From a virus, in the IMG/VR virus record IMGVR_UViG_3300042509_002293, positions 32,080 to 96,079 of that record: a stretch of 64,000 nt of DNA; one strand, written 5' to 3'. The stretch's first letter is position 1. The number at the start of each line of letters is the position of its first letter. Positions 1 through 64,000 of this stretch are shown piece after piece. The notes below the pieces were generated by a model. The model made no database searches. It worked only from the letters and a program-made list of their open reading frames with translations, and was not told the DNA's origin. Position numbers and translations under genes: made by a program.

Positions 1-2
1 TC

Positions 3-191
3 GACATGGTCCGGGCGAAGCTGGTGGCGAAGTGTCTGTGTGACTCGGATGGCAACCGCCTCTTCACTGAGCAGGAGATTCCTGCACTGAGCGACAAGAG
101 CGCGGCCGTCCTCGACCGTCTCTTCGCGAAGTGCATGAAGCTCAACCGGTTCACCAAGGACGACGTGGAGGAACTCGCGGGAAACTCCTGA
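3..191 (+). CDS. Tail assembly chaperone, gpG-like (5' partial)
   Basis: Open from the window edge, ends ...EELAGNS*, lies upstream of tape measure, carries slippery G-GGA-AAC just before its stop. Confidence 0.8.
   Translation, partial: DMVRAKLVAKCLCDSDGNRLFTEQEIPALSDKSAAVLDRLFAKCMKLNRFTKDDVEELAGNS
179..185 (+). other. Programmed -1 ribosomal frameshift site GGGAAAC
   Basis: XXXYYYZ heptamer in the correct phase (G GGA AAC); the -1 frame stays open to 487. Confidence 0.85.
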
Positions 192-487
192 GCCGTCCGA
201 GGCGGCGATTTGAGTATCGACTGGCGTTGGCACTCGGGAAGACGCACAGGCAACTCCTGGAGGAGTGCGACGCTGAAGAACTAGCCGAGTGGGAGGCCTA
301 TTGGCTGATAGAGCCGTGGGGGGACGAATGGCGACAGATTGCCCGTCTCACCACGGCTCTATGCACTGCATGGGGCAGTAAGAACCTCGAAGAGGAAATG
401 ATCATGCCGAGCAGCCGCAAGCCTCCCCAGTCGAAGGATCAGATGATGAGCGAGCTTATGAAGGTCCCAGGGCTCTTTCAGAATTAG
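179..487 (+). CDS. Tail assembly chaperone frameshift extension (gpGT-like)
   Basis: -1 frame GKLLSRPRRRFEYRLALALGKT...ELAEWEAYWLIEPWG, typical of gpT-like extensions; ends 2 nt before tape measure. Confidence 0.8.
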   Translation, partial: GKLLSRPRRRFEYRLALALGKTHRQLLEECDAEELAEWEAYWLIEPWGDEWRQIARLTTALCTAWGSKNLEEEMIMPSSRKPPQSKDQMMSELMKVPGLFQN

Positions 488-489
488 CG

Positions 490-3400
490 ATGGCCACGAT
501 CGGATCACTCGTCGTCGAGTTTGGGGCAGACCTTCGCGGGCTGAGCGAGGGGATCGGCGCCGCCGTCGACTTATTCGATCAGGTCGCGGAGAGGGCCGAG
601 AGGCTCGCTGAGCAGCTTGAGTCGTTGGCCCGGCGTGACACCAGGATCAGCATTTCCGCAGACTCGTCCGAGGTCGACTCGGCCACCCAGAGCGTCGAGG
701 ACCTCGGGGAGGCTATTGAGTCTGCCTCGGACGTCGGCGGCGTGTCGGGCGGGCTGTCGGAGGTTTCCTCCGCCGCGCAGGCTGTCGCCACGTCATCTCG
801 CGACGCGACCACCTTCATCAGCAGGTTCGGCGAGGTTGCTTCGGAGGCTATCCGCCGTCCGGCCAGCGACGCCCTTCGCGGGACGGAGTCCTACATCGAG
901 ATGCGGGACTCGATATCCGGGATTGGCTCCACCGCATCCCAGTCCCTTGAGGCCGTCTCTTCGGCGACGGAGACGACGGCTTTCGCGGCTCGCGGATGCG
1001 CCGAGGCCTTCACGTCGCTCGCCTCCGGAAACTCTGCCGGCCAGTTTGCCGACGCCGCCATCGTTGCGGCCGGGAGGGTCGTGTCAGCGTACCGGGAGGT
1101 TAGTACGCTTTTCTCGGCTGTCCTGCCGCAGGCCATCGGCGAGGGCGTTACGGCATTCGGAGCCTTGACCGCAACCGTGGGCGGAGGCGGGGCCGTTCTA
1201 GCTGCGTTCCAGGGCAGTTCGGCAGCCACGGCGATTGTTATCGGGTCTCTCGCGAGGTCGTTTGTCGGCGTCGGCGTCGCCTTGGCAACCTATTCCGCAA
1301 TCATGGCGGCAGCTAGGGTCGTGCTTTCGGGGCTGAGCGACGAGGCTCGCGCGTATGCCGAGGCCGGAGTGTCGGTCGTCGCGATGATTGTGTCGGGAGC
1401 CGCTGCCGCGAGGGCCGGGGCTGCGGCATACCAGATCGTCGCCTCGGCCATGTTCCGCTCGGGGTCTGCGTCCGCCCTCCTGTCTCAGGTCCTGGGAACT
1501 GTCTCATCCGCCACGTCCAGGCTGCTCGGGCCGACGACGAGGCTGGTTTCTTCCTACGCGACGCTGACGAGCATCATCGGCGTGGCGTCCACGGCGTTCC
1601 AGGGCTTCAGCGACAGGCAGCAGAGCGTTTCGCAGACGTTCACCCAGATTGCAGGCTCGGTGGCGAGGTTCGCGGCCACGTCGGTGGCGATCGGCGCCGT
1701 GTCAGGTGGCCTGAATGCCCTCCGCGCGTACGCTGTGGCCGCCGGCGGCGCAATGACCTCGGCGGGTGCAGGCTCGGCGGCCCTCTCCGGGGCTTTCGGC
1801 GGCGCCACGGCAGCCGCCGGCGGGCTGATCGCGACGTTCCCCGCCGTGGCCGCCGCCATATCCGTGGCCGCCGTCGCATCCGGGAGGTTCGAGCAGCAGC
1901 TTGAGTCTCTTGCGTCGAAGGCCGAGTCCATCGAGCAGATGGCCGATCGCTTTGGGTCATCCAACGAAGGCGTGGAGAAACTGAGGATCGCAGCCTCGAA
2001 CGCCAACGTCTCGATGATGGCCCTGATCCGATCGCAGCAGAACTTCTACACCAACCTGAGCAAGGTCAAGTCGGGCCAGTTCGACAGCCAGAACACCCGA
2101 GAGGCCAAGCTGGCCTTCGACGAGCTTGGCATACCGGTCGAGAAGCTGAAGTCCCTCAAGCCGGAAGAGTCGTTCAGGCTCGTCGCCAAGTCTCTCTCCG
2201 AGGTCAAGAACGCGGCCGACAAGACCAGGATCGCCGTCGACCTGTTCGGCGCTCGTGGAGCGTTCGCCCTGCCGGCCTTGAAGGAGATCGGAGAGCTTGA
2301 GGAGGACTTTGGGCGACTCGGCGGCGCCATCCGGGCCGTCGACTTCGGGAACATTATGAGCATGGAGGCCTCGTTCGACCGGCTCAAGGTCGCGTCGGAC
2401 GCCCTCAGCCGAACCATGCTCGTTCCGTTCGTCTCACTCCAGAGGGCCTTCAATAACTTCGCCGCAGACCTCAAGGGTGGGCTCGCCTCGGCCCTTGCCC
2501 CCCTGGCCACAATGCTCAACGCCATCGCGGAGCCGCTTGCCGTGATCATTGAGGCCTTCGGCCGGATGATCAACGTGACGCTCAGGCTGATCGGCATCTT
2601 CACGGGTATCGCGGCGTTCTTCCAGATATTCGCCAGCGTGGCCATGATTTTCCAGGGCATCGGCGAGGGCTTCCGCGCTGCGATGAAGCCCCTGGAAGGC
2701 CTGATCGATATGTTCTCCTCTGCCGGCAACGAGGCCGGCATCTTCAGCGGCGTGATCAGTGTCGTCGAGACGGTCCTCAACGGGATCGGCGTGGCGATCG
2801 GCTATGTGATCGGCATCCTCGCGAACGCGGCCATCGTGATCGTAGCCGGCGCTGCGGCGTGGGCGATCTACTCGGCGGCGATGGCGTTGGCCTCTGCCAC
2901 GTCCATCACGGCAGCCTTTTCTTTCGCGGCCGCCTGGGCTGCGGCTCTCGGTCCGTTCCTTCCCGTCATCGGGCTGATCGCCGGAGGAATCGCCCTCATC
3001 GGCGGTGCGGTGATGCTTCTTGCCGTTGGCATCAAGGCCGCATTCGGGTACTTGGTCGGCCTCGGGCAGGCTTTTGGTCTCGTCAGCAAGCAGCGGGATC
3101 CGATTGACGCCTCCGCAGCCTCGACCAAGGACCTCGCCGCCGCAGCCCGAGAAGCCCAGGACGCCGCCTCGTGGTTCAGCGACGGCGAGAACGAGAGCGT
3201 GATCGCCGAGTCGGTCAGCGAAGCCAGGGACGCCTTCAACGGTCTCGTCACCGAGTCGATTAAGTACGGCAAGGCGGGCTCGGACTCTATTGCGTCCGTT
3301 CAGAAGCGGTACGCCGACCTTGAGCAGTCTCTCGCGGACGGCAAGATCAGCACCGAAGAGTTCACCAGCAAGACCGAGGGCCTGTTCGAGTCTGCCGAGA

Positions 3401-5703
3401 AGGGCATGAAGGACTACGAGCAGAGCGCAGCGGTCACGCTCCAGAAGAACCTGGAACTGTACAAGCAGCTTGACGACTCGGTGCGTCAGGTCGAGAAGTC
3501 GGTCCGGGACCTCAACTCTGGCACGGTCGTCGACGGGAAGCTGTTTCCGGCTTCCGAAGAGGTGAAAAAGCGGGCGGCAGAGTACAAGGCGGAGTACACG
3601 GCCGCCATCGATGGGATTAAGAAGAAGCAGCAGTCCGGCGGCTTCCAGGACGAACTCAACGAGCGGCGGAGTCAACTCACGGCCGACCTGGAGTCCGGCA
3701 AGATCAATGCCGAGCAGTACGCCACCATGAAGGTGGAGCTTGACTCCACGAACGCGCAGGAGCAGGCCAAGTTTGCCGCCGAGGACGTTCAGCGGGAGTT
3801 TGACCGCAAGACCGCAAAGCTCAAGGCGGACATCTCGTTCGCTGACGACATTCGGAAGAAGCTCGACGAGGCCTTCCTGTCTCCGGTCGAGAAGTTCCAG
3901 AAGGAACTCCAGAAGGTACTCGACAACCCGCAGCTAACAGACGCCGAGAAGGGTTCCGCAGAGAAGATGCTCCGCCGGGATGCCAAGGAGGATCTCTTCG
4001 GCAAGACGGCCCAGCAGAACCTCACGGACCGGACTCGCGACATCATGCAGGCCAACAGGGCCGGCATTCTCGGTTCGCCGATGGCCGAGGCCGGTGGCGA
4101 CGGGACGGTGCCTCCGGAGGTGGCTGCCGAACTGAAGTCCGCCGCCGAGGAATTCGCCTCTGCGGTTGGGGTCACCAGGACTCCTTTCGAGGAATTCTCG
4201 TCTCGGCTCGACGGGGTCGCGAAGCAGTTCGGATTCGCCGGGCAGCCACTCGACGAGGTCCGCAAGAAGCTGGCCGGCAACGCCGAGCAACTCGCCCTCT
4301 TCGATCGTGCCGTCCAAGAGGCTCGCGACAGCCTTCTTCAGTCCTTGGGCATCGAGAAGACGCCCGAGGAGGCCTTCAACGAGCAGATGAAGAAGATCGA
4401 CGAGGCCGTCAACGCGACGGACCCGAACAAGAGGATCACCGCCGAGCAGGCCGAGCAGGCCAGGACCGTCGCCCGCCGCAGACGGGACGCGGAACTGGGA
4501 GCCGGCGAGGACCTCGGCGGTCAGTTCGCCGAGCGTCAGCGGAAGATCGAGGAGTCGTTCGGTGGCGGCAAGGACCCGGCCCGGCAGGGCGTCGCCATGA
4601 ACAAGCTGGCGATGGACCGCCGGCAGGCGGCCGGCCTGGACGCGACGGCTGGGCAGACGCTCAAGGCCGGCGTCGACAAGATCAACGACGCGTTCGGCGT
4701 TACCGGAAAGTCGATGGCCGAGATCCAGGCCACCCTCTCTCCGGCTGATTTTGCCGAGTACCAGGAGGCCGTCAAGGCAAACGCCGACAAGGTGAAGCAA
4801 AGTCTCGGCATCGAGAAGACCGGAGCCGAGCAGCTTGCCGAGACTCGGAAGAAGTACCAGAAGGCCGTCGCGGACAAGGTCATCACGGAGGAGGAGGCCG
4901 GCAAGGCCCTGAAGCGGCAGAGGGACAGCCTCCTGTCTTCGCTCGGGATCTCGAAGACACCGGCCCAGGACTTCGAGGACGCCGTCGAGCGAATCAAGGA
5001 AAACGCTGCCGAGCTTTCTCCGGACGAACTGGCGAAGGGAATGAAGGAGGCGAAGGACAAGCTCTTGTCGAGCCTGGGCATCGACAAGTCTCCGGTCCAG
5101 GCTGCTTCCGAGCAGATGGAAAAGCTGACGGAAGCCTTCGAGAAGGGCCAGATCAGCACAGAAGAGTTCGCGGACGGCATGCAGAAGACTCGCGACACCA
5201 TGCTTCAGTCTCTCGGGATCCCGCTCGACCCGGTGACGCAACTCGCTGAGAAGATGAAGAATCTCCGGGAGGCTATGGACGCCGACCAGATTACGCCCGA
5301 GGAGTTCGCCCGTGGCGAGGAGGAGGCCAAGAGGGCCCTCCTGCCCGGTGGCGAAGAGGAGAGCCCGATCAAGAAGTTCCAGCGGGACCTGGAGACTCTG
5401 GAACGAGCCAACCAGGACAAGCTCATCTCGGACGACGACTTTGCGCAGCGGAAGCTCAACCTCCAGGCGGAGCTTGAGGAGTCCCTCGCCCCGGCCCTGG
5501 ACAAACTGGCCCCAGACCGCCGTGGCGTCGACGGCTCTGACGCCCGCAGCAAGGCCGGCGTCGACACGTTCTTCCGGATTCTTCGCGGCAACGACAACCC
5601 GTCGCTCAAGGCCCAGCTTGAGATCGCCAAGAACACCCGCCTCCTCGCCGAGGCCTCGCGGGAGCCCGAGGCGGCTCCGTTCATCGCCCAGCTTCCTCGA
5701 TAG
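490..5703 (+). CDS. Tape measure protein
   Basis: 1737 aa, N-terminal MATIGSLVVEFGAD, Ala/Gly-rich, hydrophobic middle, helical repeats (LLSSLGI.KT/SP), follows the chaperone. Confidence 0.93.
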   Translation: MATIGSLVVEFGADLRGLSEGIGAAVDLFDQVAERAERLAEQLESLARRDTRISISADSSEVDSATQSVEDLGEAIESASDVGGVSGGLSEVSSAAQAVATSSRDATTFISRFGEVASEAIRRPASDALRGTESYIEMRDSISGIGSTASQSLEAVSSATETTAFAARGCAEAFTSLASGNSAGQFADAAIVAAGRVVSAYREVSTLFSAVLPQAIGEGVTAFGALTATVGGGGAVLAAFQGSSAATAIVIGSLARSFVGVGVALATYSAIMAAARVVLSGLSDEARAYAEAGVSVVAMIVSGAAAARAGAAAYQIVASAMFRSGSASALLSQVLGTVSSATSRLLGPTTRLVSSYATLTSIIGVASTAFQGFSDRQQSVSQTFTQIAGSVARFAATSVAIGAVSGGLNALRAYAVAAGGAMTSAGAGSAALSGAFGGATAAAGGLIATFPAVAAAISVAAVASGRFEQQLESLASKAESIEQMADRFGSSNEGVEKLRIAASNANVSMMALIRSQQNFYTNLSKVKSGQFDSQNTREAKLAFDELGIPVEKLKSLKPEESFRLVAKSLSEVKNAADKTRIAVDLFGARGAFALPALKEIGELEEDFGRLGGAIRAVDFGNIMSMEASFDRLKVASDALSRTMLVPFVSLQRAFNNFAADLKGGLASALAPLATMLNAIAEPLAVIIEAFGRMINVTLRLIGIFTGIAAFFQIFASVAMIFQGIGEGFRAAMKPLEGLIDMFSSAGNEAGIFSGVISVVETVLNGIGVAIGYVIGILANAAIVIVAGAAAWAIYSAAMALASATSITAAFSFAAAWAAALGPFLPVIGLIAGGIALIGGAVMLLAVGIKAAFGYLVGLGQAFGLVSKQRDPIDASAASTKDLAAAAREAQDAASWFSDGENESVIAESVSEARDAFNGLVTESIKYGKAGSDSIASVQKRYADLEQSLADGKISTEEFTSKTEGLFESAEKGMKDYEQSAAVTLQKNLELYKQLDDSVRQVEKSVRDLNSGTVVDGKLFPASEEVKKRAAEYKAEYTAAIDGIKKKQQSGGFQDELNERRSQLTADLESGKINAEQYATMKVELDSTNAQEQAKFAAEDVQREFDRKTAKLKADISFADDIRKKLDEAFLSPVEKFQKELQKVLDNPQLTDAEKGSAEKMLRRDAKEDLFGKTAQQNLTDRTRDIMQANRAGILGSPMAEAGGDGTVPPEVAAELKSAAEEFASAVGVTRTPFEEFSSRLDGVAKQFGFAGQPLDEVRKKLAGNAEQLALFDRAVQEARDSLLQSLGIEKTPEEAFNEQMKKIDEAVNATDPNKRITAEQAEQARTVARRRRDAELGAGEDLGGQFAERQRKIEESFGGGKDPARQGVAMNKLAMDRRQAAGLDATAGQTLKAGVDKINDAFGVTGKSMAEIQATLSPADFAEYQEAVKANADKVKQSLGIEKTGAEQLAETRKKYQKAVADKVITEEEAGKALKRQRDSLLSSLGISKTPAQDFEDAVERIKENAAELSPDELAKGMKEAKDKLLSSLGIDKSPVQAASEQMEKLTEAFEKGQISTEEFADGMQKTRDTMLQSLGIPLDPVTQLAEKMKNLREAMDADQITPEEFARGEEEAKRALLPGGEEESPIKKFQRDLETLERANQDKLISDDDFAQRKLNLQAELEESLAPALDKLAPDRRGVDGSDARSKAGVDTFFRILRGNDNPSLKAQLEIAKNTRLLAEASREPEAAPFIAQLPR

Positions 5704-5718
5704 TACGGATACTCATAC

Positions 5719-6621
5719 ATGGCTGTCGTTCGATGCCGAGAGATGTACCGTGGCCGCCAGAGGTCCAACAGCTACGGAGACGTGCCGACGTACACCAGGA
5801 TCTGGATGGTCACGGTCGACGACGCGAACACACCTTTCCAGGAGATATCCGAGGCGCCCAAAATTGCGTGGCTGGCCGCGCACCCCGAGGACTCTAGCGC
5901 GTTCCTTTTTGACTCCCAGGTCCAGCAGGATGGCGACAGCCCGTTCCACTACCGGGTGACGTTCTCGTACAAAGGCCTGACCGACAAGGATCCTACGCCG
6001 ACAGACAGGCCACCACAGTTCTCGTTCTCGGGCTCCCTGGCGTCGGCGCCATGCTTCTGGCACTACCCGTTCGCCAACAACAACACGGACAAGAGGGTGA
6101 TCCTCAACTCCGCAGGGGACCCCATCGGAGGCCTCGACCGGGACGAGGGCGAGTTCACGGTGACGATCACCTACAACGAGATCGCTCCGTTCAATTACGC
6201 CAAGGCGCAGCAGTACGTCGGCGCCATCAACAGCGACACCTGGAGTGGCGGGGATCCGAAATGCTGGAAGTGCATGTCGATCAGCGCCAACAGGAAAATT
6301 GAGCGAGCGCCCGACGAAGCTCCGCCTCTAATACCGGGCGAGCCACGAGTCTGGAAGACATACATCTACTACGAATTGAGCGAGGTGCTCGCGTATCGGG
6401 CGACGGGCTGGGACCTCCAGACGTGGGACGTGGGCTTCAATCAGATAGTCGGCGGTCAGCGGATGAAGATCATGGCAGGAGGCGACCCGGTGAGTGAGCC
6501 GGTCGCACTGAGCGGGGGGGCGGCGAAGGCTCCCGGCCAGCCGCCGGACCTGCTCTCGTTCCGCATCTACAAGATGCTTCCGTTCAGCGGGACGTTCCCT
6601 GTGATCCCAGACACGGTGTAA
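5719..6621 (+). CDS. Putative tail/distal tail protein
   Basis: 300 aa directly after tape measure; position-based. Confidence 0.6.
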   Translation: MAVVRCREMYRGRQRSNSYGDVPTYTRIWMVTVDDANTPFQEISEAPKIAWLAAHPEDSSAFLFDSQVQQDGDSPFHYRVTFSYKGLTDKDPTPTDRPPQFSFSGSLASAPCFWHYPFANNNTDKRVILNSAGDPIGGLDRDEGEFTVTITYNEIAPFNYAKAQQYVGAINSDTWSGGDPKCWKCMSISANRKIERAPDEAPPLIPGEPRVWKTYIYYELSEVLAYRATGWDLQTWDVGFNQIVGGQRMKIMAGGDPVSEPVALSGGAAKAPGQPPDLLSFRIYKMLPFSGTFPVIPDTV

Positions 6622-6625
6622 CGGC

Positions 6626-6994
6626 ATGGCATACGGACCATCACCCAGCTATCGCGCAGACTCCGGCTCGGCGTCCAGGCCTGTTCAGTTCACGCTCCAG
6701 GATGCGGAGCGAATCGGAAGAGTGGTGTCCGCCTACGAGCGAAGTCGTCGGGGCAGGAATCCCAGCACGCTGCCGAGGGCGGCTGGCGGCGGCGCGGCAA
6801 TCCGGGAGGCGACGTTCGTGGGGTCGTGGGCGTTGGGGTCTCAGAAAGTCGTCGACCTAGCCGGCGGCGGGGGCACTGCGGTCGCGGTCAACAAGCTGTT
6901 CAACATCATCGGCGTTGGCTCCTTCGGCTGGAGGACCTGCTACATCTCTCGGTCCGGCGACGGGCCGTATGTTCTCGTCAACTCGGAGTGCTGA
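6626..6994 (+). CDS. Small tail-region protein
   Basis: 122 aa ORF tightly packed in the tail operon. Confidence 0.55.
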   Translation: MAYGPSPSYRADSGSASRPVQFTLQDAERIGRVVSAYERSRRGRNPSTLPRAAGGGAAIREATFVGSWALGSQKVVDLAGGGGTAVAVNKLFNIIGVGSFGWRTCYISRSGDGPYVLVNSEC

Positions 6995-6996
6995 CG

Positions 6997-9900
6997 GTGG
7001 GCTCCCCTGATCGAGGCTGTCACTCGCCGCGAGCCTACACCTGGGGGGAGGGGGCATCGGCGTCGTCCACCTACGGAAGGTACAGGGGCTCGTGGCCGTA
7101 CCGCCAGGGGTCATACTTGCCTGGATTCTTCGGGGACTTCCGAGACCCGCCGATTGCGGGCGATTGCCAGATCCCTCCGTCCATGCAGGGAGACTGGATT
7201 GATTTCTCGTCAACGGGCTGGACGTCGTATGCCATCGACTCTTCTGGCCAGTTGTGGGCGTGGGGAGACGGTCCGCTCGGGGACGGAACGCTCTACGGCT
7301 CCATGCACCCAATCAGGATCCCCGGGGGTCCCTGGAAAAGTGTGTCGACGTGCGGGCCCCACACCGTGGCCGTCACCACAGACGGCGACGTCTATACATG
7401 GGGCGGAAACTCTTACGGTGAGCTTGGCAACGGGACGGCGAGGGCACCTGAATCGTGGTCGCCTCGGCTGATGCTTAACTCGTCGATCGAGTACGTCAGG
7501 ACAGGTCCCGGGACCGAATTCAACCCTTCATTTAATCTGAATTCCCCGCAGATTGTGAAGGCTAATCAAGACGACCCCGGCGGCGGTGCCATCCTCCGGG
7601 TCAACCGCGAATTTTTCATAGAGCGGTTTACCAACATATCGGCCTCCGGAATCTCTTTTGGGGAATTATTTAGCCTGCCCGTCCTGAGCGTTGAAGGCTC
7701 CCCTGTTATTGAGCCCGCCGAGCTTGCGCCCAACGTCTCCCTGAGGGTGCTGCGGGTGGAGGTCGTGTCTGGCGGACAAGGCTACGAAAACGGCGCGGCC
7801 GTGGTTTTCTCTCCGAACGCCGCCGGCATTGCCGCAACCGGCCGAGTCGTTGTCTATGGGGGGGCCGTGCTTTATGTCCTGGTCGACTACAGGGAAGAGC
7901 CGGTCCTCTACGACAAGATGCCGACGGCGACGATCGTGGGGTCAGGAGGCGGCGCCGTTGTGCAGGTGGTGGCAACCGGAAGAATGACCGGGATCGATCT
8001 TCGATCGAAAGGCCGATATCAGGCATCAGGCCTGTCTGTCGCCTGGAAGCTCCTCGGCCGCGACCACTCCACCGTGGTGTCGCAGGGCGACACGTCTGGG
8101 GCTTTCCTTCCGTTCGTCGTCGCTCGCATCACCGGCATCGACGTCATCGACGGCGGCAGCGGGTACACATGCCCATCAGGCCTTCCGCTGAAGGTGCATT
8201 GCAGCGGCGTCGAGGTTGGCGAGTGCGTTCTCTCGCCGTCGGGCGTGGCGTCGGTGACTCCGTCGACGGTCCAGGCGGCCGACCGGTCGCTCGGCGAGTT
8301 GTCGCCGTTCTCGGTAGGAATCTATCAGTCGGGTGCTTCATTGACTTACAAGTACCCGCCCAAAGGCGCCGAGCTTCGCTTCACCGGCAGCGGGCTGGCG
8401 GTGCCGCTTGAAATCTCCTTGTCGTCAGCGCCTTTTGCCACGTCGCTCGACGCGGAAGCCGTTAATTATCCTGACGAGAAGTCGAAGGCCAGCGTGAACA
8501 AAGTTTTCGTTGTCCACAGCAAGGGAAGTTTTTCTATTGACGTCGCTGGGCGGAACGTCCGTGAAGAAAGCAAGGTTGAAATCTGGGTTCCCTACGAGGG
8601 AGAGCCGAATCCAGAAGTCCCGAAGGCCTACCTCACGTTCCAGGATGGATACCCAGAAATCGAACTGGTCGTCTGGTTTGACTATCCGCAGTGGTCGGCT
8701 CGCTTGACGGAGTCGATCTACGGAGTGACGAGCAGGCCTTACGTTGTGGTGAGACAATCCGAGGAGCAGTACGGCCCCGGGACGAGGCCATCCACAGTCC
8801 TGCCGCTGCCGGTGGCTGCGGTTGATCCTACGGGATTCCCCTCTGCGATACCTCACGCCCCCTACAACCGACCCTTGAATCCATCCCGGGGCGGGCTCCT
8901 GCTGTGGGGCCAGAGGGCTTACGACCAGCGACCTCTCACTGGGGGGCAGTGTTTCTGGCTGGGTCCTGGCATTACGGTGAGCGACTACGCTACGTCCGAA
9001 GGGGACCGGTGTTACGAGGTCGTCGACAACGTGTACGGCGGAGACGTCCTCGGGCTCGTGAGGGGCGTGCCGGCGACACTCACCGGCGCTGAAGCTCGAA
9101 CCCACCACCAGACGAGCAGGTTACTGACTGGCTACGGCGTCACTGTCTACACATATCTTGGCGGGCAACGCTACTCATGGCCAGACTTCCAGACTCAGAG
9201 CGTTTATCCGGAGAGGCGGTCCGTAATAAGCAACTTAGGTGAGTCCTGGGAGGGACCGCCGACGCTGCCCCCGCAGGTCACCGCCGTATACGACGATGCC
9301 GGAACATACGGCGATCGGGTCTCAATCGCCTGCTCGGTCGGCACTCAAGGAAGGTCCGTAGGCCTATCCTTCTCGATATCCGACCCCGGCTCAGGATACA
9401 GGGAGGAGCCGAGCGTTGTGTTCACGACCCTGGCCCTGTCGCCCACCAGGATTTCCTCGATCTCCGGCGTCGACAAGGCCGTGGCCGTTTACGGTCGGAC
9501 AACTCTCCTCAAGGACGGCGTCCTGTACTGGTGCGGCGCCGAGCACATCGGCTACAGCAATGGCACAGTCGCGTCGCTCATCTCGACGACCCCCACACGC
9601 CAGGGGTACTCGCTGCGGGTCTATTCCAATGGCTTGCTCGGAGGCATGCCCTGGAACCTGATCGATTACTGGGCTCCCAACCCCCCGGACGAAACGTACA
9701 TCCTGAACATGCTGACGCAGGCGTTCCTGCCCCAGGCCAGGACGTCGGGGTGTGACGCCACTCCCCGGCAGGGGGACGGCCACAGCGATTCGTATGTCTC
9801 TCCGGGGCCCGTCGACGTCGGGCCGCCGTCGCCGCTGACTGGGGTTCCGATCTTTTGGCCGCCTGAGGGGTATGTGCCTCCTCCGCCGCCGACGGGGTGG

Positions 9901-12900
9901 CAGCCGCCCCCTCCGCCGCTGGGGGATCCTCCGCCCGGATCTATAGTCGTGCCTCGCGGAGTTTATGCCGGTTCGAGTCAGATATTCGACGTCCCAAACA
10001 AGAACGACCGTGTCGTCGTGCCCGTCGACTACTCCGACCGAGAGAGTATTTTCGGGGTTAAAAAGAGCAGCTATCCCGTCGCCGAGACTTTATTCGGCAG
10101 CCACTTCAGCGTGCCCGACCTGCCAGCCGGCTTCTACGGCGTCCTCGATTCGCCGGGATACGTCCGCGACATCATCCAGACGAGCCCGTGGGGATTCCAC
10201 GCCATAGGTCAGGATGGAGGCAAGTGGATCGTCGGATCCGGCCCCGGGCCGGGGAGGTTCTGGCCCGTCCAGCGAAAGACAATTTTCGCACCTGAGGGCG
10301 CGGTGAGCGTGTCACGGACGTGGTCTCTGGAGGACAAGCAGGCCAAGTTGCAGCTTATTGTCAACAATGAGGTCTGCCGCGAGCAGCAGATTCAATGGAA
10401 GGCCCTCAAGGCTGAGGAGAACAACGAAGACGTTCAGTTTTCGTGGAGGGACTTCGGGGATGTTGTGGCAGACTCACCCCAGGAGCTTGCGCTCTTGTTC
10501 CCCGCATATCCGGCCGGCTTTCGCCCAGGCGGGCTCGTCAAGCTGCGGATCTCTGGCGGCAGTAAGGTGACGATCTGGCCCGCCTCGTCGGGAACGCCCA
10601 GCGTCGCGACCTACGACTACGAGTCGTGTCCCAATAAGTATTTTGAATGGAAAAGATTTTACAGAGATGGGGAGAACAAAAATCCAGTCGGAGCGGGCGG
10701 CGTTACGCTCTTGCCCCTCGCCATTCCCACGGCCGAGATCCCCGAGGGCGGTGTGATCCTTAGGGCAGTCGCCGGGAGGATTCCGGGCGAATACTACGAG
10801 CCCACCTGCGAAGGCGAGGACACGGGCCCCGGAAGCACTTTTTGGGAAGGCCCAACCGCGACCACGATAGGCCACTTTTACACGCCCAAGTCCCACACCT
10901 GGAGCACGTCCTTCTGGTGGGAACATCACGATGCACCGATTTACGAGATACCAACGGAGGTGGACCTTCCCTCCATCAACTACCTCGGGGCTTACGCCGG
11001 CGGCCTCTACCTCACGCAGCCTCTTGCGATTGGCCAGATGGGTTACCTTGGCCAGATCGGTTATGTGAACGGCGACGGAATCTATGTTTCCCAGCCCTGG
11101 ACTTCGCCGGCCCTGCCGAAAGATGTTGTGCTGTCTTCGCTTATTGAAACAAAAACCTACGTCACGCAACTTCCGACGGTGGTGTTGGTTTCTCCTTCTG
11201 GGGCTACGGTGACTGGACAGTGGGTCGCTCGCCCCACCTCCGGAAGCGGCATCGCGCCGTACAAAATCTCGAACGTCGTGGATGCGGCCGGGAAGTCGTT
11301 GTCGACTCAAGTCCAAAACGGAAGTACCAGCCTTGCCGTCACGAGCCAGGGCTCGACTGTCCTTTTGGGCAGCGGCCAGGAGGTCCCGTCCGCATACCAG
11401 CGAAGCTTCCAGAAGCTCGGCCGATCGTTCGGCTTATCGGGCGGGTCGATTTACACAACCGAGTCCATTCGACCCAGAGCCACGCAGAACGTGGCCGTGC
11501 AGGTCGTCAATCCTGGGTACGGATACACGGACGTCCCGGAGGTGCGTGCCAGCCACCAGCCGGACTCCAGCATCGCGAGGGTCACTCCGCAGTTCTCCGG
11601 GTCCGTCGTCTCCGTCGGCGTGATCAAGGGCGGCTCTGGATTTCAGTTCCCGCCCAGGGTGGCGTTCGCGAACGGGTTCGCCTCGGCCGAGGCCGTGATC
11701 GAGGGCCCAATCGGTCGCGTCGTAGTCGTGAACCGTGGGGCCGGCTACCTCTCGCCGCCGCTTGTTTATTTCGATGGCCCCGGAATCCCCGCGAAGGCAG
11801 TCGCAGTCCTTGGCCCCGGTGGCTCCGTTCAGTCGGTCACGATCATCGACGGAGGCAGGTATCGACAGCCTCCAGTAGTTCAACTGATTCCTACCAACTT
11901 TTGGGGCGAAGGTGCGATCGGGGCAGCGGCGGAGGCACATATCGACGGGCGGGTGCTGTACGCGACCGTGTCCAGCGGAGGCCAGTACGACAGCCCGCCT
12001 CTGGTTTTTGCCGTTCGTCAGATTCCCCTCACTGAGACGTCCTTCACGGACGACGACCAAGACTACCGGGACTACAGAAACGGCCTGATCACGCTCCAGG
12101 AGTACCACGCAAGGCCCGGCGTATGCGTTCTTGAGGCCAGGGTCGAGGGGACGGTGACAGACATCGACGTCAACTCCGGCGGAAATTGGTACAGCGATTG
12201 GTACTGGAACGACACGGCGAAGGTCGAGAACTCACCGACTACCGAGGGCCTCGCGATCCACCCCCTCGTCTGCGACGATCCGTACAAGTCTTCCTTGCTT
12301 CCCCTGGGCACGCTCTCGGCCAACTTTCCGTACCCTGGCGGACCAGTCAGCAAGGGCAACATCTATTCCGGCAGGGTGTACCGCAGGAGACCCGAGTTTC
12401 CGCTCGTCAACTCGCAGACGTTCTTCGTCGAGATGGTGAATTGCGCCAGGAATCGTGCCCGGGGGCTGCGGTCCCAGGTTCCCGTCTCGCCGTGGCAATG
12501 GGTCAACGGGAGCATTCACGTCAAGGACATCTCCGGCAAGAGCCTCAAGACTGCGGTGTCGCACACCGAGATCACACTCCCGGGCGGGTCAAAGGCCAAG
12601 CTCAGCGACATCCCCATGACCCAGCGGTGGTACAAGCTCTTGGACGTCCTCGGAACCGGTGCCGAGATTAGTGAGTCCGGTCGCATTCTTTCGATCTCCG
12701 CGCAGGGGGGAGGCTACACTGACGCCGTCTGCTTGCAGCTTGTGTCCGCAAGGCCTCCGGCCTACGGCGCCTATGCAACGACTGAGGTGGACAGTTCTGG
12801 CTCTGTTTCTGGGGTATCGCTCGATTCCGGCGGTTTCGGATACCTCAATCCGGTCGCCTTCGTGTACGGCGGCAGGCGAATGCCGGGTGTTCCGTATCGG

Positions 12901-13497
12901 CAGGCAAAGCTGGGCATCGTCATGGCTGGCGGGTCGATGCCCAGGTCGATTGCTGGAGTCGTCGTCCTGGACGGAGGCTCCGGGTACGATCCTCGCGATC
13001 CCCCGAGTGTTCAGATCACCGAAGGCACCGAGAACATTGTCGACACCGAACTCGGCGAAGCCATCAACAAGGCACTCAGGGCAATCCCTTTCTCGTCCCT
13101 GATGGACTGGACTTCTGCCGTGGCCGAGTACGCTCGGGCCCCAGGAGACGCCCCGCCAGGGTACGTCGGTGAGCTTTCAAGTGCGTTCCGTTCGTGCGAG
13201 TCCGCGACCTCGTTCTCCGAAAGGCTCCAAGTCGCAACGCTCGGCGACCTCAAGATCGACACGTTTGCTTTCTTTGAGAGCATCCACTCAGTCAACACGC
13301 TGACCGGTCGCCCATACAACTTTGCCAGCTACAGTTCCCCACCCTCGCTGAGCGTCATCGGGGGCTGCTACACGCCCGCTGTTGTCTCGGCCACGCTCGC
13401 ATCGTGGTCGGCCGTGGAGATGGTCGACGATTATGCTCCTTCCGGCTGGTACAACCCGTGGAACGAATCGTATTTTGTCGCGAAAAGGGTGTCCTGA
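6997..13497 (+). CDS. Very large tail/adhesin-like protein with RCC1-like blades and repeated V.V..GG.GY modules
   Basis: ~2166 aa from GTG 6997 (GGAG upstream); RCC1-like GQLWAWGDGPLGDG and DGDVYTWGGNSYGELGNG; many (V/I)xxGGxGY..P repeats; poly-Pro linker. Start uncertain. Confidence 0.7.
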   Translation: MGSPDRGCHSPRAYTWGEGASASSTYGRYRGSWPYRQGSYLPGFFGDFRDPPIAGDCQIPPSMQGDWIDFSSTGWTSYAIDSSGQLWAWGDGPLGDGTLYGSMHPIRIPGGPWKSVSTCGPHTVAVTTDGDVYTWGGNSYGELGNGTARAPESWSPRLMLNSSIEYVRTGPGTEFNPSFNLNSPQIVKANQDDPGGGAILRVNREFFIERFTNISASGISFGELFSLPVLSVEGSPVIEPAELAPNVSLRVLRVEVVSGGQGYENGAAVVFSPNAAGIAATGRVVVYGGAVLYVLVDYREEPVLYDKMPTATIVGSGGGAVVQVVATGRMTGIDLRSKGRYQASGLSVAWKLLGRDHSTVVSQGDTSGAFLPFVVARITGIDVIDGGSGYTCPSGLPLKVHCSGVEVGECVLSPSGVASVTPSTVQAADRSLGELSPFSVGIYQSGASLTYKYPPKGAELRFTGSGLAVPLEISLSSAPFATSLDAEAVNYPDEKSKASVNKVFVVHSKGSFSIDVAGRNVREESKVEIWVPYEGEPNPEVPKAYLTFQDGYPEIELVVWFDYPQWSARLTESIYGVTSRPYVVVRQSEEQYGPGTRPSTVLPLPVAAVDPTGFPSAIPHAPYNRPLNPSRGGLLLWGQRAYDQRPLTGGQCFWLGPGITVSDYATSEGDRCYEVVDNVYGGDVLGLVRGVPATLTGAEARTHHQTSRLLTGYGVTVYTYLGGQRYSWPDFQTQSVYPERRSVISNLGESWEGPPTLPPQVTAVYDDAGTYGDRVSIACSVGTQGRSVGLSFSISDPGSGYREEPSVVFTTLALSPTRISSISGVDKAVAVYGRTTLLKDGVLYWCGAEHIGYSNGTVASLISTTPTRQGYSLRVYSNGLLGGMPWNLIDYWAPNPPDETYILNMLTQAFLPQARTSGCDATPRQGDGHSDSYVSPGPVDVGPPSPLTGVPIFWPPEGYVPPPPPTGWQPPPPPLGDPPPGSIVVPRGVYAGSSQIFDVPNKNDRVVVPVDYSDRESIFGVKKSSYPVAETLFGSHFSVPDLPAGFYGVLDSPGYVRDIIQTSPWGFHAIGQDGGKWIVGSGPGPGRFWPVQRKTIFAPEGAVSVSRTWSLEDKQAKLQLIVNNEVCREQQIQWKALKAEENNEDVQFSWRDFGDVVADSPQELALLFPAYPAGFRPGGLVKLRISGGSKVTIWPASSGTPSVATYDYESCPNKYFEWKRFYRDGENKNPVGAGGVTLLPLAIPTAEIPEGGVILRAVAGRIPGEYYEPTCEGEDTGPGSTFWEGPTATTIGHFYTPKSHTWSTSFWWEHHDAPIYEIPTEVDLPSINYLGAYAGGLYLTQPLAIGQMGYLGQIGYVNGDGIYVSQPWTSPALPKDVVLSSLIETKTYVTQLPTVVLVSPSGATVTGQWVARPTSGSGIAPYKISNVVDAAGKSLSTQVQNGSTSLAVTSQGSTVLLGSGQEVPSAYQRSFQKLGRSFGLSGGSIYTTESIRPRATQNVAVQVVNPGYGYTDVPEVRASHQPDSSIARVTPQFSGSVVSVGVIKGGSGFQFPPRVAFANGFASAEAVIEGPIGRVVVVNRGAGYLSPPLVYFDGPGIPAKAVAVLGPGGSVQSVTIIDGGRYRQPPVVQLIPTNFWGEGAIGAAAEAHIDGRVLYATVSSGGQYDSPPLVFAVRQIPLTETSFTDDDQDYRDYRNGLITLQEYHARPGVCVLEARVEGTVTDIDVNSGGNWYSDWYWNDTAKVENSPTTEGLAIHPLVCDDPYKSSLLPLGTLSANFPYPGGPVSKGNIYSGRVYRRRPEFPLVNSQTFFVEMVNCARNRARGLRSQVPVSPWQWVNGSIHVKDISGKSLKTAVSHTEITLPGGSKAKLSDIPMTQRWYKLLDVLGTGAEISESGRILSISAQGGGYTDAVCLQLVSARPPAYGAYATTEVDSSGSVSGVSLDSGGFGYLNPVAFVYGGRRMPGVPYRQAKLGIVMAGGSMPRSIAGVVVLDGGSGYDPRDPPSVQITEGTENIVDTELGEAINKALRAIPFSSLMDWTSAVAEYARAPGDAPPGYVGELSSAFRSCESATSFSERLQVATLGDLKIDTFAFFESIHSVNTLTGRPYNFASYSSPPSLSVIGGCYTPAVVSATLASWSAVEMVDDYAPSGWYNPWNESYFVAKRVS

Positions 13498-13772
13498 TGC
13501 ACGACCACCACTTCCACATCGGGCTGAACAACGAAAAGTGGCTCTGGCGGTACTCGCCCCTCAAGGGCGGCGCCGACGGGTGGACCGAGTACGCCAAGCG
13601 TAAGGTCCTCATCCACTCGAAGCTCAAGGGCCGCCAACGCCTCGAATGCGAACTCCACGAAGGGCTCCATGCAACTCTCGGTCCAACCGTCAGCGAGTCT
13701 TGCGTCGAGCAGGCCGCCAAGGACCTCGCCAAGATCCTCCACTCGCTCGGATACAGGCTGCATGAGTCTTAG
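13497..13772 (+). CDS. Small HExxH zinc-metalloprotease-like protein
   Basis: ATG overlaps upstream TGA; ELHEGLHA motif. Confidence 0.6.
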   Translation: MHDHHFHIGLNNEKWLWRYSPLKGGADGWTEYAKRKVLIHSKLKGRQRLECELHEGLHATLGPTVSESCVEQAAKDLAKILHSLGYRLHES

Positions 13773-13830
13773 TCTGGAAAAGATAACCCCGCCCTGCTAC
13801 AGTGGTCTCACCCAGTCACGGAGGCGAGGC

Positions 13831-14328
13831 ATGCGAGACGGCGACGAGTTCCTGGAGGAACTGAAGGAGGAGTTGGTCCGCGAGGACCTCCGCCCCGGGA
13901 TCTTTGACCTGAACCCGAAGGACGCCGTGGGGGCCACGAAGCTCCCGCTCCACCTCTGGCCGATGACGGCCACGGCGATGGGCTCGATCGCGATGCTCAA
14001 CGGGGCCCTGAAGTACGGACGATCCAACTGGAGGGTCGCCGGAGTCCGGGCAAGCATCTACGTCGACGCCTGCCAGCGTCACCTCGCCGCGTGGTTCGAG
14101 GGCCACGAGGCCGACGAGGAGGGCGTCCCCCACCTCGCCAGCGCCCTGGCCTGCATCGCGATCGTGATCGACGCCCAGGCCGCCGGAAAGCTTCGCGATG
14201 ACCGACAGGTCCAGGGCGGGTATCGCGAACTCGTGGCGTCCCTGACTCCGCACGTCTCGCGGCTCAAGGAACGACACGAAGCTCGCGGCCCGCGACACTG
14301 GACCATCGCTGACAACAGCCAGCCGTGA
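13831..14328 (+). CDS. dATP/dGTP diphosphohydrolase domain protein (DUF5664-like)
   Basis: NPKDAVGATKLPLHL...GALKYGRSNWR...RHL...EGVPHLASA signature. Confidence 0.75.
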   Translation: MRDGDEFLEELKEELVREDLRPGIFDLNPKDAVGATKLPLHLWPMTATAMGSIAMLNGALKYGRSNWRVAGVRASIYVDACQRHLAAWFEGHEADEEGVPHLASALACIAIVIDAQAAGKLRDDRQVQGGYRELVASLTPHVSRLKERHEARGPRHWTIADNSQP

Positions 14329-14349
14329 GAGGCGGCCACTCGCCCTCGC

Positions 14350-15255
14350 CTACCCCGAGTGGTCGCCCCCGGCTGGCCTGTTGTCGCGGTGAAGCGACGG
14401 CAGGACGTGGCAGGGCGGAGTTCCCAGGTCTGCATAGCGAGGATCTAGGTATGCCCTCGTGACGCGTGGGCTACTGTGATCAAGCAGGAGGGTGGCATTG
14501 CCTCCCCGGGCAGCGAAGTGTGACGCCGCGCAGCGTCTCAGTTGATGAAATTTCGCTCGCCGACCTCCGGGAAGTCCGGCCGCCTGGACGATATCGCCGA
14601 ACCGCTTCCAGATGTGCGCGTAGCAGCGGTCCCACTTGAAGATCAGGTCCGTCGGTGACTTCCCTCGGCACATCGCGTCGACGAGTTCGCACGTCTCGTC
14701 GGTGAGCGTGTAGAGCCGGTCCCGTTTCCCGCCCTTGCGGTGCTCGGCCTTCACGAGGAGCCTCGGGCTGCTCCAGTCCTCGACGCGAGCGGCGAAGATC
14801 GCGCCGCACCGTTCTGCGGTCTCGTAGAGCACACAGATCAGGGTCCGCCAAAAGAGCCCCGCCGGAATGCCGCTGATCCTCCCCGGCGTCGCCCCGGCGA
14901 CCAGGGCGAGATGCTGGAGTTCTGCGACGGACCAGCATGACGGAACCCGTTCGGGGAGACGGGCGGAGGGGGGCACGCACGGCGCGGTGGGGACGATGCC
15001 GCGATCACGAGCGAACCGCCAGAGCGAACACAACTGATTGCGTTCTTTCTCGCTCGTGTAGGGGCTCCTCTCCCTCGATCGCTTGTCGAGGAACCTCGAC
15101 AGCACGAGGTCGTCAAAGTCAGCCGTCGTCGCCGGCCTGCCGAGGAATTTGTCGAAAGTCCTCAGTGTGCAGTGGTAGAGCCGGGTGGTGTTCTCAGATC
15201 GGCCCCGCAGACGAAGCGGGCGGAAGTGTTCCTCGAATAACTCGTTGAGTTTCAT
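14350..15255 (-). CDS. int: Tyrosine recombinase / integrase
   Basis: LYETAER (R), HQLRR (HxxR), LLDH, TRAYL (Y) catalytic set plus N-terminal core-binding region; ATG 15255 has GGAGG upstream. Confidence 0.88.
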   Translation of the reverse strand: MKLNELFEEHFRPLRLRGRSENTTRLYHCTLRTFDKFLGRPATTADFDDLVLSRFLDKRSRERSPYTSEKERNQLCSLWRFARDRGIVPTAPCVPPSARLPERVPSCWSVAELQHLALVAGATPGRISGIPAGLFWRTLICVLYETAERCGAIFAARVEDWSSPRLLVKAEHRKGGKRDRLYTLTDETCELVDAMCRGKSPTDLIFKWDRCYAHIWKRFGDIVQAAGLPGGRRAKFHQLRRCAASHFAARGGNATLLLDHSSPRVTRAYLDPRYADLGTPPCHVLPSLHRDNRPAGGDHSG

Positions 15256-15365
15256 TGTGCGTACCTCCAAAAGGAAAAGGGGGAGAATACGCGTCCTTGC
15301 GGTGAGAACATCCCTGCGTTGGGGGGCCCTGACCAAGCGTGCCGAGTGACGGTGCCGTTTTACCG

Positions 15366-15653
15366 CTACGACCGACACCCGCGACGGTCTCCTTTCACGG
15401 CTACTCGAATGTCTTCTCCGATCGCGAGCGCGGCGTACTCGATCGTGTTCATCGGCGGCTCGTCGCGGCTCCCGTCGAACATGAGAACGAGGTGATACGG
15501 GATCACCTCCCGGACGATCTTCCGCACAGCCTCGTTGCCGACGACGCGTCCAACTCTGGACTCGACGATCTCGGCGATTCGCTCGACGTCCTTGTCGAAG
15601 TCTCTGAGTGGATGCGTCTCGGTTTCTTTGACGTCATCCCAGAAGGGCTTCAT
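15366..15653 (-). CDS. Hypothetical protein upstream of integrase
   Basis: 95 aa, natural composition, GAGG before ATG, same strand as int. Confidence 0.55.
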   Translation of the reverse strand: MKPFWDDVKETETHPLRDFDKDVERIAEIVESRVGRVVGNEAVRKIVREVIPYHLVLMFDGSRDEPPMNTIEYAALAIGEDIRVAVKGDRRGCRS

Positions 15654-15745
15654 GGCAGAGCCTCACGCCTGAGTGTTTTTTGCGTCGAGAGAAGTTCCCG
15701 CCGCCGTCTCAATACTGGTGTCCCCGCCACTTGAATGTCAAGCCT

Positions 15746-15772
15746 GGGGGTTCCGGAAGGTCCGGAACCCCC
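15746..15772. promoter_or_regulatory. Perfect 12-bp inverted repeat in the divergent (switch) intergenic region
   Basis: GGGGGTTCCGGA-AGG-TCCGGAACCCCC. Confidence 0.6.
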
Positions 15773-15811
15773 GGTTTTAGCCCGGAAAGTACGGACAGAC
15801 GGAGGTTTCCC

Positions 15812-16255
15812 GTGCCAAAGGACAGAATCGTGTCGATCGGCGAGGCGGCGGCCCTCAGGGGGCTGACGGAGGAGGCCATCATCAAGGCGATTGCCTCCGG
15901 GAGGCTCTTCGTCCACCAGTTGTCCGGGAAGGGGTACATGCTCTCGGAGAGGCAGGTCCTCGGGCGGAGTTTCGACAAGCAGGAATTCCAGCGAATGTGC
16001 CGGCAGTACGTCTCGGTTCCCGAGGCCTGCAACATCGTCTGGAAGACCGACGCGGCCGTCATGCGGGACATCCGCAAGGGGAGGATCAAGGGATTCCGGC
16101 TCAACAGCCGGTGCTGGGCGGTCCTCAAGGCCAGCGCCGAGGACGAGTTCCGCGACTACCTGGAGAACGGGCGTCGCCGGGTCGGCCGGCCCAGGGCCGT
16201 CGGCGAGACCCGGTCCCCCCGGGACCTGAGACGGAAGATTTTGCGGAAACGCTGA
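15812..16255 (+). CDS. Tandem excisionase/MerR-type HTH DNA-binding protein
   Basis: Two HTH_17-like units (VSIGEAAALRG..., VSVPEACNIV...) and a C-terminal GRPR; GGAGG before GTG; divergent from int. Confidence 0.7.
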   Translation: MPKDRIVSIGEAAALRGLTEEAIIKAIASGRLFVHQLSGKGYMLSERQVLGRSFDKQEFQRMCRQYVSVPEACNIVWKTDAAVMRDIRKGRIKGFRLNSRCWAVLKASAEDEFRDYLENGRRRVGRPRAVGETRSPRDLRRKILRKR

Positions 16256-16275
16256 TCTGGGGTACAATCGGCACG

Positions 16276-16479
16276 GTGTTGCGAATACTGACCACTGTCG
16301 AGGCGGCGGCCGAACTCGGGACCAGTCCGTCGAGCATTTCTCGCGCCGCGAGGAGGGCCGACGTCGGGCTGCGTCGCGAGGACGGTCGCCTCGTCGGCAT
16401 CAGCCGCAGCGACATGGCGAAGATCAGGAAGCTGCTCCGGTACAAGGCCGGCAACCCCAACTTCGGAAAGAAGAAGTGA
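16276..16479 (+). CDS. Small HTH protein
   Basis: ILTTVEAAAELGTSPSSISRAA; TTGCGG-16-TACAAT promoter immediately upstream (possibly leaderless). Confidence 0.65.
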   Translation: MLRILTTVEAAAELGTSPSSISRAARRADVGLRREDGRLVGISRSDMAKIRKLLRYKAGNPNFGKKK

Positions 16480-17345
16480 TGCCGCACACCGTGTACTACA
16501 GCGACGACTTCTGCCGTGCCACCCACGCGTTCGACACGACAAGGAAGTCGAGGTGGGTCGCCGACTCGCTCCGCACTCGTCCGGTGGACGGGGTCTCGCT
16601 GGAGGCACCGGCTCCGGCTGCGGTCGCTGACGTCGAGGCCGTCCACGCCCCGGAGTACGTCGCGGCCATCCGGGACGGCGAGCCCGACGGCGTCGCCAGC
16701 AGCAGCGGGCTGGCATGGTGCGAGTCCATGCTCGGATCGGTTCTGGCAAGCACGGGAGGCATGGTCGCGGCGGTGACGCGGGCCGCCCGGAGCGGCGTCG
16801 CCGGCTCGCTGTCGTCCGGCATGCACCACGCCCGGCGGAGCCACGGTCTCGGATTCTGCACGTTCAATGGGCTCGTCGTCGCCGCGAGGGCAGCCGAGGC
16901 TCTGGGGTACGAGCGGATCCTGATTCTCGACCTCGACGCCCACGGTGGAGGCGGGACGGCTTCTCTTATTTCCGGAAATGTACGGATAAGCCACCTCGAC
17001 CTCGTCGTCGACCCGTTCGACGTTCACGAAGACTCGATCGACCTGTCCCGGAGAAGCCCGCTCGACTACCTGACCGTGCTCTCGGCCTCCCTGGAGGCCC
17101 TCCGCCCGGACTTCGTCATCTACAACGCCGGCATGGACGTCGCCGAGGGGGACTGCGGCCCCGGCGGCTTCGACTCGCGGATCATCGCCGCCCGCGAGGT
17201 GACGGTCTTCGAGTGGGCTCAGCGGATCGGGGTGCCCATCTGCTACGGACTCGCCGGCGGGTACGAGTCGCCGACCCGGTCGCGGGAGTCGCTCGTGGCT
17301 CACCATCGCTCGACCATCAGGGCCGCAGAGCGGATCTGCGGCTGA
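16479..17345 (+). CDS. Histone-deacetylase-family (Zn-dependent) deacetylase
   Basis: SGMHHA, GFCTFN, LDLDAHGGGGT, YNAGMD, LAGGY motifs. Confidence 0.9.
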   Translation: MPHTVYYSDDFCRATHAFDTTRKSRWVADSLRTRPVDGVSLEAPAPAAVADVEAVHAPEYVAAIRDGEPDGVASSSGLAWCESMLGSVLASTGGMVAAVTRAARSGVAGSLSSGMHHARRSHGLGFCTFNGLVVAARAAEALGYERILILDLDAHGGGGTASLISGNVRISHLDLVVDPFDVHEDSIDLSRRSPLDYLTVLSASLEALRPDFVIYNAGMDVAEGDCGPGGFDSRIIAAREVTVFEWAQRIGVPICYGLAGGYESPTRSRESLVAHHRSTIRAAERICG

Positions 17346-17368
17346 TCACCAAGGAAGGAGAGTTCGTC

Positions 17369-17596
17369 ATGGAAAAGACGTGTGAACGCTGCGTGTTCTG
17401 GACCGCCCCGTCCGGGCCGTCGCCGTGGCATCAGCCCGGCATGCCTCCGGTCGGCGGGGGGCAGTGCCGCCGAAACGCCCCGATTGCCGTTCCGATGCCT
17501 CCGATGGCCGGCATGCCTCCCCCGGGCACGCACTGGCCGCTCACGGCCCCCACGGACTTCTGCGGAGAGTTCTCCCCGCGAGAGGCCTCGTCGTGA
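17369..17596 (+). CDS. Small Cys-rich protein
   Basis: CERCVFW...GQCRRNAP...WP...DFCGEF; strong SD AGGAG. Confidence 0.65.
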   Translation: MEKTCERCVFWTAPSGPSPWHQPGMPPVGGGQCRRNAPIAVPMPPMAGMPPPGTHWPLTAPTDFCGEFSPREASS

Positions 17597-17985
17597 GCGG
17601 AGTCGACCATCCCTCGCACTACAACTCGCACCCCAGCGGCGTCGAGGCGATCGACATCGTCGAGCACCTGCCGTTCAACGTCGGCAACGCTCTGAAGTAC
17701 GTCTTCAGGCGAGAGCACAAGGGCCGGGAACGCGAGGACCTGGAGAAGGCCGTCTGGTACCTGAGGCGGGAACTGGAGCGGATCCGCAAGTCTCGCGATT
17801 TTGATCGATGGACGCCGACGGACGGATACCTGAAGGCGGTCGCGGCCGCGTCGGCCAGGGACCCGTCCCCGGAGATCGGCGAGGTGATCTCGCTGCTCGC
17901 CACGTCCAGGTTCGACGAAAGCCCGGAGGCCGCATCGATCCGAGAGAGCCTCCGCATCCTCTGCCGAATCCTGGAGTCGACATGA
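17593..17985 (+). CDS. DUF3310-family protein
   Basis: VDHPSHY...EAIDIVE...GNALKY..R..HKG..EDLEKAVWYL. Confidence 0.85.
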   Translation: MSGVDHPSHYNSHPSGVEAIDIVEHLPFNVGNALKYVFRREHKGREREDLEKAVWYLRRELERIRKSRDFDRWTPTDGYLKAVAAASARDPSPEIGEVISLLATSRFDESPEAASIRESLRILCRILEST

Positions 17986-18203
17986 GAGACCACGACCGCA
18001 ACGTCCGCCGTGTCGCCGAGTGGTTCGCGCTCGCCGTGTTCGTCGCCCTCCCCGTGGCGTCACTCTTCGGCGACGAAGGGCTCAAGGCGTTCACGGTCGC
18101 AGCGGCGGCCACCAGCATTGTCGCCGTGTCGCCGATCTTCTACGAACTCATGGAACTGACGATCGAAACCTCGACTAGAAAGGAATCCGATGATCACGTT
18201 TGA
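17982..18203 (+). CDS. Small membrane protein
   Basis: Two hydrophobic segments; ATGA coupling. Confidence 0.55.
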   Translation: MRDHDRNVRRVAEWFALAVFVALPVASLFGDEGLKAFTVAAAATSIVAVSPIFYELMELTIETSTRKESDDHV

Positions 18204-18501
18204 CGAACTCGTCGACCTCGTGGAGCGGTGGGCGAGCGACCGGAGGATCGTTCCGAACAGCACCCCCCAGGCCCAGCTTCTCAAGACAGTGAGCGAACTC
18301 GGGGAACTCTCCGACGCGACGCTCAAGGGAGACGAGGCCGAGGTCGTCGACGGAGTCGGGGACGTGCTCGTGACTCTGATCATCTACGCGAAGCTCCAGG
18401 GGCTCGACCTCACCCACTGCCTGAACTCCGCCTACCAGACGATCCGCAACCGGCGGGGCACGCTCACGCCCGAGGGCGTGTTCGTGAAGGAGGGGGCGTG
18501 A
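18190..18501 (+). CDS. mazG: MazG-like nucleotide pyrophosphohydrolase
   Basis: QLLKTVSELGEL...DGVGDVLVTL...AYQTIRNRRG. Confidence 0.85.
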   Translation: MITFDELVDLVERWASDRRIVPNSTPQAQLLKTVSELGELSDATLKGDEAEVVDGVGDVLVTLIIYAKLQGLDLTHCLNSAYQTIRNRRGTLTPEGVFVKEGA

Positions 18502-19085
18502 GGAAGATCATCTCGCTCTTCCAGCGAAACTACGGCGGCGACCATCTCGTTCGGGGCGAGGTCGTGCCCGGGGCCGAGTGGGTGATTGCCGGAGAGGGCA
18601 CCCCGACGCGAAAGTACGACGGGACGTGCTGCCTCATCAGGGACGGCAGGCTCTACAGGCGGTTCGACGCCAAGCGGGGGAAGTCGCCTCCCGGTGGGTT
18701 CATTCCGGCCCAGGACCCGGACCCCGTGACCGGGCACTGGCCCGGATGGTTGCTCGTCGACTTCGACAACCCGGCCGACCGCTGGCATGCCGTGGCATCG
18801 ATTGGACGCTCGCTCGTCGGCATGGACGGGACCTGGGAACTGTGCGGACCCAAGATCAACGGCAACCCGGAGGGTCTCCTCGAACACCAACTGCTCCGGC
18901 ACGGATACCCGCTAGACGACTGCGACGCGAGGGACTACCTGTCCATCCGGGACTACCTCTCAGGCAAGGACATCGAGGGCATCGTCTGGCATCACCCGGA
19001 CGGCCGCATGGTGAAGATCAAGAAGCGGGACTTCGGGCTTGACCGTAATACGGATACGAGTACACTCTCGGCCGCTGTCCCGTAG
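18498..19085 (+). CDS. ATP-dependent RNA ligase (DUF5565/RLIG1-like nucleotidyltransferase)
   Basis: Motif I RKYDGT, HWPGW, ELCGPKINGNP, motif IV EGIVW, motif V KIK. Confidence 0.78.
   Translation: MRKIISLFQRNYGGDHLVRGEVVPGAEWVIAGEGTPTRKYDGTCCLIRDGRLYRRFDAKRGKSPPGGFIPAQDPDPVTGHWPGWLLVDFDNPADRWHAVASIGRSLVGMDGTWELCGPKINGNPEGLLEHQLLRHGYPLDDCDARDYLSIRDYLSGKDIEGIVWHHPDGRMVKIKKRDFGLDRNTDTSTLSAAVP
19039..19066 (+). promoter_or_regulatory. Sigma70-like promoter for the ncRNA array/Ro60
   Basis: TTGACC-16-TACACT, ~12 nt before RNA unit 1; spacer contains the ACGGATAC motif. Confidence 0.6.
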
Positions 19086-19145
19086 TGAAGAGCGCGGTTA
19101 CTCCACAATTGCTAGGAAAGAACACCGCACTCGCTTGTTCTCGGG
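19079..19145 (+). ncRNA. Y-RNA-like unit 1 (minimal)
   Basis: CCCG-U-AG/CU-CGGG bulged basal helix, GAGCGCGGT/ACCGCACTC upper stem; shares motifs with units 2-4. Confidence 0.6.
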
Positions 19146-19161
19146 CGATAAATCAATCCAC

Positions 19162-19260
19162 AGGCGTAGTGATATGGGTCGGCTACTTCATGGATGAACG
19201 ATCGGCCTCGTGCTGATTGGCCGGTTCGAGCCCGGCATCCGCCCCAGCCCGTTCTCGCCT
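19162..19260 (+). ncRNA. Y-RNA-like unit 2 (T-arm containing)
   Basis: AGGCG-U-AG/CU-CGCCU basal helix, CGGCTACTTC, T-arm GCCGG-TTCGAGC-CCGGC. Confidence 0.7.
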
Positions 19261-19267
19261 CTCGATA

Positions 19268-19394
19268 CAGGGACGTAGTGTTGTTCGCGGCTACTTCAAG
19301 TGGACGCAAGTTCGAGTCTTGCCGCCTGGGGCTGCGCTGCCTTCGGCGACGCCGGTGCTGGCTCCCGGCACCGCGAGCAGTTGTTCTCGCCCTG
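19268..19394 (+). ncRNA. Y-RNA-like unit 3 (T-arm containing)
   Basis: CAGGG..CG-U-AG/CU-CG-CCCUG, TTGTTCGCGG/CCGCGAGCAG stem, T-arm GCAAG-TTCGAGT-CTTGC. Confidence 0.7.
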
Positions 19395-19403
19395 ACAATC
19401 CTC

Positions 19404-19541
19404 GGCTGTAGTGAAGAGGTCGGCTACTTCTTTTAGGAAGACGAGACGCCGGTTCGACTCCGGCCCCCTCCACTGCAAAGGCCCCGGAGGGGTAGCTCAA
19501 CGGTAGAGCGCGATACGTTCCGTCCTCGCCTGTTCTCGGCC
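19404..19541 (+). ncRNA. YrlA-like Y RNA, unit 4, with circularly permuted tRNA domain
   Basis: T-arm 19448-19464, then acceptor strands CCCCTCC (19465-71)/GGAGGGG (19486-92) closed by a loop, then D-arm TA-GCTC-AACGGTA-GAGC; adjacent to Ro60. Confidence 0.82.
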
Positions 19542-19573
19542 TTGGTTTTCCTCCAGTCCAGAAAGGGATCCCG

Positions 19574-20872
19574 ATGAAGCTCAACGTCGCAGACTACTCC
19601 CGCCAGACGACCCACGAGGGCGGGCCAGCCAAGCGGATCTCGCCCGAGCAGGAACTCCGTCGGAGCGTCCTCTCGTGCCTCTTGTGGGAGAAGCAGTTCT
19701 ACGAGGACGGCCAGGACATCGCCGATCGCATCGAGAGTCTCTGCGAGAAGGTCGATCCCAGCGTGATCGCGGCCCTCGCTGTCGAGGCCAGGACGGCATT
19801 CCACCTCCGGCATGTTCCGCTCCTCCTGGCGTCGTGCCTCGCCAAGCGGGGCGGAGGACGTCTCGTGGCCGACACGGTCGAGGCCGTGGTCCAGCGTGCA
19901 GACGAGTTGGCCGAGATCCTCGCCGTCTACTGGCGGAACGGCCGGTGCCCGATCTCGAACGGCCTGAAGAAGGGCCTCGCCCTCGCGTTCACGAAGTTCT
20001 CGCCGTACCAACTGGCAAAGTACAACCGAGACGGAGCGATCAAGCTCCGGGACGTCCTGTTCCTCGTCCACGCCAAGCCCAAGGACGCCGATCAGGCGGA
20101 GACCTGGAAGAAGCTCGTCGACGGCACCCTTGAGTCTCCCGATACCTGGGAGGTCTCGCTCTCCGCCGGTGCCGGCAAGCGTGAGACGTTCGAGAGGCTC
20201 ATCCGAGAGGGGAAGCTCGGCTATCTCGCCCTCCTGCGGAACCTCCGCAATATGGCCGAGGCCGGGGTCGACTCCTCGGCGGTCAAGAATGCGATCCTCT
20301 GCCGTGCCGGCGCCGGCCGGGTGCTGCCGTTCCGCTACGTTGCGGCGGCGAGGGCCTGCCCGCAGTACGAGACGACGCTCGACATCGCCCTGCTTGCGGC
20401 CATCTCGGAACTGCCGGCCCTGCCGGGCAAGACGCTCGTGCTCGTCGACATCTCCGGGAGCATGGACTCCGCATTGTCTGGAAAGAGTGACCTGAGGCGG
20501 ATCGACGCGGCGGCCGCCCTGGCGAGCATCATTCCCGGGGACGTGCGGGTCTTCTCGTTCACCGACGCAGTCAAGGAGGTCCCGCCCAGGCGGGGCATGG
20601 CGGGGGTCGACGCGATCCTCTCGTCTCAGCCCCACGGCGGGACGTACCTTGGCCATGCCGTGAAGGCGATGAATGCGATCGAGCACGACCGGCTCGTGGT
20701 CATCACCGACGAGCAGTCGGCGGACTCCGTCCCGGACCCGCTCGCGAAGCATGCCTACATGATCAACGTGGCCTCGCACCGCAACGGTGTCGGCTACGGA
20801 CGCTGGACCCACCTCGACGGATTCTCCGAGAACGTCATCCGCTTCATCGCAGAGAGCGAGGCGGGCCGATGA
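19574..20872 (+). CDS. rsr: Ro60/TROVE-domain RNA-binding protein
   Basis: TROVE motifs (FYE, RADEL, YQLAKY, LRDVLFLVHAKP, TWEV.LS, ALLRNLRN, RVLPFRY) and vWA motifs (VDISGSM, GGT, ITDEQ). Confidence 0.93.
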   Translation: MKLNVADYSRQTTHEGGPAKRISPEQELRRSVLSCLLWEKQFYEDGQDIADRIESLCEKVDPSVIAALAVEARTAFHLRHVPLLLASCLAKRGGGRLVADTVEAVVQRADELAEILAVYWRNGRCPISNGLKKGLALAFTKFSPYQLAKYNRDGAIKLRDVLFLVHAKPKDADQAETWKKLVDGTLESPDTWEVSLSAGAGKRETFERLIREGKLGYLALLRNLRNMAEAGVDSSAVKNAILCRAGAGRVLPFRYVAAARACPQYETTLDIALLAAISELPALPGKTLVLVDISGSMDSALSGKSDLRRIDAAAALASIIPGDVRVFSFTDAVKEVPPRRGMAGVDAILSSQPHGGTYLGHAVKAMNAIEHDRLVVITDEQSADSVPDPLAKHAYMINVASHRNGVGYGRWTHLDGFSENVIRFIAESEAGR

Positions 20873-21075
20873 TGAAGCTCGCAGCATCGGCGACGGTGGG
20901 AGTCCTGGCGATCATTTTCCTGGTCGCGATCTATCTCGCGGCCGGTCTCGCCGCCATGATCGCCTGGAATCTCTGCATGCCGTCGCTGTTCGCCCTGCCA
21001 CGGGCGACGTTCGCCAACGGAGTCGGGCTTGCGATCCTGTCCAGCCTCATGCAGGTGCGTTTCCCGGCCAAATAG
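20872..21075 (+). CDS. Small membrane protein
   Basis: Hydrophobic 67 aa, AWN..MPSLFALP. Confidence 0.6.
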   Translation: MKLAASATVGVLAIIFLVAIYLAAGLAAMIAWNLCMPSLFALPRATFANGVGLAILSSLMQVRFPAK

Positions 21076-21082
21076 CTGCCTA

Positions 21083-21111
21083 TTGCATCGGCTTGCCGAT
21101 AGTGCTATGAT
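21083..21111 (+). promoter_or_regulatory. Promoter with palindromic spacer
   Basis: TTGCAT-17-TATGAT containing ATCGGC-TT-GCCGAT. Confidence 0.6.
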
Positions 21112-21137
21112 CGGGCACCAACCCAAGGAGGTGCCCG

Positions 21138-21518
21138 ATGCCCGCAACTAAGAGCCTGACCAAGTCCGACGAAATCGAGACGCTGCACGGCTTCGTGCAG
21201 TCCCTTCCTCGCTTCTCGTACCTGCGATCGGCCCTGGAGCCGTTCCTGGTCGACTTCGAGCGGGGCGTCTACTCGGACTACGTTCCGAGTGTCCGCGAGT
21301 CCTGGGACGCCAGGATCGCCGCCGACAAGGAGGCCTCCGAGGCCAGAGCGAAGGCCCAGGAGGCACGCAACGACGCCGAGAAGGCTCGTCGCGAGGGGTG
21401 CCTTGTCCACGCCCAGCTTCAGAAGCTCGTCGAGGCCCTTCGTGAAGTGAAGGTCTCGGCCGAGGTCGCCGAGCGTTCGGCCAAGGGCGTGGCGTCCAAG
21501 CTGTCTTCATCCCTCTGA
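21138..21518 (+). CDS. Hypothetical coiled-coil protein
   Basis: AAGGAGG SD, 126 aa. Confidence 0.7.
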   Translation: MPATKSLTKSDEIETLHGFVQSLPRFSYLRSALEPFLVDFERGVYSDYVPSVRESWDARIAADKEASEARAKAQEARNDAEKARREGCLVHAQLQKLVEALREVKVSAEVAERSAKGVASKLSSSL

Positions 21519-21538
21519 AAGTACGGAAAGGGGCACCG

Positions 21539-21931
21539 ATGGCCATCACGCTGCACGAACCGTTCTTCATCTCGTCACGACTGCTGCCGGCGATCCGGGT
21601 CGGCGGCGCGACGGTGAGCATCGAGTACGCGGCCATCCCGCCCCGGGGGGGTGTCCGCTACCGCTACCACATCGATTTCCCGGACGGAACAACGCACTCC
21701 TCGGAAGACCTCAGGTCCGGAGTGAAGGGAGGGAGCCTCAAGTCGGGCATGGAAGCCCTTTTGTCATTTCTGGCGGCCTGCGGGGAGTCGAGAGCCCCGT
21801 CGGCGACATACCCAGGCGAGAACGCAGACCTGTTCCCCGACACGGTCGGCGAGTGGGCCTACCAGCACAAGGACGAGATCGAGGCCCTCAGCCTGTGGAT
21901 CGAGGAGGCCCGGGACTGCTGCATCGAATGA
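21539..21931 (+). CDS. Hypothetical protein
   Basis: 130 aa ORF with SD. Confidence 0.7.
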   Translation: MAITLHEPFFISSRLLPAIRVGGATVSIEYAAIPPRGGVRYRYHIDFPDGTTHSSEDLRSGVKGGSLKSGMEALLSFLAACGESRAPSATYPGENADLFPDTVGEWAYQHKDEIEALSLWIEEARDCCIE

Positions 21932-22122
21932 AACTCGTGCGAGTGTCCCGGGGATGGTTTGAGACTCAGGACGGGAGGTACGCGGTCCTCAAGTCTCACG
22001 ACGTGTGGCGTGTCGCCACGCTCGTGGACAGGGGGACGTGGACCAGCGAGGTGTACCGGACGAAGCGGGACGCCGTCGCGAGTGTGGCACGGAGGCTGAC
22101 GCAAGAACGCACGGACTCGTAG
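21928..22122 (+). CDS. Hypothetical protein
   Basis: ATGA-coupled 64 aa. Confidence 0.55.
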   Translation: MKLVRVSRGWFETQDGRYAVLKSHDVWRVATLVDRGTWTSEVYRTKRDAVASVARRLTQERTDS

Positions 22123-22260
22123 GAGGGGGCATGGGTACCGACTTATTAGATTAACGCTCCGCCGTGAGCGTCAGCGGCCGCCTCGCATGGCGGTCTCCGC
22201 AGCGGTCGCCCAGCCGGGAGGTGGCGAGTAACGCCCGGCGCATGGCAAGTCCTTTCGACT

Positions 22261-22300
22261 CGGGGCCGGCGGTCTTTCGGGGCTGCCGGCCCCGTTTCTT
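22261..22300 (+). terminator. Rho-independent terminator
   Basis: CGGGGCCGGCGGTC-TTTCG-GGGCTGCCGGCCCCG followed by TTTCTT. Confidence 0.8.
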
Positions 22301-22305
22301 GCCGT

Positions 22306-22334
22306 TTGACAATGCTGCGGAGTCGGAGTATATT
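22306..22334 (+). promoter_or_regulatory. Sigma70-like promoter
   Basis: TTGACA-17-TATATT directly after the terminator. Confidence 0.65.
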
Positions 22335-22419
22335 CGAGTGACCCCCGGAGAAATCACATCGACGGCGTGAGCATCGAGCACACCGAGGTCATCCAGACCG
22401 TCCTGCATTGGAGGAAGAA

Positions 22420-22758
22420 GTGACCCAAGACATCAAGTTCGGAGAGTGGGTCGGCGGCTCCAGCCACGGCAGAAATGCCGGCGGCGACGCCCAGAACTTC
22501 CCAGCCTTGTCGTCTGTGCTGGTCGACGGATGGCACACGGGCTGGCTGGTCAGGCCGCACGGCGAGCGTCGGTTCGTGCTCCGCCTGGGGTGGTATCCCA
22601 GCGAGCGAGACTTTGACCTGGGGGTTCGCTACGACCCTGGCGACGGCGGGCGGAGCGCCGCCCGTGCCCGGAAGCGGGCCCTGCCGCTGATCGAGTGCTG
22701 GCTGTTCGGATTCCAGTGTGGTGACAGCAAGAAGGGAGGGTCCCGTGCCAAAGTCTGA
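22420..22758 (+). CDS. Hypothetical protein
   Basis: GGAGG then GTG. Confidence 0.55.
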   Translation: MTQDIKFGEWVGGSSHGRNAGGDAQNFPALSSVLVDGWHTGWLVRPHGERRFVLRLGWYPSERDFDLGVRYDPGDGGRSAARARKRALPLIECWLFGFQCGDSKKGGSRAKV

Positions 22759-23191
22759 CTACGCGATCGTGGCCTACAGGCCGAGCATGTTCGGTAATGT
22801 CGTCTTCATCGTCGACCTCGACCGTGGTGGCCGGAGCGTCACGAACGATGCCGAGAGGGTCTGGGCCGACGTCCAGGCGGAATACCCCGGCGCCCGGCTC
22901 GTCTACCGAGACACGATGGGGCGGTGGGACGAGATCGTGGGCGGCTCCAAGTTCAAGCCGTACCACGGCGACCGGCCGGCCGTCGAGGTCTGCGAGTGCT
23001 GCGAGCGAGTGTTTCATCGATGGGACCGCTGCACGAACGGACGGTGCTCGTCCTGCCATCGGGAGCACTGCACAAGCGGCGGGGCGACCTGCCCCGGCCA
23101 CGGCCGCCGGTGGCCAGAGGGCGTCTCGGGCGACGTCGAGCACGAGCGGAAGATCGGGAGCCTCCGGAAGAAGTACGGGGTGAAGGCATGA
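22745..23191 (+). CDS. Hypothetical protein with C-terminal Cys cluster
   Basis: SVTNDAERV...YRDTMGRWD; CECC..C..C..C. Confidence 0.65.
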   Translation: MPKSDYAIVAYRPSMFGNVVFIVDLDRGGRSVTNDAERVWADVQAEYPGARLVYRDTMGRWDEIVGGSKFKPYHGDRPAVEVCECCERVFHRWDRCTNGRCSSCHREHCTSGGATCPGHGRRWPEGVSGDVEHERKIGSLRKKYGVKA

Positions 23192-23484
23192 AACGCCGCC
23201 TCTCTGTCCAGAAATCCATGAACGCCACCGGCGGCATCGTCGACGGCTGCCCGCCGTGTCGGCGGTGTGGCGGGCAGCTACGGTGTGACCGGAGGGCGGA
23301 CTTCGATCCTCTGAAGCCTGAGTTCAGAGACTGGCACGAGTCCTGGGAGTGCTACGAGTTCGACCACGACGGAAAAACCTTCGAGGCCTTTTTCGTTCGG
23401 TGCGACTCGTGCTCCCGGACGAGCAACTACTGGCAGGAAAAACCGTTGACCAATACACCGATCCAGGAGACAATAGAGACATGA
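23188..23484 (+). CDS. Zn-ribbon-like protein
   Basis: CRRCGG...CDSC; ATGA coupling. Confidence 0.6.
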   Translation: MKRRLSVQKSMNATGGIVDGCPPCRRCGGQLRCDRRADFDPLKPEFRDWHESWECYEFDHDGKTFEAFFVRCDSCSRTSNYWQEKPLTNTPIQETIET

Positions 23485-23753
23485 TTAAGAAACCCAAGTA
23501 CGTCCTCGAACCGTCCACCGAGCGTCGCATCGCGGCCCGGGAGGCGGCCCGGATCCTCGACCTCTCGATGGGGCACCTGCGAAGCTTGGCTCGCAAGGAG
23601 ATTCTCCGATCGTGGAAGATCGGCCCCAGCACCGTGCTGTACAGCCTCGACGAGATCGTGGCCTACGGCAAGGAGAAGGCCGAAGGCCGCCGGAAGGGGA
23701 AGGTCCGAGGCGCCCGCCCGCAGGGGTTCTCCCCGGACGCATCCGGCGAATAG
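23481..23753 (+). CDS. Excisionase-like HTH protein
   Basis: IAAREAARILDLSMGHLRSLARKEIL; AGGAG SD. Confidence 0.75.
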   Translation: MIKKPKYVLEPSTERRIAAREAARILDLSMGHLRSLARKEILRSWKIGPSTVLYSLDEIVAYGKEKAEGRRKGKVRGARPQGFSPDASGE

Positions 23754-23878
23754 GCCTGTTTTTGCGGGCTTTTTGTGACCAGTGTCATAGAGACTTGCCC
23801 CACACTTGCAATGCACCGAGGCCGGTGCTATACTCTTGGGGTCGGACGAAACCACCCGCCAACGAAGGACTGAAACCC

Positions 23879-24985
23879 ATGAACAACGTCGCCGCCGCCC
23901 CCGCCTGGAAGAGCTACTACGTCGGAGCCACCGTCGCCACCCCTGACGGCATCGAGTGGAAGATCATCGAGTGCCAGAAGCGGCCCACGGCCAAGGGCTA
24001 CCAGAGCCGCGTGTTCACGCTGCTCGGTCCTGACGGACGCAAGGTCCGGAAGACCGCCCGTGGCATCACCCTGTTCTCAGCGGGGGTCGAGGTCAGCGAG
24101 GCGAAGCCCCAGGTCGTCGAGTTCGCCCCGGCGGAGCCTGTCGCTCCGGCCCCCGTGGTGGAGCCCGTCCCGGGTCAGGTCCGGCATGCCAACTACGGGG
24201 CCCTCCTACGGGCGGTCGCCGCGAAGTGCAACGTCTGGCTCGTCGGCCCGGCCGGCTCCGGCAAGACCTCGGCCGCCGAGAACGTGGCCAAGGACCTCGG
24301 CCTGCCCTTCTACTCGAAGAGCGTCGGCCCGCAGACCAGCGAGTCGAGCCTCCTGGGCTACCAGGACGCCAACGGACGCACGGTCCGGACGCTCCTCCGC
24401 GAGGCGTTTGAGCACGGCGGCGTGTTTCTCCTGGACGAGGTCGACGCGGCCAACCCGGCCGTCCTCGTCGTGATCAACGCCCTGCTCGCGAACGGCCACT
24501 GCGCGTTCCCGGACGGGGTCGTCGAGAAGCATCCGGACTTCACGCTGATCGCCGGCGCCAACACGATCGGCCAGGGTGCGGACCGCCAGTACGTCGGCCG
24601 GCAGCAGATCGACGCCGCGACGCTCGACCGGTTCGTGAATCTCGTGTGGGACTACGATCCGGCGATCGAGGCCGCCGCCGCCGGCGTCCCGCTCGCCGCC
24701 GTGGCCGACGCCCCCAGGCCTGCGGCCATCGCGTTCGAGGTCGGCGTCACGCCCGCCGAGACCGAGCGGCGGGCCGCCGAGTACGTCCGGTACGTCGTGG
24801 CGGTCCGCAACGCCGTGGCGTCGTTCGGCAAGTCTGTCCGGTTCATCGTCAGCCCTCGGGCCAGCAAGCATGGGGCCGCCCTGGTCCGGGCCGGGTTCTC
24901 GATCGCGGACGCCTGCGAACTGGCGATCTGGAAGGGGCTCGACTCCGACACCCGGGCCAAGCTGGAGGCGGCCGCCGCACGCTAG
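23879..24985 (+). CDS. AAA+ ATPase (MoxR/CobS/CbbQ-like)
   Basis: Walker A GPAGSGKT, Walker B LLDEVD, IAGANT, DAATLDRF, SPRAS. Confidence 0.88.
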   Translation: MNNVAAAPAWKSYYVGATVATPDGIEWKIIECQKRPTAKGYQSRVFTLLGPDGRKVRKTARGITLFSAGVEVSEAKPQVVEFAPAEPVAPAPVVEPVPGQVRHANYGALLRAVAAKCNVWLVGPAGSGKTSAAENVAKDLGLPFYSKSVGPQTSESSLLGYQDANGRTVRTLLREAFEHGGVFLLDEVDAANPAVLVVINALLANGHCAFPDGVVEKHPDFTLIAGANTIGQGADRQYVGRQQIDAATLDRFVNLVWDYDPAIEAAAAGVPLAAVADAPRPAAIAFEVGVTPAETERRAAEYVRYVVAVRNAVASFGKSVRFIVSPRASKHGAALVRAGFSIADACELAIWKGLDSDTRAKLEAAAAR

Positions 24986-25039
24986 TTGCAATGCACCGAG
25001 GCCGGTGGTATACTCACACGACCCCCAGGAGGAATGCCC

Positions 25040-25867
25040 GTGATCCACAAGTTTGAGTCGTTCGAGAAGTTCATCGAGCAGGCCCTGGTCGTCCCGTCCA
25101 GGCAGGACAGTTCGAGCAGCCGGCAGACGCGAGAAGGCAAGGACCCGTGGCACGGGACGAACACCTTCGAGCAGGCTGTCGAGATCGCCCGGAAGGGGTG
25201 GCCGGAAGGGGCCGCCAAGGCCCTGGAGCTACGGGCCGAGGTCGAGTCGGCGGTCCGGGACCTGATCAACGCCCGGTCGAGTTCGTACACGTTCGACCTT
25301 GTCGGCGAGTACGTCGACATCGGCCGGCACCTGTCCGGCGAGCCGGAATGCTTCGGCACCGAGGTGACCGACGGCAGCAGCGTGTCGCGGCCGGTGGTCA
25401 AGATCGTGGCGAACCTCGCCGCCAGCGGCTCGATCAGCCCGAGGAGCCTGTTCGTCCGGGGGGCCGCGATCGTGGCCGCCATCGACATCCTGGAGGCCCT
25501 CGGCCGCCGTGTCGAGGTGTGGGTCGCCCACGGGTCCGCGACGCGTCGGGGCGGCGGCGCCACCCACGAGTCTCACGTCCTGGTCAAGAGTGCCGACCAG
25601 CCCCTCGACGTTGACAGGCTCAGCTTCGCCGTGGCCCACCCGGCCTGCCTGCGGCGGCTGTGTTTCTCTGTGATGGAGCAGCGTGGGCACCTGCCCAACT
25701 CGACCTACCCCCACAGCGTCACGGTCGAGGGCGACGCCATCGTCACCAAGCACTCACTCCGGGGGTCCGACTTCTCGAAGCGGGAACTCCTGGAACTCGT
25801 GGCCGAGCTTTGCGGGCAGGCGGGGGTCGAGATTGACGAGGAAGAGGTGGATGCGGCCTGCCACTAG
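25040..25867 (+). CDS. Putative partner of the AAA ATPase (vWA/CobT-like)
   Basis: DIGRHLSGEPEC, RGAAIVAAIDILEALGRRVEV, HPACLRR; adjacent to the ATPase. Confidence 0.6.
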   Translation: MIHKFESFEKFIEQALVVPSRQDSSSSRQTREGKDPWHGTNTFEQAVEIARKGWPEGAAKALELRAEVESAVRDLINARSSSYTFDLVGEYVDIGRHLSGEPECFGTEVTDGSSVSRPVVKIVANLAASGSISPRSLFVRGAAIVAAIDILEALGRRVEVWVAHGSATRRGGGATHESHVLVKSADQPLDVDRLSFAVAHPACLRRLCFSVMEQRGHLPNSTYPHSVTVEGDAIVTKHSLRGSDFSKRELLELVAELCGQAGVEIDEEEVDAACH

Positions 25868-25918
25868 ACAATGCACCGAGCCCGGCGTATACTTGGGAAG
25901 TCACGAGGAGACATCGAC

Positions 25919-26134
25919 ATGAAAACGGTTCGCCCAATCTCGTTCTTCCCGCCGTCGTCCGGCAAGGGCAAGTGGCATGCAGCCGCAGCGTGCAGCACCC
26001 TGTCGGCGTGCGGCTCGGGGGCGACGGTCAACTCGCTCGGGTTTCAGCGGATTCAGGTCGAGGGTGGAGTCGAGGCGAAGTGGGTTCATCCGATTTGTTG
26101 CCGTCGGTGTCTGAAGCAAGCCTGTGGGGAGTAA
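25919..26134 (+). CDS. Small Zn-binding protein
   Basis: KWH...SACG...CCRRC; own promoter copy and SD. Confidence 0.6.
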   Translation: MKTVRPISFFPPSSGKGKWHAAAACSTLSACGSGATVNSLGFQRIQVEGGVEAKWVHPICCRRCLKQACGE

Positions 26135-26138
26135 CGCG

Positions 26139-26654
26139 ATGCACTACAAATTCCTGCGAGTCACGAGCAACGAGGGCCGCTGCGAGAAGTGCGGCACCGT
26201 CTGCCCGAAGCGGCGTGTCGAGGTCCTGCCGGTCGACGCCGATGGCAATGCCTGCGGTGAAGTGCAACTCTGGGGCGTCAACTGCGCGGCCCAGGCCCGC
26301 TACGGCTCGAAGGCCCGCAAGTACCAGGAGCGGGTCGTGGTCGAGGCCGACACGGCCGAGCGGGAGCGGGCCTACCAGGAGCGGCAGAAGCTGGCTCGGG
26401 TCGCGGTCGTCGGCCAGAGCTACGACTTCGGCGGGCCGGCCACGGTCGTCTTCTGCCGTGACGGGCTCGACAGCGAGGGCCTCGCCAACCGGCTCTACCG
26501 CCGGACCGGCCGCAGCCTCGTCGGCAGCTACTTCGCCCGTGGCCCCCGGGGAGAGGTCGTGCGGGTCGACGGCAGCGATGCCGCCGACGTGGCGTTCTTC
26601 GCGGAGCGGGGGTACGTTCAGGTCTCGAACCCGGTCGAGGAGGTGCTCCACTGA
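26139..26654 (+). CDS. Zn-finger protein
   Basis: CEKCG...WGVNCA. Confidence 0.7.
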   Translation: MHYKFLRVTSNEGRCEKCGTVCPKRRVEVLPVDADGNACGEVQLWGVNCAAQARYGSKARKYQERVVVEADTAERERAYQERQKLARVAVVGQSYDFGGPATVVFCRDGLDSEGLANRLYRRTGRSLVGSYFARGPRGEVVRVDGSDAADVAFFAERGYVQVSNPVEEVLH

Positions 26655-26845
26655 GCGACCTGCGCCACGGCGACAAAGTGAAGGTCCTGGTCGACGGCCA
26701 GTGGGTCGAGGCGACGCTCACCCACCCGTCCCTACAGCTTCCCAGGGGCATGGGGGAGGCGTGGCACTTCACGCTCGATCCCGAGTGTCCGGCCGAGCCC
26801 GGCCGAGACTGGGCCCCGGCAAAAGACATCAAAAAGGCCGACTAA
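26651..26845 (+). CDS. Small protein with a possible CTG start (not in ORF track)
   Basis: CTGA overlap with upstream stop, GGAGG 7 nt before; LSDLRHGDKVKVLVDGQWVEATL...KKAD*. Confidence 0.5.
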   Translation: MSDLRHGDKVKVLVDGQWVEATLTHPSLQLPRGMGEAWHFTLDPECPAEPGRDWAPAKDIKKAD

Positions 26846-26906
26846 AGCCCGGGGTTGCAATGCACCGATAACGGTGGTATACTTGGGCCACCCCAGGAGA
26901 AAAGCC

Positions 26907-27866
26907 ATGACCGACCTCACCAAGCTTTCGCCGTCCGAAGTCGACACGATCTACCTGGAGCGGCTTGCGGCCCTCCAGCGGGCATGGAGGGAGGTCGAGT
27001 ACGCCTCCCTCGCCGTCCTGCGTGAGTCTGGCCGAGGCATCACCGTCGAGGTCGCGAACCGCAAGGGCTACCCGGTCCACGAGACCGTCTACGTCCACCC
27101 GTCGTTCGGGCAGACGCTCCAGGCGTGGTATCGGACCTACAAACTCGACGACGTCCGCGTCCACGTCCTGACCGTCGAGCGGTGCCTCGCCGAGGGGCTC
27201 GCCCCCGCCGCCGCCGCAAAGCTGGCCCAGGCCGAGGCCGCCTGCCGCGACGCCCAGGCGGCCTGCCACGAGGTCGAGACGGAGTACGATCGCCGCCCCT
27301 GGAGCCGCTACTGGCTCGTCACGTCAAGCGACGGGCACATCCACCGGTCGACGTGCTGCTCGACCTGCAACAAGGGCCTCAACCGCACCGGGTTCGCCCT
27401 GACGCCGTTTCTGAGCGGCAAGGCCGACTCCGATGCCGTGGCGGACCTGGGCCCGGCCCTGTGCTCGGTCTGCTTCCCTGAGGCCCCTGTCGAGTCGAAG
27501 GAGCAGGCCCGCATCCCGGCCCGGCTCGCCCTGGCCCTCGCCGAGGAGGGCGTCGAGGCCTTCCAGAAGGCCCGCCAGGAGGCCGCCGCCAAGCAGGCCG
27601 CCCGGTGCCCCGGCTCGGGTCAGCAGGGCCTCCCAGGCAGCCACAGGGCCTTCCACAAGTGCCCGGTCTGTGGCGAGTCTCAGCGGGCCACCCCGGGCGG
27701 CAAGTTCCGGCCCCACAAGCCGGCCCGGTTCAACGTCGAGAACGCCGACTACAAGGCCTGGAACGGCTCGGCCTGGGGCCCGAAGACGAAGGCCGCGATC
27801 TACGGGTCGCTCGAAGAGGCCGAGGCGGTGGCGGCCCAGGTCGGCGGCACGGCGAGGAGGAAGTGA
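26907..27866 (+). CDS. Hypothetical Cys/His-rich protein
   Basis: WSRYWLVTSSDGHIHRSTCCSTC, LCSVCFP, CPGSG, CPVCG; own promoter. Confidence 0.75.
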   Translation: MTDLTKLSPSEVDTIYLERLAALQRAWREVEYASLAVLRESGRGITVEVANRKGYPVHETVYVHPSFGQTLQAWYRTYKLDDVRVHVLTVERCLAEGLAPAAAAKLAQAEAACRDAQAACHEVETEYDRRPWSRYWLVTSSDGHIHRSTCCSTCNKGLNRTGFALTPFLSGKADSDAVADLGPALCSVCFPEAPVESKEQARIPARLALALAEEGVEAFQKARQEAAAKQAARCPGSGQQGLPGSHRAFHKCPVCGESQRATPGGKFRPHKPARFNVENADYKAWNGSAWGPKTKAAIYGSLEEAEAVAAQVGGTARRK

Positions 27867-27868
27867 GG

Positions 27869-28066
27869 ATGAACAAAATCACCTGGGATGACTGCCGCAA
27901 GGGCGACGAACTATCGGCCAGCCTGGACGGACGATTCACGATCCGCTTCCGCCTAGCTGCCGATGGCAAGCCTGTCCGGCTGAGGATGAATGGCGAGTAC
28001 ATGGGGTCGTTCAGCACGATCGCGGCGGCCAAGAGACACGCCTCAAGACTGGCGAAGGTGAAGTGA
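27869..28066 (+). CDS. Hypothetical protein
   Basis: 65 aa, FSTIAAAKRHA. Confidence 0.55.
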   Translation: MNKITWDDCRKGDELSASLDGRFTIRFRLAADGKPVRLRMNGEYMGSFSTIAAAKRHASRLAKVK

Positions 28067-28311
28067 TGGAACTCGAAGAACCTCTCGATCCGAAGGAAGC
28101 CGCCGCCGCCATCCGAGGCATCGTGACGAACTGGCGGACCTGCACCCAGGCCGCCGGGCTCGCCAGGAAGGCCGGGAGGGGCCAGGACGCCGTCGAGCCC
28201 CTGGCGACCGCCGTGGCCGCGATCATCGAGGCGGCGGCGTGGCTGTCCCAGGGCGACGGCGAGGACCGGCTCACCCTGGCCCGAGCCGTGGCGGAGAGCC
28301 TTGTGTCATAG
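28066..28311 (+). CDS. Hypothetical protein ending LVS* at a cassette junction
   Basis: Stop lies in GTGTCATAG. Confidence 0.6.
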   Translation: MELEEPLDPKEAAAAIRGIVTNWRTCTQAAGLARKAGRGQDAVEPLATAVAAIIEAAAWLSQGDGEDRLTLARAVAESLVS

Positions 28312-28398
28312 GCCGAAAACGGCCCCCTTGCAATGCACCGACATCGGTGCTATACTTGGGGCAGACGGGACGAGACACCACTAACCAGGAGACGACCA

Positions 28399-29133
28399 GT
28401 GAACACCGCCACCAGCTACACCGCCGCCCAGGGGTTCGCCGCTCTCGCCGCCATCAAGTCGGCCAAGGCCAAGTACGACGCCATCGCTTCGCGAGACGCG
28501 GTCGGCGGGTTCCGCCACTGCCCCGACGCGAAGGTCGCTGCCGAGTACCACTCGGCTGGCCAGAAGCTGTTCGAGGTCGCCGACTACTTCTTCGCGACAC
28601 TCACCGGCTTCAAGACGCTGAACGAGTGCCTCGACGCCCAGGGGCACGGCTACCGCCCGACGTTTCGCGAGGAAGGCGGCAAGGACGCCGAGGTCGTGTT
28701 TCTCGCCGAGGTCTACGACTACCTCGCCGAGACTCGCGGATTGCCGCTTCGGGCCTACCGGCCCGAGCAGGCTGTCCCGGCCAAGCTGACCCTCGCCTCG
28801 ATCAAGGCGAAGCTTCGAGACCTTCGCGAGGAAGCGCACCGCGAGACTCGGTCGATCGACGCTAAGTATTTTCGATCGAGCGGCCACGAGGTTCGCCTCG
28901 GCGGCGGCCCGGACGGCTATTACGAGTACGGCGGCGCCTGGGACGGGACGCTCAAGGACCTGAAGGACCACGCCGAGCGGTGCCGCAGCAAGGGAGGGGA
29001 CACCGTCGACATCGGGGGGCAATGGCTCTGCGGAAACGACCTCAACGACACGTTCGACCCCACCGACTGCGAGTGGTTCGTCAGCCTGACCGTCGACGAG
29101 ATCCTGGGGATCGGCAGGAAGGCCGTGTCATAG
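28399..29133 (+). CDS. Hypothetical cassette protein ending AVS*
   Basis: GTG start within the repeat, AGGAG SD. Confidence 0.75.
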   Translation: MNTATSYTAAQGFAALAAIKSAKAKYDAIASRDAVGGFRHCPDAKVAAEYHSAGQKLFEVADYFFATLTGFKTLNECLDAQGHGYRPTFREEGGKDAEVVFLAEVYDYLAETRGLPLRAYRPEQAVPAKLTLASIKAKLRDLREEAHRETRSIDAKYFRSSGHEVRLGGGPDGYYEYGGAWDGTLKDLKDHAERCRSKGGDTVDIGGQWLCGNDLNDTFDPTDCEWFVSLTVDEILGIGRKAVS

Positions 29134-29208
29134 CCCCTTGCAATGCACCGAGACCGGTGCTATACTTGGGGCAGACGGGACGAGACACCACTAACCAGGA
29201 GACGACCA

Positions 29209-29478
29209 GTGAACGCCACAAACGCCTTCCGCGACCAAGTCAATCAGCGAATCACGCTCGTCGTCCGCATTGCCAAAGACGAAAGCGGCCGCCCGAGGGC
29301 GCACACGTTCAACGAAGCCCGATATGCGATTCTTGAAGGCCAGGACAGAGTCAAGTTTAGCGCTCGCATCCCGATGTTCGGGCTGTCTGAATTCCGGGAG
29401 GTTTCCGCTCGCGTCCACCACGTCGGATTCGACGGCACTGTCTACCTCAAGAATGTTCGCCTGCGAAAGTCCCGCTGA
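29209..29478 (+). CDS. Hypothetical cassette protein
   Basis: GTG start within the repeat. Confidence 0.65.
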   Translation: MNATNAFRDQVNQRITLVVRIAKDESGRPRAHTFNEARYAILEGQDRVKFSARIPMFGLSEFREVSARVHHVGFDGTVYLKNVRLRKSR

Positions 29479-29509
29479 TTGTCCGGACACGCCAACCAGG
29501 AGCCCGCTC

Positions 29510-29812
29510 GTGACCACCTTCAAAACCACCATCCGCTGCGGAGACACGCTCCACGTCCTCGTGGCGGGCACGGCCCAGGAACTGGCCTCCCTGGCTTCCA
29601 GGACGGCCTCGAAGCTCCTGAGGGCCAACGGCGACGCCGTCCAGGCCCAGGACGGCTCGTCGACCTGGATCGTCGACGAGGAGGTCCACCCGGCGGTCTG
29701 GCACCAGGACGGCAACCGGGTCCGGGCGGTCCGGGTCCAGTACCACCGGGACACGGCCGGGAAGGTCTCGAAACAGGCCCTCCGGAACGTGTGGATTTCG
29801 GCCGTGTCATAG
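29510..29812 (+). CDS. Hypothetical cassette protein ending AVS*
   Basis: AGGAG SD, GTG. Confidence 0.65.
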   Translation: MTTFKTTIRCGDTLHVLVAGTAQELASLASRTASKLLRANGDAVQAQDGSSTWIVDEEVHPAVWHQDGNRVRAVRVQYHRDTAGKVSKQALRNVWISAVS

Positions 29813-29888
29813 CCCCCTTGCAATGCACCGAGGTCGGTGCTATACTTGGGGCAGACGGGACGAGAAACCACCAACCGGGAGACGGCCA

Positions 29889-30581
29889 GTGAATATCCAC
29901 TTCGACATCAACGCGACCAGCCAGACCGAGTGGTACGACATCCGGTGCGACAAACTGCCCGGCCAGGAACTTGGCTACATCTACCTCTGCCCCGGCTACG
30001 GCGGCAGCTACTGCTACACCATCAAGACGCAGTCGGCATACAAGCGGCATCGCGGCGCCCTCCGCAGCCGCCTGTTCAAGACCCTCGACGAGGCAAAGCA
30101 GGCCGCGAAAGCCACCGTCGCCCGTCGGCTGAAGCAGGAGCGGGACGCGGAGCCCGTCAAGCACGGCTGCGGCCACTACTACAAGGGCGGCCCGAGGTGG
30201 TACTACGTCTACGTCGGGAGCAAGGGAGAGGCCCTCTGCTACCCGCAGCCGGCGGCCTCGAAGAAGGACGCCCTGGCGAAGCTCCAGACCCTGCCGCTCT
30301 GGGTCAAGCACCCGGTGGACGTCGTCGAAGGCGTAGTCCGCTGGAAGTCGAACGGCAGCGTGCCGCCGGCTGACTGCCGGGAGAAGCTCCGGGCCGAGGG
30401 GGTCCGATTCGACGAGGCCAAGTCTGCGGCCGCCGACAAGGCCGACTTGGAGGCTCTGCTCGCCGAGTGCCGCAGCCGCCCCCGGGACGACAGCCCCGAG
30501 GCCCAGTTCGAGCGACGGGCCGCGTTCGGGCCTGGGCAGACGATCGTCGACGTCCTCGGCGGTCATCGGTACGAGACCTGA
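29889..30581 (+). CDS. Hypothetical cassette protein
   Basis: GTG in the repeat; C-terminal FERRAAFGPGQTIVDVLGG. Confidence 0.7.
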   Translation: MNIHFDINATSQTEWYDIRCDKLPGQELGYIYLCPGYGGSYCYTIKTQSAYKRHRGALRSRLFKTLDEAKQAAKATVARRLKQERDAEPVKHGCGHYYKGGPRWYYVYVGSKGEALCYPQPAASKKDALAKLQTLPLWVKHPVDVVEGVVRWKSNGSVPPADCREKLRAEGVRFDEAKSAAADKADLEALLAECRSRPRDDSPEAQFERRAAFGPGQTIVDVLGGHRYET

Positions 30582-30657
30582 GGAGCCCCCTTGCAATGCA
30601 CCGGCCTCGGTGATATACTGCCCCCAGTCGCCCACCACTCACGAAAGGACCTGACCC

Positions 30658-31521
30658 ATGAGCAACGCCCGCACCGACGTCCATGCCCCGGCCGCCGCTG
30701 GCTTCGACCCCGAGGCTTACGCCTGCTACGGCTGCTTCGACAACGGCGAGCCGTTCTCGGCCCGCGAGCGGCATGAGGCCGTGAAGTCCCTCCGGGATCG
30801 CGGATTCAAGTGCGGCCACGGCTCCAGCGGTCAGTGCGGCCACTGCGGTGCCCATATCCGCTACACCGCCCTGCTCGCCCGCGAGGACGTGAAGGAGTTC
30901 ATCTTCGTCGGCGAGGACTGCCTGGGGAACCGGTTCTCCGGCATCACCGCCGGGCAGTTCCAGGAGCTTCGCCGGCGGGCCGCGCTCAATCGGGAGCGGG
31001 CCGGCAAGGAAGAGCGGATCGAGCGGCTCCAGGCCGAGCACGCCTGCCTCAAGCGGCTCGTCGAGGACGGCAGCCACGGCAGCGAGTTCCTGTCCGACGT
31101 CCGATCCAAGTTCCTCGCGAACGGTCGCCTGAGCGACGCCCAGGTCGCCGCCGTTGGCCGGGCGTTCGAGGGCATCGACCGTCGCGCCAAGTGGGACGCC
31201 GAGCGTCGCGAGCGGGCCGCCGCCCTGGTGGCCGCCGGGGTCCGGGCCCCGCAGGGGCGGGTCGAGGTGGTCGGCCAGATCGTCTCGGCCAAGTCTCAGC
31301 TTAACGCCGTCGGCGAGCCCTGCGTGAAGATCGTGATCCGCACCGACGCCGGCTGGTCGGCCTGGGTCACGCTCCCGTCGGCCCTCGACGACGGCAGCGA
31401 CGTGAAGGGGCGACGGATCAAGCTGTCCGCGACCCTGACGCCGTCGGACAAGGACGCCACGTTCGCGTTCGGGAAGAGGCCGACGAAGGCGGCTTTTCTC
31501 GACGCGGCGGCCACTGCCTGA
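30658..31521 (+). CDS. Zn-finger plus OB-like hypothetical protein
   Basis: CGHCGAHIRY..VGEDC, FLSD..LSDAQVAA, GRVEVVGQIVS..FGKRPTKA. Confidence 0.75.
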   Translation: MSNARTDVHAPAAAGFDPEAYACYGCFDNGEPFSARERHEAVKSLRDRGFKCGHGSSGQCGHCGAHIRYTALLAREDVKEFIFVGEDCLGNRFSGITAGQFQELRRRAALNRERAGKEERIERLQAEHACLKRLVEDGSHGSEFLSDVRSKFLANGRLSDAQVAAVGRAFEGIDRRAKWDAERRERAAALVAAGVRAPQGRVEVVGQIVSAKSQLNAVGEPCVKIVIRTDAGWSAWVTLPSALDDGSDVKGRRIKLSATLTPSDKDATFAFGKRPTKAAFLDAAATA

Positions 31522-31563
31522 TTGTCTGGATACGTCACCCATCAAGAACAGGAGACACGACTC

Positions 31564-31977
31564 ATGCTGATTCGCAATGACCAGGACAAGGCCCAGGCCA
31601 AGCTGCTCGACGCCATCAACTGGAAGGTGGTCGAGGCCCATCGGGCCGAGATCGCAGCCAAGGACAAACTCGCCGAGAAGGTCGCCCTGTGTGCCGCCAG
31701 CGGCGTCCAGGCGGCCGGCGAGGCGGTGAGACTCGCCCGCGTCGCGAAGAACTGGCAGTGGGTCCTCAAGTGTGCGGGCAAGGCCTGTGCGGACGGCAGC
31801 AACGACGTGTCCGGCGCCGTGGCCCAGTGCGTCGCCAGCATCCGCCGGTCGATCGAGTTGGCCGCCGAGACCGGGCCCTCGACGTGCCCGTTCCACAACG
31901 CCGTCGACTTTGCGGAGGCCCGGGGCGACGTCGAGACGCTCCGCCAGATCGAGGCCCTGCCCGGGGCCGTGTCATAG
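31564..31977 (+). CDS. Hypothetical cassette protein ending AVS*
   Basis: AGGAG SD. Confidence 0.65.
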   Translation: MLIRNDQDKAQAKLLDAINWKVVEAHRAEIAAKDKLAEKVALCAASGVQAAGEAVRLARVAKNWQWVLKCAGKACADGSNDVSGAVAQCVASIRRSIELAAETGPSTCPFHNAVDFAEARGDVETLRQIEALPGAVS

Positions 31978-32051
31978 GGACTTGCAAACCACCGGTATCG
32001 GTGGTATAATTGGGCCAGTTCGAGAGACATCACACACGAAAGGGAACGCCA

Positions 32052-32477
32052 GTGTACAACTACCTGAAGCTCCGAAGCTGCTCGAATCTCGCCTGCGAGA
32101 CCTTCCAACTCGTCGAGCCCGCCAGCGAGACCCCGGCGGCGAGACTGTCGCGGGTGCAGTCCATTGCTCGGCAGTGGGGCCTGGGCAATGGCAGCGACGC
32201 CGTCGAGGTCTCCGTCGAGTCCTTCAACGGCGACTGCGTCGTGTCCAGGCACGCCGTGGCGATCGACCGCCCCGAGCCGGCGGCCGTCGAGGTCGACGAA
32301 GACGAGCAGCCCGTCACGATCACCATCACGAAGGCCCAGGCCCGGGTCGTCCTGGCAGGCCTCTCCAGGCGGTACATCGAGCTTGAGGCTCTCGGAGGCT
32401 GGGAGGCCGAGGCCCTCGGCAAGGAGGCCAAGGCCACCTACCAGTCGATCGACAAGCAGGTCTACGGCGACGCCTGA
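32052..32477 (+). CDS. Hypothetical cassette protein
   Basis: GTG after a promoter copy. Confidence 0.65.
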   Translation: MYNYLKLRSCSNLACETFQLVEPASETPAARLSRVQSIARQWGLGNGSDAVEVSVESFNGDCVVSRHAVAIDRPEPAAVEVDEDEQPVTITITKAQARVVLAGLSRRYIELEALGGWEAEALGKEAKATYQSIDKQVYGDA

Positions 32478-32525
32478 GTTTCCGGATGCGATTGCCCCTC
32501 ACCCCCCAATCAGGAGACGACGACG

Positions 32526-33065
32526 ATGCGACACAAGAAGACACGCAGGCCGAGCCAGGCGCAGTTGGCCGTGATCGGCAAGATCAACGCGGAGTGCGAG
32601 CGGCTCGGAGCCAAGGGCTGCGAGCGGCCGGACGGGATCGCGGACGCGACGTGGTGGAAGTGCTACGAACTGGGCTACATCGAGACCGTCGACCGGGACG
32701 GCAACACGCCGCTCGTGGGCGTCGGCTCGCACGGCCGTGGTTGGGTGCCGCAGTGCCCGAAGCCGGTGGCGGCCGTAATCAAGCTGCCGCCCAAGTTCTA
32801 CCAGGACCACTCGGAGCGAGACTTGCCGACACCGGAGGACGTCGGCAATGCCAAGAGTTACGTCCTGGTCCGGGCCGACGACCCCGCCCTGCCTGAGCTT
32901 CTCAACGACGCCGAGTTCTACGCCGATCCCTGGGGGCCCGACGCCGAGTGGCTCGGCGGGCTCAAGGCCTCAGCCAGGGCGACGATCCGGGCCATCCGGG
33001 ACGTCACCGGCTGGGACGACGCAAGTGATACGGTCAAGCGGCTGCGGAAGCCGCAAAAGGCCTGA
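32526..33065 (+). CDS. Hypothetical protein
   Basis: AGGAG SD, 179 aa. Confidence 0.7.
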   Translation: MRHKKTRRPSQAQLAVIGKINAECERLGAKGCERPDGIADATWWKCYELGYIETVDRDGNTPLVGVGSHGRGWVPQCPKPVAAVIKLPPKFYQDHSERDLPTPEDVGNAKSYVLVRADDPALPELLNDAEFYADPWGPDAEWLGGLKASARATIRAIRDVTGWDDASDTVKRLRKPQKA

Positions 33066-33144
33066 TTTCAGACCCCTTGCAAACCACCGGCCTCGGTGCT
33101 ATACTTGGGGGCAGTTCGAGAGACACCAGCAAAGGAGACGACCC

Positions 33145-33762
33145 GTGAGCAACACCAACTACATCCCGACGCCCAAGTCCGTCGAGCTTCACCTCGGCAG
33201 CAACCCCGAGTTCACCAGGAAGTACGGCGCCAAGGTCAAGGCCGCCGGCGGCCGGTACACCGAGTGCCGTGGCCACAGCAACACCCGCTTCGTCGACCTG
33301 CCCTGGACCGACGAGAGCCGCGATCTCGCCAACAAGCTCATCGCGGAATTCGGCCGGCTGAACAACCGGACGGTCGTCGTCCTGCGGCCAGACCGCACCT
33401 TTCGCGGCAAGCACGTCCACGCCCCGGTGGTCGTCCACTACGTCAGCCAGACCGACGCCAACCCGTGCGGCATCGTGCAGGAGAAATACGAGGCAGCGTT
33501 CCTCAAGGCCTTCCCCGAGGCCGCGTTCCCGGAGCCTGAGGTCGTGAAGCCCCCGAAGCCGCTCGCGGCCGACCTGCATCTGAACAGCCCCGCCCAGTTC
33601 TGGGCGGTCCTGGATGCCCTCCAGCAGTACATCGACAACGCCAACGACGCCGAGCACCTGATCGACGACGCCCAGATCGACGAGTTCAAGGCCAAGCTGC
33701 GGGCTGCCGAGCAGTTCCGCGACCAACTCGACGCCGTCCTGGCGTCGCTGGCCGAGGCCTGA
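33145..33762 (+). CDS. Hypothetical cassette protein
   Basis: AAGGAG SD, GTG. Confidence 0.7.
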   Translation: MSNTNYIPTPKSVELHLGSNPEFTRKYGAKVKAAGGRYTECRGHSNTRFVDLPWTDESRDLANKLIAEFGRLNNRTVVVLRPDRTFRGKHVHAPVVVHYVSQTDANPCGIVQEKYEAAFLKAFPEAAFPEPEVVKPPKPLAADLHLNSPAQFWAVLDALQQYIDNANDAEHLIDDAQIDEFKAKLRAAEQFRDQLDAVLASLAEA

Positions 33763-33895
33763 TATTGTCCGGACACGCCAACCCGAGGAAGACACCCTTC
33801 AACCTGACCCCCACAGCCCGCGACATCCTGAAGTACGCCCAAGCAGCCACCCACGTCCAGCGACAGTCGAAACTCGAAGTGAAGGAGACGGCCAA

Positions 33896-34231
33896 GTGAA
33901 CAACCCCGACGAAGTCCGCGACTGGGCATCCATCATGTTTGACCGCATCGACGGCGGCAGCAGCGTGGCCCCGTACCTAGCGGACGTAGCAATCGAATCG
34001 TCGCCGCCGGCCTGGGGGAACGCCGCCGCCTGGGAGGCGCACCTCGCCCGCAGAGACTTGTGGCTCCTGGCTCACGCCAAGTGGAGAGTCGACGAGGAGG
34101 ACGTCGCCGTCGAAGTCTCGCTCCACGGACGCGGCGTCCGCGTCCGTGACTCAAGCGGTGGCCTGGACGTGCTTTGCTTCGATTTCCGTGAGTTCGATCG
34201 AGCCCTCAACGAATTTCTCAGCGGGGAATAG
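33896..34231 (+). CDS. Hypothetical protein
   Basis: AAGGAG SD, GTG. Confidence 0.6.
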   Translation: MNNPDEVRDWASIMFDRIDGGSSVAPYLADVAIESSPPAWGNAAAWEAHLARRDLWLLAHAKWRVDEEDVAVEVSLHGRGVRVRDSSGGLDVLCFDFREFDRALNEFLSGE

Positions 34232-34236
34232 CGACA

Positions 34237-34497
34237 GTGACCACCTACACAACAACACCCGCGAGGTTCTCGCGGGCCGACCAGATCACGCCGGGCAACA
34301 TCGTCCGCCTGGGCGGGGAACTGTGCAAAGTCATCACGCCGAGAATCCTTGAGTGCTGCCGAACCGGTCGATGGTTCGTCGACGCCCAGGCGTTTCGGGG
34401 CGGCCAGGACGCCGAGCCCGTCATGGTCGAGTACGTCGGACCGCAGTGGGACCCGGCGGTTCGAGACTTGGTCGAGTCCTACAGGAGGGGCGAATGA
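34237..34497 (+). CDS. Hypothetical protein
   Basis: 86 aa packed ORF. Confidence 0.6.
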   Translation: MTTYTTTPARFSRADQITPGNIVRLGGELCKVITPRILECCRTGRWFVDAQAFRGGQDAEPVMVEYVGPQWDPAVRDLVESYRRGE

Positions 34498-34622
34498 GCA
34501 CCCAGAAAATCATCCACGCCCTGATCCTGGTCAGGCTTGGGCAGGAGCTAGGGACGGACACCCCCCTGGCCCGAGCCGTGGCCCGGCTCATCGAGGAGGC
34601 CCTAAAACTTGCCGTGTCATAG
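34494..34622 (+). CDS. 42-aa peptide ending AVS*
   Basis: AGGAGG SD, ATGA coupling; possibly truncated by the junction. Confidence 0.5.
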   Translation: MSTQKIIHALILVRLGQELGTDTPLARAVARLIEEALKLAVS

Positions 34623-34697
34623 CCCCCTTGCAAAGCACCGGCCTCGGTGTATAATGGGGCAGTGGAGCAACGAACCACAAACCCGGAGACGAAACCC

Positions 34698-35087
34698 ATG
34701 TCCGCTTTCGTGTGCAGCCAGAACCACATCGCCGCCATCGCCAGCTACGCCGTCGCCAAGAAGGTTTGGCTCGGCAACGCCTCGGCCAAGGACTCCGACT
34801 TCAAGAGCATCTACGAGACGCTGGCTCGGGCCAACGTCGTGAGCGTGTGCCACCGCTACTCCGACGACAAGCCTGAGAACTACCGTGACGTGCTCCGGTC
34901 GCCCAAGCTGTCGAGCGTCCAGCACTCGGCCCTCCAGATCGTCAAGCTGTGCGACTGCCTCGACTACCAGTCGTGCGAGACCGAAGACTGGCGAGACTCG
35001 GACGCCTGCAAGCTTCTGAGCCGGATCCGGGACGCGGCGATCAACGCCCTGCCCGGGTACGACGACGTGAAGTGGGCTATCGCTTGA
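34698..35087 (+). CDS. Hypothetical cassette protein
   Basis: MSAFVCS..HI..N..SV..RY...CLDYQSCE..DW..LPGYD..W. Confidence 0.75.
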   Translation: MSAFVCSQNHIAAIASYAVAKKVWLGNASAKDSDFKSIYETLARANVVSVCHRYSDDKPENYRDVLRSPKLSSVQHSALQIVKLCDCLDYQSCETEDWRDSDACKLLSRIRDAAINALPGYDDVKWAIA

Positions 35088-35137
35088 CAGCGTTGTACGG
35101 ATTCCCTTACCCTCCCGACCCGAAAGGATACCAACCC

Positions 35138-35440
35138 GTGAACCACGCCACGCTCGACTTCGACGCCTTCGCCCGCCGCTACTGCGAGCGGCACGAGAAC
35201 ACCCCCGAGGGGCTCGCCGAGATATTCCGCCGGCAGGTGGAGCTATTCCATCCGGACGGCTGGCTGCTCCTGGAGTGTCAGGTGCTCGACTCCAGCCGCC
35301 TCGGTCACTACGTCATCGTGCCCTACGGCGGGCAGGCAACGCTCAAGGCGATCCCCGACCGCCCGGTGAGCCCCAGGGGACTCGCGAGCGACATGAGTGT
35401 CGTCGTCGCGGTCCTGCCGGCCGACAAGCTGCCTTCGTGA
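35138..35440 (+). CDS. Hypothetical protein
   Basis: AAGGA SD, GTG. Confidence 0.6.
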   Translation: MNHATLDFDAFARRYCERHENTPEGLAEIFRRQVELFHPDGWLLLECQVLDSSRLGHYVIVPYGGQATLKAIPDRPVSPRGLASDMSVVVAVLPADKLPS

Positions 35441-35475
35441 AGTACGGATACGCAACGAACGAATGGAGGTGACCA

Positions 35476-35808
35476 GTGAAGATCGTCAGGCAGGACGAGT
35501 ATCGAGTCTCGGAGCGAGTCGTGTTGAAGCCGGGAGACGTGTTTCGGGCCAGCGGCGGCCCCTACTGGCGATCGAAGGACGGCGTCGACGCGAGCCTCAA
35601 GGCGCCCGGACCGTACAGGTTCGTCCAGTACGCGAAACGGGGTGCGGTGGGCTGGATCGAGGCCTACGACAAGAACGGCAACTTCGCAGTGCTGCACGTC
35701 GAGGGCCGGCGGCGGAAAGTCGACCCCGCGATTGTGCCGCGACCCTACCGGGTCACGGGCAAGAAGCGGGCCCAATCGCAAAGGCTTGACAATAGGAAAC
35801 GGGCCTGA
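35476..35808 (+). CDS. Hypothetical basic protein
   Basis: GGAGGT SD. Confidence 0.65.
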   Translation: MKIVRQDEYRVSERVVLKPGDVFRASGGPYWRSKDGVDASLKAPGPYRFVQYAKRGAVGWIEAYDKNGNFAVLHVEGRRRKVDPAIVPRPYRVTGKKRAQSQRLDNRKRA

Positions 35809-35814
35809 TATCCT
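35786..35814 (+). promoter_or_regulatory. Sigma70-like promoter
   Basis: TTGACA-17-TATCCT. Confidence 0.55.
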
Positions 35815-35868
35815 CGTGCAAGTTCGATTCGTTTGGCTGGACACACTAACCTCGAAAGGGAATGACCC

Positions 35869-36612
35869 ATGAGCAACAACAGCAAACTGTGCCTTCACGC
35901 CGGTGCCGTCCTCGTCGACCGCGAGGTCGTCAACGCGGTGGCGACCCCCCAGGCCACGCAGACCTGGACTCCCGTCGCTCACGGAGACGTGATCGACTCC
36001 GTCGAGAACGCCCTCGCCGGAAGCGGACTGGGCATCTCCGATCGGTCGTTCGCCCTGACAGGCGACGGTGCCCGCCTGTTCGGGCTGCTCACTCTCGCGC
36101 AGGTCGACGGCGGCGACTACGCCGTGACGCTCGGGCTGCGGAACTCGCACGACAAGACTTTCCCTTTGTCGTTCGCCCTCGGATCCCGCGTGTTTGTTTG
36201 CGACAATCTGGCGTTCTCCGCTGAGCACACCGTGAAGAGCAAGCACACTCGGTTCATCTACGACCGCCTCTCGCGGCTCGTGTCCGAGGGCGTGGCCGGG
36301 CTCGTGCAGCACCGGCAGGCCCAGGCCCGCCGGATCGAGTGCTACAAGGAACTGGAGGTCCGTGGGCAGTCCCACCTCCACGACGTCGTGCTCAAGGCAT
36401 ACAGGGCCCAGGCCATCCCGGCTACGGCGATCCCGAAGGTGATCGAGGAGTTCGAGGAGCCCAAGCACCCCGAGTTTGCGAACTGGACGGCATGGAGCCT
36501 GTTCAACGCGTTCACGGAGACGCTGAAGGAGTTCGGGGACCTCCAGCGTCGCACGCAGCGGCTCCACGGCGTGTTCGACGCCGAGGTTGGGCCCAAGCTG
36601 CTCGCGGTCTAG
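35869..36612 (+). CDS. DUF932/DUF945-family protein
   Basis: TWTPVAH, GLRNSHDK, RVFVCDNLAF, KHT, TAWSLFNAFTE. Confidence 0.85.
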   Translation: MSNNSKLCLHAGAVLVDREVVNAVATPQATQTWTPVAHGDVIDSVENALAGSGLGISDRSFALTGDGARLFGLLTLAQVDGGDYAVTLGLRNSHDKTFPLSFALGSRVFVCDNLAFSAEHTVKSKHTRFIYDRLSRLVSEGVAGLVQHRQAQARRIECYKELEVRGQSHLHDVVLKAYRAQAIPATAIPKVIEEFEEPKHPEFANWTAWSLFNAFTETLKEFGDLQRRTQRLHGVFDAEVGPKLLAV

Positions 36613-36638
36613 GTGAATGTCTGGATACGCTGCTCCGG

Positions 36639-36665
36639 GAGGGGCGAGGACGACCCTCGCCCCTC
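36639..36665 (+). promoter_or_regulatory. Perfect 11-bp intergenic hairpin
   Basis: GAGGGGCGAGG-ACGAC-CCTCGCCCCTC; no U-tract. Confidence 0.5.
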
Positions 36666-36691
36666 TCACGGAACCTGGAGAACACACAACC

Positions 36692-37027
36692 GTGGCAAAG
36701 AAAAGTCAGAAAAGCCCGTTTGGGCACCCGTTCAATGAGTGGCGGACGTCCTGGATCAACGAAGGGGACCGCCTCATCGCCGAGGCCGAGGAACTCTTGG
36801 ATGATCCGACGACCACGCCGCATAAGTCGAGTCATCGTTCGAGGTACGGCCGCGCCGCGAGACTCTACGCCAAGTCGGCGAGGTTCTACCGGCAGGCCGG
36901 GCTGGGGCTGATGGCGCAGGCGTCCTACCAGGACGCTGCCGAGTGCTGCTCCGTCCTCGGGGACGAGCAGGGATGCCGAGAATACGAGGGCAAGGCGAAC
37001 GAGATCCCGGAATACTGGAGCGAGTGA
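36692..37027 (+). CDS. Helical (TPR-like) hypothetical protein
   Basis: YGRAARLYAKSARFY...ASYQDAAECC. Confidence 0.6.
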   Translation: MAKKSQKSPFGHPFNEWRTSWINEGDRLIAEAEELLDDPTTTPHKSSHRSRYGRAARLYAKSARFYRQAGLGLMAQASYQDAAECCSVLGDEQGCREYEGKANEIPEYWSE

Positions 37028-37029
37028 CA

Positions 37030-37326
37030 ATGAAGGCAGCATGGACAGCGTCAGTTTGGATCGATCGAGCGGGACACCCGCAGTCGCACGTCTCGTCGGG
37101 AGTGGTCGTCTACGAGGACGACTCGACCGTCGTCCTGATGCGGATGCCCGAGTCCGAGCATCGGTACACGTCCTCGCACGCAAGGGGCGAGGTGTTCGAG
37201 AGCGAGGCCGAGGCCCAGGGTGAAGCGGTAAAGAAGCTCGTGGCACTGAGGCGGGACACCATCCTCAGGTTTGACTCGCTCATCGAGTCAGCGAGGGGCT
37301 TGCAGGCAGTAGCTGTCGTCGGTTAG
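37030..37326 (+). CDS. Hypothetical protein
   Basis: 98 aa packed ORF. Confidence 0.55.
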   Translation: MKAAWTASVWIDRAGHPQSHVSSGVVVYEDDSTVVLMRMPESEHRYTSSHARGEVFESEAEAQGEAVKKLVALRRDTILRFDSLIESARGLQAVAVVG

Positions 37327-37372
37327 GATCCCAGTCGCAAAACAAAGTACGGACACAAGTAGGTAGGTAGGC

Positions 37373-38746
37373 ATGGAAGCTACGCCCCCGTGGGCGCAGC
37401 AGCAGTCCTGCGCGGACTGGCTGCGTCGCCGTCTATTCGGGTACATCGGGCACGAGGTGGGATGCGGCAAAAGCCGCACGCTCCTCATGGCGGTCGCGGA
37501 CCGCCGACTTGTGCTCGTGGTCTGCCCGATCGCCGTTGGCCCAGCCTGGGCGAAGCAGGCACGGCTGTTTGCGCAGGGTCGACGAGTCGTCGTGGCCGTC
37601 AGCGGAACGGCAAAGGCCAGAGCGGCGGCGATTCGCGAGGCTGTGGCCGCCGGTGGCGACGTCCTCGTCGTCGTCAACTACGACGCCTGCTATCGGGGCG
37701 ACGTCGCCAAGTCGATCTCGGCCACGCCGTGGGACGCGATCGTCTGCGACGAGGCCCACCGGATCAAGAGTCCGAGCGGCAAGGCATCTCGGTTTCTGGC
37801 CAAACTGGCCAAGTCGCTGCCGGAGTCCCTCCGCGTCTGCATGTCAGGGACGCCGACTCCCAACAACCCCTGCGACTGGTGGGCTCAGTTTCGGTTCCTC
37901 GATCCGGCTGTCCTCGGAGGCAGCTTCCCTGCGTTCCGCAACCGGATCGCGATCACACACCCACGCTACCCGGGCTGGATCACCGACTTCCGGGACGACG
38001 CGCTCGTGGCCCTTCGCGAGCGAATCGACGAGCACGTCCATCGCGTGAAGGCGGATGACGTCCTGACGCTGCCTGACGCGATCCACGAGACGATCGAGGT
38101 CGAACTCTGCCCGCAGGCCGCCGCGTTCTACAGGGAACTGGAAGCCGAGATGATCGCCAGACTGGAGACAGGCGAGGTCGTGACGGCAGCCAACCGGATG
38201 GTCGTCGTGAACCGGCTTCACCTCGCCGCAGGTGGCCACGCCAAGGCGGACGGCAGCGACACGTTCGTCCGCATCGCTGGCGTGCCCGACAAGACGATCG
38301 CGTTTCGCGAGTGGCTTGAAGACTTCCCGATTCGAGAGCCGCTCGTCGTGTTTGTTCGATTCATCGAGGACCTCCGCGAGGCTGCGGAGGCGTGCCGGGA
38401 ATCTGGACGCAGCGTGTCGCTCCTCTGTGGGGCCACAAAGCAGCTTGAGGAGTGGCAGGCCGGGCAGTCGGACGTGATCGTCGTCCAGCAGCAAGCCGGA
38501 GGGGCGGGAGTTGACCTGACCCGAGCCTGCTACTGCGTGTACCTCAGCGTCTCACACAGCCTGGGCGACTACGAGCAAAGCCTCGGAAGGCTACGGCGGC
38601 CGGGTCAATCGAAATGCGTCAGGTACTACCACTTTGTCTCGAAGGGCACTGTGGATGAAGCGATCTATCGAGCACTGGAATCCAAGGCCGACGTGGTCGA
38701 GGCAGTTCTCGATGGTTTGACGAGGAGGGTAGGTAATCATGGCTGA
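37373..38746 (+). CDS. SNF2-family (SF2) helicase
   Basis: GCGKS, DEAH, SGTP, GAGVDL, QSLGRLRRPGQ. Confidence 0.9.
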   Translation: MEATPPWAQQQSCADWLRRRLFGYIGHEVGCGKSRTLLMAVADRRLVLVVCPIAVGPAWAKQARLFAQGRRVVVAVSGTAKARAAAIREAVAAGGDVLVVVNYDACYRGDVAKSISATPWDAIVCDEAHRIKSPSGKASRFLAKLAKSLPESLRVCMSGTPTPNNPCDWWAQFRFLDPAVLGGSFPAFRNRIAITHPRYPGWITDFRDDALVALRERIDEHVHRVKADDVLTLPDAIHETIEVELCPQAAAFYRELEAEMIARLETGEVVTAANRMVVVNRLHLAAGGHAKADGSDTFVRIAGVPDKTIAFREWLEDFPIREPLVVFVRFIEDLREAAEACRESGRSVSLLCGATKQLEEWQAGQSDVIVVQQQAGGAGVDLTRACYCVYLSVSHSLGDYEQSLGRLRRPGQSKCVRYYHFVSKGTVDEAIYRALESKADVVEAVLDGLTRRVGNHG

Positions 38747-39128
38747 GATTGTTTTTTCGAGGCGGCGTGGCCGGGCCAACTTTGGGCGACAGGCACACGG
38801 AGACATCCTTGTCTCGCGGTGTGTGCGGGCGGGCTCCCAGGTGGGGCTGGCCGTTCGCATCCACAAGTCCATCCTGGAGAAGCTGTCGTGGCTGGTCGGG
38901 GATCACGTTGTGCTCGAAGTCAAAGGCAACGAATGGAAGCTCCGGCGAGTCTCCGGCAAGGATGAGGGCGGCATCATGGTGTCTCCGCTGAATCGCAACT
39001 CCGGCCACGGGGTCGCACGGTTCGCCGCGTCCAAGCAGAGCCTGGACGGGCTGTTCTCTGGCGAGAAGTCGTTCGAGGCATGGCTCGCCACGGGCGAGGG
39101 CCTTGAGGCGACCTTCGTCCGGGGCTGA
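38739..39128 (+). CDS. Hypothetical protein (possible AbrB-like fold)
   Basis: VRIHKSILEKLSWLVGDHVVL. Confidence 0.55.
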   Translation: MAEIVFSRRRGRANFGRQAHGDILVSRCVRAGSQVGLAVRIHKSILEKLSWLVGDHVVLEVKGNEWKLRRVSGKDEGGIMVSPLNRNSGHGVARFAASKQSLDGLFSGEKSFEAWLATGEGLEATFVRG

Positions 39129-39208
39129 TGAGAGCCGCCCTCGCGATAGGCGCGGCAGCCGCTTCGACGCGGCGGGGCGGAATGGTTTCCACAACGAGGA
39201 GCAGAACA

Positions 39209-40048
39209 ATGGCGACGAGTAGTCTGGATACGCCGAACGTCGAACTGGTCTACGACATGGCCAACGACGTCTATCACGCCCGAAAGGAATTCGTCTCCCG
39301 GTCCCAGGCTCACCGCTATCGAGGTGTGCTCGGAGGCCGGGCCCAGCGGTACGCGGAGGTCGCGCGGAAGAGTTTGTTCGCCGGCAACTCGTCGACGACG
39401 TTCGGGACGATCGTGGACACGGCCTTCGAGGCCGAGGTTCGCGGGATCGACTGGAGAAGCAGGTGTGCCGTTGCTCCCCCGAGCGTGCTGGCCGCCGACG
39501 GCAGCCGCCGTGGAAAGGCGTTCCAGTCCTGGAAGGCATCGCTCGACCCGGCCGCGATCGAGTGCTCCGAGACCGACTTCGGCAAGGTCGCCGACATGAT
39601 CGCAAGTCTTCGCGAGCACAGGGGAGCCAACGCACTCATGGAGGCCTGCACCCACTCGCAGCTTTCCGTGTTCTGGACGAACTCGTCCGGCCACAAGCTG
39701 AAGGCCCGCGCCGACGGCGTGACCCCGGAACTCTGGTTCGACCTGAAGACGACAAGCTCGGAGTGGCGGGACCTGAGGTACAGCTTCCGGAGGTTCGGCT
39801 ACGACTGGCAACACTCGTGGTACACGGACGCGGCCCTGGCTGCCGGGTGGCCGCCCTTCGAGTTCAAGTTCATCGTCGTGCAGACGTTCGCGCCTTTTGA
39901 CGTGAAGGTCGTGAAGCTCACGCCGGATGCGGTCGAGCGGGCACGCATCGAGATCGACGAGACGCTCTTCGAGATGCGTCGTCGTGCCGAGACTGGCGAA
40001 TACGTCGCCGAGTCGTACCACGAGGAAGAGGTCCTGGATCTTGGTTGA
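39209..40048 (+). CDS. RecE/ExoVIII-like PD-(D/E)xK exonuclease (DUF3799-like)
   Basis: YHA..VSRS, FGT, KARAD, DLKTT, YDWQHSWY. Confidence 0.82.
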   Translation: MATSSLDTPNVELVYDMANDVYHARKEFVSRSQAHRYRGVLGGRAQRYAEVARKSLFAGNSSTTFGTIVDTAFEAEVRGIDWRSRCAVAPPSVLAADGSRRGKAFQSWKASLDPAAIECSETDFGKVADMIASLREHRGANALMEACTHSQLSVFWTNSSGHKLKARADGVTPELWFDLKTTSSEWRDLRYSFRRFGYDWQHSWYTDAALAAGWPPFEFKFIVVQTFAPFDVKVVKLTPDAVERARIEIDETLFEMRRRAETGEYVAESYHEEEVLDLG

Positions 40049-40122
40049 TTCAGCGAGTGAACCCGTCCGCGTCGCGGCGGTGTGTCTCTCGTTTTGGTTG
40101 GTAGGCAAATAGGAGTTGACTC

Positions 40123-40890
40123 ATGTCAACGTCTCTTGCGGTCAGTCAGTTCCGTGCTCTCGCCCCCAATAGCGAGATCGCGGAAGTCATCGAGGCGAAC
40201 CTCGGTGGCGGTTCTTTGCGGCGGTCGGACTTGACGTTCGTCAAGATTCCCACGGGTGGCTCCACCCGCTGGAACTGGACCGTCGCCGGGAACGAGTTCT
40301 CGGAGAAGGACATCACCGGGCTCTGCGTCGTCGCGACGCGGACGGAGTACAACCTGTGGCCGCACGCTGTGGCGAAGGCCGGCAACTCGCCGTACCTCCG
40401 TTCGCTCGACGGCATCACCGGCCACAAGGTCGGCGAGGACCCGGGCGACCTGGACGTTGCCGCCATCGAGGCGGCGAGGAACCAGGACGGCACCTACCGG
40501 TGGAAGGAGATTCCGTACTGCCAGTGGCAGGACCGGAAGCCGCCCCGGGCGAAGCCGAGCCGCGTGCTCGGCATCCTGCGTGAGCAGGACACGTCGCCGG
40601 TGTTTGTGCAGGTGTCGCCGACGAGCTTGAAGCCCGTCGAGGACTTCCTGCGGGCTCTCTCTGCCCAACTCGTCCCGCACTATCGTGCGATCGTCGAGTT
40701 GACCCTGGAGAAGAAGAAGGGTTCGTCGGCCGACTACGCGGCGATCGTCTGCCGCCACGTTGGCACCGTGCCGGAGGACGTTGGCCAGCGTGCCAAGGCC
40801 CTGTTCACGTCCACCATGACGCCGGTGCTGGTCGGCAGCATCTCGCGTGTGGCGTCGCGTGATGCGGTGGTCGACGCCGTCCCCTTCTGA
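40123..40890 (+). CDS. Putative ssDNA-binding/annealing protein
   Basis: Follows the exonuclease; KIPTGG, SPTSLK, C-terminal DAVPF resembles SSB tails. Confidence 0.55.
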   Translation: MSTSLAVSQFRALAPNSEIAEVIEANLGGGSLRRSDLTFVKIPTGGSTRWNWTVAGNEFSEKDITGLCVVATRTEYNLWPHAVAKAGNSPYLRSLDGITGHKVGEDPGDLDVAAIEAARNQDGTYRWKEIPYCQWQDRKPPRAKPSRVLGILREQDTSPVFVQVSPTSLKPVEDFLRALSAQLVPHYRAIVELTLEKKKGSSADYAAIVCRHVGTVPEDVGQRAKALFTSTMTPVLVGSISRVASRDAVVDAVPF

Positions 40891-40911
40891 GTTGTTGTAC
40901 GGACACGAGTA

Positions 40912-40954
40912 GCGGGGGCTCGCGGCAGCGGGTCGCGAGCCCCCGCATGTTTTT
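40912..40954 (+). terminator. Rho-independent terminator-like hairpin
   Basis: GCGGGGGCTCGCGGC/GTCGCGAGCCCCCGC then ATGTTTTT. Confidence 0.7.
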
Positions 40955-40975
40955 GCATTCATGGAGGAATAAACA

Positions 40976-42601
40976 GTGGACTACAAGCCGAACGAACTTT
41001 TCCAGGCCGCCGCCAGTCTCGCCGCTCTGGGCATGAAGGTGGTCAAGCTCTACGGGATCCGCGACGACGGATCCTGCACCTGCTCGAAGGGCCACGACTG
41101 CCCGAGCAAGGGGAAGCACCCGGCCGGTGACGCCGGCTGGCAACATCGAGCCACCGACAACGAGGATGATATCTCGACGTGGTTTGAGGGCTGCAACGAA
41201 AACGTCAGATGGAACATCGGCGTGAGACTCGGGCGAGTCTCCGGCATCGTGGACATCGAAGCGGACGACGAGCAGGCGATGGAGGTCATCCGCCGCTACG
41301 GGCTCGACCAGATCGACACGACGGCGTTCCGGGGCTCGCGAGGCCCGCACTACCTGTTCCAGTACGACCCGGACCTGCCCGACGTGGGCGTGACGAAGGT
41401 CGACGGCCTGGAGTGCCGGCTCGGGGGCGGCGAGGCCGCCAGCCAGTCGGTGTTCCCGAAGTCCTGGCACAAGACCAAGGTCCAGTACGACTGGCTGCCC
41501 GGCCGGTCGCCTGACGAGGTCCGGCCGGCGCCGCTGCCGGAGGCGTTCAAGCAGGCGATCCTGGCGAACTCAAAGGGCAAGGGCACGGGTACCGTCGCCA
41601 AGGCGAAGGACGCAATCCTCGCCGACCACAAGGTCGGGGAAGGCGGCAGACACGCGTTCCTGGTCGGGATCGCCTCGTGGCTTGCTGGGCAATGCCGCGA
41701 CTACTCGGACGCCGACCGGACGCGAGTCAACACGGTCCTGAGGGCGCTCAACGTCACCCACTGCGACCCCCCGAAGACGGTCGACGAAGTCCGGAAGGTC
41801 GCCAACGACCAGTTCGATCATTATCGCAATCGCCACCTCGAACGCCGGGCGAACAGGCCTTTCGAGAGGCATGGCCTGGAGTGGGACGCCGAGGCCCGGG
41901 AATGGGAGCCCGGCGGCTGGCAACTCATCGTCGTCCACTCGGACCCGACCATGTACAGGCTGGTGATTCCCAATAGGACCCCGGGCGAGCCGTCGCACAA
42001 GATCCTCATGGACACCCGGACCTACCTGGGGGCTCGTGAGGTCGCCATCGCGGTCCTGGCGGCCACGAAGCGGATCAACCTGCTCGACCCGAACCCGTCC
42101 CGCTGGGCGGCCGTCTGGAACGGTGAGAACGTCGAGAACGAGGCCGGCGAGCGGCGGCAGATCCGAGGGCTCGCCTCGAAGCTGATCGACGTCGCGGAGG
42201 ACGAGTACCCGCCTCCGGAACTCAAGCGGTTCTCCTACGTCGCCACGACCCTCCTGGACTACCTGAAGCGGTTCGAGGTGGCGTCGTCTGAGGCGGAGGA
42301 GGACAACGTACCCAACGCCAGCGGAGTGCCGAAGTGGATCCGGGTCCGGGCGAAGGACTCGGACACGATCCGGGACGAACTGTGGTTCAAGTGGAACACC
42401 ATCTGGGACCAGATCCGGAGCAAGAACGCCTCGATCTCCGCCAAGGACAGGGACGACATCCACACCCGCGTGCTGGCCGAGACGGGCGAGGAGCGGTTCC
42501 GCCAGGGGCACCGGATCATCGCCGGCTCGGACGAGCGGTTCCGGGTCTGGACGAAGAGCCACATCAAGGCCCTGGAGCGGATCGCCGAGGGGGGCGGCTA
42601 G
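40976..42601 (+). CDS. Bifunctional primase/polymerase (Prim-Pol) with PriCT-like domain
   Basis: CTC..C..GKHP, NIGVRLG..SGIVDIEAD, GPHYLF, EGGRH..L. Confidence 0.85.
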   Translation: MDYKPNELFQAAASLAALGMKVVKLYGIRDDGSCTCSKGHDCPSKGKHPAGDAGWQHRATDNEDDISTWFEGCNENVRWNIGVRLGRVSGIVDIEADDEQAMEVIRRYGLDQIDTTAFRGSRGPHYLFQYDPDLPDVGVTKVDGLECRLGGGEAASQSVFPKSWHKTKVQYDWLPGRSPDEVRPAPLPEAFKQAILANSKGKGTGTVAKAKDAILADHKVGEGGRHAFLVGIASWLAGQCRDYSDADRTRVNTVLRALNVTHCDPPKTVDEVRKVANDQFDHYRNRHLERRANRPFERHGLEWDAEAREWEPGGWQLIVVHSDPTMYRLVIPNRTPGEPSHKILMDTRTYLGAREVAIAVLAATKRINLLDPNPSRWAAVWNGENVENEAGERRQIRGLASKLIDVAEDEYPPPELKRFSYVATTLLDYLKRFEVASSEAEEDNVPNASGVPKWIRVRAKDSDTIRDELWFKWNTIWDQIRSKNASISAKDRDDIHTRVLAETGEERFRQGHRIIAGSDERFRVWTKSHIKALERIAEGGG

Positions 42602-42779
42602 GCCCGCCGGCAAAAAATGGACTTCTCCTATATGGGTACCCAGAGGAATTTAAGACCCAGAACATGAGATCCAAGATCCAAAGAGAGCAGAAACGCGTCA
42701 GAAGTCCTTTGGTTACAAGCAGTTAGGTCTCCTATACATAGGGATTTTTTCTCTTTTTTGCCTGATCCAATTTCAACCT
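42602..42779. other. Candidate replication origin (AT-rich, with repeats)
   Basis: AT-rich island between primase and helicase with inverted and direct repeats. Confidence 0.5.
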
Positions 42780-44441
42780 ATGGCAATCTACAAAAGATGG
42801 GTAGGCGGCGCAGGGACGGGCAAAACCAGCCTGATCCTCGACTGCCTGACTGAGGCGAAGGCGTCGCTCGGCCTGAGCACGGACGAGATCGGCCTCTGCA
42901 CCTTCACGAGGGCGGGGCGACAGGAACTCTCCGAGCGGGCTGCCGAGGCCTGGGGGGTCGACGTGGAGGCCCTGACGAAGTCTGGATGGTTCAGGACGGC
43001 CCACTCGATCGCATACCGGCAGTCCAAGGTCGAGCAGGGCCAGCTTCTGGAGGGCGAGGACGGGATCGAGTGGACGAGCCAGAAGCTGGGCGAGAGGGCC
43101 GCTCCGGGCTCCGGAGACCCAGCCTCGTCCGGGTGGGAGACCCGAGGCGAGACCGACGCCTCGATCGCGTTGCGGGCCTGGGAACTCGCCCGGCAGTCCC
43201 TGGTCCCACTGAGTCAGGTGATCTCCGACTGGACCCAGATCGGAGACACGACCATCCAGGCCAACGCCGCCCGGGTGATCATCGACAAGTACGAGCACGC
43301 CAAGCGGGCGGAGGGCCGTCTGGACTTCACCGACGTGGCCTCGCGATTTGCTGGGGTCCGGCATACGGTCGACGGCCCGGTCGAGGTCGAGCCGACTGGA
43401 GACGTCCCTGAGCAACTGCGGGTGCTCGCGATCGACGAGGCCCAGGACTCCTCGGCGATCGTCGATCGAATCTGCCGGCGGATCGCCAGGAGCCCGAACA
43501 TCGAGCGAGTCTTTTTGCTCGGCGACCCGTACCAGTCGATCCTCGGATTCAACGGCGCCGACTATCGGCATTTCCTGTCCTGGGACGCGGACGAATCGAT
43601 CATGCCCAGATCCTACCGCTGCCCCAAGGTCATCATGGACTACGGCGAGCGGTGCCTCAGGCAGATGCGGAGCGGGTACCGGGACCGGAAGATATCTCCG
43701 GCGCCGCACGAGGGCTCAATCCTCCACGCCCGTCACGCCCACGAGGCCGTGTCTCGGATCGATCCTTCGCGGAGCACGCTCGTCATTGCCCGGGTTGCGT
43801 TCGCCCTGGCGGAGTACGAGGACGAACTCAAGGCCCGCAAGATCCCGTACTCGTGGATCGACCGAGTCGGGTCAGCGTCCTCGTTGTCTGGATACAAGTG
43901 CCTCTGGGATCTTGAGCACGGCCAGATCGTCAGCGGGGACGACTGGGCGGCCGCCATCGCCATGTCGGCGGCGTCTCACCCGGAAGCCGGCAAGCTGATA
44001 GTCCACGGCGAGAAGAAGGCCTGGAAAGACGGACGGAGAGGCAATATCGACTTCATCCGCCCGATCCCCGAGGACATGGAGTTGGCTGGATGCACGCCGA
44101 AGATGGTGGAGTTCATCCTCTCGGGCCGGTGGCCTGAGGCGATGGACTCCCGGCATCGAGACAAGGCTGCCGCCTGGAGGTCTGCCGCACTCACCCACGG
44201 CACGGACGTGGCGAGCAACCCGCGAGTGAGGCTGTCCACGATCCACTCGGCCAAGGGCATGGAGGGAGACCTCGTGATCCTGAGCACGGTGTCGAGCAAG
44301 GCGGTCGAGACTTCGAGGGTCTCGCTGGCCGCGAGGCACGACGAAGAGTGCAGAGTGAACTATGTGGCCGTTACACGGGCGAGGGAGAATCTGTTGGTGG
44401 TCGATGACGGGTCCAGATACTCACTGGAGCTACCAGCATGA
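42780..44441 (+). CDS. UvrD/Rep-family (SF1) helicase
   Basis: GGAGTGKT, TFT, DEAQD, GDPYQSI, SYRCP, TIHSAKGMEGD, YVAVTRA. Confidence 0.92.
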   Translation: MAIYKRWVGGAGTGKTSLILDCLTEAKASLGLSTDEIGLCTFTRAGRQELSERAAEAWGVDVEALTKSGWFRTAHSIAYRQSKVEQGQLLEGEDGIEWTSQKLGERAAPGSGDPASSGWETRGETDASIALRAWELARQSLVPLSQVISDWTQIGDTTIQANAARVIIDKYEHAKRAEGRLDFTDVASRFAGVRHTVDGPVEVEPTGDVPEQLRVLAIDEAQDSSAIVDRICRRIARSPNIERVFLLGDPYQSILGFNGADYRHFLSWDADESIMPRSYRCPKVIMDYGERCLRQMRSGYRDRKISPAPHEGSILHARHAHEAVSRIDPSRSTLVIARVAFALAEYEDELKARKIPYSWIDRVGSASSLSGYKCLWDLEHGQIVSGDDWAAAIAMSAASHPEAGKLIVHGEKKAWKDGRRGNIDFIRPIPEDMELAGCTPKMVEFILSGRWPEAMDSRHRDKAAAWRSAALTHGTDVASNPRVRLSTIHSAKGMEGDLVILSTVSSKAVETSRVSLAARHDEECRVNYVAVTRARENLLVVDDGSRYSLELPA

Positions 44442-45178
44442 AATCCCTCTCGTTGATGGTTCTGTTCTTTGCCGGGGTCGCGATTGCCGGGACCAGGGAT
44501 CCGGGGGTCTCGGACCAGAGATATATCGACTACGGGTCGCAGTTCACCTGCGTCGGGAAGCTGGAATGCCGAGACTCGGATGGCCGCGATGCCGTCGCCA
44601 GTTGCGTCGCGATCGACCCCCACTGGGTCGTCACGGCCGCACACGTCGTCGCCGGGTCCACCAACGTGACGATACTCGTGTCTGGCAAGTCTCAGGCTGC
44701 CACCGAGATCGTGGTTCGGGACGGCTTCCGCTGCGACTGCGTCGGGTGCTGCGACATCGCCCTCGCCAGGGTCGGCGAGGACATCGGGCTGCCCTTCTAC
44801 CCCGGGTTGTACGGACAGGCTGACGAGGCCGGAAAAGTGGTCGCGATTGCCGGGTACGGGATGACCGGGACCCTGGAGACGGGGCACCTGATTAACGACG
44901 GACAGCGGCGTGCGGGCAGCAACATCGTCGACCACATCGGATCCAAGGGCCTCCTGATCTGCTCCGCAGGATCAGGGGTCGGCACCGAACTGGAGTTCCT
45001 CATCGCGCCGGGCGACTCCGGCGGCGGCCTGTTCATCGGCAACTCGCTGGCCGGGATCAACTCGCTCGTGATGGCCTCCAAGCGGTCGCCCCAGTCTCGA
45101 TACGGGGACGAATCCGGACACGTCCGAATCAGTCAGCACCTGGAGTGGATCCGTGAGCAACTCGCCAGAACTCGATAG
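44438..45178 (+). CDS. Secreted trypsin-like serine protease
   Basis: Signal peptide; TAAHV, DIAL, GDSGG triad. Confidence 0.88.
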   Translation: MKSLSLMVLFFAGVAIAGTRDPGVSDQRYIDYGSQFTCVGKLECRDSDGRDAVASCVAIDPHWVVTAAHVVAGSTNVTILVSGKSQAATEIVVRDGFRCDCVGCCDIALARVGEDIGLPFYPGLYGQADEAGKVVAIAGYGMTGTLETGHLINDGQRRAGSNIVDHIGSKGLLICSAGSGVGTELEFLIAPGDSGGGLFIGNSLAGINSLVMASKRSPQSRYGDESGHVRISQHLEWIREQLARTR

Positions 45179-45644
45179 TGGCCTGCTTTTCGACGTCTCC
45201 CCCGAGGAACGCGACGGGCAGGAAAAGAAGAAGCCAAGCAAGAAGCAGCGTCCGGACGAGCGTCCCCGTCCGGCTGGCCCTCTGGACTTCCCCTCTGAAG
45301 CCCGGTGGCTGGGATCCGTCGAGGGCCACTACCAGTGCGATCAGTGCGGGATCGGGATCCTCGACATCGCCGAGACTCGGAAGGTCGACGGCGCCGCTAA
45401 GTGGCTCGTGTGCTGTGGCTGGGTCTGCGGGCACTGCTGGCTCGTCGACCCCGTGCCAGGGGTGCTCGACAAGCGGGAGGAGGGCCGCGAGTTTCGCGTT
45501 CGCGGTGGCCGGTTCGACGGCATGACGTTCTCCGAGATCGCCGCCGAGGGAGGCCGGTGGTACATCGAGCAGCTTGTGAAGGCCGGCAAGCGTCAGGTGC
45601 TCGCCGAGGAGGCTGCCAAGTGGCTCGCCTTGACAGGATCGTAA
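45153..45644 (+). CDS. Zn-ribbon hypothetical protein
   Basis: CDQCG...CCGWVCG; GRFDGMTFSEI. Confidence 0.6.
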   Translation: MSNSPELDSGLLFDVSPEERDGQEKKKPSKKQRPDERPRPAGPLDFPSEARWLGSVEGHYQCDQCGIGILDIAETRKVDGAAKWLVCCGWVCGHCWLVDPVPGVLDKREEGREFRVRGGRFDGMTFSEIAAEGGRWYIEQLVKAGKRQVLAEEAAKWLALTGS

Positions 45645-45690
45645 GTCTGGATACGATAACCCCCTCGCGAGCAGCCACGGAAGGCACGTC

Positions 45691-46182
45691 ATGCCGGAAA
45701 TTCTCGACAACTGGACCGTCGCCCAGGCTTGGCAGCACGTCTACGGCGACCGCCCGAGGCCCGAGGCCAGCGACGTCCCGGACGACATGCTCTGCGAGAC
45801 GGACGGCGTGATCGCGTCCTACATGGGCGACGAGACTACCGAGGGTCGCAGGAAGGCCGCCGCCGCCCTCCTCTACCTCTGGCCTCGACTCGTGTCGTGC
45901 CCGCTGTGTCCTGGCCCGTCTGAGAACAGGCAGCGGTACGTCGCGACCGCTGTGGTCGAGTGCGTGAGCGAGTACAGGGGCGAGTACGAGAACGTGTCCA
46001 CCCAGGACGAGTGTCGAATCACGCTCGCCCTCGCCGAGTGGAATCTGGCGAGCATCACGCCGCACTGCTGGGGGATCATCTGGGACGCGATGGGCACGTC
46101 CGGGGTGAACACCCGCAACAAGCTGCTGTGGGACTTTTACAAGCACGCCGAGAAGGTCGTCTTTTTCTCAGAATTGGAGTGA
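45691..46182 (+). CDS. Hypothetical protein
   Basis: 163 aa, preceded by TTGACA-16-TACGAT (45630-45657). Confidence 0.65.
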   Translation: MPEILDNWTVAQAWQHVYGDRPRPEASDVPDDMLCETDGVIASYMGDETTEGRRKAAAALLYLWPRLVSCPLCPGPSENRQRYVATAVVECVSEYRGEYENVSTQDECRITLALAEWNLASITPHCWGIIWDAMGTSGVNTRNKLLWDFYKHAEKVVFFSELE

Positions 46183-46185
46183 CTC

Positions 46186-46653
46186 ATGCCCGCCGGCAAT
46201 TCTCAGATCGTCAAGATTCTCCAGTCGTCCCTCGCCCTCCACTGGTCTGCCATCGAGGCCTACACGCTCCAGTCGCGTCATTACTCGACCTGGGGCTACC
46301 CGAAGCTCGCCGAGAAGTACGCCGGCGACGCCGAGGAGGAGCGGCAGCACGTCCACAAGATCGCCGACCGCCTGGAGTTCTTTGACGAGACTCCGACGGC
46401 GATGCACGAGTCTGTGGAGTGGCCCCGCCACGACTTCGCCGCCGCCCTCGACGTCAACTACGACCTGGAGCAGTCGGCGGCGAACATCGAGCGTGGCGGC
46501 TACTCGATGGCCGTCGAGCTTGGAGACGCAGTCACCGCCGAGCTTTTCAAGGACCTGTTGTCCGACAGCGAGGCCTCGCTCATCGAGATCGAAGCCATTC
46601 GCGAGGTCATCGACCAGATCGGACTGGACAACTACCTCGCGAATCAGGCCTGA
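46186..46653 (+). CDS. bfr: Bacterioferritin-like protein (degenerate metal ligands)
   Basis: Colinear with Bfr from N-terminus (GNSQIVKIL..WGY.KL..EERQH) to C-terminus (IGLDNYLANQ). Confidence 0.8.
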   Translation: MPAGNSQIVKILQSSLALHWSAIEAYTLQSRHYSTWGYPKLAEKYAGDAEEERQHVHKIADRLEFFDETPTAMHESVEWPRHDFAAALDVNYDLEQSAANIERGGYSMAVELGDAVTAELFKDLLSDSEASLIEIEAIREVIDQIGLDNYLANQA

Positions 46654-46655
46654 GT

Positions 46656-47396
46656 GTGTCCTGCCGAATCATCACCGGCGACTGCCTGAGTGTTCTGGCG
46701 ACGCTCAGGCCGGAAAGCGTCGACCTCGTCGTCGCCGACCCGCCGTACAACATCGGCGTCGACTACGGCCAAGGCAAGTCCGCAGATCGTCGCCCAGACT
46801 ACTGGGAATGGTGTCGCAAGTGGATCTTTCTGTGCGACCGGGCCCTGAAGCCCACGGGCTCGCTCTGGATCGTTAGCGGCCAGGAGCACGGGGCTGAGAT
46901 CGACCTGAGCCTCCAGCTACAGGGCCTCCACGTCCGCAATCGCGTGACGTGGCACGAGACGTTTGGAGTCTACTGTTCGCACAAGTTCGGGCGGACGAGT
47001 CGGCCAATCTTCTACGCGACGAAGGCCCGGAAGGGCTTCACATTCAACCGCTCGGCGGTGACGGTGCCCTCGGCTCGCCAGACAAAGTACGGCGACCGCC
47101 GGGCCGCGCCGGGCGGCAAGGTCATGGGCGACGTCTGGAAGATCAGTCGAATCTGCGGCACGTTCAAGGAACGCGTCCCAGGCGTCCCGACTCAGCTACC
47201 CGAGGAGCTTGTCCGGCGGATCGTCGAGGTGTCGAGCAATCCCGGGGACACGGTCCTCGATCCGTTCGCCGGCTCGGGGACGATCCCGGCCGTGGCGTCA
47301 GCCCTGGGGCGGAACGCGATCGGGATTGAGTTGAATCCTGAGTACGCCGAGATCGCCAAGCAACGCGTCGACCGTGTGGCGGAGGCAGTCGCGTGA
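46656..47396 (+). CDS. DNA methyltransferase (N6A/N4C, beta class)
   Basis: GDCL, DPPY, VLDPFAGSGT, GIELNPEY. Confidence 0.92.
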   Translation: MSCRIITGDCLSVLATLRPESVDLVVADPPYNIGVDYGQGKSADRRPDYWEWCRKWIFLCDRALKPTGSLWIVSGQEHGAEIDLSLQLQGLHVRNRVTWHETFGVYCSHKFGRTSRPIFYATKARKGFTFNRSAVTVPSARQTKYGDRRAAPGGKVMGDVWKISRICGTFKERVPGVPTQLPEELVRRIVEVSSNPGDTVLDPFAGSGTIPAVASALGRNAIGIELNPEYAEIAKQRVDRVAEAVA

Positions 47397-47644
47397 GTGA
47401 TGACCGCTGGATTCCGATCGTCGAGCAGTCGCCGCCCGAGAAGAAGGTTGTGGTGGTCTGCGAGACACACCACGGCGGCGTCGACAAGATTTACGCCGGC
47501 TGGCTCGCCGGCGAGCAGTGGTTCTCGTTCGATCCAGAGTCCGGCCTGGGGCGTCGCGACATTCGCGCGACTGACTTCTGGCTGTCGTTGCCGGAGTGGC
47601 CGGCTGGCGGAAACGTGGTGCGAACCATGCAGTGGCCGGCGTGA
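47393..47644 (+). CDS. DUF551-like small protein
   Basis: WIPIVEQSP...FWLSLPEWP. Confidence 0.6.
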   Translation: MSDDRWIPIVEQSPPEKKVVVVCETHHGGVDKIYAGWLAGEQWFSFDPESGLGRRDIRATDFWLSLPEWPAGGNVVRTMQWPA

Positions 47645-47708
47645 GCGTCGCTGGCATTGATCGCTTTTTTGTACGGATACGCGTGCCACACGGGCAAGGA
47701 GGCCCGCC

Positions 47709-48554
47709 ATGCCGTGGATCGTCTACGAGACGGTTAACAAGCTGAACGGCAAGAAGTACGTCGGCGTCCACAAGCAGGATGGCGATGAGTTTGATGGGTA
47801 TCTCGGGTCTGGAAAGCGCCTCATGCGCTCAATCAAAAAGCACGGCGTTGACGCATTCGAGAGGTCGACCTTGTTCTCCTTCGACGACGAAGATGCCGCC
47901 TACGACAAAGAGGCCGAGATCGTTACCGAAGAATGGTGCAGCCGGCCGGACACATACAACATCAAGGTCGGTGGATTCGGAGGTTTCCCGAACGCCGACC
48001 CGGAGTTCAGGGCGAAGGCCTCGGAGAGGTCGCGTGCGATGCACGCCGACCCGGAGTTCAGGGCTAAGAACTCGGAGAGGGCGCGTGCGATGAACGCCGA
48101 CCCGGAGTTCAGGGCGAAACACTCGGCGCGAATGCGGGCGATGAACGCCGACCCGGAGTTCAGGGCTAAGAACTCGGAGAGGGCGCGTGCGATGAACGCC
48201 GACCCGGAGTTTAAGGCGAGGAGCTCAGAGAGAGCGTCGAAGCGGATGCGTTCGATGCAAGCTGACCCGGAGTTCAGGGCTAAGAACTCGGAGAGGGCGC
48301 GTGCGATGAACGCCGACCCGGAGTTCAGGGCGAAACACTCGGCGCGAATGCGTGCGATGAACGCCGACCCGGAGTTCAGGGCGAAACACTCAGAGAGAGC
48401 CCGGGCGATGAACGCCGACCCGGAATTCAAGGCGAGGCAATTGGCTGGAGTTCGGGCATATCAACAATATCGCCGTCGCGAAAAAGCGAACTCGCTCCTT
48501 TGCATCCTCGACGCCCAGGCCACGGAAGGCCAGCCATGTCAGTCAAATCCCTAG
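47709..48554 (+). CDS. GIY-YIG (Seg-like) endonuclease with tandem repeats
   Basis: IVYETVNKLNGKKYVG, YLGSG, YNIKVGG; nine ADPEF repeats. Confidence 0.85.
   Translation: MPWIVYETVNKLNGKKYVGVHKQDGDEFDGYLGSGKRLMRSIKKHGVDAFERSTLFSFDDEDAAYDKEAEIVTEEWCSRPDTYNIKVGGFGGFPNADPEFRAKASERSRAMHADPEFRAKNSERARAMNADPEFRAKHSARMRAMNADPEFRAKNSERARAMNADPEFKARSSERASKRMRSMQADPEFRAKNSERARAMNADPEFRAKHSARMRAMNADPEFRAKHSERARAMNADPEFKARQLAGVRAYQQYRRREKANSLLCILDAQATEGQPCQSNP
47991..48437 (+). repeat. Tandem ~51-nt coding repeat, nine copies
   Basis: AACGCCGACCCGGAGTTCAGGGC...GCGATG; unit (N/H/Q)ADPEFRAKxSxRxRAM. Confidence 0.9.
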
Positions 48555-49288
48555 CAAAAAAGCACGTCCCCTACACCGACCGCCTCGACCCCCACGAGGA
48601 CCCGTTCTCCACGAACAAGGTCACGGGCCGGAGCCTCAACGTCCCGATCATCGGGACGTGCCGCCCAACGACGGTCTGTGCCACAACGTGTTACTTCGCC
48701 AAGGGACCGTCGACCTGGACGTCGAGCCTGAAGAAGCAGCACCGGCTGATGAACTCGATCAAGGACGACCCGCTCGGTGTGGCGAGCCGGATCGTGCGGT
48801 CGGCTCGCCGGAAGAAGCTCTCGTTCATCCGCTGGAACGGCGGCGGCGATCTGTTCGAGGAGATGCTCCCGTGCATCAACGCCGTGGCGGTCGCGATGCC
48901 TGACGTTCCGCAGTGGATCGTGAGCCGCATCCCGAAGCTGGCCGCCCAGGTCACGCCCAGGTCGAACGTGTACCTGCATCTCTCGATCGATCGCTCGTCC
49001 TGGGATCGGCTGGACGAGTTCAAGCGGCTCGTGCCGGCCGACCTCAACTGGTTCTGGAGCTATCAGTGCGACGAAGGCGAGACGCCGCCGTCGCCTGACG
49101 TGGCGCCGGTGATCTTCCGGAACTGCTACGACCCGCTCGGCGACGCATTGTACGGAAACGATTGCCCGCTGAATGCGGCTGAGGACATCACCGGCGTCTG
49201 CGAGGGATGCAGACGTTGCTTCGACGGAGGGGCCGTCGAAAGGGCAAAGGAATGCCGAAGTGGCTGGTCTACCAAACAACAAACCTGA
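48536..49288 (+). CDS. Phage gp88-like Cys-cluster protein
   Basis: TCRPTTVCATTCYF, IRWNGGGD, C-terminal CP..CEGCRRC. Confidence 0.6.
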   Translation: MSVKSLAKKHVPYTDRLDPHEDPFSTNKVTGRSLNVPIIGTCRPTTVCATTCYFAKGPSTWTSSLKKQHRLMNSIKDDPLGVASRIVRSARRKKLSFIRWNGGGDLFEEMLPCINAVAVAMPDVPQWIVSRIPKLAAQVTPRSNVYLHLSIDRSSWDRLDEFKRLVPADLNWFWSYQCDEGETPPSPDVAPVIFRNCYDPLGDALYGNDCPLNAAEDITGVCEGCRRCFDGGAVERAKECRSGWSTKQQT

Positions 49289-49797
49289 CTAACGGGAAAA
49301 TTTACGTCGGAGTCTGCCGGGCCGACAGAACTCGCGCGGACGGGTACCTGGGGAGCGGCACGCTGATTCGTGCTGCCGTGGAGAAGTACGGCCCCGCGAA
49401 CTTCGAGAGGACGACGCTCATTGAGTGCGAGACGGCCGACGAGGCCTACCTGATCGAGGCGGCGATTGTCGACGAGAAGTGGTGCGATCGGGAGGACACC
49501 TACAACCTGAAGACGGGCGGCATGGGCGGCCGGGGATTCGCGATGAGCGACGAGGCCAAGGAAAAGATCAGGCAGAGTCGCCTCGGGAAGCCGCACCCGC
49601 CGGAGACGAACGCCAAGATCAGCGAGTCGCTCTCAGGCAGGACGCTCACCGATGAGCATCGCAAGAACATTTCAGAGGCCATGAAGCACGCCAACCGTGG
49701 ACGACCAGTCGGCGAGGAGACTCGGAAGCTCCTCTCTGAACGCCAGAAGCAAGCTTGGAAGAGGGGTAGAAAGCCGTGGAAGGGAGATGCCACTTGA
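49252..49797 (+). CDS. GIY-YIG endonuclease with NUMOD3-like motifs
   Basis: LVYQTTNLTNGKIYVG, YLGSG, YNLKTGG; SDEAKEKIRQS, HPPETNAKISES. Confidence 0.85.
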   Translation: MPKWLVYQTTNLTNGKIYVGVCRADRTRADGYLGSGTLIRAAVEKYGPANFERTTLIECETADEAYLIEAAIVDEKWCDREDTYNLKTGGMGGRGFAMSDEAKEKIRQSRLGKPHPPETNAKISESLSGRTLTDEHRKNISEAMKHANRGRPVGEETRKLLSERQKQAWKRGRKPWKGDAT

Positions 49798-50086
49798 GTC
49801 ATCGATAACCAAGTCGATCGTGGCGTCCGCCAAGTCTCGCGGCTGGTGGACGTTCAAGATCGCCGGAGGACCGATGCAGACGGCCGGGATCCCGGACCTC
49901 CTCGCCGTGAAGTCAGGCCGGGCGGTTTTCCTGGAGGTCAAGCAGCCTGGGAAGAAGCCCTCTCCGCTCCAGGAGCAGAGGATTCACGAGATCCGGACGA
50001 TAGGCGGCGCGAGGGCCGAGGTTGTGACGAGCAGGGCCGAGGCAGAAAGGATTCTCGACGATGAAGATCACACTGGCGTGGCATGA
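49787..50086 (+). CDS. VRR-NUC nuclease
   Basis: ESSI, GIPDL, FLEVKQPG, SPLQ. Confidence 0.85.
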   Translation: MPLESSITKSIVASAKSRGWWTFKIAGGPMQTAGIPDLLAVKSGRAVFLEVKQPGKKPSPLQEQRIHEIRTIGGARAEVVTSRAEAERILDDEDHTGVA

Positions 50087-50519
50087 GGCGGCAATGGGCT
50101 CGGACGTCGGCCGGATGCGGCATCTCGCCAGCATCAAGGCCGGCCTCCAGGACGCCCACGGCCTGAAGACTGCCGGCTGGAGCGAGCACATCGAGGGCGC
50201 CTGCGGCGAGATGGCGGCGGCCAAGGCCCTCGGCATCTACTGGGACGGCAGCATCAACTCGTTCTCGCGAGACGACCTCCCCGGGCTCCAGGTCCGAACT
50301 CGGAGCCAGGACCACTACGACCTGATCGTGAGGCCATCGGACTCCGACGACTCGACCTTTCTGCTCGTGACCGGCAGGTGTCCGCACTACACGGTGCATG
50401 GCTGGATCAAGGCAGCGGACGCCAAGAGGCCGGAGTATGAGCAGGCTCACGGCGGGCGGACGCCAGCGTACTTCGTCCCCCGGGATGCCCTGCATAGTCT
50501 GGACACACTAAGGAGATGA
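50061..50519 (+). CDS. Hypothetical protein (possible PD-(D/E)xK-like)
   Basis: GACGEMAAAK, D..QVRT, HGWI, AYFVP. Confidence 0.65.
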   Translation: MKITLAWHEAAMGSDVGRMRHLASIKAGLQDAHGLKTAGWSEHIEGACGEMAAAKALGIYWDGSINSFSRDDLPGLQVRTRSQDHYDLIVRPSDSDDSTFLLVTGRCPHYTVHGWIKAADAKRPEYEQAHGGRTPAYFVPRDALHSLDTLRR

Positions 50520-50899
50520 CCCGTGGGTTGCATGACGTCGAGGCCGTGGCCTCCGGATCCGAAGAATCAGCCGATCGTCAAGTGTCAGAAAAGGCTCGTG
50601 GTCCAGGACGGGAGAATCACATGGAAGTTGGTGAAGGTGCCCGCTGGTGGCGAGAGGAAATCGCCGACCTGAACCCCGAGGCCCTGCTGGCCGACGGGTT
50701 CGAGGACGCCGTGATTGGGTACAGCCTCAACCAGCATCACGCCCAGGTCGTGGTCTACGACTACGAGAAGTGCGTCCGGATCCTCATGGGCTCGCACGGC
50801 ATGTCGGACGAGGACGCGAGGGAGTATCTGTGCTTCAACACGCTCTCGGCCTACGTCGGGGAGCACGGACCGCTGTTCGTCGCCACCAGGACGGCTTGA
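50516..50899 (+). CDS. Conserved phage hypothetical protein
   Basis: ADGFEDAVIG..VYD..DAREY..FNTLSAYVGEHGP; start may be 50621. Confidence 0.7.
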   Translation: MTRGLHDVEAVASGSEESADRQVSEKARGPGRENHMEVGEGARWWREEIADLNPEALLADGFEDAVIGYSLNQHHAQVVVYDYEKCVRILMGSHGMSDEDAREYLCFNTLSAYVGEHGPLFVATRTA

Positions 50900-50923
50900 C
50901 AAAAGGACGGATACGAGTACATT
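50896..50923 (+). promoter_or_regulatory. Promoter related to the one at 19039
   Basis: TTGACA-AAAGGACGGATACGAG-TACATT; shares ACGGATACGAGTACA with the 19039 promoter. Confidence 0.6.
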
Positions 50924-50933
50924 CTTTCGTCGC

Positions 50934-51353
50934 ATGGATGCCATCGTCACCAACGTCGCCAGCCTCTCGCCGCTGGATTCGCAGGAGATCGTCAGCCTGC
51001 TGTCCAACTCGGGATCCGACTTCCAGGCCGAAGTCGCTGGGGGGCGTTCCTCGCGTCCCGTCGCGATCGTCAGGAACGCCGAGGCCAGGGTTGCCGGCTG
51101 GGCGAACACAGACCGCTGGGAGGGCTTGCAGACCCTGGAGTGCTACACCCGCAGCGACATGCGTCGCCGGGGTATTGCCAGGGCCGCCGCTGCCCTGCTC
51201 GTGGCGGACGGTCGCATTGATCCGCGAGAGTGTGTGGCCGTCTTCGAGCCAGAGTGCGTGAAGCTTGCCGAGAGTGTCGGCTGCCGTGACGTTCGCCTTT
51301 ACGAACTTCGCGGGGATGAGTGGGTCCTAGTTCAAGGAGGAACGACGACATGA
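50934..51353 (+). CDS. GNAT-family acetyltransferase
   Basis: CYTRSDMRRRGIARAA acetyl-CoA-binding loop. Confidence 0.7.
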   Translation: MDAIVTNVASLSPLDSQEIVSLLSNSGSDFQAEVAGGRSSRPVAIVRNAEARVAGWANTDRWEGLQTLECYTRSDMRRRGIARAAAALLVADGRIDPRECVAVFEPECVKLAESVGCRDVRLYELRGDEWVLVQGGTTT

Positions 51354-51745
51354 GAAGCTTGGTTCTCTTTCTGTGTCTTTCGCTCACGGCCACGGCGGCC
51401 GAGACCTGCACGGCCCTCAACGAGGCCGAGTCGATCGTGCTGTCTGAGACGAATTCGGCCAGGGCCAGGATCGGACTCCCGGGCCTCGTGGTCGACTGCC
51501 GGCTCATGGCGGCGGCTCGCCGGCATGCCCGTCGTCTGGCTCAGTCTGGATCGCTCTACCACTCGCAGGGCGTGGCCGAGAACGTCGCCTCCGGCCAGCC
51601 TGACGGGTTCGACGCCGTGGCCTCGTGGATGGCCTCGTCGGGCCACCGTGCCAACATTCTCAACAGGTCCCACCGTCGAGTCGGCGTGGCCGGGTTCGTC
51701 GGCCCCGACGGCCGCCATTACTGGGTGCAGCAGTTCGCACCCTGA
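51350..51745 (+). CDS. Secreted CAP/SCP-domain protein
   Basis: Signal peptide; N..R, AARRHA, AENVA, WMASSGHRANIL, YWVQQF. Confidence 0.88.
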   Translation: MRSLVLFLCLSLTATAAETCTALNEAESIVLSETNSARARIGLPGLVVDCRLMAAARRHARRLAQSGSLYHSQGVAENVASGQPDGFDAVASWMASSGHRANILNRSHRRVGVAGFVGPDGRHYWVQQFAP

Positions 51746-51857
51746 TCGTCCCCTCCGGTGGTTCCGTTGCTCCCGATCGCTGGGTAGGCGGTCGGGGGCG
51801 ACGGGCCATCGGGAGATCCGAGGAATCACATGCTCAACTGGCTGAGGAGCTTTTTTC

Positions 51858-52139
51858 GTGAAGACGATTCGCAGGTCAGAGTTCGCGATTCTCTGGGAGA
51901 CTCAGGAGACGGTGGAGATCGCGAAGGAGTACGAGATCACCGTCAACCAAGTGTGGGATCTGGCGAAGGGGTTCAAGCTGGGCCCAAAGCCGTGGGCAAA
52001 GGAAAACAGGCCAAGCCCCGAAGAAATCAGGGAGAGGGCAGCAGAGGTTCGGTCAAGGTGGACCGAGCAGGAAATGGAAAAGCGGTTCGTGGGAGCCGTC
52101 GCGTGGACTCCTCCTCTCGCCGGAAGGGCAAAGGCCTGA
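51858..52139 (+). CDS. GcrA-like HTH protein
   Basis: FAILW..EIAKEY...KLGPK..PSPEEIRERAAEVRSRW; similar to 54222-54614. Confidence 0.6.
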   Translation: MKTIRRSEFAILWETQETVEIAKEYEITVNQVWDLAKGFKLGPKPWAKENRPSPEEIRERAAEVRSRWTEQEMEKRFVGAVAWTPPLAGRAKA

Positions 52140-52140
52140 A

Positions 52141-52728
52141 ATGAAATGCCCTGAATACTGGCTCTCGTTCGCCGTCTCGGAAGCTCTGCCCAAGAGGCGG
52201 GCCCTGGCGGCCGACATCGGCGCCAACGTCGGATCGTGGTCCGAGGCAATGTCGACAGAGTTCCAGGCCGTCGTGGCAGCGGAGCCTGACCCCCGGGCCT
52301 ACAACCAGATCCCGGACCTCCCGAACGTGACCGTCGAGAGGGTCGCGGTGGGCGAGGAGCCCGGCGAGGCGGAGTTCTTCCTGCACGAGTCCCCGGGCCA
52401 CAACTCGCTCCTGCCCTCGCATCCGATCGGCGGCGAAGGCGGCGCCAAGATAGAGCCCGTCGCCACGACGGACGTGCAGGTGGTCACACTCGACCAGCTA
52501 CTCCCTGCCGGAGCCGACTTCGTGAAGATCGACATCGAGGGCGGCGAGGTCGCCGCCCTGCGTGGGTGCAAGCGGCTCGATAGCTGGAAGCACGCCGTGT
52601 TTCTGGTCGAGTGTCACGACACTTTCGACGCGGTGGCTGTCGAGTTGCAGAGACTCGGGAAGAGCGTCCGCCGTCTGCCGCACCCATTCCCAGGCCACCC
52701 CGGCCACTGCTGGGCCATCGGAACGTGA
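52141..52728 (+). CDS. FkbM-family methyltransferase
   Basis: DIGANVG, EP, TLD, FVKIDIEGGE, VECH. Confidence 0.88.
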   Translation: MKCPEYWLSFAVSEALPKRRALAADIGANVGSWSEAMSTEFQAVVAAEPDPRAYNQIPDLPNVTVERVAVGEEPGEAEFFLHESPGHNSLLPSHPIGGEGGAKIEPVATTDVQVVTLDQLLPAGADFVKIDIEGGEVAALRGCKRLDSWKHAVFLVECHDTFDAVAVELQRLGKSVRRLPHPFPGHPGHCWAIGT

Positions 52729-53372
52729 TCCTCGTCGTCCAGAGCTACGAGACTGGACAGCCCGAGAGAGACGGCGAGATCGCCCGGTGTATCGAGGGGA
52801 ACTCGCGAATCTTCGATCGCGTCATTGCACTCGACGGCAACTCGACGCGGTGGACGTTCGGCGAACTGGCCTCCATCTGCCGCAATCAGGCGAGCCCCGG
52901 CGACGTGTGTGTGGTGGCCAACTCAGACATCCTGTTCGACGAGACGATCGAGCTTGCCGAGGGTGTGCTCGATCGCTGCGACCTGATCTCGCTCACGAGG
53001 TGGGAGTCGCCCTCGGGGCCGAGGATGATCGGGCACGTCATCGACGACCTGCTCTTCTCTGGCTCCCAGGACTCCTGGATCTTCCGAGCCGGCGGGCTGC
53101 CGGAGGTCGAACTGTCGATCCCGCTGGGTGACGTCGGCTGCGATCAGGTGATTGCCGGCTGGGCGGTGTCGCAAGGGCTCCGCGTGTCAGATCCAGCACT
53201 CTCGATCCGGACTTGGCACCACCACGCCGACCGGTCTCGGGCGGATCGTCCGATCTTGGGAGGCAGGTACGGGTATCCGGAACTCACCACGACACACCTG
53301 ACAGGCCGAGTCTTCTGCCACGACTGGACCGGGGGCGGATACGAAAACGCTGAAGTATGCAGATCCAACTGA
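52725..53372 (+). CDS. Putative glycosyltransferase
   Basis: VVANSDILFD (DxD-like), SLTRWE, SQDSWIF, GCD, HHH. Confidence 0.6.
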   Translation: MILVVQSYETGQPERDGEIARCIEGNSRIFDRVIALDGNSTRWTFGELASICRNQASPGDVCVVANSDILFDETIELAEGVLDRCDLISLTRWESPSGPRMIGHVIDDLLFSGSQDSWIFRAGGLPEVELSIPLGDVGCDQVIAGWAVSQGLRVSDPALSIRTWHHHADRSRADRPILGGRYGYPELTTTHLTGRVFCHDWTGGGYENAEVCRSN

Positions 53373-54331
53373 GCCTCGAAGACCTCCGCAGCCACGACGT
53401 CGACCTGATCCTTCCCCCGGACCCAGAGTTCGCCGAAGAGTACGCCCGGCGTGTGGCCCTGGGGCGAGAGGCGGCCAAGCGAAGATCGGTGGCCTTCGTG
53501 GCCATCTGCCGCAATGCGATGCCGTTCCTGCCGTTCACGCTGGACCGTGTCGAGCAGGCGGGCCAGATGTTCCGCGAGTCCTGCACCTTCATCTACGAGA
53601 ACGACTCTGCCGACGACACGAAGGAGTGGTTGACACACTGGAGCAAGCAAGGAGACGGCAACCGGTTTATCTCACTGCGGGACAACGGCAGGCCACACCT
53701 CAACTTCTCGAAGGCCGCTGAGCGGACGATCGCTCTGGCCGAGTACCGCAACCAGTGCCGGCTCTGGGTGGCCGAGAACACGTCCGCCGACTACGTCGTC
53801 GTGTTCGACACAGACCCGTGGGGCGGATTCAGTGTCGACGGAATCGCCAACACGATCGGCCACCTCGAAGACTTCGACGACTACTCGAACGCCTCGGGCA
53901 TGGCGAGCTACTCGTGGTGCGAGTGGGGGCCGCCTGTGTGGCAGCAGCCGACTCTGTGCCACTACGACGGCTGGGCGTTCAGGTGGACGTGGTGGAAGGA
54001 GCGGCAGGACATGCTCTGGTTCCATCTCTGGCATCCGCCGGTGGGTTCTCGGCCGATCCGAGTGAACTCGGCGTTCGGCCAGCTTGCCGTCTACCGGGGA
54101 GCGGACTTCGTCGGGGGCGAGTACCGAGGAGGGGATTGTGAACACGTTCCTTTTCATAGGTCGCTGGGGGGGGACCTGTACCTAAACCCGTCGAGTCGGG
54201 TTGTTTCCTTTTGGGTTCCGAATGAGCGGAAAGAGAGTGAAGGTCGTCGTCTGCACGGCGACGTTCACGAAGATGTGGTTGGCAGGGACGCCGACCCGGA
54301 TCATCGCAGAGACTCTGAGGATCACGGCTGA
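53357..54331 (+). CDS. Putative GT-A glycosyltransferase (CAP59-like)
   Basis: YENDSADDT, LAEYRN, VFDTD, VNSAFG.LAVY, CEHV.FH. Confidence 0.72.
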   Translation: MQIQLSLEDLRSHDVDLILPPDPEFAEEYARRVALGREAAKRRSVAFVAICRNAMPFLPFTLDRVEQAGQMFRESCTFIYENDSADDTKEWLTHWSKQGDGNRFISLRDNGRPHLNFSKAAERTIALAEYRNQCRLWVAENTSADYVVVFDTDPWGGFSVDGIANTIGHLEDFDDYSNASGMASYSWCEWGPPVWQQPTLCHYDGWAFRWTWWKERQDMLWFHLWHPPVGSRPIRVNSAFGQLAVYRGADFVGGEYRGGDCEHVPFHRSLGGDLYLNPSSRVVSFWVPNERKESEGRRLHGDVHEDVVGRDADPDHRRDSEDHG

Positions 54332-54614
54332 CCGCTGCGACGCCACGCGACGCAGCCTGAAGCTCCCCCCACGAGAAAGCTGGCACGGCTCCAAGTCCGG
54401 AAAGCGGGTCGCCTACCTGCCCTCCGAGGAGGAAATCCGGCAAAAGTGCCTGGAGTTTCAGGCAGGCTGGAGCGAGGAGGAGCGTGCCCGAAGGCGGGTC
54501 GGGTGGAAGCCCGAGCCGGATCCGGTCGAGACCCGCGTGTACCCGGACGTGATTTTCGAGGTCCAGGGCGACGCGACCGGGTTCCTCGAAGGGTTGATCG
54601 ACTCTTCGGGTTGA
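54222..54614 (+). CDS. GcrA-like HTH protein
   Basis: FTKMWLAG..IAETL..LKLPPR..PSEEEIRQ..WSEEERARR. Confidence 0.65.
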   Translation: MSGKRVKVVVCTATFTKMWLAGTPTRIIAETLRITADRCDATRRSLKLPPRESWHGSKSGKRVAYLPSEEEIRQKCLEFQAGWSEEERARRRVGWKPEPDPVETRVYPDVIFEVQGDATGFLEGLIDSSG

Positions 54615-54668
54615 TTGCAGTCCGGTGGTAGCTTGCAGGTAGGCAGGCGACAGCAAGGACGCAGTTTT

Positions 54669-54947
54669 ATGCCCGAGTACGGCGCGAGCAACCTTTCGGT
54701 CTGGGACAAGATCCGTCTGGTCCAGGAGTGGTATCCGGTCGTCACGTTCGTCCAGGCGGTTCTGGCGACCCCAGACCACCATGCGAAGGCGGTCGTGGTC
54801 GCCGACGCCTGCGAGTGGGTGGCCTCGAAGACCCAGACCAAGGTCGACGATGAGCTTGTCGGCCACCTGACCGCCATCCTGCGGTCCCCGCAGGGCGAGT
54901 CTCTCCTGCGGTGGGTCATGGCGAAGATCAACGAAGGGGTTAAGTGA
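54669..54947 (+). CDS. Hypothetical protein
   Basis: KTQTKVDDELV motif; AAGGA SD. Confidence 0.65.
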   Translation: MPEYGASNLSVWDKIRLVQEWYPVVTFVQAVLATPDHHAKAVVVADACEWVASKTQTKVDDELVGHLTAILRSPQGESLLRWVMAKINEGVK

Positions 54948-55207
54948 TGGCGGACTATGCGGTCCTGGTTCGCGTTGCCGCCCTGGTGGCGGCGGTTGCT
55001 GTCGTGGCGGGCCCCTGGCTGGTGGCAGCCGCCCGCTCGGTCAGGCTCCCGTCGCGACCGGCGGCCAAGACGCCGGACACGCTCGTGGACGCCCACACGG
55101 TCCTGGAGATTGCCAGCCGACTGAAGTCGGCCGGCAACTCCCGTGGTGTCGAACTGTGCCAGCAACTGATCGACGTGATGCTCCAGCCTTCGGAGCCGGA
55201 CGCGTGA
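54947..55207 (+). CDS. Membrane protein
   Basis: N-terminal TM helix. Confidence 0.6.
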   Translation: MADYAVLVRVAALVAAVAVVAGPWLVAAARSVRLPSRPAAKTPDTLVDAHTVLEIASRLKSAGNSRGVELCQQLIDVMLQPSEPDA

Positions 55208-55680
55208 AATACCGCACCGCTGTGGCGGCACTCCTCCTGGCTGTGGCGTTTTTCGGGGTCCCCGAGGTCAAGCCCCGCAGCGTCGCCGTCTACGCCATTC
55301 CGGAGCCATCCAGCGACATGAAGGCCACGGTCCAGCCCATCGTCAAGGTCGTGTCGAGCATGAATGCGATCGACCGGCTTTGGCTTCAGAACATCTACCT
55401 GAACTGCGCCCGGGTGGTCGAGGCCGACGGGATCGTCGACGAGCCGACCATCACGAGCACGGACGGACTCCGGGCCGTCCATGTCGCCGTGTTGGCATTC
55501 ATCTGGAAGGGGATGGCCGACAACTCCCCGGAGAAGTACCCGAGACTGGCCGAGGCCATCGACTCCGCGTTGAACTCTTGCGTCTCGGAGGACTCGCGTC
55601 AGATCACCCCGGAACTGCGGCGACGCGCTGCCGATCTCTACCGGGCAATCGCATGGGCGGGGCTTGGAAAGGACGCGTAA
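55204..55680 (+). CDS. Secreted/membrane-anchored protein
   Basis: N-terminal signal/TM segment. Confidence 0.6.
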   Translation: MKYRTAVAALLLAVAFFGVPEVKPRSVAVYAIPEPSSDMKATVQPIVKVVSSMNAIDRLWLQNIYLNCARVVEADGIVDEPTITSTDGLRAVHVAVLAFIWKGMADNSPEKYPRLAEAIDSALNSCVSEDSRQITPELRRRAADLYRAIAWAGLGKDA

Positions 55681-56619
55681 ATGGCCGCGATCCTCAGGCC
55701 TACGGGATACGTCCCGAACCCGAAGGCCGCTGAGAAGTACGTCTCTAGCCTCCGGTGGCCAACTCTGGCCGAGGCTGGCCCGGACCTCAAGGCGAACGAC
55801 AACGCCGACGTTGTCCTCTGGCCTGCCATCATTCGAGTCAGGCCCAGCTACTCGCGGGTAGCCCAGGCCATCGGCTCGTGCGTCGGGCATGGGTTCGCAG
55901 GATGCGTCGACGCCCTGTCCTGCACGGAGATCGTCGTCCACGGCGAGCCCGAGGACTGGCCGGGCCGATGCCTGGAAGCGTCGATTTATGCGTTGTCGCG
56001 ATGCGAGGCCAGGGGGCTGAAGCGAAACTACGGGGGCGACGGGAGCTATGGGGCCGCCGCCGCCGAGGCCGTGACCAAGTGGGGCTGCCTTCACTACGAC
56101 GTCGACTACAACGGCACCAAATTCACCGAATACTCCGGAACCCGGGAGAAGCAGTGGGGATCGTCGGGGCTCCCTGACGAGCTTGAGCCGTTCGCGAAGC
56201 AGCGGGTCGTCCAGACCGCCACGCTCGTCGAGAACTTCGAGCAACTCTGCAAGGCGATCTCGAACGGTTACCCGGTCGCCCAGGCAAGCGTTCAGGGCTT
56301 CGTTTTCAAGAGGGACGAGGACGGATTCTGCCGGCCCAACAATGCCGGGTGGGCCCACTGCACCTGCTTCATCGGAAAAAGAATGGGCAAGCGTCCTGGA
56401 GCGCTCTACTGGCAGTCCTGGGGTCCGAGGAGCAACTCGGGCCCTCACTACTCGGGCGTGCCCGGGAAAGAGATGCACCCGGCATTCGCCGGATGCACGT
56501 TCTGGGTCGACGCCGCCACCGTCAACTCGATGCTCCGCCAGCGTGACAGCTACGCATTGTCTGGATATCAGGGCTTTCCGGCCCGCAAGCTGCCCCGCTG
56601 GACTGGAGGCATCCTGTGA
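55681..56619 (+). CDS. Papain-like (C1) cysteine peptidase
   Basis: Q.IGSCVGH (Cys), WAHC (His), WQSWG. Confidence 0.75.
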   Translation: MAAILRPTGYVPNPKAAEKYVSSLRWPTLAEAGPDLKANDNADVVLWPAIIRVRPSYSRVAQAIGSCVGHGFAGCVDALSCTEIVVHGEPEDWPGRCLEASIYALSRCEARGLKRNYGGDGSYGAAAAEAVTKWGCLHYDVDYNGTKFTEYSGTREKQWGSSGLPDELEPFAKQRVVQTATLVENFEQLCKAISNGYPVAQASVQGFVFKRDEDGFCRPNNAGWAHCTCFIGKRMGKRPGALYWQSWGPRSNSGPHYSGVPGKEMHPAFAGCTFWVDAATVNSMLRQRDSYALSGYQGFPARKLPRWTGGIL

Positions 56620-56876
56620 TTCGAGTCGCGTGTCTCGCGTTGCTCTTGATCGCCGGCTGCGGTCGCCCCGCCCAGGAGCCGGACGCAGCCCTGTGTGAGT
56701 GTTTCGCCGATGCCGCCTTTGCGGCGGTCAAGGCGAAGAACTCCCCGGCCCCGTCGCCGGAGGAGAAATGCTGCGGGAAATGCGGCGGCACCGGGCGGGT
56801 CCGCAGCGGAGACAACCAGTCCTGGGTGGCCTGCCCGTGCCCGGACTCGTGCCCTTGCAAGCAGGGGAAGCCATGA
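56616..56876 (+). CDS. Lipoprotein with CxxCxGxG Zn finger
   Basis: Lipobox LIAGC; CGKCGGTG...CPC. Confidence 0.65.
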   Translation: MIRVACLALLLIAGCGRPAQEPDAALCECFADAAFAAVKAKNSPAPSPEEKCCGKCGGTGRVRSGDNQSWVACPCPDSCPCKQGKP

Positions 56877-57241
56877 CGCCCAGGGACGTGCGTGACCAGA
56901 TATGGAGAGAGTTGCCACTGGTCAGGAGGCACCTCGTCGGCAGGTCTCGCGTGGACGACCTCATCGAGGTTGCAATCGATCAGGCTCCGGTCGACCTGCT
57001 CCGGCATGTCGCGGGCAACCAGCACGGGAAGGACGTCGTGCTGGCGGCCTGGGGCCAGAACTCGAAGCGGGGCTACGTCCTGATTCGCGAGTCGTCTGAC
57101 GAGAAGGCATTCGGGCCACTGTTCTGGATTCTCTTGAGCCCGGTCCTGCAACTCATCCTCAGCAAGCTGTTGGACTGGTATTTCCGATCGCCGCAGAACG
57201 CGGTCTTAATGAGGGCCTGGAAGGAGGGCCGCTGGAAGTGA
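56873..57241 (+). CDS. Membrane protein
   Basis: C-terminal hydrophobic helix FGPLFWILLSPVLQLIL. Confidence 0.6.
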   Translation: MTPRDVRDQIWRELPLVRRHLVGRSRVDDLIEVAIDQAPVDLLRHVAGNQHGKDVVLAAWGQNSKRGYVLIRESSDEKAFGPLFWILLSPVLQLILSKLLDWYFRSPQNAVLMRAWKEGRWK

Positions 57242-57537
57242 CAGACGAAACGAAGCAGAGCATTTTGGATTTCTCCCTGAGGGTCGCCGAGCGTTTCGGG
57301 GTCCCGGTCGTGATTCTGGCGGCCGTTTTGTGGATGGCCAGGGACGTCGCAACTTCGGTTCACCAGACCGTAATCGTTCCAATGGTCGAGAGCCACACGC
57401 AGTTCCTGGAGTCGACGTCCCAGACTCTCCACGAGCTTGGAAAGACCCAGGACCAGCAGTCGGAGACCCTGAAGGAGTTGGCCGCCGGCCAGCGTGAGAT
57501 TCAACACGCCCTGACGGGCGGCAAGGAGAGCAAATGA
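57238..57537 (+). CDS. Holin-like single-TM protein
   Basis: ERFGVPVVILAAVLWM followed by coiled coil. Confidence 0.5.
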   Translation: MTDETKQSILDFSLRVAERFGVPVVILAAVLWMARDVATSVHQTVIVPMVESHTQFLESTSQTLHELGKTQDQQSETLKELAAGQREIQHALTGGKESK

Positions 57538-57812
57538 TCGCGAGCGTTTCGGTGGGCACGACGGAGACCGAGGTCCTTCCGGTGCCGGTTGGCAAGCCCT
57601 ACTCGTTCATCGCCCTTGGGAACAACGGCACTGCGACCGCCTATCTCAAGCTGGTCCCGGACTCCACGCCCGTGACGACCAGCACCGGAATTCCGCTGCC
57701 AGCCGGGGCGTCGATCCTCTGCGACCAGGACATGCAGAAGGAGTTGTTCCACGGCCGGGTGACGGCGATCGTCGGCAGCGGCAGCACCACGCTCTCGGTC
57801 CAAGCCTTCTGA
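57534..57812 (+). CDS. Small beta-rich virion protein
   Basis: N.G..AYL..TGIPLPAG pattern. Confidence 0.55.
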   Translation: MIASVSVGTTETEVLPVPVGKPYSFIALGNNGTATAYLKLVPDSTPVTTSTGIPLPAGASILCDQDMQKELFHGRVTAIVGSGSTTLSVQAF

Positions 57813-57823
57813 AAGGTCAGCGA

Positions 57824-58198
57824 ATGCCAATCTACATCTCATACTCGCCGGGGAGCGGCAGCGGTGGCGGTGCCGCCCCGCAGGTTGCCTCACTAGCCAG
57901 CGGATCGACCATCACGACAAACGCCAGCGACGCCGACATCTTCGAGGTCACGCTCGCCGAAAATGCGACGCTCGCGAATCCCACCAACGGGGTCGACGGG
58001 CAGACGGTCCGCTGGAGGATCCGACAAGACTCGACCGGCTCCAGGGCGGTGACGCTGGGCAACAAGTTTGTCGTTCCGTCGACCGCCACCTCGCCCCTGC
58101 CGTTCAGTACGGCAGCAAACAAGATGGACGTCCTCGCTGCCACATACCACCAGGGCCGCGACAAGTGGGACGTCGTCGCCTTCGTTCCAGGATACTAA
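57824..58198 (+). CDS. Tail-fibre C-terminal-like domain protein
   Basis: TLANPTNGVDGQ..IRQDSTGSR..STAANKMD. Confidence 0.65.
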   Translation: MPIYISYSPGSGSGGGAAPQVASLASGSTITTNASDADIFEVTLAENATLANPTNGVDGQTVRWRIRQDSTGSRAVTLGNKFVVPSTATSPLPFSTAANKMDVLAATYHQGRDKWDVVAFVPGY

Positions 58199-58201
58199 AG
58201 C

Positions 58202-59800
58202 ATGGCTGACCTTTCGGGCCGCACGCCGATCTACGTCCGCACGACCGGCAATGACACGACCGGCAACGGTTCGCTATCTACTCCGTTTGCGACGCCGCAG
58301 CGAGCCTTCGAGGCGGCCTACTGGGATGCCAACGCCAAGCCCCACTTAGGCCTGACGACGATCACGGTAGACGTGCAAGACGACGTCTATGTCGTGGAAG
58401 GCACGTTTTACGCCGCGAACGCGGCCGCCTACTCGTTTGAAGCGGACGCGTCGACGTCTGGTGGGCTTTCTAATCTTGCGTTCGCCGTGGTCATTGCCAG
58501 CGCGATCAAAGCCGCGTGCTCGGTTGCGGTAGAAATTGAAGACATCGTCGGCGGAGAGGACGCTCCGGCGACGATCTACATTCGGAACAAAGAGTTCGAT
58601 ACCGGAACCAACCGCACGCCGCCGTCCATTACGGCAGGCGGAGTGTCGGCCACGCTGGCCTACACGACCAGCACAATAGATCCCGTGGTGGATACGGCGA
58701 GCTATGTGCTCGATCTGGGGGCGGGCACGTTTGGGGGCGTGAATCTTTACGACGCGCACGCCACCGAGTGGCCGTCCCGCATCGCCGTGCGTGGCGCGGG
58801 AAAGACAAGCTCGTTACTCGGGGGCGTCAACGCGTCTTCGCGAGATGTCTTCGCGGTTGAAGTTGTCAGTTACAACTACGTCGTGCACCTTGACACTGTT
58901 CCGCCGTGTGAAGTTGCCATCGTGAGCAACAAGACCGTCAATCTGGGGGACGTCACGGCGCACGGCGGGTATGTCTCTGACACCTGGGGCGGTATCACGG
59001 GCGTGACACCCAGGCAGGGCGAGAACATCACGCTCACAGACTGCGTGGCCGGGGATCTGTCCAACGGCGGCACTTACGGACATTACGAGGCGCCCGGCGG
59101 CGGATCCGGCAATTACCCCGGCTCAGGCACGGTGACGCTGACGGGTTGCGAGGCGGGCGATATTACGACCACAAGCTACGGCGGGTTGTGGTCGTACGCC
59201 GGGTTGAACGGATCAGGAAGCGTGACCGTCACGGGCAGCACTGTTGGTGAGATTACGACTCAGGCCGTCGGCTCCGACTCCAACCAGTATTATTTTGGCT
59301 CGTCGGGCCACGTCACCGTGACCAATAGCGCGGTCGGCAATATTGACGCACAAATTGGCGCCTCCGCCGCATACGCCGGCGGCTTCGCGGTGCCGGTTGG
59401 CGACGGCGGCGACGTCACGGTCACGAACAGCACCGTTGGAAATATTTTAACCGGAGAGCCGAGCGCTGTTGTGAGTTGGAGCTACAAGGCCGACGGCGGC
59501 AACGTGACTGTGTCGTCGTCAACTGTTGGCAATATCAACACAGTCGGCACGGACACAGAAAATCAAAACGGAATTGTGCCATCACACTCCGGCGACGTCA
59601 CGATTTCAAACAGTGTGACCGGCAACATCACAGCCAACGGCGGCGCAGACGGCGGCACTGGTGCTCTCGGTATCGGCGGGGTCGTCGAACTGGTCGGTAA
59701 TGTGCCGCTCCCGGGCATCATTCTGTGCGGCGAACTGGACACAACCGCGCTCGACAAGGGTCGCGGCGTCAATGGGTCTTCTATTTTAGGGGTCGTCTAG
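58202..59800 (+). CDS. Beta-helix tailspike/adhesin-like protein
   Basis: IYVRTTGNDTTGNGS..PFAT; repeated G.VTVTNS.VGNI. Confidence 0.7.
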   Translation: MADLSGRTPIYVRTTGNDTTGNGSLSTPFATPQRAFEAAYWDANAKPHLGLTTITVDVQDDVYVVEGTFYAANAAAYSFEADASTSGGLSNLAFAVVIASAIKAACSVAVEIEDIVGGEDAPATIYIRNKEFDTGTNRTPPSITAGGVSATLAYTTSTIDPVVDTASYVLDLGAGTFGGVNLYDAHATEWPSRIAVRGAGKTSSLLGGVNASSRDVFAVEVVSYNYVVHLDTVPPCEVAIVSNKTVNLGDVTAHGGYVSDTWGGITGVTPRQGENITLTDCVAGDLSNGGTYGHYEAPGGGSGNYPGSGTVTLTGCEAGDITTTSYGGLWSYAGLNGSGSVTVTGSTVGEITTQAVGSDSNQYYFGSSGHVTVTNSAVGNIDAQIGASAAYAGGFAVPVGDGGDVTVTNSTVGNILTGEPSAVVSWSYKADGGNVTVSSSTVGNINTVGTDTENQNGIVPSHSGDVTISNSVTGNITANGGADGGTGALGIGGVVELVGNVPLPGIILCGELDTTALDKGRGVNGSSILGVV

Positions 59801-59801
59801 C

Positions 59802-60089
59802 ATGCAGCTTCCGCAGTCAGTTCAAATCTCATTTCCGGGCAGGGGCAGCGAGCCCGTCACCCGAACCTTCAGCGAACTTCCTCTGACGCTGATCGACGAC
59901 TCGCGGGCTCGTCGCGTCCTCGCTCGGCTGAGCTTCTGCCCGCCGCTCCTGCTCTGGGAGGGCGAGACCTACGACGCCGTTGGAGACTACACGCAGGCCC
60001 AGGCGGAGGCTCGCGTGCTCGAACTGCTTGGTCCAAATCTTCAGACGGCGATAGCCGCCATGTTCGAGGCGGCAAGGCCTGTCAGGTGA
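59802..60089 (+). CDS. Tail-fibre-associated small protein
   Basis: LWEGETYDAVGDYTQAQAEARV. Confidence 0.6.
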   Translation: MQLPQSVQISFPGRGSEPVTRTFSELPLTLIDDSRARRVLARLSFCPPLLLWEGETYDAVGDYTQAQAEARVLELLGPNLQTAIAAMFEAARPVR

Positions 60090-60092
60090 TCT

Positions 60093-60410
60093 ATGGCCCT
60101 CTACAACTCGCTTCCGGGACAACTCAGTCTCCTGATGAAGTCCGGAGACGACTTCGCGGCAACCGTCGACTTCTCCGTGCCAATGACCGGGCACTCGGTC
60201 GCGGCCTCCCTTCATAGCGTCGTCACTGGGCAGCAGGTCGGCACGTTCACGATCACGATGGTGGACGTGGCTGCCGGTAAGGTCGGCATCTCGCTGACGG
60301 ACTCGCAGACCTCGTCGCTGGCCCCGGGGACCTACTCCTGGAGGATGACGAGCGTCCAGGGCTCGACAAACAAGACCTACCTCCAGGGCCACGCAGAGGT
60401 TGTGCGGTGA
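60093..60410 (+). CDS. BppU-like/virion structural protein
   Basis: GDDF..G.V.ISLT..QT..L.PGTY.W..TYLQG. Confidence 0.6.
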   Translation: MALYNSLPGQLSLLMKSGDDFAATVDFSVPMTGHSVAASLHSVVTGQQVGTFTITMVDVAAGKVGISLTDSQTSSLAPGTYSWRMTSVQGSTNKTYLQGHAEVVR

Positions 60411-63103
60411 ATGTCACCTCCGGATCGGAGCAGATCGCTGTCACCGTCAGCGGTGAGGAGATTTCCGCGACCCTATCCGGAGGCGGTATCTCCGCAGAGG
60501 TGACCGGTGGTGCGGGCCCAGTCGGCCCCGCCGGAGTCGTGTACGCCACGCCCCCGGTTTCGTACAACTCCGCGACTCAGACCGTCTCCCTGTCGATCGG
60601 GTCTGGACTGTCAACATCCGGCGGGTCGCTTGTCCTTGCCGCCCACCAGCATGGCATCTCGGACGTCTCCGGGCTCCAGGCGTCCCTCGACAGCAAGCCG
60701 ACGCTCGCGGACGGCCTGATCCCGTCGGCGTACCTCCCGTCCTACGTCGACGACGTCCTGGAGTACGCCTCGCTGGCGGTGATGCCGGCGTCCGGGGAAT
60801 CAGGCAAGGTCTACGTCGCCGCCGACACAGGGAAGACCTACCGGTGGTCTGGAACCACCTACATCGAGATCAGCCCGTCCCCGGGCTCGACCGACAGCGT
60901 CACCGAGGGATCGGTGAACCTGTACCACACGGCGGCCCGAGCGGCGGCGGCGGCCCCGGTGCAGAGCGTTGCCGGAAGAACTGGCGCCGTCACGCTCTCC
61001 GGCTCCGACATCGTGAGCGGAACTCTGTCCGCGTTTCGACTGCCGCTCAGTGGAGCGAGCCCTGGAACGTACACGTCCGTGACCGTGGACTCCTACGGGC
61101 GGGTGACCAGCGGCGGCCTGTATGTGGTGACCTGGGACGGGGTCAGCAACAAGCCGTCGTCGTTCGTGCCCTCCACGCACTTCCACACGGCGTCGCAGAT
61201 TACCGACTTCTCGTCGGCCGTCGTGGCCGCTGCACCGCCGACAACCAACGCCAGCCTGCTCACGTCCGGGACTCTTGCGGATGCGAGGTTGAGCGGAAAC
61301 GTGCCCCTGCTCGTCGGAGGCCTGATTCCTTCCTCGCTCCTGCCTTCCTACGTCGACGACGTTGTCGAGGCGGCGAGTCTGGCCTCATTCCCGGCCACGG
61401 GAGAGGCCGGGAAAATCTACGTCGCCCTGGACTCGAACAAGAATTACCGCTGGTCTGGGAGCGTCTACGTCGAGATCAGCCCCTCGCCCGGCTCGACCGA
61501 CAGTGTCGCCGAGGGGTCGGTCAACCTGTACCACACGACAGCCAGGGCAGCCGCCGCATCGCCAGTCCAGAGCGTCGCGGGGCGGACGGGCTCGATCACG
61601 CTCGGAGTCTCGGACGTCTCGGGGGCGGTCGCGTCTTCCGACTCCAGGCTGTCGGACTCTCGGGAGTGGTCAGCCGAGACTGTCGACCAGTTGGAGGCCG
61701 AGGCCGGGACGTCCACGACTCGCCGGGCGTGGACTGCACAGCGAATCGTCCAGGCCATCGCTGCGTGGTGGTCCGCGTCAGCAGCAAAAACGAAGCTCGA
61801 CGGCATTGCTTCCGGCGCGACGGCGAACTCGACGGATGCCCAGCTTCGTGACCGATCGACGCACACCGGAACGCAGACGGCATCGACGATCTCAGACTTC
61901 ACGACTGCCGTCGTCGCGGCCTCGCCGCCAACGACGGACGCCAGCCTGCTGACGAGCGGAACTGTGTCTGCGGCGAGGTTGCCGGCCGCCACGACCACGA
62001 CGGCCGGTGCGGTCGTCGTCGGCTCTGGGCTGTCTGTCACCAGCGGCACCGTGTCGGCGAACGTCACCAGCGTGGCTGGCCGCACTGGAGCAGTGACGAT
62101 TGCCGCCGCCGACGTCAGCGGGCTGGCTAGTGTGGCAACGAGCGGCGCCTACTCAGACCTGTCCGGGACGCCGTCCGCATACTCATTGCTAACGGCGACC
62201 GGAAGCGTCCTGGGCGGCGTCAAGATCGGCAGCGGCATCACGATCACCGACGGAGTGATCTCCGTCAGCACGAGCTATGCGGCGGCGAGTCACACGCATG
62301 AAGCCAGTTCAATCACTGACTTTTCTGCTGCCGTCGCCGCAGCCTCGCCGGAGGAGGTGGTCGAGTACCTGACTGCCGCAAGTTTTCCGGCCACAGGCAA
62401 CGCCAGCCTGCTCTACATCGCAACTGACGACGGGCGGGCCTACCGCTGGGTTGGATCGCAGTACGCCGAGATCGGCCCTGCTGGGGCGTTCCTGCCCGCT
62501 CACACCCATTCGGCCAGTGACATCACCAGCGGCATCATCGCAACCTCTCTGCTCGGCGGCGGGACGGCGTCGGCGTCGACGTGGCTCAGAGGTGATTCGT
62601 CGTGGCAATCTTTGCCGACAAGTGGCACAAAGACTTTGGCAGTTTTTACCCCGCAAGACAACCAGCCCCCGTCGACGAACTTCGCCACGCTCGACACCCG
62701 AGGGACAGGCATCGCGGTCCTCGACTTCGATGCGGCGACCGACGAGAGCGCCGTGTTTGCCGGCGTGATCCCCGAGGGTGCCACGCTGACCAGCGGGCTC
62801 GTCGTCCGCATCACCTGGATGGCGACCTCGGCGACGAGCGGAAACTGCCGCTGGGGCGTGCAATGGGAGAAGACCGGCACGGACCTCGACTCCGACTCGT
62901 TCGACACGGCTACCGAGGCCACTGGTGCAGCGAACGGGACAAGCGGCATCGAGACGGTCACCTCGATCACGGCGACGGCGATTGACTCACTCGCAGCCGG
63001 GGATCGGTTCCGGCTCAAAGTCTTCCGCAACGCCGACGACGCCACCAATGACACGATGACCGGAGACGCCGAACTGGTCGCCGTGGAAGTGCGGGTGGCG
63101 TGA
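60407..63103 (+). CDS. Long tail fibre with internal duplications
   Basis: LPSYVDDV...G..GK.YVA.D..K.YRWSG..Y.EISPSPG module twice plus a degenerate third copy; VQSVAGRTG repeats; H.H motifs. Confidence 0.8.
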   Translation: MNVTSGSEQIAVTVSGEEISATLSGGGISAEVTGGAGPVGPAGVVYATPPVSYNSATQTVSLSIGSGLSTSGGSLVLAAHQHGISDVSGLQASLDSKPTLADGLIPSAYLPSYVDDVLEYASLAVMPASGESGKVYVAADTGKTYRWSGTTYIEISPSPGSTDSVTEGSVNLYHTAARAAAAAPVQSVAGRTGAVTLSGSDIVSGTLSAFRLPLSGASPGTYTSVTVDSYGRVTSGGLYVVTWDGVSNKPSSFVPSTHFHTASQITDFSSAVVAAAPPTTNASLLTSGTLADARLSGNVPLLVGGLIPSSLLPSYVDDVVEAASLASFPATGEAGKIYVALDSNKNYRWSGSVYVEISPSPGSTDSVAEGSVNLYHTTARAAAASPVQSVAGRTGSITLGVSDVSGAVASSDSRLSDSREWSAETVDQLEAEAGTSTTRRAWTAQRIVQAIAAWWSASAAKTKLDGIASGATANSTDAQLRDRSTHTGTQTASTISDFTTAVVAASPPTTDASLLTSGTVSAARLPAATTTTAGAVVVGSGLSVTSGTVSANVTSVAGRTGAVTIAAADVSGLASVATSGAYSDLSGTPSAYSLLTATGSVLGGVKIGSGITITDGVISVSTSYAAASHTHEASSITDFSAAVAAASPEEVVEYLTAASFPATGNASLLYIATDDGRAYRWVGSQYAEIGPAGAFLPAHTHSASDITSGIIATSLLGGGTASASTWLRGDSSWQSLPTSGTKTLAVFTPQDNQPPSTNFATLDTRGTGIAVLDFDAATDESAVFAGVIPEGATLTSGLVVRITWMATSATSGNCRWGVQWEKTGTDLDSDSFDTATEATGAANGTSGIETVTSITATAIDSLAAGDRFRLKVFRNADDATNDTMTGDAELVAVEVRVA

Positions 63104-63768
63104 TGGCGTTCCAGTTCCCGCTATTTGATGCCGTGCGGCTGGCGACAACGTCATCGCCGGTGGGTGCGGTTCCGATGACTCTGGCTTGCTGGTTCAACAC
63201 CAACACTGGCAGTAACGGCAGCGGCGCGCTGATGGCGTGTGGCGTTGCGTCGGGGACGCATCGAAATCAGATACAGACAACCGCGCAAGCTGGCGGTACG
63301 CAAACGATTTTGGCAAACGCCATTGGGGCAAGCGGCGTTGCCGGTTCTACAACGGAATCGACAGCGAGCAACTCCTCGTGGGCGCACGCTGCTGGCGTGT
63401 TTGCATCGCTAACATCGCGTACCGCGTACCTAAACGGAGTCGCAGCAATACAAGGGACTGCGGACTGCGGCTCACAAAATCAGGCCGACAGCATCGTCAT
63501 CGGCGCGAGGTGGGCGACAACGCTTGGTTTTTTCTATGAGGGCACGGTAGCCGAAGCCGGCATCTGGAACGTCGCCCTCACCAACGACGAGATCGCTAGC
63601 CTCGCCGATGGCTTCACCTGCGACCGCGTGCGTCCGCAGTCGCTCGTGTTCTACGCGCCGCTGATCCGCGACTTGCACGACATCGCGCGCGGCCTCACCA
63701 TCTCAAACACTAACGCCAGCAACAATCGGTCTGCTTCAGCATTTCCGCACCCGAGGGTCTACGCATGA
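63103..63768 (+). CDS. LamG/concanavalin-like domain protein
   Basis: TLACWF, WAHAAGV, YLNG, IGAR, G.VAEAGIWNVALT..EI. Confidence 0.8.
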   Translation: MAFQFPLFDAVRLATTSSPVGAVPMTLACWFNTNTGSNGSGALMACGVASGTHRNQIQTTAQAGGTQTILANAIGASGVAGSTTESTASNSSWAHAAGVFASLTSRTAYLNGVAAIQGTADCGSQNQADSIVIGARWATTLGFFYEGTVAEAGIWNVALTNDEIASLADGFTCDRVRPQSLVFYAPLIRDLHDIARGLTISNTNASNNRSASAFPHPRVYA

Positions 63769-64000
63769 CGCTCTACTACCGCATCGAAGACCCGTCCGAC
63801 GTGCGCGACCTCGGCGAGCAGATCGCAGCCTGGCTCGCAGTTGGCAACCCCAAGGCAGCAGCATGGGCCGAGCAGCCTCCGCAGCCTTCGCCCGATGCCG
63901 TCTGGTCTGGCGGGCAGTGGGTGACGCCGGCGCCGGCCGTGCCCGAGAGCGTCACGCCGTACCAGTTTCGGATGGCGCTTCTAAGGTCAGGAGTGTCGCT
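63765..64000 (+). CDS. Tail-fibre-associated protein (3' partial)
   Basis: ATGA-coupled; ..AVWSGGQWV..VPESVTPYQFRMAL runs off the window. Confidence 0.6.
   Translation, partial: MTLYYRIEDPSDVRDLGEQIAAWLAVGNPKAAAWAEQPPQPSPDAVWSGGQWVTPAPAVPESVTPYQFRMALLRSGVS

What the first reader, a model, noticed from the sequence alone, without database searches (positions are those of the whole stretch)
18498..20872. Phage RNA module: ATP-dependent RNA ligase + tandem array of four Y-RNA-like ncRNAs + Ro60
Seen: a KxDG-type ligase gene, ~490 nt without a credible ORF that holds four related structured units, then a complete TROVE+vWA gene; a promoter (19039-19066) sits just before unit 1. Known: bacterial Ro60 (Rsr) is encoded beside Y RNAs, often with the RtcB ligase, and some phages carry Rsr plus YrlA. 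Unusual here: the neighbouring ligase looks DUF5565/RLIG1-like (5'-P/3'-OH) rather than RtcB, and there are four RNAs with a shared scaffold but different apical domains. Inference: a phage RNA-repair or decoy system in which Ro60 loads interchangeable RNA adaptors, possibly countering host tRNA-cleaving defences.
Basis: partly seen in the sequence, partly recalled or inferred. Interest (0 to 1): 0.92.

Follow-up and report, generated by a model that had tools for sequence, protein, structure and literature searches.

The report
Phage Ro60 with four Y RNAs
A 96-kb phage carries a Ro60-type RNA-binding protein gene preceded by four tandem Y-RNA-like genes, a layout that turns out to be standard for hundreds of related phages, while the RLIG1-type RNA ligase next door is real but only rarely linked to it.

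Summary
An RLIG1-family ligase gene lies at 18498-19085, four structured RNA units at 19076-19543, and a TROVE+vWA (Ro60) gene at 19574-20872.

The four units share a covarying two-helix scaffold with a variant of the bacterial Y RNA motif GNCGAA and a conserved UUACUUC. Unit 4 has the complete YrlA-type tRNA mimic.

A covariance model built from such units hit only the plus strand. All but a few hits lay just upstream of TROVE genes, in every one of about 95 related phage loci that had upstream DNA (1-8 units each). It found nothing significant in 500 kb of ligase-only loci. So the Ro60 plus Y-array module is a widespread, self-contained phage unit, and four units is typical, not unusual.

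The ligase identity is solid (Pfam, PDB 9c6l, a fold model, and the catalytic Lys and Glu residues). Its link to Ro60 is not conserved:
- 0 of 79 other ligase contigs carry TROVE.
- Only 1 of about 95 other TROVE loci has the ligase nearby.
- The closest relative has a different gene in that slot.

Phage Ro60 with upstream Y RNAs is already published, so this is a new variant of a known kind. An integrated repair or decoy system remains possible but unsupported.

The parts
18498..19085 (+). RLIG1-family ATP-dependent 5'-P/3'-OH RNA ligase, minimal 195-aa phage form. It is a neighbour of the Ro60 module, not a conserved part of it.
   Evidence: Pfam PF17720 6e-11. phrog_14301 2.8e-71 over its full length. 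PDB 9c6l Yasminevirus RLIG1 1.6e-16, with the catalytic Lys aligned to the K73M mutant site of 9c6m. AF2 model pLDDT 92.7, best fold match 9c6l/9c6m with TM 0.75-0.77. K39, D41, G42, E114, E160 and K173 are invariant in 57 homologs.
19039..19066 (+). Sigma-70-like promoter (TTGACC, 16-nt spacer, TACACT) about 10 nt upstream of unit 1, inside the 3' end of the ligase ORF.
   Evidence: 1 site found, 0.2 expected. The homologous TTGCAC...TACATT element is kept in L096, where it is intergenic.
19076..19148 (+). Y RNA-like unit 1 (73 nt). Scaffold only, with a small apical loop, like the short YrlB type.
   Evidence: R1 49.7 bits. The MFE fold gives P1, the bulged U and P2.
19160..19262 (+). Y RNA-like unit 2 (103 nt). 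Scaffold plus an apical domain with a T-arm-like hairpin at 19220-19236.
   Evidence: R1 57.3 bits. T-arm GCCGG[UUCGAGC]CCGGC.
19268..19394 (+). Y RNA-like unit 3 (127 nt). Scaffold plus a T-arm-like hairpin (19306-19322) and two GC-rich hairpins.
   Evidence: R1 50.8 bits. Fold. T-arm GCAAG[UUCGAGU]CUUGC.
19402..19543 (+). Y RNA-like unit 4 (142 nt), a YrlA-type tRNA mimic. It has a small hairpin at 19427-19440, a T arm at 19448-19464, a closed 7-bp acceptor-like hairpin at 19465-19492 and a D arm at 19495-19509.
   Evidence: R1 71.4 bits. Rfam YrlA RF02553 partial match at 19445-19509, 32 bits, E 6.3e-05, below the gathering score of 69. Fold.
19574..20872 (+). Ro60-like protein (TROVE HEAT-repeat ring plus a vWA domain with a MIDAS motif), 432 aa.
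   Evidence: Pfam TROVE 5.4e-14 and VWA_2. phrog_850 1.7e-51. Full-length match to Thermus phage phiLo Ro60, PDB 9KOP/9L5Y, 2.5e-30. The MIDAS residues D292, S294, S296, T378 and D379 are invariant.

Best explanation
This is a phage-encoded Ro60-Y RNA ribonucleoprotein module. A promoter at 19039-19066 drives one transcript that carries four tandem Y RNA-like units, followed without a terminator by the Ro60 (TROVE+vWA) mRNA.

Each unit has the same protein-binding scaffold:
- a basal helix formed by its 5' and 3' ends, with a bulged U;
- an internal loop carrying G-(G/C)-Y-G-W-W, a variant of the bacterial Y RNA motif GNCGAA;
- a second helix;
- a nearly invariant UUACUUC.

Each unit also has a different apical module. 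Unit 4 is a complete permuted tRNA mimic of the YrlA type. Units 2 and 3 keep only a T-arm-like hairpin. Unit 1 is a bare stem.

Inferred by analogy: the precursor is cut into separate RNAs, as in M. smegmatis. Each RNA binds the phage Ro60 through the scaffold. The apical modules tether or gate Ro60 towards different host partners, such as PNPase or tRNA-recognising enzymes, as in the Deinococcus/Salmonella complexes and the phiLo Ro60-Yrl-PNPase complex. This would reshape host or phage RNA turnover during infection.

The RLIG1-type ligase immediately upstream is a genuine, apparently intact RNA-sealing enzyme. It is an independently mobile accessory gene sitting in a variable slot. It may cooperate with the module but is not an integral part of it.

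Shown: the gene identities, the RNA scaffold and its covariation, the universal array-TROVE linkage and the sporadic ligase linkage. Inferred: RNA processing, binding to Ro60, the partners and the biological role.
For: RNA scaffold:
- All four units fold independently into the same two helices.
- Across 28 units from 8 phages, 88.9% of cells pair, against 45-57% when the partner columns are slid. 15 of 16 pairs change on both sides.
- Across 45 units, 90.9% pair and 16 of 16 pairs change on both sides.
- P2 was not used to select the units and still pairs in 84-90% of cells.

Specificity of the RNA model:
- 45 hits, 215 hits and 12 hits, all on the TROVE strand. All lie just upstream of TROVE except five hits just downstream (L164, L173), one more than 2.5 kb upstream (L158) and arrays starting 1-1.5 kb upstream in L123 and L136.
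- 0 significant hits in 500 kb of ligase-only loci.
- Exactly 4 hits, and no tRNA genes, in the whole 96-kb genome.

Protein and literature:
- The TROVE protein is a full-length homolog of phiLo Ro60, which was shown to bind two upstream Y-like RNAs and to assemble with host PNPase (PMC12135203).
- Unit 4 has the published YrlA hallmarks: the 5' motif, YUAY, the T arm, the acceptor-like hairpin and the D arm (PMC4201824; Rfam alignment).
- M. smegmatis YrlA and YrlB are processed from one precursor upstream of rsr.

Ligase independence.
Against: - No expression, processing or binding data exist for this phage.
- The units fall below Rfam's YrlA gathering score. Only the tRNA-like core of unit 4 matches, at 32 bits against 69.
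- The window's version of the 5' motif reads AGUGAAG or AGUGWW rather than GNCGAA.
- Units were first picked with a scanner that required part of P1 to pair, so the P1 statistics are partly circular. P2 and the 17 units that were not in the training set are free of this.
- The ligase-array-TROVE order recurs in an otherwise unrelated phage (L038). This is more than chance co-occurrence would predict and hints at some functional tie that this explanation plays down.
Confidence: 0.72

Rival explanations
1. Integrated three-part RNA-repair or counter-defence system. Ro60 loads interchangeable Y RNA adaptors or decoys, and the RLIG1 ligase reseals tRNAs, or the Y RNAs themselves, after host nucleases cut them. 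The three parts would work as one unit.
For: - The genes are tightly packed on one strand, and unit 1 overlaps the last 10 nt of the ligase ORF.
- The same order, ligase, 3 Y units, TROVE, occurs in L038, whose flanking genes are unrelated to this phage.
- If the two genes were independent, about 0.03 contigs holding both would be expected from about 165 ligase and at least 581 TROVE stretches among 2.9 million contigs. This is my own rough calculation. At least 2 are seen.
- RLIG1 homologs, including phage ones, join tRNA halves cut in the anticodon loop (PMC11494293).
- Bacterial rsr and Y RNAs sit in operons with the RtcB ligase (PMC7790460). Jumbo-phage TROVE has been discussed as an RNA-repair platform (PMC7824862).
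Against: - Linkage is seen in only 2 of about 96 TROVE loci and 2 of 81 ligase contigs.
- The closest relative, L096, keeps MazG, the promoter, the array and TROVE but has another gene in place of the ligase.
- The array has its own conserved promoter.
- The genome has no RtcB and no polynucleotide kinase or phosphatase to heal 5'-OH and cyclic-phosphate ends.
- L038's relatives also lack the ligase.
- L038's array has no YrlA-type unit, so no common RNA substrate is evident.
Confidence: 0.18
2. The array is mainly a cis-acting leader of the Ro60 mRNA. The Y-like modules would be binding sites through which Ro60 autoregulates its own translation or stability, rather than genes for free trans-acting RNAs.
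For: - The array sits directly upstream of the start codon, with no terminator-like site between unit 4 (which ends at 19543) and the ATG at 19574.
- This position is kept in nearly all loci.
Against: - In M. smegmatis, Y RNAs in the same position are processed from the precursor and accumulate bound to Rsr.
- The tRNA-like modules, with their diversified apical domains and up to 8 copies, are hard to explain as operators.
- A few loci have units downstream of TROVE (L164, L173).
- The two roles are not mutually exclusive.
Confidence: 0.07
3. The units are decayed tRNA genes or a selfish tRNA-derived repeat, with no dedicated link to Ro60.
For: - T-arm, D-arm and acceptor-like elements are present.
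- ARAGORN calls part of one homologous unit in phage Sopo a tRNA-Asn.
Against: - ARAGORN finds no tRNA in the window or the whole genome, nor in 10 related loci.
- The non-tRNA scaffold helices covary strongly.
- Units occur only next to TROVE genes and on the same strand.
Confidence: 0.02

Closest known systems
Thermus phage phiLo Ro60 with Yrl1 and Yrl2 (PDB 9KOP, 9L5Y; NAR 2025, PMC12135203)
   Same: Both are phage-encoded TROVE+vWA proteins, homologous over their full length (E 2.5e-30). In both, Y RNA-like genes lie immediately upstream on the same strand. In phiLo, binding to the RNAs and assembly with host PNPase were shown experimentally.
   Different: Here there are four units rather than two, and one carries a full tRNA-like domain. 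The protein is shorter (432 aa against about 500). The motif reads GYGWW rather than CGAA. An RLIG1 ligase lies next door; the phiLo paper mentions no ligase (0 occurrences).
Bacterial YrlA/YrlB Y RNAs with Rsr (Chen et al. 2014, PMC4201824; Rfam RF02553)
   Same: The RNAs lie next to Ro60 on the same strand. Both have a 5' motif of the GNCGAA type, YUAY, a T arm, a closed acceptor-like hairpin and a D arm. There are at least two Y RNAs per locus, one tRNA-like and one simple. They are made from one precursor upstream of rsr in M. smegmatis. The 7-bp acceptor-like stem of unit 4 resembles M. smegmatis YrlA, which is an RNase P substrate.
   Different: The units score below Rfam's gathering cut-off. 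The scaffold has its own strongly conserved features (bulged U, UUACUUC, UGUUCY). Arrays reach 4 units here and up to 8 in relatives. The published bacterial neighbour is RtcB, not an RLIG1-type ligase.
RLIG1 / C12orf29 RNA ligases, including the Yasminevirus enzyme (PDB 9c6l) and tested phage and bacterial homologs (PMC11494293)
   Same: The KxDG lysine, the two conserved glutamates and the C-terminal lysine are present. The predicted fold matches 9c6l. The family ligates 5'-P/3'-OH RNA ends, including tRNA anticodon-loop nicks.
   Different: This is a minimal 195-aa form (human 325 aa, Yasminevirus 277 aa). It belongs to a phage family already annotated 'RNA ligase' in mycobacteriophages. 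Its activity has not been tested. Adjacency to Ro60 has not been reported in the papers I could search.
T4 Rnl1 plus Pnkp tRNA repair against the anticodon nuclease PrrC
   Same: Both are phage-encoded ATP-dependent RNA ligases that could reseal cleaved tRNA.
   Different: No kinase or phosphatase end-healing partner was found in this genome. The ligase could therefore act only on ends that already carry 5'-P and 3'-OH.

Membership tests
Ro60 / Rsr (TROVE + vWA) proteins | TROVE domain above Pfam's curated threshold | tested here: met
   PF05731 scores 52.7 bits against a cut-off of 23. It is also above the cut-off in the genome search.
Ro60 / Rsr (TROVE + vWA) proteins | C-terminal vWA domain with a MIDAS motif (DxSxS...T...D) | tested here: met
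   VWA_2 matches residues 287-380 at 25.8 bits, just under its cut-off of 27. D292, S294, S296, T378 and D379 are invariant in 10 homologs.
Ro60 / Rsr (TROVE + vWA) proteins | Full-length homology to a structurally solved Ro60 ring | tested here: met
   Residues 12-431 align to residues 22-485 of phiLo Ro60 (9L5Y; 23-486 of 9KOP), E 2.5e-30. No model of this protein itself was made.
Ro60 / Rsr (TROVE + vWA) proteins | Binds Y RNAs and misfolded RNAs | not testable with these tools
   This needs EMSA or RIP experiments.
YrlA (Rfam RF02553) / bacterial Y RNAs | Score at or above Rfam's gathering threshold (69 bits) | tested here: not met
   There is no hit at gathering level. Unit 4 gives a partial 32-bit match to model positions 28-81 only. 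Units 1-3 give no YrlA match.
YrlA (Rfam RF02553) / bacterial Y RNAs | Encoded next to a Ro60 gene on the same strand | tested here: met
   every hit is on the TROVE strand, and all but a few are immediately upstream.
YrlA (Rfam RF02553) / bacterial Y RNAs | 5' motif GNCGAAN0-1G, the proposed Ro60 contact | tested here: inconclusive
   The family consensus is G-(G/C)-Y-G-W-W-(A)-G. 15 of 45 units have C at the third position, and G12 is invariant. The window's units read AGUGAAG, AGUGAUA and AGUGUUG, with a compensating U opposite the A.
YrlA (Rfam RF02553) / bacterial Y RNAs | tRNA-like domain: T arm, closed acceptor-like hairpin, D arm, YUAY | tested here: met
   Unit 4 meets this. Units 2 and 3 have the T arm only, and unit 1 has none, so they are not YrlA-type.
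YrlA (Rfam RF02553) / bacterial Y RNAs | Stem formed by the 5' and 3' ends, supported by covariation | tested here: met
RLIG1 (PF17720) RNA ligases | Pfam score above the curated threshold | tested here: met
   42.2 bits against a cut-off of 25. Only profile positions 191-280 align. The N-terminal half is covered by the PDB match.
RLIG1 (PF17720) RNA ligases | Catalytic KxDG lysine and the conserved Glu residues of the active site | tested here: met
   K39 aligns with the lysine that is mutated in 9c6m. K39, D41, G42, E114, E160 and K173 are invariant in 57 homologs.
RLIG1 (PF17720) RNA ligases | RLIG1 fold | tested here: met
   The AF2 model has pLDDT 92.7. The top 10 Foldseek hits are all 9c6l/9c6m, best E 2.7e-13 and TM 0.75-0.77. 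The next hits are NgrRnl and T4 Rnl1 at E above 0.03.
RLIG1 (PF17720) RNA ligases | ATP-dependent joining of 5'-P and 3'-OH RNA ends | not testable with these tools
   This needs an enzyme assay.
Ro60-ligase RNA repair operon (rsr-yrl-rtcBA type) | Conserved co-occurrence of the ligase with Ro60 and Y RNAs across relatives | tested here: not met
   Only the window and L038 show the combination.

The most novel reading that the evidence does not exclude
The Y array is a set of interchangeable tRNA-shaped baits held on Ro60. In the rare phages that also carry the RLIG1 ligase, the ligase acts on these RNAs or on host tRNAs presented by them. It might reseal nicks left by metal-dependent tRNA-cutting defences, or by RNase P cleavage of the 7-bp acceptor-like hairpin of unit 4. 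It might also circularise processed units whose 5'-P and 3'-OH ends are brought together by the basal stem.

One supporting hint comes from relatives. In 20 YrlA-type units of other phages, the hairpin at the anticodon-arm position has a 4- or 5-bp stem (5 bp in 18) and a 7-nt loop of the anticodon-loop pattern YU-NNN-RN; in 18 of the 20 it reads CU-NNN-AA (e.g. GUU, UGU, UUU, GCU). This would suit decoys for anticodon nucleases.
Probability: 0.1. Interest if true: 0.85.

Novelty: new variant of a known kind. Interest (0 to 1): 0.5.

Why it matters
Ro60 and Y RNAs are conserved from bacteria to humans, yet what the variable parts of Y RNAs do is still largely open.

This analysis shows that one phage Ro60 clade, found on at least 581 viral contigs, always comes with a promoter-driven tandem array of 1-8 Y-like RNAs. 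The RNAs share one covarying scaffold and carry diversified heads, ranging from bare stems to full four-arm tRNA mimics. This is a natural library of adaptors on a single protein platform.

It occurs in cultivable phages of Xanthomonas, Caulobacter and Brevundimonas, so the function of the heads can be tested directly.

The analysis also supplies a covariance model that finds Y RNAs missed by Rfam's YrlA model. It flags at least one case where a Y unit is detected by ARAGORN as a tRNA.

The RLIG1 neighbour is a lead, not a finding. It recurs in two unrelated phages but is absent from nearly all others.

Tried and rejected
- Rfam at gathering thresholds gave nothing.
- Folding the whole 536-nt region at once was uninformative (z = 0.88). 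Unit-by-unit folding was needed.
- The single-sequence AF2 model of the ligase was useless (pLDDT 39) and was replaced by an alignment-based model.
- The TROVE tree (13 rows) left the window unresolved, with L038 on a long, compositionally odd branch.
- The ligase tree (82 rows, quick search) had no supported clade joining or separating the window and L038. The AU test did not finish in time. So I cannot say whether the two ligase-array-TROVE cassettes share ancestry or arose twice.
- I considered a D-arm-like GUAG/CUAC hairpin and a GAAG/CUUC pairing inside the scaffold. Both were rejected because the varying columns do not covary (column 13 is A or U, while column 29 stays U).
It folds as a 4-bp stem with a 6-nt loop. 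It is, however, positionally homologous to true 7-nt loops in other phages.
- The DUF3310 ORF that PHROGs labels 'nucleotide kinase' is not a polynucleotide kinase by Pfam.
- I looked for the Burroughs and Aravind 2016 RNA-repair survey. It is not held.


Full report
**Setting.** The window is bases 32080-96079 of a 96,079-bp IMG/VR virus record that is estimated to be 98% complete. GC content is about 64%. Neither the window nor the whole genome contains a tRNA or tmRNA gene.

- A MazG-like ORF lies at 18190-18501 (Pfam MazG, phrog_1992).
- A 195-aa ORF at 18498-19085 starts at a GTG that overlaps the MazG stop.
- A stretch at 19086-19573 has no credible ORF.
- A 432-aa ORF lies at 19574-20872.

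The scan found one promoter-like site in 3.5 kb, TTGACC-16-TACACT at 19039-19066, with 0.2 expected. It found no terminator-like site. Direct-repeat analysis shows four copies of a 3' block ending in GTTCTCG, and three to four copies of 5' blocks containing GTAGTG and GG(C/T)TACT(T/C)C.

**The RNA units.**
- Folded one at a time and without constraints, each of the four units (19076-19148, 19160-19262, 19268-19394, 19402-19543) gives the same architecture. The 5' and 3' ends form a basal helix (P1) with a bulged U two pairs from its top. An asymmetric internal loop follows, and then a second helix (P2) of 8-9 pairs. After P2 come UUAC/CUAC-UYC and a variable apical domain.
- The helix sequences differ between units while the pairing is kept. 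For example, the basal stem reads CCCG/CGGG in one unit, AGGCG/CGCCU in another and GGCUG/CGGCC in a third.
- Spacers between the units are only 5-11 nt.
- Unit 1 starts 10 nt before the ligase stop codon, and that TAG lies within unit 1's GUAGUG.

**Evidence from other genomes.**
- The TROVE gene has relatives in cultured phages of Xanthomonas, Xylella, Brevundimonas and Caulobacter, among others. Those records show unannotated gaps of 0.7-1 kb upstream of the gene.
- A simple descriptor scan found units of the same design in those gaps and in IMG/VR relatives.
- On a MAFFT alignment of 28 units from 8 phages, the two-helix structure pairs in 88.9% of cells. The figure is 45-57% when the 3' partners are slid by 1-3 columns. 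15 of 16 pairs show changes on both sides, and the covariation score is 0.67 against 0.14-0.18.
- The unit picker required at least four consecutive P1 pairs, so the P1 result is partly circular. P2 was not used for picking and pairs in 83.7% of cells, with all eight pairs changing on both sides.
- A covariance model, R1, then found 45 units in 13 sources, 17 of them not in the training set. All were on the TROVE strand and directly upstream of it, and exactly four were in the 64-kb window. On that model-based alignment, 90.9% of cells pair and 16 of 16 pairs covary.
- As a negative control, 80 ligase-only loci (500 kb, both strands) gave nothing better than 16.8 bits, E = 0.11.

**How common are such arrays?**
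- A profile-based scan showed at least 581 viral contigs encoding this TROVE clade.
- In the best 76 new loci, R1 found 215 units at E <= 0.001, all on the TROVE strand. All but a few lay immediately upstream of TROVE. The exceptions are two units downstream of the gene in L164, one unit more than 2.5 kb upstream in L158, and arrays that begin 1-1.5 kb upstream in L123 and L136.
- By my count from that table, 74 of the 76 loci have at least one unit. The two without a unit have no upstream DNA in the contig. Loci hold 1-8 units, most often 2-4. Caulobacter phages CcrColossus and CcrPW have 8 each.
- Seven relatives of L038 also have units.
- The four-unit array is therefore real, but it is the normal state of this clade rather than an oddity of this phage.

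**What kind of RNA is it?**
- The conserved columns across 45 units give this consensus: P1, U (bulge, 39 of 45), R-S, Y, G (45 of 45), W, W, P2 (ending C-G-G), then U-U-A-C-U-U-C (U25, C30 invariant; C27 in 44 of 45 units). On the 3' side the consensus is G-Y-Y-U-G-U-U, then P1.
- The 5' block G-(G/C)-Y-G-W-W-(A)-G is a relaxed form of GNCGAAN0-1G, the motif that Chen et al. proposed as the Rsr contact in bacterial Y RNAs. UUAC matches their conserved YUAY (PMC4201824).
- Unit 4 adds a T arm (GCCGG-UUCGACU-CCGGC), a closed 7-bp acceptor-like hairpin (CCCCUCC/GGAGGGG), then UA and a D arm (GCUC-AACGGUA-GAGC). This is the YrlA topology.
- Rfam's YrlA model aligns to exactly this core at 32 bits, E 6.3e-05. 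That is well below its gathering score of 69, because the flanking stems differ.
- Units 2 and 3 keep only T-arm-like hairpins, and unit 1 has none.
- Across 192 units from about 85 loci, 63 have both T- and D-arm signatures (median 136 nt), 43 have a T arm only, 8 have a D arm only and 78 have neither (median 70 nt). This mirrors the published pattern of one tRNA-like Y RNA plus simpler ones at each locus.

**The proteins.**
- The 432-aa protein is Ro60-like. It matches the TROVE domain above threshold and a vWA domain, and phrog_850.
- It aligns over its full length to Thermus phage phiLo Ro60 (9KOP/9L5Y, E 2.5e-30). Its MIDAS residues are invariant.
- The phiLo protein is a ring. It binds two Y-like RNAs encoded just upstream of its gene and forms complexes with host PNPase (PMC12135203).
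- The 195-aa protein belongs to the RLIG1 family. It matches Pfam PF17720 and the Yasminevirus RLIG1 structure 9c6l at 1.6e-16, with its KYDG lysine aligned to the residue mutated in 9c6m.
- It also matches phrog_14301 over its full length, and K39, D41, G42, E114, E160 and K173 are invariant in 57 homologs. An AF2 model (pLDDT 92.7) has as its only strong structural matches 9c6l and 9c6m (TM 0.75-0.77).
- RLIG1 enzymes, including bacterial and phage homologs, join 5'-P/3'-OH ends and can seal tRNA halves cut in the anticodon loop (PMC11494293).
- The same small ligase is already annotated 'RNA ligase' in mycobacteriophages and in jumbo phages of Ralstonia and Burkholderia.

**Is the ligase part of the Ro60 module?** The evidence is mostly against it.
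- Of 80 ligase loci, only L038 has TROVE within 3 kb. Whole-contig searches found TROVE in 0 of 79 other ligase contigs, 28 of which are at least 90% complete.
- Of 12 other TROVE phages, only L038's contig has the ligase. The ligase is missing from four complete IMG/VR genomes and from the cultured phages Sopo and Marchewka.
- None of the 76 further TROVE loci, and none of L038's seven relatives, has the ligase within 3 kb.
- Among cultured phage records, the organisms carrying the ligase and those carrying TROVE barely overlap.
- L096, the closest relative (TROVE 78% and MazG 71-74% identical; syntenic HDAC-like and DUF3310 genes), keeps MazG, the promoter, the array and TROVE. Between MazG and the promoter, however, it has an unrelated 112-aa ORF. 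The ligase therefore occupies a variable accessory slot.
- The genome has no RtcB and no recognisable polynucleotide kinase or phosphatase. The ligase could therefore only seal ends that already carry 5'-P and 3'-OH.

**What speaks for a link?**
- L038 repeats the order ligase, three Y units, TROVE. Its flanking genes show no similarity to this phage.
- With about 165 ligase and at least 581 TROVE stretches among 2.9 million contigs, independent assortment predicts about 0.03 contigs holding both. This is my own rough arithmetic, and it ignores contig length and shared host range. Two such contigs are seen, both adjacent and in the same order.
- The trees could not decide whether the two cassettes share ancestry.
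- I therefore keep the integrated-system reading as a minority rival.

**Most likely mechanism.** One transcript from the conserved promoter carries four Y RNAs and the Ro60 mRNA.
- Host nucleases release the units. This is inferred from M. smegmatis, where YrlA and YrlB come from one precursor and RNase P cuts the YrlA with a 7-bp acceptor-like stem.
- Each RNA binds the phage Ro60 through the shared scaffold.
- The different heads direct the complex to different host factors, such as PNPase or tRNA-recognising enzymes, as in the known Ro60-Y RNA-PNPase machines.
- The ligase is an RNA-repair accessory gene that may act in the same general arena, tRNA or structured-RNA integrity during infection, but it is not required by the module.

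**Comparison with what is known, and novelty.**
- Phage Ro60 genes with nearby Y RNAs have been reported for 22 phages, including mycobacteriophages and CcrColossus. They have also been characterised biochemically for phiLo.
- TROVE in jumbo phages has been discussed as an RNA-repair platform alongside Rnl1, Rnl2 and RtcB ligases (PMC7824862).
- In the literature I could search, I did not find three things:
  - tandem arrays of up to 8 units as the rule for a large phage clade;
  - this particular conserved scaffold, which Rfam's YrlA model misses;
  - any association of Ro60 with an RLIG1-type ligase.
- I rate this a new variant of a known kind, of moderate interest.

Noticed in passing
L002:2754-2770, L006:2853-2869, L011:2455-2471, L013:2853-2869 and about 30 more units in A2/A5: In 38 units overall (20 of YrlA type), the hairpin between UUAC and the T arm has a 4- to 6-bp stem and a 7-nt loop of anticodon-loop form (YU-NNN-RN, mostly CU-NNN-AA). 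It is often followed by a 5-nt AGGUC-like linker. These units therefore mimic all four tRNA arms. The most frequent 'anticodons' are GUU and UGU (6 each), then UGA, UUU, GCU and CUU. The window's unit 4 has only a 4-bp stem and a 6-nt loop at this position.
   Followed up: partly
L002:2726-2796 (Xanthomonas phage Sopo): ARAGORN calls a tRNA-Asn(GUU), and Rfam's tRNA model scores 29.3 bits here. The sequence is in fact the 5' half of a Y RNA-like unit (R1 83.4 bits at 2724-2861). Phage 'tRNA' annotations next to TROVE genes may therefore be Y RNAs.
   Followed up: partly
L150:1722-2917 (Caulobacter phage CcrColossus) and L161:1726-2918 (CcrPW): Eight tandem Y RNA-like units lie upstream of the TROVE gene in each phage. 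These are the largest arrays seen.
   Followed up: no
L164:4343-4546 and L173:4399-4814: In these two loci, Y RNA-like units lie downstream of the TROVE gene rather than upstream, or in addition to upstream units.
   Followed up: no
L096:2270-2608: In the closest relative, a 112-aa ORF of unknown function sits where the window has the ligase. It starts at an ATG overlapping the MazG stop.
   Followed up: partly
window:16476-17345: A phage ORF carries a histone-deacetylase-family domain (PF00850, 4e-31). It is syntenic in L096.
   Followed up: no
window:17425-17985: This is a DUF3310 protein (PF11753, 1.2e-13). PHROGs labels the family 'nucleotide kinase'. It is not a recognisable polynucleotide kinase.
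   Followed up: no
window:23612-24985: A 457-aa ORF matches phrog_249 ('porphyrin biosynthesis', 1.5e-51) and has a weak P-loop match. It is probably a CobS/AAA-type ATPase.
   Followed up: no
L003:6586-7006 (Brevundimonas phage Marchewka): A tRNA-Cys, and next to it a permuted-tmRNA-like element (RF04321, 57.2 bits, above the gathering score of 47), lie about 2.3 kb downstream of the TROVE gene.
   Followed up: no
L002:190-305 (Xanthomonas phage Sopo): A near-perfect 35-bp inverted repeat around a 43-nt loop gives spurious microRNA-family hits on both strands. It lies at the end of the 'primosomal protein' gene and in the gap after it.
   Followed up: no

What the first reader, a model, noticed from the sequence alone, without database searches (positions are those of the whole stretch)
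19079..19541. Conserved non-canonical Ro-binding scaffold with compensatory base changes across four units
Each unit reads 5' [stem]G-U-AG-UG..[stem ending CGG]-(C/U)UACU(U/C)C-[variable]-[stem]..(U/C)GUU-CUC-[stem] 3'. Basal stems differ in sequence but keep pairing: CCCG/CGGG, AGGCG/CGCCU, CAGGG/CCCUG, GGCUG/CGGCC. Upper stems also covary: GAGCGCGGU/ACCGCACUC, UGGGUCGG/CCGCCCCA, UUGUUCGCGG/CCGCGAGCAG, GAGGUCGG/CCGUCCUC. The bulged base is U, not the bulged C of metazoan Y RNAs. Short, comparatively A/T-rich linkers suggest processing from one precursor. This may define a new Y RNA class.
Basis: seen in the sequence. Interest (0 to 1): 0.85.

Follow-up and report, generated by a model that had tools for sequence, protein, structure and literature searches.

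The report
Four phage Y RNAs beside Ro60
Four small structured RNAs encoded in a row just upstream of a lake-water phage's Ro60 (Rsr) gene are real, conserved Y RNAs, but they are divergent members of the already described bacterial/phage YrlA/YrlB-type family, not a new RNA class.

Summary
Window 19079-19541 contains four tandem units (67, 99, 127 and 138 nt). Each has a basal stem, a U bulge, 2 bp (AG/CU), a second U bulge, G(A/U)A, an 8-10 bp upper stem and YUACUYC, closed on the 3' side by YGUUCU. The 5' composite motif occurs 4 times against 0.02 expected. The array lies between an RNA ligase gene and a TROVE+vWA Rsr gene in a 96-kb phage. The same module sits beside rsr in 12 related phage loci and in at least 23 of 26 bacterial loci searched. 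In a 68-unit alignment, 92% of cells are paired (38-55% when slid) and 16 of 16 pairs show double changes. Unit 4 carries a full permuted tRNA-like core (T arm, 7-bp acceptor-like stem, D arm). Units 2 and 3 keep only a T arm. Unit 1 is minimal.

This is the published YrlA/YrlB architecture (GNCGAAN0-1G plus YUAY). A U at the bulge is common in this clade (37 of 68). Only the A-U pair below the bulge is particular to this phage. Rfam does not capture the units: YrlA scores 32 bits against a threshold of 69, on unit 4 only. Expression and Rsr binding are inferred, not shown.

The parts
18228..19085 (+). RNA ligase gene directly upstream of the array. The start codon is uncertain. The 3' end overlaps the promoter-like site and the first 7 nt of unit 1.
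   Evidence: Pfam RLIG1 PF17720, E 3.4e-10. PHROG 14301 'RNA ligase', E 1.5e-70. PDB 9c6l 'RNA ligase1', E 1.5e-15. Not adjacent to rsr in the 12 related phage loci.
19039..19066 (+). Sigma-70-like promoter, TTGACC-16-TACACT, ending 13 nt before unit 1.
   Evidence: 1 site found against 0.2 expected. A TTGAC(A/G/C) -35 hexamer lies 34-40 nt upstream of the first unit in 8 of the 13 phage loci scanned (window plus L003, L004, L005, L007, L008, L011, L014; the 13th locus, L013, lies on a short contig).
19079..19145 (+). Unit 1: minimal Y RNA of 67 nt. It has the Ro-binding stem and a 25-nt loop, with no tRNA-like element.
   Evidence: MFE fold. CM R1 scores 59.9 bits; note that u1 was one of the model's seed sequences.
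19162..19260 (+). Unit 2: 99 nt. Same stem module, plus a hairpin and a T-arm-like hairpin (GCCGG-UUCGAGC-CCGGC, 19220-19236). No D arm.
   Evidence: MFE fold. CM R1 scores 19.2 bits, E 5.6e-4, correctly aligned. T-arm scan.
19268..19394 (+). Unit 3: 127 nt. Same stem module, a T-arm-like hairpin (GCAAG-UUCGAGU-CUUGC, 19306-19322) and two further hairpins. No D arm.
   Evidence: MFE fold. CM R1 scores 39.7 bits, E 1e-7, full length. T-arm scan.
19404..19541 (+). Unit 4: 138 nt, YrlA-like. It has the stem module, a V-like hairpin (19427-19440), a T arm (19448-19464), a 7-bp acceptor-like stem (19465-19471 with 19486-19492) closed by a 14-nt loop, and a D arm (19495-19509).
   Evidence: Rfam YrlA RF02553 scores 32 bits, E 6.3e-5, model positions 28-81. 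MFE fold. RNAalifold consensus of 14 full units has 26 of 33 pairs with compensatory changes.
19574..20872 (+). rsr (Ro60 orthologue, 432 aa, TROVE + vWA), 32 nt downstream of unit 4. No terminator is predicted between them.
   Evidence: Pfam TROVE, E 5.4e-14, plus VWA_2. PHROG 850. Closest solved structure is Thermus phage phiLo Ro60, 9KOP/9L5Y, E 2.5e-30. No terminator-like site.

Best explanation
The 463-nt stretch encodes four Y RNAs that partner the phage's own Ro60 orthologue (Rsr).

Proposed mechanism:
- A promoter at 19039-19066 starts transcription a few nucleotides before unit 1. With no terminator before rsr, the four units and rsr are probably made as one precursor.
- The units would be released by cuts in the short A/U-rich linkers.
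- Each RNA docks on the outer face of the Rsr ring through the helix formed by its 5' and 3' ends: basal stem, bulged U, two base pairs, bulged pyrimidine, then G.U and A-U. This is the bacterial equivalent of the metazoan GGUC[C]GA/UUGACC site.
- The distal modules differ. Unit 4 has a permuted tRNA-like domain. Units 2 and 3 have a T arm only. Unit 1 has nothing.
- One Rsr could therefore be gated by the minimal RNA, or tethered through the tRNA-like elbow to host factors such as PNPase or tRNA-processing enzymes.
- Together with the adjacent RNA ligase, this would give the phage an RNA quality-control and repair module.

Shown here: the anatomy, the linkage to rsr, the conservation and the covariation.

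Inferred: transcription, processing, Rsr binding and the identity of the effector.
For: - Same-strand position 32 nt upstream of a TROVE+vWA gene.
- The 5' composite motif occurs 4 times against 0.02 expected, and nowhere else in the 96-kb genome.
- MFE folds of all four units give the same stem architecture.
- CM R1 gives 33 hits in 13 phage sources and 48 hits in at least 23 of 26 bacterial loci. All are on the rsr strand and near rsr; none is on the opposite strand.
- Covariation in 24 phage units: 90.3% of cells paired against 40-55% when slid, and 15 of 16 pairs with double changes.
- Covariation in 68 units: 92.0% paired against 38-55% when slid, 16 of 16 pairs with double changes, and score 0.599 against 0.05-0.15.
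- The 2-bp step covaries: GG/CC, AG/CU, GC/GC and GA/UC.
- Unit 4 matches the YrlA T/AS/D core. It aligns with 13 full units whose T, 7-bp AS and D stems covary.
- The conserved UA of YUACUUC is the conserved kink/V-loop dinucleotide of YrlA (PMC4201824; bioRxiv 10.1101/312249).
- The nearest solved Rsr is phiLo Ro60, which binds phage-encoded Y-like RNAs encoded beside its gene in EMSA and cryo-EM (PMC12135203).
- Promoter-like sites lie just upstream of the first unit in 8 of the 13 phage loci scanned, including the window.
Against: - There is no expression or end-mapping data. No RNA run holds the sequence.
- MFE stabilities are not better than shuffles (z -0.3 to -1.35).
- No unit reaches an Rfam gathering score.
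- The literal published motif GNCGAAN0-1G is not matched. The units read AGUGAAG, AGUGAUAUG and AGUGUUG.
- The ligase neighbour is not conserved in related loci, so the 'repair module' link rests on this genome alone.
- The A3 and A4 alignments were fitted to the model, which inflates pairing somewhat. The slid controls and the independent RNAalifold run offset this.
Confidence: 0.85

Rival explanations
1. One reading: the units define a new Y RNA class with a non-canonical, U-bulged Ro-binding site distinct from YrlA, YrlB and metazoan Y RNAs.
For: - No Rfam family reaches threshold. Three of the four units get no Rfam hit at all.
- The literal GNCGAA motif is absent.
- The Rfam YrlA model does not include the basal Ro-binding helix (alignments).
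- The 3' strand GCUUGUUCY is conserved here, whereas Chen 2014 saw only the 5' strand in the Salmonella and M. smegmatis RNAs.
Against: - In the 68-unit alignment the motif grades continuously into exact GNCGAAG (GGCGAAG in L006, L009 and L044).
- U (37) and C (31) alternate at the bulge within single arrays.
- YUAY and the tRNA-like core are the published YrlA hallmarks.
- CcrColossus, whose array has the same module, was already listed as carrying Y RNA-like RNAs (PMC12135203, citing Chen 2014).
Confidence: 0.1
2. The units act mainly in cis, as Rsr-binding sites in the rsr mRNA leader that autoregulate rsr translation or stability, rather than as processed trans-acting RNAs.
For: - No terminator lies between unit 4 and rsr.
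- The promoter lies upstream of unit 1 and the RBS is only 32 nt after unit 4.
- Arrays are nearly always 5' of rsr on the same strand.
Against: - Characterised relatives, including M. smegmatis YrlA encoded 5' of rsr, accumulate as discrete Rsr-bound RNAs (PMC4201824).
- In Microcystis phage Mvi-JY20 and Thermus phage phiLo the model hits lie 3' of rsr.
- Up to eight units with elaborate tRNA-like domains are more than an operator needs.
Confidence: 0.08
3. The stretch is a decayed or unusual tRNA/tmRNA gene cluster with no relation to Ro60.
For: - T-arm-like hairpins in units 2-4 and a D arm in unit 4.
- Weak tmRNA hits in Rfam (18-21 bits).
- Equivalent cores are annotated as tRNA-Thr, tRNA-Ser and tRNA-Gln in related phages.
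Against: - ARAGORN finds no tRNA or tmRNA in the window.
- The arm order is permuted (T, then acceptor, then D), with a closed acceptor loop and no anticodon arm.
- Unit 1 has no tRNA element, yet shares the covarying stem module.
- Linkage to rsr is strict across phyla.
Confidence: 0.02

Closest known systems
YrlA (S. Typhimurium, M. smegmatis and others; Chen et al. 2014, PMC4201824; Rfam RF02553)
   Same: - Encoded next to rsr on the same strand.
- The long stem formed by the 5' and 3' ends carries the Rsr site.
- YUAY follows the upper stem.
- Unit 4 has a permuted tRNA-like core: T arm, acceptor-like stem-loop and D arm.
- The acceptor-like stem is 7 bp, as in M. smegmatis YrlA.
   Different: - The 5' motif reads AGUGAAG instead of GNCGAAG.
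- The 3' strand (YGUUCU) is also conserved.
- The Rfam score is 32 bits against a gathering score of 69, and only for unit 4.
- Units 1-3 lack the D arm and/or the whole tRNA-like domain.
YrlB (second, shorter Rsr-bound RNA of S. Typhimurium and M. smegmatis; PMC4201824)
   Same: - A shorter Y RNA co-encoded with YrlA that shares the Rsr-binding motif.
- M. smegmatis YrlB keeps a T arm, like units 2 and 3.
   Different: - No curated model exists to test against.
- This locus has three such RNAs, one of them (unit 1) with no tRNA element at all.
Yrl1/Yrl2 of Thermus phage phiLo with phiRo60 (PMC12135203; PDB 9L5Y)
   Same: - Phage-encoded Y-like RNAs beside a phage Ro60.
- That Ro60 is the closest solved relative of this Rsr.
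- Stem-bulge-stem architecture with the (C)GAA motif.
- A C-to-U change in the motif is tolerated (KD 49 nM against 17 nM).
   Different: - phiLo has two RNAs, described without a tRNA-like domain.
- Protein identity is only about 28%.
- The model R1 hits in phiLo are weak (26 bits) and lie 3' of the gene.
Metazoan Y RNAs and D. radiodurans Yrn1
   Same: - Terminal helix with a single bulged pyrimidine, followed by G.U and A-U.
- Both strands are conserved.
- Two to four Y RNAs per genome.
   Different: - Metazoan RNAs have a bulged C within GGUCCGA/UUGACC and no tRNA-like domain.
- No Rfam Y_RNA hit appears even at E<=10.
- An extra conserved U bulge lies two pairs below (U in 66 of 68 units).

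Membership tests
YrlA-type bacterial/phage Y RNA (Chen et al. 2014) | Encoded within about 4 kb of an rsr/TROVE gene, on the same strand | tested here: met
   Units end 32 nt upstream of the TROVE+vWA ORF 19574-20872, same strand.
YrlA-type bacterial/phage Y RNA (Chen et al. 2014) | 5' motif GNCGAAN0-1G in the terminal stem | tested here: not met
   The literal motif is absent. The units read AGUGAAG (u1, u4), AGUGAUAUG (u2) and AGUGUUG (u3). The position is homologous: the aligned column block reads GG[C/U]G[A/U/C]AG across 68 units and includes exact GGCGAAG members.
YrlA-type bacterial/phage Y RNA (Chen et al. 2014) | Conserved YUAY after the upper (anticodon-stem-like) helix | tested here: met
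   UUAC in u1 and CUAC in u2-u4. In A4 the UACUUC block is nearly invariant: U 68, A 50/C 15, C 67, U 67, U 66, C 67.
YrlA-type bacterial/phage Y RNA (Chen et al. 2014) | tRNA-like core: T arm, acceptor-like stem-loop, then D arm, in that permuted order | tested here: met
   Met for unit 4 only. Units 2 and 3 have the T arm alone and unit 1 has none.
Rfam RF02553 (YrlA) as curated | Covariance-model score at or above the gathering threshold (69 bits) | tested here: not met
   There are no gathering-level hits in the window. The best is unit 4 at 32 bits, local to model positions 28-81. Relatives in Xanthomonas, Brevundimonas and Caulobacter phages also score only 30-56 bits.
Y RNA in the functional sense (Ro60-bound ncRNA) | Physical association with Ro60/Rsr, and existence as a discrete stable RNA | not testable with these tools
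   No RNA run holds the sequence. Binding has been shown only for distant relatives (PMC4201824, PMC12135203).
Y RNA in the functional sense (Ro60-bound ncRNA) | Terminal helix with a bulged nucleotide, supported by covariation | tested here: met
   16 of 16 modelled pairs show double changes, and 92% of cells are paired against 38-55% when slid. The independent RNAalifold consensus agrees.
tRNA / tmRNA | Canonical cloverleaf with an anticodon arm, or a tmRNA with a tag reading frame | tested here: not met
   ARAGORN finds none. Rfam tmRNA hits score 18-21 bits against a threshold of 47.

The most novel reading that the evidence does not exclude
The rsr-linked arrays, with 2-8 units per phage locus, may form a coherent Y RNA superfamily that no curated resource covers. 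They occur in phages of Xanthomonas, Caulobacter, Brevundimonas and Microcystis, and in Acidobacteriota, Alphaproteobacteria and Desulfobacterota.

All units share one docking module conserved on both strands: basal stem, U, 2 bp, Y, G-W-A-G, then GCUUGUUCC on the 3' side. The effector ends are deliberately graded: none, T arm only, or a full tRNA mimic with a 7-bp acceptor stem that RNase P could cleave.

This would let a single Ro60 ring be gated, or tethered to different host partners, during infection. In this phage it would be coupled to an RNA ligase to counter RNA-cleaving host defences.
Probability: 0.3. Interest if true: 0.55.

Novelty: new member of a known kind. Interest (0 to 1): 0.36.

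Why it matters
Ro60 and its Y RNAs are conserved from bacteria to humans, yet how Y RNA modules direct Ro60 is understood in only a few species.

This locus and its relatives show that one phage can carry a graded set of Y RNAs on a single docking scaffold. The relatives comprise about 50 units in 12 phage loci and 48 model hits in bacterial loci.

They also show that the docking helix tolerates U or C at the bulge, and G-C, A-U or C-G at the pairs beneath it. That is a ready-made natural mutagenesis series for Ro60 recognition.

Practically, current Rfam models miss these RNAs, and phage annotations mislabel their cores as tRNA genes.

For the window itself the result is mostly confirmatory. 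It is a phage Rsr/Y-RNA module of a known type, here next to an RNA ligase.

Tried and rejected
- **blastn against phage records:** a 'distant' search with the region found no match. Nucleotide similarity is too low, so relatives were found through the Rsr protein instead.
- **Rfam:** the gathering-threshold search gave nothing. At E<=10 only YrlA appeared as a relevant hit (local, unit 4); the tmRNA, tmRNA_permuted, mir-1306 and sR10 hits were weak or spurious.
- **ARAGORN:** no tRNA or tmRNA.
- **First cofold-based unit finder:** too noisy because of intramolecular artefacts. It was replaced by a rule-based finder and the covariance model.
- **CM R1 on long units:** it mis-aligns the 3' half of unit 4 and, without filters, of unit 3. 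Long units were therefore analysed with MFE folds and a separate MAFFT/RNAalifold alignment.
- **Sequencing runs:** no RNA holder is listed. The DNA holders are lake-water metagenomes.
- **Laying four runs:** the contigs are identical over the array, so no population-level compensatory variants could be scored.
- **Literature not held:** the supplement of Chen 2014, the Sim/Wolin reviews and Green 1998. I could not check whether multi-unit arrays in CcrColossus-like phages were tabulated before.
- **Ligase adjacency as a conserved feature:** rejected. The ligase is absent within 2.5 kb of rsr in all 12 related phage loci.
- **GUAG/CUAC pairing:** I considered alternative pairing of GUAG (5' motif) with CUAC (after the upper stem) and dropped it. 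It is not maintained in relatives that read GUGAAG...UUAC.

Full report
**Context.** The window is bases 32080-96079 of a 96-kb, about 98% complete IMG/VR virus record. The same sequence occurs in many lake-water metagenomes. The finding lies between two genes on the + strand. The first is ORF 18228-19085, an RNA ligase (Pfam RLIG1; PHROG 14301, E 1.5e-70; PDB 9c6l). The second is ORF 19574-20872, a 432-aa TROVE+vWA protein, that is, a Ro60 orthologue or Rsr. Its closest solved relative is the Ro60 of Thermus phage phiLo (9KOP/9L5Y, E 2.5e-30).

**The observation.** Reading the sequence gives four units: u1 19079-19145 (67 nt), u2 19162-19260 (99 nt), u3 19268-19394 (127 nt) and u4 19404-19541 (138 nt).
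- Each begins with a 4-7 bp basal stem, a bulged U, the pairs A-U and G-C (AG with CU), a second bulged U, then G(A/U)A.
- An 8-10 bp upper stem and YUACUYC follow.
- On the 3' side each closes with the upper-stem complement, (G)CYUGUU or CCCGUU, CU, and the basal complement.
Three upper stems carry one internal mismatch.
- Unconstrained MFE folding recovers basal stem, 2-bp step and upper stem in all four units. The energies are not better than shuffles (z -0.3 to -1.35).
- GTAGTG-N9-13-TACTYC occurs four times in 64 kb, all here, against 0.02 expected.
- The linkers are 16, 7 and 9 nt and relatively A/U-rich.

**What the distal parts are.**
- u4 contains a T arm (GCCGG-UUCGACU-CCGGC), a 7-bp stem closed by a 14-nt loop, then UA and a D arm (GCUC-AACGGUA-GAGC). 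This is the permuted T, acceptor, D order of YrlA.
- Rfam's YrlA model aligns to exactly this core (model positions 28-81) at 32 bits, E 6.3e-5. That is well below the gathering score of 69.
- u2 and u3 keep only a T-arm-like hairpin with a UUCGA loop. u1 has no tRNA-like element.
- ARAGORN finds no tRNA or tmRNA.

**Relatives.** Nucleotide search found nothing, so I used the Rsr protein.
- Its closest phage relatives (57-65% identity) are in Xanthomonas, Brevundimonas and Caulobacter phages and nine IMG/VR contigs.
- All carry arrays of the same kind upstream of rsr. I counted about 50 units in 12 loci, with 2-8 per locus.
- By a conservative scan, 18 are minimal, 16 have a full T+D core, 10 have a T arm only and 6 are other. 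Nearly every locus mixes minimal and full units.
- Several cores are annotated there as tRNA-Thr, tRNA-Ser or tRNA-Gln.
- Rfam YrlA scores these relatives at only 30-56 bits. Its model starts at the upper stem, so it does not cover the basal Ro-binding helix at all.

**Covariation.** I built a covariance model (R1) from ten minimal units.
- It gives 33 hits in the 13 phage sources, all on the rsr strand and upstream of rsr. In the window, and in the whole 96-kb genome, it hits only this locus.
- In 26 bacterial loci found through Rsr it gives 48 more hits in at least 23 loci, again all on the rsr strand. These loci come from Acidobacteriota, Hyphomicrobiaceae, Bradyrhizobium, Geminicoccaceae, Amaricoccus, Desulfovibrionaceae and others.
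- In the 24-unit phage alignment, 90.3% of cells are paired against 40-55% when the 3' partner is slid. Fifteen of 16 pairs show double changes.
- In the 68-unit alignment, 92.0% are paired against 38-55% when slid. All 16 pairs show double changes, and the covariation score is 0.599 against 0.05-0.15.
- These alignments are fitted to the model. However, an independent MAFFT/RNAalifold run on 14 full-length units gives the same basal, 2-bp and upper stems plus covarying T, 7-bp acceptor-like and D stems, with 26 of 33 pairs compensated.

**Why it is not a new class.** Chen et al. 2014 (PMC4201824) defined YrlA-type Y RNAs by proximity to rsr, a 5' GNCGAAN0-1G motif, a conserved YUAY and the T/AS/D tRNA-like core. 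They also described shorter companion RNAs (YrlB; the M. smegmatis one has a T arm) and found such RNAs in 22 phages. According to PMC12135203, these include CcrColossus, whose locus here (L005) carries eight units of this very module. The conserved UA of YUAY is the kink dinucleotide in the YrlA crystal structure (bioRxiv 10.1101/312249). Column counts in the 68-unit alignment show the following:
- The motif block reads G-G-[U 37 / C 31]-G-[A/U/C]-A-G. Exact GGCGAAG members occur in L006, L009 and Microcystis phage Mvi-JY20.
- The bulged U is therefore the commoner state in this clade, not an oddity.
- In phiLo a C-to-U change in the CGAA motif raises KD only from 17 to 49 nM (PMC12135203).
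- What is nearly private to this phage is A instead of G at the pair two positions 5' of the bulge, compensated by U instead of C on the 3' strand. All four window units have it, as does one unit in an Asticcacaulis prophage (L008 2176-2299).
- Modest additions to the literature picture: the 3' strand (G-C-U-U-G-UU-CC) and a further bulged U (66 of 68) are also strongly conserved, and G11 is invariant opposite U. This mirrors the metazoan sequence of bulged C, G.U, A-U.

**Likely mechanism.**
- A TTGACC-16-TACACT promoter-like site ends 13 nt before u1. A comparable TTGAC(A/G/C) -35 hexamer sits 34-40 nt upstream of the first unit in 8 of the 13 phage loci scanned, including the window. No terminator-like site separates u4 from rsr.
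- I infer a single precursor covering the four units and rsr, with the units released at the A/U-rich linkers.
- Each RNA would dock on Rsr through the bulged terminal helix.
- The tRNA-like end of u4 has a 7-bp acceptor-like stem, the feature that makes M. smegmatis YrlA an RNase P substrate (PMC4201824). It would engage tRNA enzymes or an effector such as PNPase. The minimal u1 could only gate the ring.
- phiLo Ro60 with its Y-like RNAs forms complexes with host PNPase and attenuates its activity (PMC12135203). That is the best experimental analogy.
- The adjacent RNA ligase recalls the bacterial rsr-yrlBA-rtcBA repair operon. However, the ligase is not adjacent in any of the 12 related phage loci, so the functional coupling is speculative.
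- Transcription, processing and binding are all inferred. No RNA data exist for this phage.

**Verdict.** The structure is real and under strong selection. It is a phage Rsr/Y-RNA module of the known YrlA/YrlB type, with a locally distinctive but compensated base pair. Existing Rfam models and phage annotations miss it. It is a new member of a known kind, and interest is moderate to low for the window itself. The family-wide picture adds some interest: arrays of graded Y RNAs on one docking module, conserved on both strands, across phages and several bacterial phyla. I could not find that picture described in the literature available to me.

Noticed in passing
L003:2298-2365; L004:2272-2346; L005:1634-1701: GenBank records of Xanthomonas phage 10KY502B, Brevundimonas phage Kikimora and Caulobacter phage CcrColossus annotate tRNA-Thr, tRNA-Ser and tRNA-Gln inside the Y RNA arrays upstream of rsr. 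These fall on the tRNA-like cores of YrlA-type units and are probably misannotations.
   Followed up: partly
L004:5847-6192: Brevundimonas phage Kikimora has a permuted tmRNA about 2 kb downstream of rsr. It scores above threshold (Rfam tmRNA_permuted, 57.7 bits against 47) and lies next to a tRNA.
   Followed up: no
L042:2982-3043 and L042:3172-3249: In Thermus phage phiLo the stem-module model hits lie 3' of the Ro60 gene on its strand (26.2 bits, E 4e-5; and 9.9 bits). They overlap the annotated hypothetical CDS phiLo_25. I did not resolve whether they correspond to the published Yrl1/Yrl2.
   Followed up: no
L044:3351-3416: Microcystis phage Mvi-JY20 has a minimal unit with an exact GGCGAAG motif (57 bits). 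It lies just downstream of its rsr-like gene and upstream of a cluster of three tRNA genes. The module therefore extends to cyanophages and is not always 5' of rsr.
   Followed up: partly
alignment A4, columns 17-18 with 133-135; window units u1, u2, u4: The middle of the upper stem is unpaired unusually often: 16 and 24 of 67 sequences at two adjacent pairs. u1, u2 and u4 each carry a single mismatch there (C.A, U.C, U.U). This may be a conserved helix irregularity rather than noise.
   Followed up: no
L008 = L016 (NZ_AWGE01000003.1); L011 / L019 (Bradyrhizobium elkanii WSM2783): At least one of the 'viral contigs' with arrays is the same DNA as a bacterial genome contig: L008 and L016 (Asticcacaulis sp. 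AC466) share contig length and range. Another (L011) appears to match a Bradyrhizobium contig (L019), judged only from a matching model hit and match coordinates. Some arrays may therefore sit in prophages or prophage-like regions.
   Followed up: no
window 17425-17985: An ORF two genes upstream has a DUF3310 domain and matches PHROG 'nucleotide kinase' families. If it is a polynucleotide kinase-like enzyme it would fit an RNA-repair neighbourhood with the ligase. Not examined further.
   Followed up: no
L025, L027, L037, L038 (Acidobacteriota loci), hits at about 80-1140: In several Acidobacteriota loci the Y RNA units lie 1.4-2.4 kb upstream of rsr rather than adjacent to it. One or more genes may be inserted between the array and rsr.
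   Followed up: no

What the first reader, a model, noticed from the sequence alone, without database searches (positions are those of the whole stretch)
19404..19541. Unit 4 is a circularly permuted tRNA with a Lys(UUU)-like loop
Seen: T-arm GCCGG-TTCGACT-CCGGC comes first, then a 7-bp acceptor CCCCTCC(A)/GGAGGGG joined by a loop, then a canonical U8-A9 D-arm GCTC-AACGGTA-GAGC. This is the YrlA topology. Just upstream, CTTC-TTTTAG-GAAG contains CUUUUAG, resembling the tRNA-Lys(UUU) anticodon loop, a known target of anticodon nucleases such as PrrC. Speculation: a decoy substrate, or a precursor that RNase P/Z plus the adjacent ligase could remodel. Units 2 and 3 keep a T-arm but no recognisable D-arm, and unit 1 has neither, giving a graded series of tRNA mimicry.
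Basis: partly seen in the sequence, partly recalled or inferred. Interest (0 to 1): 0.75.

Follow-up and report, generated by a model that had tools for sequence, protein, structure and literature searches.

The report
Phage Y RNA that mimics tRNA
Unit 4 is a back-to-front tRNA look-alike of the known YrlA type, the partner RNA of the phage's own Ro60 protein encoded just downstream. Its supposed lysine anticodon loop does not hold up, although in many related phages the same hairpin does look like a real anticodon arm.

Summary
At 19448-19509 a T-arm, a closed 7-bp acceptor stem and a U8-A9 D-arm lie in YrlA order.

- **Context.** Unit 4 (19401-19542) is the last of four Y-RNA-like units. They lie between an RLIG1-type RNA ligase gene (18498-19085) and a TROVE+vWA Ro60 gene (19574-20872) in a 96-kb phage genome that has no tRNA genes.
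- **Family membership.** Rfam YrlA matches only the tRNA-like core (32 bits, cut-off 69). A covariance model built from 90 units beside related Ro60 genes, with the window left out, matches unit 4 end to end (87.5 bits, E about 1e-23).
- **Arrays.** About 150 of the 170 Ro60 loci examined first carry arrays like this one, so the "graded series" is normal for the family.
- **Lys(UUU) reading: not supported.** The hairpin folds with a 4-6-nt loop in every register. None places UUU at positions 34-36 of a 7-nt loop, and the motif is absent from the nearest homologues.
- **Family-level surprise.** In 65 of 171 distinct T-arm units this hairpin is a perfect 5-bp stem with a 7-nt loop (Y32, U33, variable triplet, R37, A38) followed by a 5-nt variable loop. 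That is an anticodon arm, not the "variable arm" described in print. Unit 4 carries a decayed copy.

Verdict: a new member of a known kind. This scan has noted phage Ro60 RNA arrays before on other DNA.

The parts
18498..19085 (+). RLIG1-type ATP-dependent RNA ligase gene, 195 aa, with a K-x-D-G motif. The longer ORF from 18228 is over-extended.
   Evidence: Pfam PF17720. PDB 9c6l 'RNA ligase1', E 1.6e-16, with the lysine motif aligned. phrog_14301 matched full length, E 2.8e-71. The N-terminal 90 aa of the 18228 ORF are low-complexity.
19039..19066 (+). Sigma-70-like promoter candidate just upstream of unit 1. No terminator-like site lies between it and the Ro60 gene.
   Evidence: 1 site found against 0.2 expected, and 0 terminator-like sites in 18900-19700.
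19075..19147 (+). Unit 1: Ro60-handle scaffold with a short insert and no tRNA-like arms.
   Evidence: R1 26.8 bits, E 2.9e-6. Both ends of the model match and 83 middle positions are replaced by 18 nt.
19160..19262 (+). Unit 2: scaffold plus a T-arm (19220-19236), no D-arm. Outer limits read by eye from the shared 5' and 3' motifs.
   Evidence: T-arm hit to R1 positions 50-66, 11.7 bits. Motifs seen.
19268..19393 (+). Unit 3: scaffold plus a T-arm and a long hairpin, no D-arm.
   Evidence: R1 34.7 bits, E 1.5e-8.
19401..19542 (+). Unit 4: complete YrlA-class Y RNA (the finding).
   Evidence: R1 87.5 bits, E 7.6e-24, model positions 1-138 of 138. Rfam YrlA core hit at 19445-19509.
19408..19416 (+). 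5' handle motif, the predicted Ro60 contact. It is a variant of the published GNCGAAN0-1G motif. The family consensus is G-G-Y-G-N-A-G, and unit 4 has A at its first position.
   Evidence: Column counts in A2. Aligned by R1. Motif defined in PMC4201824.
19417..19423 (+). Inner scaffold helix, 5' strand. It pairs with 19520-19526: 6 pairs and one U-U mismatch.
   Evidence: The family helix covaries at all 6 modelled pairs. Unit 4 pairing shown.
19424..19427 (+). Conserved YUAY element that precedes the hairpin.
   Evidence: U-A-C is invariant in 90 of 90 family units. YUAY is described in PMC4201824.
19427..19447 (+). Hairpin plus linker at the place of the family's anticodon-arm-like element. 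Here it is decayed: 2 nt short, with a 4-6-nt loop depending on register.
   Evidence: MFE gives 5 bp and a 4-nt loop. R1 alignment gives 4 bp and a 5-nt loop. ARAGORN register has a mismatched stem. Family signature.
19448..19464 (+). T-arm with canonical G53-C61, U54, U55, C56, A58.
   Evidence: These positions are invariant in the family.
19465..19492 (+). Closed acceptor stem: 7 bp, A at the discriminator position (19472), 13-nt loop, no encoded CCA. RNase P cleavage is predicted between 19485 and 19486.
   Evidence: The cleavage site is inferred by analogy with M. smegmatis YrlA (PMC4201824).
19493..19509 (+). U8-A9 and the D-arm (A14, A15, G18-G19).
   Evidence: A15 faces C at position 48 (19447), a rare combination seen in 2 of 90 family units.
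19527..19541 (+). Conserved 3' handle motif (19527-19537) and the outer-helix 3' strand (19538-19541, pairing with 19404-19407).
   Evidence: Family column counts. R1 alignment. Fold.
19574..20872 (+). Ro60 orthologue (TROVE plus vWA), 432 aa: the predicted protein partner.
   Evidence: Pfam TROVE and VWA_2. PDB 9KOP/9L5Y, Thermus phage Ro60, E 2.5e-30 over residues 12-431. phrog_850.

Best explanation
Unit 4 is a YrlA-class Y RNA, the non-coding partner of the phage-encoded Ro60 protein whose gene starts 32 nt downstream.

**Shown by sequence**
- The RNA has two modules.
- The first is a handle made by pairing its 5' and 3' ends: an outer helix, an asymmetric internal loop that carries the conserved 5' motif and a conserved 3' motif, and an inner helix. 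This handle is shared by all four units of the array and by hundreds of units beside related Ro60 genes.
- The second is a tRNA-like body in permuted order: hairpin, linker, T-arm, closed 7-bp acceptor, U8-A9, D-arm.

**Inferred**
- Ro60 binds the handle, as shown for Y RNAs of Xenopus, Deinococcus, Salmonella, M. smegmatis and a Thermus phage.
- The L-shaped tRNA-like body recruits a host tRNA-recognising factor to the Ro60 ring: PNPase, RNase P, the CCA-adding enzyme, modification enzymes, or a ligase.
- The particle therefore steers RNA decay or repair during infection.
- The array and the Ro60 gene are probably transcribed together from the promoter-like site at 19039-19066, and the RNAs are cut out of that transcript.
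- Because its acceptor has 7 bp, as in M. smegmatis YrlA, unit 4 may be opened by RNase P between 19485 and 19486.

For: - Rfam YrlA aligns T-arm, acceptor and D-arm.
- The family model R1, built without the window, matches full length at 87.5 bits.
- The neighbour is a Ro60 orthologue.
- 7 of 9 and then 15 of 15 sampled relatives have a YrlA-like hit just upstream of Ro60 on the same strand.
- 429 handle-bearing units were found in about 151 of 170 loci.
- Across 90 units the structure is supported by covariation: 93% of cells paired, 506 double changes against 169 in shuffles, 0 of 500 shuffles as high, and all slid controls far lower.
- Tertiary-contact positions are invariant in the family and present in unit 4.
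- Published biochemistry for the class: PMC4201824, 10.1101/312249, PMC12135203.
Against: - There are no expression, binding or processing data for this phage.
- The score against the curated Rfam family is below its cut-off (32 against 69).
- The 5' motif deviates at one conserved position (A for G, seen in 3 of 90 relatives).
- The Levitt pair is A15 opposite C48, whereas 87 of 90 relatives keep G:C or A:U.
- The fold is no more stable than shuffled sequence (z -0.29).
- No close relative of this phage exists in the collections (best Ro60 identity 68%), so conservation of unit 4 itself cannot be checked.
Confidence: 0.85

Rival explanations
1. Anticodon-nuclease decoy. The hairpin mimics the tRNA-Lys(UUU) anticodon loop and soaks up, or reports, a host anticodon nuclease such as PrrC. 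The adjacent ligase reseals the cut.
For: - An RNA ligase gene is adjacent.
- Across the family the homologous hairpin does have anticodon-arm geometry, with a conserved U33 and R37 and a free triplet.
- One relative (L002) has an exact Lys-type 7-nt loop, and the Rfam tRNA model aligns it as an anticodon arm.
Against: - In unit 4 no register gives a 7-nt loop with UUU at 34-36. The loop has 4-6 nt and the homology-based alignment is 2 nt short.
- The motif is not kept in the closest hairpins.
- 27 different triplets occur in the family, so no single tRNA is mimicked.
- No ligase homologue was found in the DNA held around the 170 loci searched (1.6-3 kb of flank on each side of Ro60), so the ligase link is not a family trait.
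Confidence: 0.05
2. Permuted pre-tRNA. The unit is opened at the acceptor loop by RNase P and 3' trimming. The handle is then excised and the ends joined by the adjacent ligase, giving a working or split tRNA.
For: - ARAGORN calls the in-silico re-permuted unit 4 a 73-nt tRNA.
- The acceptor has 7 bp.
- 18 of 143 family units encode N73-CCA in the acceptor loop, against about 2 expected.
- The phage has no tRNA genes.
- The possibility is raised in 10.1101/312249.
Against: - The ARAGORN call is weak evidence. With the hairpin segment shuffled it still-84 of 144 units, against 105 real ones.
- Unit 4 has no canonical anticodon loop and no encoded CCA.
- Family bodies are nearly identical whatever the triplet. 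For example, the Ser-type triplet GCU comes with a 5-nt variable loop instead of the long arm that Ser tRNAs carry (established tRNA knowledge). The triplets therefore do not look like decoding identities.
- No bacterial or phage enzyme is known that would excise the handle.
Confidence: 0.05
3. Non-functional relic: a decaying tandem-tRNA remnant, or a spare copy carried along with the functional shorter units.
For: Unit 4 shows signs of decay relative to the family: a shortened hairpin, a mismatched 15:48 pair, a U-U mismatch in the inner helix, and a variant 5' motif.
Against: - The end-to-end 87.5-bit match includes an intact acceptor, T-arm, D-arm and both handle strands.
- 114 of 151 arrays keep at least one full unit: 79 have exactly one and 35 have two or three. 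In 68 arrays a full unit is the one next to Ro60, as here. This rough parser wrongly scored window unit 3 as full.
- All four window units share the same variant motif, which suggests co-adaptation with this Ro60 rather than decay.
Confidence: 0.04
4. Two-piece (permuted) tmRNA of the alphaproteobacterial kind, which has the same T-arm-first gene order.
For: Weak Rfam hits to tmRNA_permuted (21.4 bits, cut-off 47) and tmRNA (18.5 bits) over the T-arm and acceptor.
Against: - Both hits are far below their cut-offs and cover only the shared tRNA-like part.
- ARAGORN in tmRNA mode finds nothing in the whole genome.
- A canonical D-arm is present.
- The YrlA and R1 models explain the full length.
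Confidence: 0.01

Closest known systems
YrlA (Y RNA-like A; Rfam RF02553; Chen et al. 2014, PMC4201824; crystal structure 6CU1, preprint 10.1101/312249)
   Same: - Encoded next to and on the same strand as a Ro60 orthologue.
- The 5' and 3' ends pair into a handle with a G-N-Y-G-N-A-G-type motif.
- YUAY element, then T-arm, closed acceptor stem, U8-A9 and D-arm in that order.
- tRNA tertiary-contact nucleotides are kept.
- Companion shorter Y RNAs (YrlB-like) lie in the same locus.
   Different: - Scores 32 bits against a cut-off of 69. All 22 hits in sampled relatives score 31-54 bits.
- The Rfam consensus has a short variable loop where this clade has a hairpin.
- The handle has a longer conserved 3' motif.
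- The 5' motif has U or C and variable A, U or C where the published motif has C and A.
M. smegmatis YrlA
   Same: - 7-bp acceptor stem closed by a loop, the feature that makes the M. smegmatis RNA a substrate for RNase P and CCA addition.
- A hairpin follows the YUAY-type element.
- Not linked to RtcB or RtcR.
   Different: Processing of unit 4 is untested. The host and the Ro60 clade are different.
Phage Ro60 particles: 22 phages in Chen 2014 (mycobacteriophages; PMC12135203 lists Caulobacter phage CcrColossus among them) and Thermus phage phiLo Ro60 with Yrl1/Yrl2 (PMC12135203)
   Same: - A phage-encoded Ro60 with its own Y-RNA-like genes immediately upstream.
- CcrColossus belongs to the same Ro60 clade (57% identity; locus L072).
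- phiLo Ro60 is the closest solved structure.
   Different: - phiLo Yrl RNAs were defined by a CGAA motif and are not described as tRNA mimics.
- Here there are four units, and an RLIG1-type ligase gene lies directly upstream.
Circularly permuted tRNA genes (Cyanidioschyzon merolae and others) and alphaproteobacterial two-piece tmRNA
   Same: The 3' half of the tRNA-like fold precedes the 5' half, and the acceptor ends are joined by a loop that is opened by processing.
   Different: - Those RNAs mature into working tRNA or tmRNA.
- Here the break lies between the D-arm and the anticodon-arm position and is occupied by a conserved protein-binding handle.
- There is no tag frame and, in unit 4, no anticodon loop.

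Membership tests
YrlA-class Y RNA | Encoded within a few kb of a Ro60 (TROVE+vWA) gene, on the same strand | tested here: met
   Unit 4 ends 32 nt before the Ro60 start codon, on the same strand.
YrlA-class Y RNA | T-arm, then closed acceptor-like stem, then U-A and D-arm, in that order | tested here: met
   Rfam YrlA alignment at 19445-19509. R1 alignment.
YrlA-class Y RNA | tRNA tertiary-contact nucleotides (U8, A14, G18-G19, U54-U55-C56, A58, G53-C61, Levitt 15:48 pair) | tested here: inconclusive
   All are present except the Levitt pair, which is A15 opposite C48. The family has G:C in 78, A:U in 9 and A:C in 2 of 90 units.
YrlA-class Y RNA | 5' GNCGAAN0-1G motif in a helix formed by the 5' and 3' ends | tested here: inconclusive
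   A variant motif sits at 19408-19416 in the homologous column block, with A for the first G and U for C. The U is common in the clade and the A is rare, 3 of 90. The terminal helix forms.
YrlA-class Y RNA | Conserved YUAY before the variable-region hairpin | tested here: met
   19424-19427. U-A-C is invariant in the clade.
YrlA-class Y RNA | Reaches the Rfam RF02553 gathering score | tested here: not met
   32 bits against 69. The same holds for every relative sampled, so this reflects the model's narrow seed rather than this copy.
YrlA-class Y RNA | Bound by Ro60 in vivo and carrying tRNA-type modifications | not testable with these tools
   Needs immunoprecipitation and modification mapping.
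Clade-specific family (model R1, Ro60 of about 430 aa in alphaproteobacterial phages and prophages) | Full-length match to a covariance model built without the window | tested here: met
   87.5 bits, E 7.6e-24, positions 1-138 of 138.
tRNA-Lys(UUU) anticodon stem-loop mimic | 7-nt loop closed by a 5-bp stem, with U33, UUU at 34-36 and a purine at 37 | tested here: not met
   The registers give 5 bp with a 4-nt loop (MFE), 4 bp with a 6-nt loop (reader), 4 bp with a 5-nt loop (R1), or a mismatched stem with other triplets (ARAGORN and my own parse).
tRNA-Lys(UUU) anticodon stem-loop mimic | Loop motif conserved in homologues | tested here: not met
   The closest hairpins (L068, 20 of 23 identical; L018) lack it. 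27 different triplets occur in the family.
Canonical tRNA gene | Detected by a tRNA finder in native order | tested here: not met
   ARAGORN finds none in the window or the whole genome.
Two-piece tmRNA | Tag reading frame, tmRNA model score | tested here: not met
   ARAGORN in tmRNA mode finds none. Rfam hits of 18-21 bits against a cut-off of 47.

The most novel reading that the evidence does not exclude
In this Ro60 clade the Y RNAs may be whole tRNAs, not just tRNA elbows.
- The hairpin called a variable arm in print would be a true anticodon arm: 5 bp, a 7-nt loop with Y32-U33 and R37-A38 under selection, a free triplet, then a class-I 5-nt variable loop.
- The tRNA would be permuted between positions 26 and 27, with the Ro60 handle inserted there.
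- A subset even encodes N73-CCA.

If so, the Ro60 particle displays a complete tRNA body. It could then act as bait, sensor or repair template for enzymes that act on anticodon loops (anticodon nucleases, tRNA-guanine transglycosylase, ligases). Unit 4 would be a decayed example.
Probability: 0.12. Interest if true: 0.75.

Novelty: new member of a known kind. Interest (0 to 1): 0.35.

Why it matters
As it stands, this adds one more phage to the known set that carries its own Ro60 and tRNA-mimicking Y RNAs, here beside an RLIG1-type RNA ligase rather than RtcB. It also shows that Rfam's YrlA model misses a whole clade, with every sampled member scoring below the cut-off.

The by-product matters more. 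In a large share of the clade, the element described as a variable arm has the exact size and loop signature of an anticodon arm.

This gives sequence-level support to the idea that YrlA arose from tRNA, specifically the dimeric-tRNA model. It suggests that the first tRNA's anticodon arm survived intact rather than being absorbed into the Ro60-binding stem. It also makes a testable prediction: enzymes that read anticodon loops should act on these Y RNAs.

Tried and rejected
- **ARAGORN and Rfam at curated thresholds on the window:** nothing found.
- **ARAGORN on re-permuted units as a test of tRNA-likeness:** unit 4 is called a tRNA. I reject this as evidence for the hairpin, because shuffling that segment still gives 70-84 calls of 144, against 105 for the real sequences.
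- **Thermodynamic stability of unit 4:** z -0.29, not informative.
- **DNA search of the array against 50,697 phage records:** no match.
- **Search for a close relative of this phage, to test conservation of the loop directly:** IMG/VR, GTDB genomes and metagenome contigs all top out at 65-68% Ro60 identity. blastn of unit 4 finds at best 45 nt at 87%.
- **Ligase homologues beside the Ro60 loci held at that point (L001-L171):** none found by tblastn in the DNA held, 1.6-3 kb of flank on each side.
- **RNAalifold on the 90-unit alignment:** it did not itself predict the anticodon-like hairpin. I imposed that helix and counted pairs, so its support rests on two covarying pairs plus the fixed-register test.
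- **tmRNA reading:** rejected.
- **Reviews not held:** Sim and Wolin 2018 and the 2020 Annual Review. I cannot exclude that they already describe the hairpin as an anticodon arm.

Full report
**1. What is there**

- T-arm 19448-19464
- a 7-bp acceptor made of 19465-19471 and 19486-19492, closed by A19472 plus a 13-nt loop
- U19493-A19494
- D-arm 19495-19509
- upstream, a small hairpin at 19427-19440

ARAGORN and Rfam at curated thresholds report nothing in the window. A permissive Rfam search aligns YrlA model positions 28-81 to 19445-19509, which are exactly the T-arm, closed acceptor and D-arm (32 bits, cut-off 69, E 5.5e-5). Weak tmRNA hits cover the same shared tRNA-like part.

**2. Context**

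- The window is the last 64 kb of a 96-kb, 98%-complete IMG/VR virus record. That genome has no tRNA or tmRNA gene.
- The ORF starting 32 nt after unit 4 (19574-20872) is a Ro60 orthologue. It has TROVE and vWA domains, matches phrog_850, and matches the Thermus phage phiLo Ro60 structure over its full length (E 2.5e-30).
- The gene ending at 19085 is a 195-aa RLIG1-type RNA ligase with the lysine motif aligned to PDB 9c6l. Its real start is 18498, not 18228.
- A promoter-like site lies at 19039-19066, and no terminator-like site lies before the Ro60 gene.

**3. The family**

Ro60 relatives (up to 68% identity) were fetched from three sources: IMG/VR, GTDB genomes, where most are prophages of Caulobacterales and Hyphomicrobiales, and metagenome contigs. 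In the first 170 loci I found 429 units upstream of Ro60 in about 151 loci. All share one handle: a 5' G-G-Y-G-N-A-G-type motif, a covarying inner helix, an invariant U-A-C-U-U-C, a variable body, the return strand, and a conserved pyrimidine-rich 3' motif.

Arrays of two to four units are typical. By a rough parser, 79 of 151 arrays have exactly one full tRNA-like unit next to reduced ones. That parser wrongly scored window unit 3 as full and missed unit 1.

On an alignment of 90 full units that excludes the window (A2):
- The proposed structure has 93% of cells paired.
- It shows 506 double-sided changes against 169 in shuffles, with 0 of 500 shuffles as high.
- It collapses when partners are slid by one to three columns.

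The covariance model built from this alignment (R1) scores the window as follows:

| Unit | Coordinates | R1 result |
|---|---|---|
| 4 | 19401-19542 | 87.5 bits, E 7.6e-24, full length |
| 3 | 19268-19393 | 34.7 bits |
| 1 | 19075-19147 | 26.8 bits |
| 2 | 19220-19236 | T-arm only, 11.7 bits |

All 22 Rfam YrlA hits in sampled relatives lie at 31-54 bits, below the cut-off of 69. Failing that threshold is therefore a property of the clade, not of this copy.

**4. The "Lys-like" loop**

The hairpin can slip between registers because of its U-run and purine-run:
- The MFE fold gives 5 bp and a 4-nt loop.
- The homology-based R1 alignment gives 4 bp and a 5-nt loop, 2 nt shorter than the family consensus.
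- ARAGORN's register, and the fixed-register parse, need a mismatched stem and read other triplets.

None of these gives a 7-nt loop with UUU at 34-36. The closest homologous hairpin (L068, 20 of 23 positions identical) and the closest overall unit (L018) lack the motif. No close relative of the phage exists in which to test it further.

**5. What the hairpin is in the family**

Of 171 distinct units with a T-arm, 65 have, directly abutting the T-stem, a perfect 5-bp stem, a 7-nt loop and a 4-5-nt linker. Shuffled controls give 3-8.

In those 65 units:
- position 32 is a pyrimidine in 60
- position 33 is U in 62
- position 37 is a purine in 60
- position 38 is A in 51
- positions 34-36 show 27 different triplets
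- the linker is A-G-G-U-C in 40

The two stem pairs that are free to vary do covary (G:C to U:A, C:G to A:U). The result replicates in 27 further units from metagenome contigs: 10 are perfect against 0-1 in shuffles, with the same loop signature.

The Rfam tRNA model, run on native sequence, aligns this hairpin as the anticodon arm. It aligns the 5' handle motif as acceptor strand plus U8-A9-G10. Scores are 28.5 bits in L002 and 32.7-32.8 bits in L015 and L056, against a cut-off of 29.

Published work calls this element a variable arm or long variable loop of class II type, and states that YrlA lacks an anticodon loop (PMC4201824; 10.1101/312249). Class II variable arms have short loops and are followed by only one or two nucleotides (established tRNA knowledge). 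The dimensions seen here fit an anticodon arm followed by a class-I variable loop better.

This fits the dimeric-tRNA origin model summarised in 10.1101/312249, with one difference: the first tRNA's anticodon arm appears to be retained rather than absorbed into the Ro60 stem. Which helix stacks on the D-stem in three dimensions cannot be decided from sequence.

**6.

Joining acceptor 5' strand, D-arm and position 26 to hairpin, linker, T-arm and acceptor 3' strand makes ARAGORN call unit 4 a 73-nt tRNA. It does the same for 105 of 144 family units, against 23 in native order. With the hairpin segment shuffled it still. The test therefore vouches only for the acceptor, D-arm and T-arm.

**7. 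How it most likely works**

*Shown:* the two-module anatomy, the synteny with Ro60, and the covariation.

*Inferred from the characterised members of the class:*
- Ro60 binds the handle.
- The L-shaped body recruits a tRNA-recognising host factor.
- The particle redirects RNA decay or repair during infection. A Ro60-Yrl-PNPase complex is reported for a Thermus phage (PMC12135203). Ro60 with a tRNA-like partner has been proposed as an RNA-repair platform in phages (PMC7824862).
- The 7-bp acceptor makes RNase P opening plausible, as in M. smegmatis (PMC4201824).

The adjacent RLIG1-type ligase fits the repair theme. It is not a family trait, however: no homologue was found in the 1.6-3 kb of flank held around the 170 loci searched.

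Unit 4 shows mild decay relative to the consensus: a shortened hairpin, A15 opposite C48, one U-U mismatch in the inner helix, and A at a conserved G of the motif. All four window units share that last variant, which suggests co-adaptation with this particular Ro60.

**8. Verdict**

Unit 4 is a real feature, correctly recognised as YrlA-like, and a new member of a known kind. The Lys-decoy idea is not supported for unit 4. The anticodon-arm signature of the family is the part worth following up. Earlier notes of this scan describe phage Ro60 genes with handle-tagged RNA arrays on other DNA, so the general theme has been seen before in the scan.

Noticed in passing
L002:2846-2870, L014:1450-1474, L121:1014-1038 and about 60 further units in L001-L171: The hairpin between the invariant U-A-C and the T-arm is a canonical anticodon arm (5 bp, a 7-nt loop with Y32-U33 and R37-A38, then a 5-nt linker) in 65 of 171 distinct units. 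27 different triplets occur. The literature calls it a variable arm.
   Followed up: yes
L115:987-1118, L121:990-1121, L130:984-1115 (Hoeflea and Rhizobiaceae prophages): In the hairpin and its linker these three units differ only at loop position 36, giving GUG, GUU and GUA; the rest of the units is very similar. Triplets of the form G34-U35-N36 make up 16 of the 65 canonical loops. U33-G34-U35 is the recognition element of tRNA-guanine transglycosylase and the context cut by colicin E5 (from memory, not tested).
   Followed up: partly
18 units, e.g. L099:1192, L114:1052, L121:1014, L131:608, L163:1389 (unit start positions): The acceptor loop encodes N73-CCA directly after the 7-bp stem, followed by only 1-3 nt before the 5' strand. 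That is 18 of 143 units against about 2 expected. It hints at processing to a CCA end, as in two-piece tmRNA.
   Followed up: partly
L056:1316-1383, L015:1436-1503: The 5' half of a Y RNA unit scores above the Rfam tRNA gathering score in native order (32.8 and 32.7 bits against 29). Such units may be mis-annotated as tRNA genes.
   Followed up: partly
window 18228-18497: The longest ORF for the ligase is over-extended by about 90 Arg- and Pro-rich residues. The family match starts at 18498.
   Followed up: yes
window 19075-19147: Unit 1 has C-U-C-C where units 2-4 and the family have C-U-U-C after the U-A. It carries only an 18-nt insert, making it the smallest handle-only unit.
   Followed up: partly
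L155 and L156 (Allohahella sp. A8 chromosome, about 52 kb apart): Two copies of the Ro60 locus lie in one bacterial chromosome, presumably in two related prophages.
   Followed up: no
window 18498-19085 versus phage records: The closest relatives of the ligase (about 55% identity) are in mycobacteriophages and Ralstonia jumbo phages, whereas the closest Ro60 relatives are in phages of Xanthomonas and Alphaproteobacteria. The two genes of the module therefore have different nearest neighbours.
   Followed up: no
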